20,000 nucleotides of DNA from Vicugna vicugna (taxonomy: Eukaryota). This document shows positions 1 to 20,000 of the stretch, piece after piece. Every line of letters starts with the position of its first letter. Positions within the stretch are counted from its first letter, which is position 1. Under the pieces are notes generated by a model. The model was not told the origin of the DNA. It saw only the letters and a list, made by a program, of their open reading frames with translations, and ran no database searches. The position numbers and the translations under genes are program-made. The stretch lies in NCBI GenBank assembly GCA_013265495.1, contig PNXW01000517.1, forward strand, positions 61,711 to 81,710, written 5' to 3'.

Positions 1-56
1 ACATTTTTATATCCTAAACTCTCCTTAGTTTTGATCAAACTATTCTCAAAGAAATG

Positions 57-277
57 TTCTTTTTAAATTTAATTTATTTTTTATTGAAGTATAGTCAGTT
101 TATGATGTTGAGAATGTGTCAGTTTCTGGTATACAGCATAATATTTCAGTCATACATACACATACAAATATTTGTTTTCATATTCTTTTTCATTATAGGT
201 TACTACAAGATACTGAATTTAGTTCCCCATGCTGTACAGAAGAAACTTGTTGTTTAGCTATTTTATATATAGTAGTC
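57..277 (-). mobile_element. L1 (LINE-1) 3'-terminal fragment, camelid-type
   Basis: T-rich tail, then TTTATTGAAGTATAGTCAGTTTA...TTCTGGTATACAGCATAAT...TTATAGGTTACTACAAGATACTGAA, the reverse complement of a recalled cetartiodactyl L1 3' UTR end. It is homologous to the opposite-strand copy at 394-583. Confidence 0.85.
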
Positions 278-393
278 AGATTCTGTAAAACAAATGTTGA
301 TTACAGAATAAGGCAGGTGTGTTTAGTGTGAATTTATCGAACAAGCCTTCATAAATTAGATTTGCTGGATGTGTTATAAGAAATTTCAGATTA

Positions 394-583
394 ATAGCAC
401 AGGGAAATATATTCAATATCCTGTAGTTGCTTACAGTGAAAAAGAATATGAAAATGAATATATATATACATATATATATATATCCATGTATGACATTGTG
501 CTGTACACCAGAAATTGACATGACATTGTAAACTGACTATACCTCAATAAAAAAATAAAATAAATTTTAAAAATTAAAAAAAA
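394..583 (+). mobile_element. 5'-truncated L1 3' end with A-rich tail and 16-bp TSD
   Basis: ATAGCACAGGGAAATATATTCAATATC...GTAAACTGACTATACCTCAATAAA followed by an A-rich tail. Flanked by AAGAAATTTCAGATTA (378-393) and AAGAAATCTCAGATTA (584-599), 1 mismatch. Confidence 0.9.
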
Positions 584-800
584 AAGAAATCTCAGATTAG
601 ACTTTTAAAAGCCTCTAAAACACAAAGACACGCTCTACTAAGTTTCACAGAAATTTGGATCTCTTCCTCTCTTCTCAAGATTTCTGAAGTAAACTAAAAT
701 GCTGGACCTTCCCCAAATTGACTTTCCTTACTCATCACACGTAGCACTGGGAAACCAGTAAACCAGGTTATCAGGTCAATTTTACCAAGAGGTTTTTGAA
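584..800 (-). mobile_element. Possible ERV1 (MER4-group) internal non-coding fragment
   Basis: Resembles recalled MER4-group internal sequence (CAGATTAGACTTTTAAAAGCCTC; AAACCAGTAAACCAGGT). No coding motif seen. Confidence 0.3.
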
Positions 801-1454
801 TGAATTAGCTACAAGAAGTTAATTGTAGTTTTAAAAAATTGACATCAATCTAAATGTTTATAATAAGATTTATATTCCATTGCCATCAAGTATCCAGAAC
901 TTAAAGCATGGTAAAATGGCTTTCATAGAATCAGAATCAAATAGCCAGAAAAGTGTCCTCTGACGTCTAGACAGCCGTGGTTCTCCACGGTACCCTTACA
1001 AGGAAACCTACATGAAATTCTACAACCCTTCACGTTTTTCCACGTTAGTTTCTACTCAAGAAGAGACAAAGGATACATAATGGCTTATTTTATTTTACTG
1101 ACTTAAGAATTTGAATAATAGTATTTATTACTCAAGTAATGTGTATTTTCAAGTTTTGAAGATATATAGTCTGAGAACAATCATTCTTTTATACTTTTTT
1201 ACACTTTTTATACTTTGAACAGTATAAAAGTTCTACAATACACAGAGGATATTCATCTGTGTGTATGTTTGTTTCTTTCTAATTCATATTATTCAGTAAA
1301 GTTCTACAGTGGTGTATCAGCATTATTAAGTGAACAGGTATAAATAGCTAGACATATTTCCCAAGACAGGAAGTGGTTATAAGAGTATGTCCTTGAAATT
1401 TTGTTTTGTGATGGCATTGTGTTTATTCTGCTTCATTTCACAATTACACTAGAG

Positions 1455-1665
1455 AGATTTTAGGTTTAAAACTAGATACGATTCTACCTTAACTACTTAC
1501 AAGAAATGTAAGCTTAGACTAATGAAGGCAACTATCTGAACCTGTGTTTGTTATGCAGAACACGTACAAATAAACATGGGCTATTACAAGCAATCTGCAA
1601 GATAAAACATAAAAGCAGTACAAAGCCTGGGTGTAAAATATCCTTGAGTAGCTGCAAAGTTTAGC
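1455..1665 (+). mobile_element. Highly decayed MIR-like SINE
   Basis: Motif order loosely follows the MIR consensus (ACTACTTAC...CTATCTGAACCTGTGTTTG...AAAGCAGTACAAAGCCTGG). Confidence 0.35.
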
Positions 1666-2004
1666 ATCTTTATCAATATCGTTGTCATAACCATCAATTC
1701 ACCTCATTCGTCATCAGCTGCAATAGCATGATTACATAGTTTTCAACTGCTCCTGTTTGTTACACCCATTTAATTCTCAGAAAACTTCTGCAAGGTTGTT
1801 TATTGAAATATTTTTATTCTTTCACTGGAGATTTATTGATGTGTATAAGAAGTAAAAAGGAAATAAATAAAATGAAAAGTTAAAGGCATGAGATCTTTCA
1901 ATATGACATAGTTCGTGCTTAACAGCAAAAAAAAAATGGATCACTATAACAAAATGCATGGTTGGTTAGTTTCTTGGAATACTTCTAAAAATTATCCTTC
2001 AGAC

Positions 2005-2084
2005 TATATATATATATAGTTTTATATATATATATGTATATATATATATACACACACACACATATAGTTGAGCTCTATATATAT
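2005..2084. repeat. Compound (TA)n/(CA)n microsatellite
   Basis: Directly visible TA and CA dinucleotide runs. Confidence 0.9.
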
Positions 2085-3356
2085 AAAATACACATGTGGA
2101 TACAATGAATCCTCCTTTATTTAATGAATATTGTTTCCCTTTCAATTTCTTTCTTTTTCTAAATACATATCTTGTTTCAATTATGGCCAAATAAATTATT
2201 CTCATATTTGAAGTACAATTTGAGCTCATAGAAATCACAGAAATGTTTATTCTATGATTTGTCATAGAACATCACAATTATTTTGAATTATATTTCAGCA
2301 TATAGGCCCGTGAACTATTCCCCATAAATCCAGAACAGTAGTTCACAGACAATATCAGCAGATGCCTTTATTAGTTTTACGATATTGTATTATTATTTCA
2401 CAGTCATTCACCATCAGTTCAATCGTCAGAATTGTAAAATGACAAGTTTTAAGTTTAAAGAGAATTTTCTGTCAAAAAAATACATTAATGTTTGATTAGC
2501 CCCTCTACTTTTTATTTTTAAGGCTATGTATTTTAATATAAATTATTAATATATCTGGTTAAACCAATTTCAATCAAATAATTTCTTTTTGGAGTTTCCT
2601 GGGTAATGAGTTGTCTGGCTATATTCCTTGCTTATTATGAACTGAAGTACTTAATTCTGAATTAAGGTCTTTTAAGCAGTTGCTGAAGAGTTTCTACTCT
2701 TCTGTGATAAATAAAAATAAAAATACCATTAGGATTAGTACCTTGTATTATATCCGTACTTTCACAAACTCACTGACAAGCAATCCAACCTTCACTGCAT
2801 AAACAGAGTTTTTTCTGAGTAAACTTCTTTGAAAAACTTCTACACAAATATACACATTAATCCTTTATCTCTACAGTCAATCTGCTAAACACATCCTTGA
2901 AAATGCAGAATCCAACAGTGGTTTGATTCTCGGCCTTTGTTACATGAAGATTCCATTTTTTAAAGTATTTTCATTCACTTAAGAATGTCCTCTGAGACTT
3001 GGACAACATAGGTCAAGAATGGCTATCAGCCAAGTTTGGGGAAGGAGCTGTGATAACATCTAGAGACTTTTTCACAGGTATGTTAAGGGTCAATTTAGTG
3101 GGGGAAAGAAACAAATTACATACTCAGATTCTTCAATATTATTATGTCCCTAAACTTTTTAAATCATGTATTTCAGATATTGTTGCTCAGTAAGTGCAAA
3201 GTAATGATATGTCTGCACTTATTAATTTATTATCCAGTTTTGATTATATTGGCCAAAAATTAAACAAATCAAATGGGATGTGCTTAATTTAATAAAGACA
3301 TATAAAGAGAAATTCTTAAAATATCACACATATGGGAGTTATCTTTAATTTAAGAG

Positions 3357-3893
3357 CCATGAATGGGAATTACATTTAGGGCATGTAGAGCATTGGTCAT
3401 AAACCCTGTGAGCTATATGGGAGGTTTCCACATACACTGTTTCCCCTATAATGTCATCTTTTCAGGTGTCCAATGGGTCAGGGAACGTACACGATGGAAT
3501 AAAGGTAAGTGGGCATGTACAATTACTATAGGCCTCTTACTATAGGTCTGAACTGTCTTGTGGCATAGGATTTTAAAAATCCCGCTTTTTTCCTGCAGGC
3601 TTGCTTTTTTATTTTTTGAAGCCAGTTCTTGAGCCTGCAAAAGAAATTTCTTAACAGCTTTGTCAGAGGTATGTTTGAACTGAGGACATTCTGGAAGTTG
3701 GGCAGGGGCATGGCTTAAGGGAGATTGTGGCAGTGCAGCCTCGGACAGTTAATCTCCTTCGGGTTCTGTTGAATCAGATTTGAAATGCCTCGTCTACAAG
3801 GGCTTGAGAAGTTTCTCCTCCAATTGTTCTTTCAATTTCCCTTAAGGTATTTGTGAGAGGTGGGGAAATACCCTCCTAGTCCTCAGGACAGCC
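3357..3893 (-). pseudogene. pol: ERV1 pro/pol remnant: protease start fused to RNase H end and integrase zinc finger
   Basis: After the gag TAG the minus strand reads GCPED*EGISPPLTNTLREIERTIGGETSQALVD (protease start, broken at ~3791). It continues with RNase H-end-like sequence and then HRVRSLTHWTPEKMTL*GKQYVWKP..HRVYDQCSTCPK (integrase HHCC-like). Multiple stops and frameshifts. Confidence 0.75.
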
Positions 3894-5207
3894 CTATTCC
3901 TTTTGAATTTTGCCTGGTTTTAAATCTTGCTTGAATTTGTGACAATCTCTTTTAAAATGTCCGGATGCCTTGCAATAAAATCCGACGCAGTCATTTTAAA
4001 TTTAGCTGGAATTTGAGCAGGTTAGTTTTGGAGGGTCGCTAAACGGCTGCGCATGCATTGGCTTGGTGATTCTTTCTTTCTCTCATTCCTGTAAAGTTTT
4101 AGGGAGTTTGTCAGCAACAGTGAAAAGGGCATTAGTATGCATAGTAGCCCAGTCAAGTTCATGTCTTTCAAATAGCCATGCCAATTCTTCGTCTAATCCT
4201 TTTTGGAAAAAAACAGGAACTTATACTGGATCTTTCTGGTGGTTCAAAAAACTCTCTAGATCCCTGCCAGAGTGTTGTTTGAATGTCTTTTCAAATCTTT
4301 CAAAATAATAGAAAATATTCTATCCTGGCCTCTGTTTGCATTGATGGCCCAATCTTCTTTTGTGGGAAGATTTTTGGAATAGACTAATTAAGTTGTGGGC
4401 AACTTCTCTACATTTCTGGCAACCTATAGCCTCATGTTTATAAAAATCCTCTGTAGGTGTCTTCCAATGTATCTCTTGAAGGCGTTCTTTTGCTTGATTT
4501 CAGAGACTATTAAATGTATGGTGTGGTATAAGTCTGAATACCCAGGCTCTTAAGTTCTTACTGTAAGATCAAATTCTTAAGTAAAACTCATAGGAACTTG
4601 TAAGGGATTTGTAAAATCCTTAGTTACATTTCTAAGTTTTGTCCTCATACCAGGGGTGTAGGTAAGAACGGGTTCCTGGAGCTGCTCTTAACTTGGAGTT
4701 GTTTTTATATTCTACCTTGGACTTGATAGTTTTTCCCCCCTGGTATCGGTGCAGGGGAAGTAGAAAGGTCAGGGCAGGCTCAGAAAGGAGAGGATATAAA
4801 GCAGCCAGAAAAAGAGGTGAAGGAGGAAGAGCGGGGAAAGAGAAAAAAATGGCTTCTGAAGGTTTCCTAATTTAGTTAGCATTTCCAATAATTTTCAGTT
4901 TGTTTCGTGTAATGAAGCCATTTTATTATCATCCTGTTTTGAACCTTTTGGGTATCAATTAAAATATGCCTTCCCATGCTGGTTGTTCGATTTTATAGCT
5001 GACTTTTTCTAATGGGGTGCACAAATAGATCAATTTAAGTAAGTCAAAAGTCTCCCATTTTGAGCATCTTGGGGGTAAATTATCTTTGGTCAGTTTTTCC
5101 CATTTACTTAAATACTTGCAAGTGTTTGTCTGTACGTGTTATACATAAACCCAGCTGGTGTTCTCACAGGTGGCTGTCTCTTTGTCCTTTGAGGCATCGT
5201 TTCCCTT
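3894..5207 (-). pseudogene. gag: ERV1 (gamma-like, MER4/MER41 group) gag, decayed
   Basis: Minus-strand translation gives (K for M)GNDASK...TPAGFMYNTY...KLTKDNLPPRCSKWETFDLLKLIYL (MA), RTKLRNVTKDFTNPLQVPMSFT*EFDLTVRT*EPGYSDLY (CA) and GFYCKASGHFKRDCHKF (degenerate zinc knuckle, ~3935-3983). It ends in TAG-GGC at 3896-3894, a gammaretrovirus-type readthrough junction. Confidence 0.85.
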
Positions 5208-5942
5208 TATTAATTTGGTAGCTTAATTCAGATAAGATCTGAACAACTTTCTAAAGACAATGTGATGGACTGGGTGTGTGCTGCCTCTGAGTCAGCTCCC
5301 CAAGAAGTTACCCGTAGGTCGGTTCAGCTCTCTTATGTGTCTCAGTTTCTCCCTTTAACAGTCTAAAACTGCCTTTGAGTGCTCAGGTCATTAGGGGATC
5401 AGCTTTATTGTAAAGTGAGCAGCTATTACTTAATGGTTGTGGTGGGACCCTCTGTGGAATCCCCGCACATCATGAGACTTGATCCTCAGACACTTTGCTA
5501 GGTTCACAGTCACCTGGGAACTCCTTGTGGCTGGAAGGAGCAGAAGTCCTCTTTCTTCAGAGCTGAGCAATATCAGTATCTCATTTAATTAAGAAGTAGT
5601 TTGTTCAGACCATATATCAACTTGTTTTTCAATTTGAGCAAAATTTATCAGCCATTAGCCACCTGTGTTTCCCTAGGATTCCTGGCTAGATCCCTCTAGG
5701 TCTCCGCATAAGAAAATGCACCAGTGCCCCTCAAGACTCTGAGTCCTAAACAAAAACAGCTGGAATAAAATTAAAGACATCATTTAAAGTAATGATGTCC
5801 AGATATTCAGGAGAACTTGCTAAAGCACCTGAGGAGAACAGAGAAGCCAGTGGAGCTCAAAGGGTCCATGCTGATTCCATGCACTCATTCGATGTATCTT
5901 CTGGTGGGTGTCTCTGATGCCTTGCTGACTTCACTAAGAAAA
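5208..5942 (-). mobile_element. ERV1 5' leader between LTR and gag
   Basis: Lies between the LTR end (5943) and the gag start. The expected PBS position holds only a degenerate TTAGTGAAGTCAGCAAGG. Confidence 0.7.
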
Positions 5943-6427
5943 TGTTGAGGGAAACTCAAAATAATAGTCAAGGTAAGGAGAAAGAAAAGAGCATTTTATT
6001 CAAGCCAAATTGAGGATTATAACCTGAAACAGATACTTAGAAGCTCTGATCAAAAGTTAAAAATGTTTTGAGACAAAAAAATTAGGTATCATATTGACAA
6101 GTTAGTACTGTACATAAATTTTATCAGACGTTGGTCAGTTATGCTTGTACAGAGTGAATCTTTTGTCATTGCGATCCTGTGTATGGAATAAAAAATAAAT
6201 ATTAATCCTAACATTATAAGCCTGGTATCCAAAGAAAAGCACCATTTTTCTCAAAGGTTGATTATATCCTCCTGCTTTGAGGCGGTCTGGTTAATGTAAG
6301 CTGCAGATGCCTGCACATTGCTTTTTGGGAAATGCTTACTACAAAAGGGGGCACATTATTATTATTTTTTCTTTCTGTCTTAGTTTGATTGTTCGGCCAT
6401 AGAAAAATTCATCATTTTTCCTCATCA
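5943..6427 (-). mobile_element. ERV1 5' LTR, MER41-like
   Basis: Minus strand begins TGATGAGGAAAA and ends TTTCCCTCAACA (TG...CA, imperfect inverted termini). AATAAA at 6000-5995. TTTTATTCAAGCCAAATTGAGGATTATAACC resembles recalled MER41-family LTRs. Lies directly upstream of the leader and gag. Confidence 0.8.
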
Positions 6428-7004
6428 GGCTTGCCTAAGAAAAGAAGGGTGAGTATCCTGAACTGTTTGTTATTTTTAAAATTTTTTAAATTTATGTGTT
6501 CAACTAGTTGAATTATTCATAAAATCATGTAGCTCTTATTAAGAATTGCATTTATTTATTTTGAAAAAAAAGCCCCATTCAGCATGCAAAAAATGCAAAA
6601 TATAGGTAATAAATATTTTCTTAAAATTTTTTGGGAAATATCCATGAAATCATAAAAGAAAACATTCCCATACTAAGTTAATAAATGATGGATGTGTTTC
6701 TAGCCTTTATAAATTGATATGGATGTGGTGAGATATGTTTTGTTAATAAATCAAAATCAACATGAAAAATATTGTCTTCCTCCACGAATTATTATCTAAA
6801 CTATATGTAGTCCCACTCAAAATCTCACATTTTTGGTGGGACACTTTGCAAGCGAATTTTAATATTTAAGTGGAAATGCAATATAGTCAAATAATAACCA
6901 AGACACTCTTTGAGATGTAAATATTTTGAAGGTGGCACAAATACTAAATAAAGAATATCTGGCCATATAATGAAGAAGCCCCTGATGGAAAACAGTTAAT
7001 GGTC

Positions 7005-7088
7005 TATATGTATATCAAATTATCATGGTGTAGCTATTAAATATATACACATTTTATTTGTCAAATATACCTCAATAAAGCTGGAGGG
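7005..7088 (+). mobile_element. Old L1M(A)-type 3' terminus
   Basis: ATCAAATTATCATGGTGTA...TTTTATTTGTCAAATATACCTCAATAAAGCTGG, typical of L1MA 3' ends. Confidence 0.7.
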
Positions 7089-7109
7089 AAGAGACTTACA
7101 TAAGCATGT

Positions 7110-7605
7110 TTAACAATTTAGAATATTTGCTTCTGTGCCACTTCCATCAGAAATTCTTCCAGATAGTCTCCAAAAACATGTTTAAAAACATTTGTAGCAA
7201 CACCATTTGTAATAGTTAAACCCTACGATATTCACATGAGCCCATTAACAAAAATAAGTATGTTGCGGGTAACTACCAAGCAGAGTATTCAGTAGCAATG
7301 TAAATTACTAATCTACAAATGCACAAATAAATATTAACAGACAGAATGTGAAGGAAAAGAAGCCAGACACAAAAATTCACATGATCTATATGTAAAAAAA
7401 CCTAAAAGACCAAACAAATCTGTGCTATCAGAAGTCGTAAAACAGACTACTTTCAAGGTTATAGAGAATGAAAGGGGTTTTAGAGAATGACAGTTGTGAC
7501 TTGAAAGTATTATTCATCATACCCACTCCACAATTAAACTGCCAGTTGCAATCATTTCAATTTGTAAGAATCTATCATGTTGCTATATCATATTTCAATA
7601 ATTTT
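7110..7605 (+). mobile_element. Ancient L1M(C/E)-type 3' region
   Basis: TTTGTAGCAACACCATTTGTAATAG...GAAAAGAAGCCAGACACAAAA...AATCTGTGCTATCAGAAGTC...TATATCATATTTCAATAA, motifs of old L1 3' UTRs. Confidence 0.65.
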
Positions 7606-8197
7606 CTAGGGAAAAAATGTTAATGATTTGTGGAGTGATAGTAATAAAGGTTTCTACAATATAGTCATGTTTTATTAGTAGAAATATTGGTATGTATGGC
7701 AACAGAGAGGAAGAATATAGTTTCTTTATGTTAAAGACACCTGATTCGGACTTGAGAACAGGGAGAAATGTGAATTAACCCATCTAAGAAACTTTTGTGA
7801 GGATAGTGGGTCATATATTGAAGAAACAGGAAACTGTATACCTGACACAACTGTGAATTACCACAATTTGTTTAGACAGCTGCCTTCAACTCAGCATGAC
7901 GAGAACATAAAGTTTTAGGTAGGAAGTTTGTTGTATAATCTTGCAGGCATAGGCATGCAGCAGCTAAAAGATGACTATATGCCATGTTAATGAAAGTAAC
8001 ACCATCAATGTGTATTTTAGTTAGGTAATTCCAAGCTAGTCTAGATTTAAAGAAATAGACAAGAGAAACAGAGGCTTGTTTGGGGAGACGATAGTCATAG
8101 TAACACAGTCATCTCCAGATTTTCCTAGATTGTGAGAATAAATGGGAATTACAGTTGAGATCTTCCTCCAAAAACCCCACTATTTAGAAACTTTGAA

Positions 8198-8741
8198 TGA
8201 TGCAGTGAGGTGGGAAGCCCCATGAAAAAGACGGCAGAACCCCCAGGCAGGGTCACTACTCTCCTGCCAGCACCATTGGTTTCCCTGGCCCTGTGGCATT
8301 ATTTAACTTTTTAAACTCTGAAATGGCTTACTTCTATGAAAGAGGAACTTACCCCTAAAATTCTATTGGTTCCCTGAGCTAACTTTTGATTGGTCCATTT
8401 GTAGTGCTTCATTTGCATGGAGCTCACTCCTGATTGGTCCATTTTTACAAAGCTTGTTCCTAATTAGTCACCATTGTTATACCTTATTTACATATGATGT
8501 TACAAAATGTTGCAAAGTCTAGACTGGTAGCCTATGAAAGGCCATGTAAACCTACAGACAGGGTCCAGAGCTTGAAGTGTTAACTCCTCTGGGCCCGCTG
8601 GCATAATAAACCTGAGTTCTCCAATCCTCCGAGTGCTGCTTGGTCTCTTGCCCAGATCCAGGTTGCTGTCACAACTGAGCTGTAACACCGAGCTGTAACA
8701 TTGAGTTGTAATGCTGAGCTGTAATACACTTTTCTGCAACA
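8198..8741 (+). mobile_element. Solo ERV1 LTR
   Basis: Termini TGATGCAG...CTGCAACA (TG..CA, inverted repeat). Four ATTGG boxes, octamer ATTTGCAT (8411-8418), TATA-like TATGAAA (8533-8539), AATAAA (8605-8610) and U5 GAGCTGTAACA repeats. No flanking internal sequence; TSD not clear. Confidence 0.85.
8674..8725 (+). repeat. 13-bp tandem repeat x4 (ACTGAGCTGTAAC) in LTR U5
   Basis: ACTGAGCTGTAAC ACCGAGCTGTAAC ATTGAGTTGTAAT GCTGAGCTGTAAT. Confidence 0.9.
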
Positions 8742-8897
8742 GCAAGACTTTTGAGATGTCAAAGAGAGTGAAATATTTTCCTGTATTTTTGCCACCAGAG
8801 TATGTACATTACTTTCTACACAGCTCTGGGTCACATTAGATGCCTAGGCCCTGGAGACATAATGCATATCCACTAATTTCATTAACTTTGTGACAGG

Positions 8898-8947
8898 CTC
8901 TCTCTCTCTCTTTTTCTTTCTTTCTAAATATCTATCTATCTATCTAC

Positions 8948-8978
<31 letters not shown>
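8898..8978. repeat. (CT)n/(CTTT)n plus (TATC)n microsatellite
   Basis: Directly visible; about 12 TATC units at 8929-8978 with one interruption. Confidence 0.9.
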
Positions 8979-9367
8979 CTTCCTTTCACTGTGTTTTTCA
9001 AAATAGGATTATAGGAAGTCTTCGTGAACTAATCAAGGCAGAAAGACCAAATCATTTCTACTTTTTCTACCTCTCATGGCTATGTCCTCACTGTACCTAA
9101 AATAATCTTTTCACATATCCCTATATCTCACTTGTAATGGTCCATGTATACAGATAAATGAGGGGACACAGAACACCTGGTTAAGCAGAAAGTCTAGAGC
9201 ACATTTATCATTATTTGTTTAACTGAACTCTCTTTTGCCGTGTCTTGGAGATCAACCATTTCAGTATGTGTGATAAAACGCAATTGTTCATTTCTGACTT
9301 ACAGCCTGACTTACAGCTATGGCCGAGATACGTGTGTATATTATGCATTAAAATCTGTTTTTTGCAG

Positions 9368-9403
9368 TCTTGAACTTGGGAATGGGTCCCTCAGAGAACT
9401 GGG
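9368..9403 (+). other. Candidate 36-bp micro-exon
   Basis: TCTGTTTTTTGCAG|TCTTGAACTTGGGAATGGGTCCCTCAGAGAACTGGG|GTAAGT: consensus acceptor and donor, length a multiple of 3. No recognised protein. Confidence 0.3.
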
Positions 9404-10397
9404 GTAAGTATACAACCTCTAAGGAAACACAGATACAACATAAATAAATTCATGGCATTTCTGAAGGAGCCCCTAATATGGCTCTGAGTCTACAAATGTC
9501 ACCCGGAAGGGGCAAGTGTGGTATCTTCACAAGACTCATTCTCAAGCTTATATTGGACATTTCTCATGACTGCAGCCTTCAGACACAATTCATTTCTTTT
9601 TCAGGAGATTTTACACATCTTTCAATCATTTTTAGTCTTATATTGTCATTTTTAATTGGACTGATTTTTTTTCTCTTTTTTTAGATAAAAGGTCTACTGA
9701 TTGTATTAGATTTAAAGTCTCATTTTGATTTAATTGGAAAATTTTGCTAAAAATTACTCTAGTAAAGAGGGTGAAAACCTGGAGTGAGGCGGTGATTACA
9801 TGGATTGAGGAAGAGCAATATTAAAAGAATTCAAAGAAAAACTTTGAAAATTTTTTTTTGATTTTGTGATTGATTTGTTTATTGCAATAAAAGAACAAAA
9901 GTTTTATGTTAATTTGAAGTTGTCATATTCACTCTCCATTTTGTGTGAAATGTGTCTTTGTGTCCCCCTCCAAAGTATAAAGTACTTAGTAAACATTTGG
10001 TCATTGGTTTGAAGCAGCAATTGTCTTTTTCATCCTTCTAATATTTTTGTTGTCAATAATATTGTTCAAAAGTCTCCAAATTTTAGAGTAATGTAGTTAT
10101 GTGAGATGAGGTCAATCTTTCAACAGCAAGCAGTTCTTACATTTTTCCACATTATTATGGCATTGTTATTGGTTACTTGTAATGAAAATATTTCACTCAA
10201 TTTCAATTTGGAGAGAAGTAAGTTATAACCAACTGTCATTCTATAAGACAAGCTTTTAATCAGTTGGCAATCTAGTAAACACTAAAGGCTTAATTGTTAT
10301 GCATATAAAAATATCTGAATATATATCACCCTTCAAGTTTCTCCCACTATTAAAGGAACATAAGTGGGCACAGTTATTTGGAAAACACTATGAGGTG

Positions 10398-10444
10398 TAT
10401 ATATATATATACACACACACATATATGTATATGTATATGTATAT
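10398..10444. repeat. (TA)n(CA)n(TATATG)n microsatellite
   Basis: Directly visible. Confidence 0.85.
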
Positions 10445-10499
10445 AAGGGTTGGAAAAAAATCACAATGAGCCACCTAAGCAACAATTACTTGGGAAAAA

Positions 10500-10968
10500 A
10501 GACCAAATAATCAAGTTGAACCCAGAGAAAAATGTTTACTATTATTTTTATCAGCCCCTGAATATTGGTTCCAAGTTTTTTTTTTCCAATTGTATGGGCT
10601 CAGGTAACCCTGTTAGTTTCCTTTGATATGTTTAATTAGCATTTTCCTGAAAGATAGAGTCATATGCCCTGTCTTCTAATACCGAGCAGGGGGAGCATTT
10701 CCCTGTGAAACATGTCTATCTCACAATATAATTTAGGAAAGAGATGTAAACATTTTATATAAGTCCATTTAAATGTACCAATTTTTATAAGCTTGTATAC
10801 CAGTTCTCTCAACTTTAATATATTTGAACTTAGTTTCCATTAAGACCCAACCAACAAGTCTTGGTCTTACAAAGAATTTTAAAAGCTTTTCTTTCTTTTA
10901 TCCCCCAACCATTTTACTTATCTTGTAAAAAAGGCTTTGCAGTCCCCAGTGAGGGGTTGAACCAAGGG
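10500..10968 (-). mobile_element. Probable ERV1 (MER4-group) internal non-coding segment, continuing from the LTR at 13430-13825
   Basis: AT-rich sequence resembling recalled MER4-group internal regions. Lies on the far side of the interrupting L1. Confidence 0.4.
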
Positions 10969-12086
10969 AATATAGTTCCCTATGAGTACAGTATAAACTT
11001 GTTTTTATCTATATAATATATAATAGTATCTGCAAATCTTGAACTCCTAATTTATCCCTTCCCACCCCCCTCCACCACCGGGTAACCCTAAATTTGTTTT
11101 CTATGTCTATGAGTCTGTTTCTGGTTTATAAATAAGTTCATTTGTGTCTTTTTTGGGGGGGGGTCCACATATAAGTGACATCATGGCATTTTTCTTTCTT
11201 TTTCTGGGTTACTTCATTTAGAATGACAATCTCCAGGTGCATCCATGTTGCTGCAAATGGCATTATTTTATTCTTTTTTATGGCTGAGTAGTATTCCATT
11301 GTATATGTATACCACAGCTTCTTTATTCAGTCATCTGTCAATGGACGGCTAGATTATTTTCTTGTTTTGGCTATTGTAAATTGTGCATTGGGGTGCATAT
11401 ATCTTTTCAAATTAGAGTTCCCTCCAGGTATATTCCCAAGAGTGGGATTGCTGGATCATATGGTAAGTTTATTTTTCATTTTTTAGGGAATGTCCATATT
11501 GTTCTCCATAACAGCTACACCAAACTACATTCCCACCAACAGTGTAGGAGGGTTCCCTTTTCTGCACACCCTCTGCAGCATTTATCATGTATGTATTTTT
11601 TAATGACCATTCTGACTGGTGTGAGATAATACCTCATTGTTTTTTATTTGTATTTCCCTGATAATTAGTAATATTGAACATTCTTTCACGTACCTGTTGG
11701 CCATTTGAATGTCTTCATTGGAGAAACTTTTTTTTAAGTCTTCTGCCTATTTTTGATTGGGTTTTTTGTTTATTTCCTGTTGAGTTGTATGAGCTGTTTT
11801 TATATTCTGGAAATTAAGCTCTTGTCAGTAGCATCATTTGTAAATATTCTCTCCTGTGTCAAAGGTTGGCTTTTTGTTTTGCTTATGATTTCCTTTGCTG
11901 TGCAAAAGCTAGTAAGTTTAATTAGGTTCCATTTGTTTATTTTTGCTTTTATTTCGATTATTTAATTAGGTTCCATTTGTTTGTTTTTGCTTTTATTTCG
12001 ATTGCCTGGGTAGACTGCCCTAAGAGACCATTGCTAAGATGTATGTCAGAAAATGTTTTGCCAATGTTTTCTTCTAGGAGGTTTAT
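10969..12086 (-). mobile_element. L1 ORF2 C-terminus and 3' UTR (extreme 3' end and tail missing)
   Basis: Minus-strand translation gives [42 protein letters not shown] and CCRGCAEKGTLLHCWWEC (ORF2p Cys-rich domain). Its 3' UTR overlaps in sequence with the L1 at 57-277. Confidence 0.95.
11917..12003. repeat. 44-bp-period tandem duplication inside L1 ORF2
   Basis: TTTAATTAGGTTCCATTTGTTT[A/G]TTTTTGCTTTTATTTCGATT at 11917-11959 and 11961-12003, one mismatch. Confidence 0.95.
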
Positions 12087-12125
12087 ATTAGAGTTTTGTT
12101 TTGTTTTGTTTGTTTGTTTGTTTTA

Positions 12126-12810
12126 ATATAGGAGCATCCCTGTGTAGACTCTGCATGTCTAATACTTTTTGTTGCAAGTGCTGATTTAGTATGGATGTTT
12201 GCCACATCTTTCCTCCATGTGTGCTGGCTGTTATCTCTTGATTGGGTGTGTGGTTGGGGTTGTGTGACCAGAGTCTGCCCTGGATGTTCAGTGGAACCTC
12301 CTCTTTGCTCTGTGGGTGTTACAGCCCTCACAAGGCCCAGGTCTGCCCCTCTGTTGTTGGCATAAAGGCTTCCAGACCTGTTTCTGGGCTACAGTAATTG
12401 GGGGGCAGGAATGGAGCACTTCTACTGGAAAAGGATCCACTTAGTATTCCTCTGCAGACGTCCACCAGAGAGCATCTTCTGCAGTGTCACATGTCACTTG
12501 CCTGGCAGGCTTACATGGTACAATCTGATGTTTCTGCCCTTGTCCTTGTCTCAGCCGTGGGGATGTCAGCAACCCGCCTCGTTGTTTCTCAGGTTCTGTG
12601 CCCACACAGCCACCCATGCAGATCTGCTGACACCAGCTTCTAGGACCCATTGTAGTGCACGTGCAGTCACGCACCTGGATCCGCCATGAGCCACAGTGTC
12701 AGCCCAGATCCCAGGCCCACATCTGCATTCACAGGTTGGCATCCAGAGGCCTGGCCTGTTCGTGGATAACCTAGTGTCTCTTCTGTGTCTATAACCCATT
12801 CTGTGACCAA
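12126..12810 (-). mobile_element. L1 5' UTR-like GC-richer segment
   Basis: GGAGCATCCCTGTGTAGACT...TCTTTCCTCCATGTGTGCTGGC...CCTCCTCTTTGCTCTGTGG resembles recalled L1M/L1MA 5' ends in antisense. Confidence 0.6.
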
Positions 12811-12819
12811 TTTATTCTA

Positions 12820-13425
12820 ACACGGGAATCTTAAACTTAGTAGGTGGTTAAACTAACATGTTTTAAGTGCTTAATTCATGTGCATCAATTTTTGTGCCTT
12901 TTGGCTTCTCGTATTCCCATTAGCAGTAGCCTTCACCTCAAGTACGCCTTAACATACCATTAGTAACCAAAGAGAGGTTTCCGCAGACTGGTGAAGAGAA
13001 GGCCTTGTGCGCACGCAAGCAGTTTCCATGGAACTGAGGATTAGGGAAAGGATAAAATCAGCAGACTCCAAATAAAGCTGACTGCAGATGGATTCTGAAC
13101 AAAAGCTGGACTATAACTGCTGCCAGCAATCCCCAACATGGAATATAGGGGCAAGAAATGGAGTTTCCAATAAAATGAGGAATTGCAGACTAAACTATCA
13201 ATTGTTTCTAATTATGGAACTGACTAGAAATCCAATTAGATTGGAAGCTCAATGCAAAAAAAAAAAAAAACAAAGTGGAGCTCAGAACCAAGGGTAACTT
13301 AGCTGTCTCCCAGGGAAACAGTGAGAAAGACAGAAAGCTCAAAAGGGTTTGTGGGCACCACACCTGTGCGTCTCATTGGTCCTGAGGCCATCACCACTGT
13401 CCTTCAGATCACATCACCGCCACCA
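12820..13425 (-). mobile_element. ERV1 5' internal leader
   Basis: Begins at the PBS adjoining the LTR; MER4-group-like leader sequence. Confidence 0.65.
13408..13425 (-). promoter_or_regulatory. Primer-binding site, tRNA-Leu(AAG/TAG)-like
   Basis: Minus strand TGGTGGCGGTGATGTGAT matches TGGTGGCAGCGGTGGGAT (complement of the tRNA-Leu 3' end) at 14/18, right after the LTR. Confidence 0.6.
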
Positions 13426-13429
13426 AGTC

Positions 13430-13825
13430 AGTTAATACACAAAACTCTACTGAGGATATTTGAAATTCTAATTGGCTTTATTCAATGTTTCATGAATCTG
13501 GCAACATCCTATCTAACAATTAGAAGGGAGTCTGAGACGTTGTACAAAGTGGCACACTTTTGTAGGCATAGAAAGGGTAAAAATGTTATCCCAGCAAAGA
13601 GTGCATTGTTTCAGGCAAAGTTACCCTTTGGAAGAAGGTGCAGATCTACCAGGCAGATTCTCGCGTTAGTGCTGCCAGGTAATTCCAGACTGATTCATTA
13701 AGATTACATTTCTTTGAGAGGCTGAAACTGTAATTAGGTTAGGTATTAAGTCTTAGTTTGATGACATGGGTTTACCACAAGTAACTCCATTTTGGGCCTT
13801 TTATCTTTTTTTTTTTTAAATAACA
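13430..13825 (-). mobile_element. ERV1 5' LTR (MER4-group-like)
   Basis: Minus strand starts TGTTA...AAAAGGCCCAAAATGGAGT, has a TATA-like CCTACAAAAG and AATAAAGCCAATTAG (~13480), and is followed by a PBS. Confidence 0.75.
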
Positions 13826-14149
13826 AAAATTAGCTAGAAAGCGATGGAAAGTTAGGACACTAACTACAGGAATTAATGAGAAAAAATGATATTTAAGAGA
13901 TGCAATTAAAATGATTTCATGATAGTTTGGCTTTGTGGAAATGAGAAAAGAGTTGAGATTAAGCTCAGAGGTCTCATTGGTCCCAATGTATGACACATAC
14001 GCATTGGTTTCCTCTGCAAAGTAGTTAAGTACTCAGTAAACATTTAATGACCGATAAGTCATTTGTTCCAAGAAGCAACTGTCTTTTTCTGCCTCCAAAT
14101 TTTAATCACAAATAAAATGTATAGTGTGAGTTGACCTAAATCTTAAGAT

Positions 14150-15334
14150 TGAGGACTCCAAAGTCATGTCTATATTAATCAAATCAAAAAGCTTAAGTTA
14201 GCTTCAACATCAGATATCTGTTCAGTACTGAATAGTTCCCAGATCACATAAACCTAAAATTTATTCTGGCCAGTTTCTTTTAGATTTCTGAGTATTTATA
14301 AAAGTACTTAATTTCCTTTAAGCCAATTAAATTAAGCTTTTTTTTCAAATTAATTTTGGCAATGCCATATATTTACAACACACATACAGATATACACTAA
14401 CACAAAGAAACAGAGACTTCATGGATCCCATTCCAAAATTTCAGCCACGAACCAGGTATAACAATGTAAAATGAATCAGTTAACAAGAGAGGTTGGATTC
14501 AAATTGGATTCTGACAGATGGAACAAATAAAGGTCACCTGTCTAGACTTTTCACTAACATTTGTGGAGAAGACACTTAAGATTTCTATTGGTCCTTGACA
14601 AGTCAAATTCCAAATTCCCTACCCTCTTTGGTGAAATTTTTATTTTAAAAAGATGGGAGAAATAAGGGTTCCAGGAGAAAACCACGTAGAACATTTGCAT
14701 CTCAAAGGTATAGGAGGAGAAAGGCACATTCCTTCTAGGATGACGTTGTTCCCTGAAGGCCAGGAAAAAAAAATCCAAAATGCTCACAAGCATCTAAGCT
14801 AAGTAGGGAAGGTTCTCGGGATGGTAAAAAGATTGATGGGCTTCGGATAATTTCTGGACTCACACCTCTGGCACTGCGAAGACTAGATTTGTAAAACAAG
14901 GATAGTTGTTTTTCCTCAAACAACTGAGTGACCACCTCAATGATATCAAAGGACTGACACACACAGTCATGTATATTTGAATGTTTTATTTTCTCTCATT
15001 TAACTTAGCAGAGGGGGGCCTCCTCTCAAAACTTCTATCAGACCCAATACCAGCTACAGTCAGTTTAGGCAGACCCGTGGCCTCCCGTTTTGGTAATCTA
15101 TTTACACATACTTGTGACAATCCCCCCTGAGTTTCAGAGAATCTCTAATTATGGCCCTCAGTTTAGCCTTTGATCTGAAGTTCTTGCTTACAGCCTCATG
15201 TGACCCCATTTCTAACAGCAGCCTGATGATTTTCAGCCCGTGTTTTAGTCAATCTTATTCCTACCCCGTAGACACTTTTGACTTGAATTTCATCCTAGGT
15301 ACACAGAGTGGAGGCACTTGTGGTGTTACGAGTC
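14150..15334 (-). mobile_element. ERV1 (MER4-group) internal segment with short gag-CA-like relic
   Basis: MER4-int-like AT-rich sequence (AGCCAATTAAATTAAGCTTT...AAAATTTCAGCCACGAACCAGG). Minus 15173-15111 reads SKAKLRAIIRDSLKLRGDCHK, similar to the capsid motif KAELRAIVKDFP. Confidence 0.6.
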
Positions 15335-15615
15335 TCTGGGCCTGTCCACTCCAAGGCGAAGAGATACTGGGAGTCTGGTTGCAGGCAAATTCAAAAGAAA
15401 GCATCCTTTAGGTCAAGCACTGTGAACTAGTTTGCGTTCTCTGGGATTTGGGTCAATATAGGGTATGGACCCGGGAGAATTAGGTAAACTGGGACCACTG
15501 CCTCATTAACTGCCTTCAGGTCTTGGACAAAGAACTGACTTTTCTTTTTTTTTTTTTTTATGGCAGAATGGGGATAATATATGGAGTTTTGCAGGGTCAG
15601 AACAGCCCATATTTT
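15335..15615 (-). pseudogene. pol: ERV1 reverse transcriptase remnant, 3' part (downstream of the ATMIN insertion)
   Basis: Minus strand: KYGLF*PCKTPYIIPILP*KK...FVQDLKAVNEAVVPVYLILPGPYPILTQIPENAN*FTVLDLKDAFF*ICLQPDSQYLFALEW, the gamma-like RT motifs VQDL and LDLKDAFF. Confidence 0.9.
15595..15615. repeat. Left target-site duplication of the ATMIN retrocopy
   Basis: GGTCAGAACAGCCCATATTTT matches 19512-19532 GGTCAGAAGAGCCCGTATTTT at 19/21. Confidence 0.95.
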
Positions 15616-15684
15616 TTTTTTGTTTGTTTGTTTGTTTTGTTTTGTTTTGTTTTTTTTGGTTTTTTTTTAGAATTCTCACTTCTC

Positions 15685-15690
15685 TTTAAT
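15685..15690 (-). terminator. Polyadenylation signal ATTAAA of the ATMIN retrocopy
   Basis: TTTAAT on the plus strand, ~16 nt from the start of the poly(A) tail. Confidence 0.85.
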
Positions 15691-15838
15691 CACTGAGTTT
15701 AAGCTTTTACAAATAATAGAACAATTCAGGTAACTCAGGTTTTGAGGGGAAACAGTTCTTACTTACACATGAAGAACTATTACATGCTCCATTTTTCTGT
15801 AAATAACTCTACTGGCTGGGTTAACAAACGTCACAGAA

Positions 15839-15861
15839 ACACACACACACACACACACACA
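15839..15861. repeat. (CA)n microsatellite in the ATMIN 3' UTR copy
   Basis: Directly visible, about 11 units. Confidence 0.9.
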
Positions 15862-17646
15862 ATTTGTAAAGCCATAGATCACTGCATATATATTTACAAA
15901 AAGCCATAAACAAACATGCATTTCTCCTTTGCTAGGAGAACTTAAATTAAATGTTTGAACATTAAGGCAGTGATGATTCTAAAACATAATGAAATTCTAA
16001 GTTAAGGCTTTATGTTTGCTTTGAAACCCATATTCGTAGGCAACTGTGACCAAAGCATACTTTAATCTCAGGTTGAGTTCATCTGTCCAGGGTATGCTAT
16101 TTCTCCATATCAACAATCCTTCCACGGGATCAGAATTAGTAGCAACACCACTGATTTATTTTAATGAATTATTAGTCTCCTCCTTAGGTTTTATTTTGAG
16201 GATTTAGCCTCCAGCAGCATAAGCATGTGCCAAAGAAGGAACAGAGCATTTTTTGGGGTAAACTTAGAAAAATTTACAGGCTTCCCAGATTTTTACTTGC
16301 CTGAAAGTTGGCCAAAAATCAAGAATTCTGGATCTCCTAAATACAGAAAACCCTAAAAGCACACTTGACCACACACCCATCTCAAAACATAGATGTTATT
16401 ACTGAAGCAATCGTCTTCACCTCATTTTCTTTGAAGACTGGTATTACCCTCTCTAAAAAAATAAATAAAGCAACAAAATGCAGAATACCGTATCTTAGAT
16501 GGATCTATTCTATAACTGCTATCCTCAAGGCACAAATACTATCCTTGCTAGGCCAATGTGTTTCCTCATTTAAGGGAAAAATGAGAGGTGGATGAAAAGA
16601 AGATTCACTTTTAAGATAACTGTTGATTGCACTCTTGCCCTATTCAGCTTATGCAAAGTCTTGATGTTTAGGAAGGGATGTCCTTTTCCCTTAATGTTAT
16701 TTATTTATTTACTCACTTATTTAACACTTAGAGTGACAAAATTCAGCTAGTGGGCGTACTCTGGGGAGAGGCTCTGGAGCACCACCCTGGCTGTAGGGAG
16801 GAGGCGGCGGGATGCTCGTAGGACACACTCCAGTGTGAGCCAACAGGAGTGATTCCACAGCCCAGCATTTCCATAGCTGGGGGGACTTACTGTCATTTAG
16901 ACGAGAAGGATCACTATTTACACTAAGTGCTGGCTGCTACTTCTTGAAGCAATAATTTTACAGCAACATGGCTTGTGAGGAAGTACTGTAGTTACGTTGG
17001 TATCAATAACAGTTCATGTACAGAAAGGATGGCATTGACTATATGGAAACTGTCTCAAAAGCTAAAGACAACTGTAGTATTCCTTTGTGTCTTCAAATCA
17101 GGGAAGAATAAGATGACAAAGCAGATGAAGCTGCAGGCAACATGAGTCAAACCATCGAAGCGTTGGTGTTTCAATCTGATGGCGCAGTATCAGATCTCTT
17201 TAGATATTATCAGGAAACAGGAATTTCTAACAAGCACTGTCAAAAATATTTTAGGTGCAATTTAAGTCATACTTTGACTAAAATGTTTTGAAGATTTGAA
17301 AAGTTTGTACCCTAGTCCTGGTGAGCTTGGCTTCAGCTAAATGGCTAGATGGGTTTTAAAGGTGTGAAATACATTTTTTTTTAAAGAAGGGAAGACTACA
17401 CTGAAAGGGCAAATGTAGGCAACACAAAAACAATCATTTTTAGATCAACATCTTACACTTTATGATACACTCACAAATTTTTACACAAATTTCATGTTTA
17501 CAAGTACAAAAGGCAAAGAACCTCAAAGAATCGAAGTAACTGTATCATCAACTACATTCAATAGAGTTAATACTGTTGTCCCCACTCTCCACTTTCTAAA
17601 TCCAGAAGGGAACTGTAAATGCCACCCCACAATGTGGACTCCACTT

Positions 17647-19461
17647 TTAGAAGTTGGACACTGTGTGTAGTTCTGCACACGTCTGGGTTTCAACAGAGCT
17701 GAACTGAGATTCCATTGTGTTCCAGGCCAAGTCAGCTAGAAGAAAGTCGTCCATTGCTGTTTGAGTTTCATTGCTGGTGAAGAACAAGCTCCCCAAAGTT
17801 TCAAAGCCAGAATTCATGGTCTGTGTTTCTGTGCTGTTCAACTGAACTTTGCTTTCTAAAGCAGGTATGTTTTTAGCAGTGGAGATTCCTTCGGTTTGGG
17901 TCTCTGTGTCAGAGGAATCAGTACTCATGGAAAAGCTGGAGTGTTTCAGAATACTTCCCAGAGGCAGATGAGGGCTACTGTCTAAAAAGAAGTTTAAGTC
18001 CGTCTGTGTCTGTGTGTCAAACATTTCAAGGCCTAAGAAGTTAGAATTTCCCCTATAACCATAGGACTGGGCAGAGGTGTCTGCAAGTAAGAAGTCAGTT
18101 TGGGTCTCTATGTCCAGTGATTCCAGGACTGGCTCAGTGGTCATGGTGCTAAGCTCACTCTCTTCAGTTTGAGTCTGGATATTTGAGGCTGAAAAGAACT
18201 CTTCAATATCAAAATCAATTGCGGGATTCTGGGTTGGGCCAGATGGGAGCTGGCTGTCAGGTCCAGAATTTGTGTCAGACAAAAGACTACGATTGTCCAG
18301 TGTCTGACCAGGCAGATTACTCGACAAGATATTTTCTAGATCACTTAATAAATCTATGGTTTGGGTCTGATTATCTGTCATGTTCTGTGAAGGAAGCAGA
18401 CTATTCTGTGCACTGAAGTTTATAACTGGTGCGGATTTCTCAATATCTTGATGTAAAGTCTTAGGGTGGTTCTGAGGTAACAAACCATGAGTCACGGTCT
18501 CTGTTACCAAGCTGCTGCTTATAATACTGTCTGCAGAAACGCCGTATGATGAATGGACACTCTCAAAAATATCTCCACACATTACAGCTTGGTCCATCTG
18601 CACTCGATCATCTGTTGGACTTTGCATCCCACTGGTTTGAGTTTCTCTAGAGATCCCACCTGACTGGAAACAGGCATCTATAAACGCATCAGTCTGAGCA
18701 GCAATAGATGAGGTTACCTTAGAACTTGGAGGTGTTGTCAGAGTCTGCTTTCTGGCAGTAGAGTTGCAAGAGTCTTCAAAAGAAGCCACCAGCTTTATTT
18801 CTGAAGTTTCCAGTTCTTGAGTATCTGGTCTTGGGGTTTGTTGGCTGCTCAGTGATTCGACGGTCTTACTGGACAACTTCTGGTTGTGCAGGCAGTTTTC
18901 CATTTTCCTTTTCTTACTAGGTGGATCCCTGTGTTCTGCAGGGATCTCATGGCCAGTTCGGTAGACGTGGGACTGCAGTGCAGTTCTGCTGGCATAGGGA
19001 CAGCCGCACGTGCACTGGAAGGTCTTGCCACAGTCTTCCGCATGTCTTCTTAAGTCCCATTCAGTGCCGTAGGAGTTGCTGCACTTGCTGCATGTATGTT
19101 TCTTTTCAGCATGCATTTTCATAAAGTGCTGTTTTACGAGAGAAAATTGAGAAAATGGTCTGTCAGGGCCTCGAGGGCATCCTTCAATTGGACAACAGTA
19201 GCATTTCGGTACAGTTTTCAAATCTCTTCTTATTGTTGGATTCACTCTGCCATCCTGCAGGCGGTGGCTCTTGACCAGGTGCATGTTGAGCGCGGGGCTG
19301 GTGGGCAGGATCTTGCCGCAGCCGCGCACCGTGCACAGGATGTTGGTTCGCACCGCCCGGGACAGCTCGCTCACCGATGGCTGGATGAGCTCCCGGGCCG
19401 GCGGCGCCGGACCCGCCGGCTGCTGCCTCGCAGCTGCGAGTCGCGGCCGGCAGCCCCTCAA
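17647..19461 (-). CDS. ATMIN: Uninterrupted 604-codon ATMIN-derived ORF: 4 zinc fingers, NLS, TQT-motif cluster; no ATG at its start, first Met at codon 60 (19284)
   Basis: Near-identical to recalled human ATMIN (ELIQPSVSELSRAVRTNILC..., PPSKKRK, ...LAWNTMESQFSSVETQT..HTVSNF*). Identity as ATMIN is secure; whether it is translated is unknown. Confidence 0.55.
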   Translation of the reverse strand: MRGCRPRLAAARQQPAGPAPPARELIQPSVSELSRAVRTNILCTVRGCGKILPTSPALNMHLVKSHRLQDGRVNPTIRRDLKTVPKCYCCPIEGCPRGPDRPFSQFSLVKQHFMKMHAEKKHTCSKCSNSYGTEWDLRRHAEDCGKTFQCTCGCPYASRTALQSHVYRTGHEIPAEHRDPPSKKRKMENCLHNQKLSSKTVESLSSQQTPRPDTQELETSEIKLVASFEDSCNSTARKQTLTTPPSSKVTSSIAAQTDAFIDACFQSGGISRETQTSGMQSPTDDRVQMDQAVMCGDIFESVHSSYGVSADSIISSSLVTETVTHGLLPQNHPKTLHQDIEKSAPVINFSAQNSLLPSQNMTDNQTQTIDLLSDLENILSSNLPGQTLDNRSLLSDTNSGPDSQLPSGPTQNPAIDFDIEEFFSASNIQTQTEESELSTMTTEPVLESLDIETQTDFLLADTSAQSYGYRGNSNFLGLEMFDTQTQTDLNFFLDSSPHLPLGSILKHSSFSMSTDSSDTETQTEGISTAKNIPALESKVQLNSTETQTMNSGFETLGSLFFTSNETQTAMDDFLLADLAWNTMESQFSSVETQTCAELHTVSNF

Positions 19462-19511
19462 CCGACCGCCGCCTCGGAGGCCACCAAGGCTCCCGCACGG
19501 CAGTCGGCCGA
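19260..19511. promoter_or_regulatory. CpG-rich segment derived from ATMIN exon 1
   Basis: Very GC-rich with many intact CpGs, against an AT-rich, CpG-poor background. Confidence 0.5.
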
Positions 19512-19532
19512 GGTCAGAAGAGCCCGTATTTT
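19512..19532. repeat. Right target-site duplication plus L1 endonuclease site
   Basis: GGTCAGAAGAGCCCGTATTTT followed by AA gives TTTT/AA, the L1 ORF2p nicking consensus. Confidence 0.95.
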
Positions 19533-19690
19533 AATAACTTGGTTTCTACAATTTGGATGCCTCGCTGGGCCTTGGGTCTCAAGAGGGACTGTTTTTCCAT
19601 GGGTAACCAGCATTGCATTTTAACAATATCAGAACTGGGGGCACATAAGTAGCTCTACCGGGGACCTCAGTGTCCCAAACAGAGAAGTCC
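19512..19690 (-). pseudogene. pol: ERV1 reverse transcriptase remnant, 5' part (upstream of the ATMIN insertion)
   Basis: Minus strand: VWDTEVP.RATYVPPVLILLKCNAGYPWKKQSLLRPKAQRGIQIVETKLLKYGLF (with frameshifts). Joins the 15615-15335 segment through the TSD. Confidence 0.85.
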
Positions 19691-19859
19691 TTTCACCGTT
19701 TAAGTCCAGCAGGGATTCGGGGCTGGGGCAGGCAGCAGCGTGGGCAGGCTTGCTCACAGGGTCTGCGGGTATGTGGGTTTGATGTTTGGGTCTACATTAA
19801 AATTGTATGCTCACTTGACTTTCTTTTCTCCAGGGGAGAGCTCTAAAGAAGAGGAAATA

Positions 19860-20000
19860 GGGGATGGATACACCTCAAGTGGTAGAGTGCCTATTTAGCA
19901 TGCATGAGGTCCGGAGTTCAATCTCAAGTATCGCCTCTAAAGTCAATCAATCAACTTACCCTCCCAACAAAAAATATAATAAGTTAAGAAAAAAAAAAAA
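19860..20000 (+). mobile_element. tRNA-derived SINE, camelid Vic-1-like
   Basis: GGGGATGGATACACCTCAAGTGGTAGAGTGCCTATTTAGCATGCATGAGGTCCGGAGTTCAATC (A and B boxes), then an A-rich tail to the window end. Confidence 0.85.

Follow-up and report, generated by a model that had tools for sequence, protein, structure and literature searches.

Retrocopies made by L1 record the splice forms of the germ line; they end in a poly(A) tail and lie between the two copies of a target-site duplication. Exitrons, in turn, are intronic parts of annotated protein-coding exons (Marquez et al., 2015, Genome Res 25:995, PMC4484396). Reverse transcriptases make exitron-like 'falsitrons' in cDNA, and of 57 such deletions, which had been selected for lacking GU-AG ends, 35 had direct repeats 3-16 nt long (Schulz et al., 2021, PMC8240250). 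The gene concerned here is ATMIN (ASCIZ/ZNF822), for which a four-zinc-finger isoform of 823 residues and a two-zinc-finger isoform of 667 residues have been described, and in which exon D accounts for 601 of 823 residues and covers the core domain, the SQ/TQ cluster and the NLS (Jurado et al., 2010, PMC2958817). How active ASCIZ is depends on how many LC8/DYNLL1 sites it has and on how they are spaced (Clark et al., 2018, PMC5963919). The passages on ATMIN splicing that we consulted describe an alternative-promoter event and the 823/667 isoforms, and do not mention a core-less form. Our literature search returned no paper naming an ATMIN exitron; a human one may be listed in the supplements of Marquez et al. 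(2015), and an ATMIN entry was absent from the supplements of the falsitron study and of a study of exitrons in gastric cancer. Other matches for ATMIN or retrocopy exitrons, concerning a green alga (unrelated) and splice enhancers in intronless genes, were set aside.

The window analysed here is the whole stretch of 20,000 nucleotides of Vicugna vicugna DNA. It contains an L1-type processed retrocopy of ATMIN, identified by its spliced joints, polyadenylation signal, tail and target-site duplication. This retrocopy is very probably camelid-specific and derived from an exitron-spliced mRNA, and has most likely decayed into a pseudogene since. The features of the locus are as follows, with a slash marking each joint:

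19512..19532, minus strand: target-site duplication, 5' copy, with the minus-strand sequence AAAATACGGGCTCTTCTGACC, one of a 21-nt repeat pair
15613..19511, minus strand: body of the processed ATMIN retrocopy, about 3.9 kb (5' UTR of 24 nt, coding sequence, 3' UTR of about 2 kb and poly(A) tail)
19485..19487, minus strand: former start codon, now TTG, then GTG GCC TCC GAG GCG GCG (xVASEAA against MAASEAA in camel isoform X2)
19462..19470, minus strand: joint of a second deletion in the GC-rich N-terminal coding region, frameshifting, of about 31 codons plus 1 nt (about 94 nt, a size taken from protein comparison alone)
17647..19461, minus strand: open frame of 604 codons with a TTG start, its first in-frame ATG at codon 60 and a TAA stop at 17649-17647
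18928..18929, minus strand: exon 3/exon 4 joint of the parental mRNA, GAACACAG/GGATCCACC, located by comparison with pig genomic DNA
18724..18725, minus strand: putative exitron junction, CCTCCAAG/TTCTAAGG, in frame (codon AG/T, Ser)
15669..17646, minus strand: 3' UTR of the mRNA that was copied, about 1978 nt, with a (GT)n run near 15840-15862
15685..15690, minus strand: polyadenylation signal ATTAAA, 17 nt 5' of the tail
15613..15668, minus strand: poly(A) tail of 56 nt, now degenerate (84% A)
15595..15615, minus strand: 3' copy of the target-site duplication, AAAATATGGGCTGTTCTGACC, the other member of the 21-nt repeat pair

A repeat search within the window found the two 21-nt copies of the duplication to be identical at 19 of 21 positions (90%), with a spacing of 3917. 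The copy at 19512..19532 directly adjoins the first mRNA-derived base and the other adjoins the tail. TT stands before the 5' copy, whose first bases are AAAA, as at an L1 endonuclease site. The retrocopy frame has no introns, aligns collinearly with ATMIN proteins of multi-exon genes, and runs unbroken across a 42-residue exon that is skipped by one of two dromedary gene models (P0034). In a pig genomic contig (L001), an intron ending TGTTTTCAG (TTTTCAG) precedes GGATCCACC at the place where the window has exon-3 coding sequence, and the alignment between window and contig begins exactly at the exon 3/4 joint. A decayed reverse-transcriptase-like fragment adjoins the retrocopy, and a tRNA search of the SINE-looking stretch at 19700-20000 found no tRNA.

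Three ASCIZ zinc-finger families were detected in the frame by Pfam (PF24757, E=5.7e-39; PF24761, E=1.7e-24; PF24759, E=2.2e-17), all beating their cut-offs. The frame also encodes a KKRK stretch and nine TQT matches, and this order, with the ASCIZ-type zinc fingers first and a TQT-rich region at the C-terminal end, is that of the ATMIN/ASCIZ family. It has a 99% identity to camel ATMIN models, with eight differences over all 604 codons from XP_032342727.1. In the minus-strand translation the frame begins with TTG rather than ATG, and it is 40 N-terminal residues shorter than camel (Camelus ferus) isoform X2 (644 aa), against which the 43 missing residues of the preliminary description were an overcount.

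At the junction the minus strand reads GACAACACCTCCAAG/TTCTAAGGTAACCTC, or in a shorter view ACACCTCCAAG/TTCTAAGG, the joint falling between G (18725) and T (18724). The 604-codon frame translates as KQTLTTPPSSKVTSSIAAQ across this point and stays open, and alignment to full-length mammalian ATMIN proteins contains a single internal gap, in frame and exactly at the junction, as the preliminary description had read it. The missing block comprises 177 residues (287-463 in pig P0150 and 293-469 in dolphin P0129), one more than the approximately 176 codons first proposed; that proposal placed the human block at roughly 289-464 and reckoned 604+176+43 = 823. Without the block the protein loses its 'core' region together with two QTD motifs and one canonical TQT motif, and keeps the zinc fingers, the KKRK stretch and the nine TQT matches.

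Genomic DNA covering the ends of the block came from collection scans of metagenomes, prokaryote genomes and viral contigs with a degenerate pattern for K-x-T-S-S-I-A-A-Q-T-D. The metagenome scan gave two loci, one on the pig contig and one on a bird contig (L002); the single prokaryote-genome locus was a bacterial sigma-factor gene, a chance match, and the viral contigs gave none. No camelid ATMIN DNA was found in these three scans. The pig contig is uninterrupted from the intron-3 acceptor to past the block, so that in pig the block lies wholly within one coding exon. It carries a donor CCAAG/GTATCC, in which the Arg codon is AGG, and an acceptor CTTTTTTGCCCAG/TTCTAAGG with a pyrimidine tract, and the AG/GTAY donor and pyrimidine-rich acceptor that the preliminary description had predicted are thus present in pig genomic DNA nearly as written. 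GT-AG splicing of the pig contig yields CCTCCAAG/TTCTAAGG, a 16-mer identical to the window. Beyond position +3 the pig donor (GTATCC) is weak. The block measures 524 nt on the pig contig at 2x coverage, 7 nt below the length given by the pig protein; judged by the 177 residues by which long and short forms differ in dolphin and in pig, its length is a multiple of 3 and it contains no stop codon. The canonical splice sites (AAG/GTATCC ... CTTTTTTGCCCAG/T) were seen in pig DNA; by extrapolation from it and from the existing RefSeq X2 model, the block in the camelid parent would have GT-AG ends too.

The same junction would also be seen if an ordinary mRNA had been copied and 531 nt had been lost without the spliceosome, by L1 template switching or by a later microhomology deletion. 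Falsitrons demonstrate that reverse transcription can produce such losses, the pig breakpoints share a homology of 2 nt (AG), and the same retrocopy has a second, frameshifting internal deletion in its GCG-rich 5' stretch, therefore non-splicing deletions have occurred in this retrocopy. However, the breakpoints match a GT...AG pair with a pyrimidine tract in pig to the base and equal the junction of annotated camel and dolphin isoforms, the homology is limited to 2 nt with no direct repeat of at least 4 nt overlapping both sites, and the deletion is in frame. We consider a loss of this kind very improbable. The specific version raised in the preliminary description, deletion at CCxAG microhomology, is unlikely on the same grounds, the exact homology being 2 nt and the junction being that of annotated splice junctions elsewhere.

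Splicing of an exitron is further supported by gene models. Matches to 80 residues around the junction formed 157 protein clusters, four of which span the junction (at least 86% identity, at least 99% cover) and hold five named models with the same protein junction, from camel (P0121), dromedary (P0005 and P0034), dolphin (P0001) and pig (P0027). The camel model is XP_032342727.1, 'ATM interactor isoform X2 [Camelus ferus]' (644 aa), with the same TTP/PSSKV joint. Dolphin X2 is exactly dolphin X1 (P0129) except for residues 293-469. Both dromedary models share the junction and P0034 additionally skips the 42-residue exon, therefore the dromedary models come from a multi-exon gene. At six of the eight residues that differ, the derived state is that of the window, and the camel models retain the residue of pig, dolphin, deer, tiger and macaque; they are therefore not translations of the retrocopy locus. 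Two of the differences lie on either side of the joint: codon 206 of the frame, about 120 nt upstream, is Ser in the copy and Asn in the parental models, and codon 280, about 105 nt downstream, is Gln in the copy and Arg in those models. The pig model (A0A8D1VBI4) has three private substitutions, including a Cys to Phe change in a zinc finger; its source could be a retrocopy in the pig or an assembly of poor quality, and it is weaker support. RefSeq already contains X2 in Camelus ferus and dolphin, and the isoform is consequently not 'unannotated' as first described. Support for the isoform consists entirely of predicted gene models.

Four near-length matches of complete cover and low identity (P0079, P0171, P0112 and P0071) were considered as carriers of the junction and found to retain the block. 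Of the junction region, just 74% is covered by the 'ATM interactor-like' matches P0164 and P0069, and just 57% by P0201. None of 22 short Logan- or ENA-derived proteins carries the junction at high identity, nor does any such protein in the 157-cluster search, and a second ATMIN retrocopy with the junction was not found among the protein matches compared. In a word search of sequencing runs, 20 of 24 rows contained part of the stretch; parent and copy are not separable by this search, and the runs are not counted as evidence. Runs marked 'DNA?' under three organism labels contained 0.75-0.85 of the words, and a further nine, either under a fourth label or from reproductive-tract samples, all contained 0.65; five of these nine were RNA.

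A camelid parental ATMIN that genomically lacks the block would give the same retrocopy with no alternative splicing in camelids. The three camelid proteins among the matches (P0121, P0005 and P0034) are all without the block, and no full-length camelid ATMIN was present among the 120 matches or the cluster members listed. On the other hand, the name 'isoform X2' in C. ferus implies an X1, 644 + 177 = 821 is the usual artiodactyl length, and full-length camel forms may sit unseen in the 90%-identity clusters, for each of which 15 members were listed. Furthermore, dolphin has both forms predicted from one gene (X1 and X2), and the pig genome keeps the block, the pig short form P0027 possibly coming from another locus. 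Genomic absence of the block from the camelid parent therefore appears decidedly unlikely, if slightly less so than a non-splicing loss.

The retrocopy is most likely a pseudogene, having lost its start codon and gained a 5' frameshift and derived zinc-finger changes. After the 5' deletion the native frame ends at a TGA, frame 2 reading ASEAAVG before the stop, while frame 1 goes on with GRLRGCRPRL, which corresponds to residues 39-48 of P0121. Five of the six derived substitutions fall at zinc-finger positions otherwise conserved in the aligned mammals. A working retrogene would instead start at codon 60 (ATG) and produce a 545-residue ASCIZ lacking the first zinc finger and the core; such a protein could bind LC8/DYNLL1. 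The 604 codons are open, with no stop or frameshift past the 5' deletion, and the 545-codon ATG frame has the same extent as dromedary P0005 with all nine TQT matches intact. Against this, the native start is lost and the 5' coding sequence frameshifted, five of the six derived amino-acid changes lie in the zinc-finger region, no promoter was carried along (the 5' UTR amounts to 24 nt only), and the locus lies beside the decayed reverse-transcriptase-like fragment. In addition, at a protein divergence of about 1.3% an open frame would be expected fairly often by chance. A functional retrogene is accordingly hardly to be expected.

The preferred origin, an exitron-spliced template, would proceed as follows. 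The template would have been a nearly full-length, polyadenylated ATMIN mRNA with its three ordinary introns already removed, from which an optional in-frame intron of the large last exon, the exitron of 177 codons, had also been spliced out. This exitron would extend from the Arg codon of PP-R-YPQK (donor AAG/GTAT) to the Pro-Ser of TQTFLP-S-SK (acceptor YYYYYYGCCCAG/T). After insertion the copy would have decayed through change of its start codon, the frameshifting 5' deletion and the zinc-finger substitutions. Because retrocopies are heritable only if made there, the exitron-spliced mRNA would have been present in the germ line or early embryo of a camelid ancestor, and germline expression of exitron-spliced ATMIN mRNA is inferred on this basis. 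Both forms occur among predictions, with dolphin X1 and X2 differing only by the block and camel having X2. The reading of the retrocopy as a fossil of an exitron, put forward in the preliminary description, thus stands with respect to its splice signals (in pig) and to a junction found in annotated isoforms, and fails in calling the isoform unannotated; for camel it is unproven yet well supported.

The bird contig allows a wider and much more tentative suggestion. On it, a 339-nt in-frame interval GTAAGT...CAG recreates the junction of crane isoform X2, and the crane splicing of the same part of the exon uses other sites than that of mammals. It is possible, if rather doubtful, that ATMIN contains a regulated exitron across amniotes, that a core-less ASCIZ variant is made in the germ line, and that retrocopies are records of its abundance in germ cells. 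If so, the cetartiodactyl exitron would be 531 nt with a weak GTATCC donor and that of crane 339 nt with a strong GTAAGT donor, its acceptor 13 codons upstream of the mammalian one, and both would drop the core region that separates the zinc fingers from the main LC8-binding array. The short ASCIZ would then change spacing in the ASCIZ-LC8 feedback loop, with one TQT site fewer in mammals, and a second retrocopy might lie behind the pig model P0027.

In other respects the locus is a routine processed pseudogene, a tidy example of an ordinary kind of event. As a copy of an exitron-spliced template, it would show independently, at the level of DNA, that camelid germ cells once contained an mRNA with precisely this junction, backing a splice form otherwise known from automatic gene predictions only. 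That form lacks the core region, a poorly understood part of this transcription factor, and a natural core-less ASCIZ variant would be a simple test reagent. The main use of the locus is as a case study in validating exitrons through retrocopies and in checking such a claim against reverse-transcription artefacts.

Compared with retrocopies known to record splice forms, the vicugna locus is alike in being an L1-made mRNA copy with a target-site duplication and a poly(A) tail, and differs in its camelid host and in recording an exitron splice where the known cases record a cassette exon or an alternative splice site. Like a falsitron (Schulz et al., 2021, PMC8240250), it is a reverse-transcribed mRNA copy that has lost an internal stretch, but unlike in falsitrons the ATMIN junction fits a GT-AG pair with a pyrimidine tract in pig at 2 nt of homology; judged on pig DNA, its ends are canonical and no direct repeat of at least 4 nt overlaps both sites. 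The ATMIN isoforms of Jurado et al. (2010, PMC2958817) arise from the same gene, and the exitron sits in their exon D; the isoforms described there, however, vary at the N-terminus, in zinc-finger number, whereas the form in the retrocopy varies inside exon D with the core removed. A further likeness is to the exitrons that Marquez et al. (2015, PMC4484396) describe, which also lie inside a coding exon with canonical signals (seen for ATMIN in pig DNA), no stops and a length divisible by 3, have weaker-than-usual splice sites in an unusually long host exon, and give an internally deleted protein affected in a disordered region. The evidence in the ATMIN case is of another kind, annotation models together with the retrocopy rather than reads.

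The ATMIN (ASCIZ) locus is a processed retrocopy, and the joint inside its reading frame very probably originated by splicing of an exitron, an in-frame, protein-coding and optionally spliced intron within the large last exon of ATMIN (exon D). The coding region is intronless; at 18929/18928 the window fuses exon-3 coding sequence to GGATCCACC..., where a pig genomic contig (L001) has an intron ending ...TGTTTTCAG. The stop codon is followed by a 3' UTR of ~2 kb, and only 24 nt separate the upstream direct repeat from the start-codon position, so the copy is nearly full length at ~3.9 kb. A (GT)n microsatellite lies within the retrocopied 3' UTR (15840-15862).

Hallmarks of retroposition in the window
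17649-17647, minus strand: stop codon TAA
15690-15685, minus strand: ATTAAA signal
15668-15613, minus strand: tail of 56 nt, 84% A
15595-15615 and 19512-19532: 21-nt direct repeat, 19/21 identical, directly after the tail and directly before the first mRNA-derived base

The single long open frame (minus strand, 17647..19461, 604 codons) was assigned by Pfam to the ASCIZ/ATMIN zinc-finger families with scores well over the cut-offs, and its closest database relatives were mammalian 'ATM interactor' proteins, with camel proteins 99% identical. In the alignment to full-length ATMIN from whale, deer, tiger, macaque and pheasant, one internal gap exactly at 18725/18724 was all that interrupted the collinearity of the frame; there the minus strand reads ...ACACCTCCAAG|TTCTAAGGTAACC... 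and the frame translates as ...KQTLTTPPSSKVTSS.... The bases that the preliminary description had named at this break are present on the minus strand, with the frame continuous. The missing block it reported also exists, but is one codon larger than the ~176 codons proposed, measuring 177 residues both in pig (residues 287-463 of P0150) and in dolphin (residues 293-469 of P0129), the two species in which a long form was compared with a short one and hence the source of the gap size.

A degenerate pattern built on the conserved peptide that closely follows the joint was run against metagenome contigs and returned L001 (pig, 1420 nt) and a bird contig (L002), and scans of contig and genome collections with this pattern found no camelid DNA. 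Everything from the end of intron 3 to the far side of the block is contained in L001; the block starts at ...ACCACCTCCAAG|GTATCCTCAG... and ends at ...CGCAGACTTTTTTGCCCAG|TTCTAAGGTG.... The GT-AG pair and pyrimidine tract that had been predicted for the parental gene were both seen in this pig DNA, in which the Arg codon is AGG. Joined together, the exonic sides of L001 give CCTCCAAG|TTCTAAGG, the same 16 bases as in the window. Alignment of the window with L001 produced two blocks (185/205 nt and 549/600 nt identical) and one gap, whose placement is ambiguous only by the common AG; the pig breakpoints have 2 nt in common, with no repeat of at least 4 nt overlapping them. The reverse-transcription artefacts treated in passages of Schulz et al. 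(2021; PMC8240250) had been picked for their lack of GU-AG, and direct repeats often lie on either side of them, whereas the ATMIN joint is GT-AG in pig, and its 2-nt homology with no repeat of at least 4 nt at the breakpoints distinguishes it from such artefacts. The splice sites in L001 are 524 nt apart compared to 531 implied by the pig protein. Within the exitron (L001 ~700-760) 7 nt are missing relative to pig ATMIN (P0150) and the frame is broken there; this gap, in a contig of 2x coverage, is probably an assembly error.

A search with 80 residues around the joint matched 157 clusters, and only four of these, holding five proteins (P0121, P0005, P0034, P0001 and P0027), spanned it with full cover and at high identity; none of 22 shorter proteins did so. 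Cluster look-up identified P0121 as XP_032342727.1, 'ATM interactor isoform X2 [Camelus ferus]' (644 aa), counted by UniRef in two Camelus species; its N-terminus is complete and it carries the joint ...TTP|PSSKV... as in the window frame. Two GenBank dromedary models (P0005, 545 aa; P0034, 503 aa) also have the joint, and since P0034 skips a 42-residue exon, the dromedary models derive from a multi-exon gene. Over 604 residues the window and P0121 disagree at 8, and at six of these eight it is the window that departs from a residue common to camel, pig, dolphin, deer, tiger and macaque, which shows that the camel models are not translations of the window locus. Dolphin isoform X2 (P0001, 653 aa) equals isoform X1 (P0129, 830 aa) at residues 1-292 plus 470-830, lacking only the intervening 177 residues. 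The preliminary description was largely right in its reading and its observation held, but the isoform it called unannotated is not so, because RefSeq already lists the short form for a camel and a dolphin.

Pig P0027 (UniProt A0A8D1VBI4) carries the joint together with three substitutions of its own, including a zinc-finger Cys changed to Phe. Given these, it may stem from a retrocopy in pig or from a poorly assembled sequence, and it was counted as weak support. Its first residue is the internal Met at which the 545-codon frame of the camel copy also starts. If P0027 does stem from a retrocopy, the same splice form may have been copied a second time, independently. All support for the putative living short isoform of ATMIN consists of predicted gene models. 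None of the camelid ATMIN proteins seen was full-length, as would be expected had the block been lost from camelid genomic ATMIN itself; this is nevertheless unlikely, as P0121 bears the name 'isoform X2' and the lengths add up (644 + 177 = 821). Nine sequencing runs (one organism label or reproductive-tract samples; five RNA) all contained exactly 0.65 of sampled words, and 'DNA?' runs of three other organism labels contained 0.75-0.85; the 0.65 group might contain parental sequence only.

Birds, too, splice this part of the last ATMIN exon optionally, using other sites. Positions 1114-1452 of L002 form a 339-nt, in-frame, stop-free interval that starts with GTAAGT and ends with CAG, and its removal yields ...NQGSV|VSLPIS..., the joint seen in isoform X2 of the whooping crane (P0094). 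This interval is a separate, avian in-frame exitron located in the homologous stretch of the exon. The grey crowned crane model (P0100) has the same gap as P0094, and a goose model (P0095) has yet another joint, seen at the protein level.

The vicuña copy itself reads as a pseudogene young enough to have kept its long open frame, and it is very improbable that it is a working retrogene.

Decay of the copy
19487-19485, minus strand: former start codon, now TTG
19054-19302 of the window: zinc-finger substitutions N to T, I to R, K to R, F to C and K to T at codons 54, 72, 79, 87 and 123

The native frame runs ...VASEAAVG and then meets a stop; the long frame picks up in a different phase at GRLRGCRPRL (residues 39-48 of camel X2), and its first in-frame ATG is codon 60. 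Between them, a second, frameshifting deletion (19462-19487, minus strand) removed ~31 codons + 1 nt (~94 nt, a size inferred from camel protein P0121) of GC-rich (GCG-rich) N-terminal coding region. Unlike the exitron joint, it displays no sign of splicing and may be due to reverse-transcriptase slippage, later deletion or assembly collapse in GC-rich sequence. The copy shows the derived state at six residues. Five of these fall in the zinc-finger region (codons 54-123), at positions where the other aligned mammals agree, and these substitutions are compatible with relaxed constraint. Just downstream of the 3' target-site duplication lies a decayed reverse-transcriptase-like fragment (15318-15543, minus strand; two in-frame stops, ...VLDLKDAFF..., Pfam RVT_1 E=0.0024, under the gathering score), and the insertion site of the copy seems to lie within or next to an old retroelement. 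A SINE-looking stretch and T-run were observed upstream of the insertion (19860-20000, minus strand), with no tRNA found in this stretch by ARAGORN.

The ATMIN retrocopy is a clean example of an event of an ordinary kind. Retrocopies in which an alternative splice form is preserved are a known class, reportedly described by Shemesh et al. in 2006. Exitrons are likewise a known class, as passages of Marquez et al. (2015; PMC4484396) set out. No description of this ATMIN form was found in the literature and exitron supplements searched, the human exitron tables of Marquez et al. lying outside that search.

The pig block contains one TQT motif (...SVHTQTFL, at its extreme end) and two QTD motifs, and nine TQT matches are retained in the window frame. 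The short form would accordingly lack the part that links the KKRK stretch to the main LC8 array, and that array's first sites as well. In human ASCIZ 11 LC8 sites are functional, and the construct used for LC8 binding comprised residues 362-823, in passages of Clark et al. (PMC5963919). Exon D accounts for 601 of the 823 residues, among them those of the nuclear localisation signal, of the core domain and of the SQ/TQ cluster, according to passages of Jurado et al. (2010; PMC2958817). The isoforms described in those passages (823 and 667 residues) differ only in zinc-finger number, whereas the short form here loses a region of exon D.

Follow-up and report, generated by a model that had tools for sequence, protein, structure and literature searches.

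The window, by which we mean the whole stretch of 20,000 nucleotides that was analysed (G000:C270:61711-81710), carries on its minus strand a processed retrocopy of ATMIN, the gene for the ATM interactor (ATMIN/ASCIZ). The body of the retrocopy spans 15668-19514 and comprises the coding sequence with about 28 nt of 5' UTR and some 1.98 kb of 3' UTR. An open frame of 627 codons and a stop codon lies on the same strand at 17647-19530; its codon 83 is the first in-frame ATG, from which an ORF of 545 codons follows. When this frame was searched against proteins, the top matches among 590 significant ones were mammalian ATM interactor, and the four zinc-finger Pfam families of ASCIZ were matched. 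The intron-bearing ATMIN was found on another contig of the same genome (G000:C10843, approximately 5012300-5021974), where it is divided into four exons with matches of 98-100% to the window. The borders of these exons were read directly. Exon 1 ends with CTGCAG/gtgagc, exon 2 (126 nt) is bordered by ttttgcag/GATGGC and AAACAG/gtattt, exon 3 (200 nt) by ctgcctag/CACTTT and CACAG/gtaaac, and exon 4, the large last exon, begins at tttccag/GGATCC. The retrocopy is collinear with exons 1-4 of this parent and all three introns are absent from it. On alignment to the parent, the minus-strand junctions left by introns 1, 2 and 3 fall at 19254..19255 (exon 1/exon 2), 19128..19129 (exon 2/exon 3) and 18928..18929 (exon 3/exon 4), the last of them corresponding to the parental borders CACAG/gtaaac and tttccag/GGATCC.

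ATTAAA, a variant of the poly(A) signal, is present on the minus strand at 15685..15690, about 17 nt before the homology to the parent ends at 15668; from this point the parent goes on with CCTTTTTTGTG, while the window goes on with a degenerate A-rich tail (15616..15667, minus strand), a poly(A) remnant with interspersed C. The copy is flanked on the same strand by target-site duplications of 21 nt, AAAATACGGGCTCTTCTGACC on the 5' side (19512..19532) and AAAATATGGGCTGTTCTGACC on the 3' side (15595..15615), which begin with an A-run and agree at 19 of 21 positions; of the two differences, one is a CpG-type C/T change. The last 3 nt (ACC) of the 5' duplication may just as well represent the start of the mRNA. 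Over 3,847 nt, 24 substitutions and 3 indel events separate the retrocopy from the parent (~0.62%). With its introns absent, a tail after the poly(A) signal, target-site duplications and a disabled coding region, the window copy is a true L1-type processed retrocopy, and a young one. Furthermore, the retrocopy and its own parent have in common a T in ILPTSP and an S in SLSSQQ, where Camelus and the other aligned mammals have N. These two derived residues, absent in Camelus, indicated that the retrocopy postdates the split from Camelus and hence is not a possible source of the Camelus isoform X2 models described below; in Camelus the insertion site would be expected to be empty.

One more junction lies within the sequence derived from exon 4. 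The minus strand reads ctgacaacacctccaag/ttctaaggtaacc, with the last g at 18725 and the first t at 18724, and the codons CCA AG/T TCT run across this point with the reading frame intact, so that the open frame is translated as KQTLTTPPSSKVTSS and ARKQTLTTPPSSKVTSSIAAQ across the junction. The earlier note had placed an in-frame junction at 18725/18724, and both the direct reading and the single 627-codon frame agree with it. Alignment to the parent showed that the copy lacks 531 nt of the last exon at 18724..18725 (positions 1708-2238 of the parental sequence L005), corresponding to 177 codons and to residues R287-P463 of an 823-aa orthologue; the earlier note had put the loss at about 176 codons. 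On C10843 the missing stretch occupies 5020362-5020892. At C10843:5019297 and 5019424, which are 242-369 nt upstream of the junction, the parent has A and T, respectively, and the retrocopy has C at both sites.

Around the segment the parent reads acacctccaag/GTACCCtcagaag, continues through the 531 nt to catactcaaacttttttgcccAG and resumes with ttctaaggtaacc. The segment itself spans GTACCC to TTTTTTGCCCAG and thus has canonical GT...AG ends with a TTTTTTGCCC tract, the putative donor being CCAAG/GTACCC and the putative acceptor ACTTTTTTGCCCAG/TTCT, with 10 pyrimidines among the 14 nt upstream of the acceptor. It is located wholly within parental exon 4, is free of stop codons and encodes RYPQKLLLPK...SVHTQTFLP. 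From the window and the human protein, the earlier note had predicted a segment within the last exon having an AG/GTAY donor and a pyrimidine-rich AG acceptor, and the parent in the same genome follows this prediction nearly letter for letter; the Arg codon is AGG and the parent retains the segment, the two points on which that reading had been made to depend. The codons at the two borders of the segment are AGG TAC and CCC AGT, and the junction is predicted to be possible in any mammal whose Arg/Lys-Tyr is written ..G TAY and whose Ser is AGY. Since 94 of 121 aligned ATMIN proteins conserve the 177-residue segment, the difference is a loss in the window copy and not a gain in the parent. The consensus of splice donors is MAG/GTRAGT, and the donor of the segment agrees with it at positions -2 to +3 only, which makes it a weak one. 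A direct repeat of 2 nt (AG) at the junction gives the deletion three equivalent placements.

The same junction was then looked for in other ATMIN proteins, using an alignment of the query with 120 matches listed of the 590 significant proteins. The exact junction TP/PSSKV was present in 4 of the 120 matches listed, namely the Tursiops truncatus ATM interactor isoform X2 (XP_019796223.1, 653 aa), a Sus scrofa (pig) model (A0A8D1VBI4, 545 aa) and two Camelus dromedarius models (KAB1274498.1 and KAB1274499.1; one of 545 and one of 503 aa). A cluster look-up added the Camelus ferus ATM interactor isoform X2 (XP_032342727.1, 644 aa), which has a full N-terminus and is a member of one of the dromedary clusters, the UniRef entry covering two Camelus taxa. 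The junction is therefore carried by five proteins in four protein clusters, and among the matches listed and the cluster look-up all carriers are cetartiodactyls. In the rest of the 120 listed, 94 proteins have no fewer than 150 residues of the segment, and partial gaps of other kinds occur in 22. When the search was scored on the 80 residues around the junction, the same four proteins ranked first (158 matches, 120 listed). Short fragment proteins were considered as possible transcript-assembly support and rejected as such, the TP/PSSKV junction occurring in none of 22 of them and those that cover the acceptor side reading through from the exitron sequence.

These models have the junction TP/PSSKVTSS and lack the same 177 residues as the window copy, but they represent the intron-bearing gene, with N-termini that are intact (X2) or cut at Met83, whereas the window copy is an intronless and disabled DNA copy at another locus. 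The 503-aa dromedary model (P0036) also lacks exactly exon 2 (126 nt, 42 residues), and it is for this reason a model of the intron-bearing gene and not of a retrocopy. For the existence of both a spliced and a retained form of the mRNA, the indirect indications are the isoform models X1 and X2 of ATMIN and the retrocopy itself; X2 and the related models are computational predictions. The short ATMIN isoform is thus already predicted in RefSeq and is not new: what the earlier note had called an unannotated isoform has been modelled with an identical junction in Camelus ferus and Tursiops (both X2), dromedary and pig.

Other ATMIN copies in the genome were less telling. In an old copy on C11790 (~72% identity), a stretch of about 1.06 kb that includes the segment is missing, and the corresponding parental borders are not GT..AG, which makes this copy uninformative. 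Another old copy, on C9522 (~68-70% identity), keeps the exitron sequence and is thus derived from a full-length form; it is also the only place elsewhere in the genome where DNA of the segment was found (70% identity). The junction is shared by neither of these two copies.

Taken together, the best explanation of the window copy, and one that we hold with high confidence, is that it is a retrocopy of an exitron-spliced parental ATMIN mRNA. The template would have been a parental ATMIN mRNA that had lost by splicing, besides its three ordinary introns, the 531-nt exitron in the large last exon (donor AAG/GTACCC, acceptor ACTTTTTTGCCCAG/T). Polyadenylation of this mRNA would have taken place at the proximal ATTAAA site, some 2 kb beyond the stop codon; reverse transcription and insertion into an A-rich target, with formation of the 21-nt target-site duplication, would have followed. 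Splicing, rather than reverse transcriptase or a deletion of DNA, would have made the junction. Because the copy is inherited, cells of the germline or early embryo of an ancestral camelid would have had to contain the exitron-spliced mRNA.

The chief alternative is that the template was a full-length mRNA and that the 531 nt were lost by a jump of the L1 reverse transcriptase in the course of insertion, or by a later genomic deletion, at the CCAAG/CCCAG microhomology. We consider it improbable. A 2-nt AG repeat, or an imperfect CC-AG repeat, is indeed present at both ends of the segment; the same retrocopy has lost another 94 nt internally, clearly not by splicing; the roughly 1.06-kb internal deletion with non-GT/AG ends in the older C11790 copy shows that such deletions occur; and reverse transcriptases can make exitron-like deletions (PMC8240250). 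To this may be added, as points against splicing, the weakness of the donor, the rarity of the junction among ATMIN proteins (four clusters and five proteins, all in Cetartiodactyla) and the 2-nt AG microhomology, which leaves formal room for a template jump of the L1 reverse transcriptase. The full-length template, however, treats the GT..AG ends as a coincidence, and the size of this coincidence was estimated from all 429,458 distinct deletions of 300-800 nt in the examined part of exon 4. The deletions that can be written as GT..AG numbered 2,681 (0.62%), those having in addition at least 10 pyrimidines in the 14 nt upstream 346 (0.08%), and only 112 (0.026%) combined GT..AG ends and the pyrimidine tract with a length divisible by three. 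Moreover, the identical junction is found in gene models of four other species, which are unable to carry the window retrocopy.

A structural route to the same deletion was also examined, by folding the exitron RNA with 30-nt flanks and taking windows of ±20 nt at its ends. In the fold of minimum free energy no pair joined the ends, and the summed pair probability between the two end windows was 0.14. Slippage of reverse transcription at a hairpin was not supported, the fold showing no stem between the ends of the exitron that would bring them together. The 2-nt repeat is also shorter than the repeats of at least 4 nt used to flag such artefacts (PMC8240250). The microhomology or template-switching alternative for the 531-nt loss is thus weak, because the repeat is only 2 nt and no stem is formed between the ends. 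When a 120-nt query at the junction was compared as 8 sampled words with sequencing runs, all words were found in 1 run, a fraction of 0.75 in 2 and of 0.63 in 17, and none of these runs was listed as RNA, an outcome that counts neither for nor against the junction in RNA.

Spliced from an ATMIN mRNA, the segment would resemble the known exitrons in several respects. It lies inside a protein-coding exon, is coding when retained and is bounded by canonical splice dinucleotides. Exitrons are described as having weaker splice sites and long host exons, with an enrichment of lengths divisible by three, of disordered regions and of SLiMs, and most of the events were seen in testis (Marquez et al, 2015, PMC4484396). 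Compared with these passages of Marquez et al, the ATMIN segment is alike in lying wholly inside a long protein-coding exon, in being GT..AG, stop-free and divisible by three, in having a weak donor, and in encoding a region with short linear motifs and no Pfam domain. Unlike the exitrons of that study, that of ATMIN is indicated by a DNA fossil and by predicted isoforms. Our literature search found no paper linking ATMIN to exitrons and no description of exitron-derived retrocopies; the supplementary tables of Marquez et al, which were outside the search, may list ATMIN.

The other system for comparison is that of falsitrons, which arise as artefacts of reverse transcription and look like exitrons (Schulz et al, 2021, PMC8240250). 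In the account given there, falsitrons were chosen for the lack of canonical GU-AG ends, 35 of 57 had direct repeats of 3-16 nt on either side, and the CD19 falsitron lies at the base of a hairpin (PMC8240250). The ATMIN junction is like them in being a within-exon deletion in a product of reverse transcription. It differs from those described in that account by the GT..AG ends and the pyrimidine tract, by the 2-nt repeat and by the absence of a predicted hairpin, so that the marks of a falsitron (non-canonical ends, direct repeats of at least 4 nt, a hairpin base) are wanting: the ends are GT..AG, the repeat is 2 nt and the ends do not pair.

That a retrocopy can be the fossil of a splice variant is itself an established idea. 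Shemesh et al in 2006 are said to have treated processed pseudogenes as records of splice variants, a retrocopy reportedly preserving the exons as they were joined in the particular mRNA isoform copied in the germline. The event captured in the ATMIN copy lies within an exon (an exitron) and is neither exon skipping nor the use of an alternative splice site.

The coding state of the retrocopy was then compared with the parent. The former start codon is now TTG (19485-19487, minus strand; ATG in the parent), and a second internal deletion at 19466..19467 on the same strand has taken 94 nt from the GC-rich exon 1 of the parent; this out-of-frame deletion lacks GT..AG ends and shifts the frame of the 5' coding region relative to the former start codon. 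The earlier note had accounted for the N-terminus by a shortfall of 43 residues, which proved an incomplete description in view of the changed ATG and this separate deletion. The 94-nt deletion, being devoid of splice signals, offers within the same retrocopy an internal contrast to the exitron junction. The coding changes on the retrocopy side are 4 non-synonymous (I95R, K102R, F110C and K146T) and 1 synonymous, and the four replaced residues are invariant in the other aligned mammals.

A functional retrogene, in which a short ASCIZ protein of 545 aa would be made from Met83, is in our judgment highly improbable. The 627 codons are open and the zinc-finger Pfam families still match, but with a divergence of 0.6% chance would be expected to leave the frame open, so that it has no weight as evidence of function. 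The start codon is gone, and relative to it the frame has been shifted by the 94-nt deletion; a start at Met83, which falls inside the first zinc finger, would cut this finger; among the five coding changes of the retrocopy, four are non-synonymous and hit residues otherwise invariant; and the copy brought no promoter with it, its 5' UTR being limited to about 28 nt. The reading of a functional retrogene was rejected on the lost start, the frameshifting deletion and the non-synonymous changes. To judge by its sequence, the retrocopy is a predicted non-functional pseudogene, the state of which fits neutral decay. That the copy might be an assembly artefact, such as cDNA or transcript contamination near the end of a small scaffold, is suggested by its position about 470 nt from the end of the 81.7-kb contig and its 99.4% identity to the parent, but has a negligible probability given the non-ATMIN genomic flanks on both sides, the 21-nt target-site duplication, the decayed A-tail, and the 24 substitutions, own indels and mutated start, which are unexpected in contaminating cDNA of the same animal.

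Returning to the exitron-spliced ATMIN mRNA as the source of the copy, the composition of the removed segment indicates what the short isoform would look like. A Pfam search found no domain in the 177 residues, which contain a single TQT at position 458, a single VQT and a single SQT; the short form retains 10 of the 11 TQT motifs. The few LC8/DYNLL1 motifs of which the earlier note had spoken are thus to be counted as one TQT, one VQT and one SQT. Human ASCIZ is described as having 11 functional TQT sites and additional SQT/VQT motifs in its LC8-binding domain, cloned as residues 362-823, and the number of available LC8 motifs, or of LC8 dimers bound on the disordered tail, is described as tuning its transcriptional activity (PMC5963919). 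The encoded short form would keep the four zinc fingers and be without 177 linker residues before the LC8 array, with the first sites trimmed, and the shortening of the linker may have a functional effect.

A wider proposal, which we put forward tentatively and regard as rather doubtful, is that ATMIN/ASCIZ has a regulated, germline-active exitron kept at least across Cetartiodactyla (camel, pig and dolphin), which would retune the ASCIZ-DYNLL1 feedback loop. If this is true, splicing would bring the zinc-finger DNA-binding part 177 residues closer to the LC8 array with loss of the first TQT. An isoform without these linker residues and the first TQT would also be a ready-made variant for testing the LC8-tuning model. 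The value of the present case is limited, the isoform being already predicted in RefSeq, the retrocopy dead and the idea of a splice fossil established. Support for isoforms that is based on cDNA can itself carry artefacts of reverse transcription (PMC8240250), and the retrocopy is a line of evidence independent of sequencing-library artefacts, pointing to an mRNA with the exact junction in germline-contributing camelid cells. In many bird models named isoform X2 the linker region is cut by different intra-exonic junctions, and under the wider proposal the tuning of linker length by exitron splicing could recur in amniote ATMIN, as in these bird X2 models.

The last exon of the intron-bearing parental ATMIN gene, as assembled here, carries a 4-nt tandem duplication of TTTA at positions 2510–2513 of L005, a stretch of contig C10843 around this gene (G000:C10843:5021164–5021167), and two substitutions (E to K and I to R) are located near it, so that all three changes are clustered within ~35 nt; the counterpart positions of the duplication and the substitutions in the window are 18454 and 18422–18441. 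The literal translation of the parental gene at the duplication reads ...HPKTLFTSRY*, with the loss of most of the LC8-binding tail. The conserved state at these sites is retained by the retrocopy and by the Camelus proteins. As judged from the sequence, possible sources of the cluster are an assembly error, a heterozygous allele and a mis-assembly between the two 99%-identical copies. At the other end of the parental gene, a run of N was noticed at 1150–1165 of L010 (G000:C10843), directly upstream of exon 1 and ~160 nt upstream of the start codon. It represents an assembly gap or a stretch left out of the sequence, so that the sequence examined covers the promoter of the parent only in part.

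Besides the 531-nt gap, a further 94 nt are missing from inside the retrocopy at window 19466–19467, corresponding to about 1350–1441 of L010 in the parent and located in the GC-rich beginning of the coding region. This deletion is out of frame, is bordered by GGCGG-type repeats and has no GT..AG ends; it probably arose by slippage or as a later deletion. Directly upstream of the retrocopy insertion, a tRNA-like SINE fragment (window 19861–19929) adjoins a run of T where the contig ends. This fragment, which is ordinary repeat content, shares 78% identity with another copy at 158–225 of L008, beside the ATMIN pseudogene of contig C9522.

Two ATMIN-derived copies much older than the window retrocopy are present elsewhere in the genome, one in L003 (G000:C11790:37520020–37521053) with about 72% identity and the other in L008/L012 (G000:C9522:12991354–12993128) with about 68–70% identity. 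Thus, the history of this lineage includes at least three retrocopying events of ATMIN, and the primate and sloth "ATM interactor-like" proteins among the listed matches hint at similar events in other mammals.

Of the 121 aligned proteins (the query and the 120 matches listed), 17 are ATMIN models from birds, most of them named "isoform X2", in which other parts of the exitron-bearing linker are missing. The junction was DNQGSV|NFVPAAAW in 14 of these 17 models, DNQGSV|VSLPISV in two, both from cranes, and LAHLPV|SQVSLPIS in one from a goose, and the linker junction of Chinchilla ATMIN X2 was different again (the proteins concerned by these other junctions are P0093–P0121, P0141 and P0142 among the matches to the open frame of the retrocopy). 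Judged from these protein models, the linker region looks like a hotspot of intra-exonic splicing or of model artefacts.
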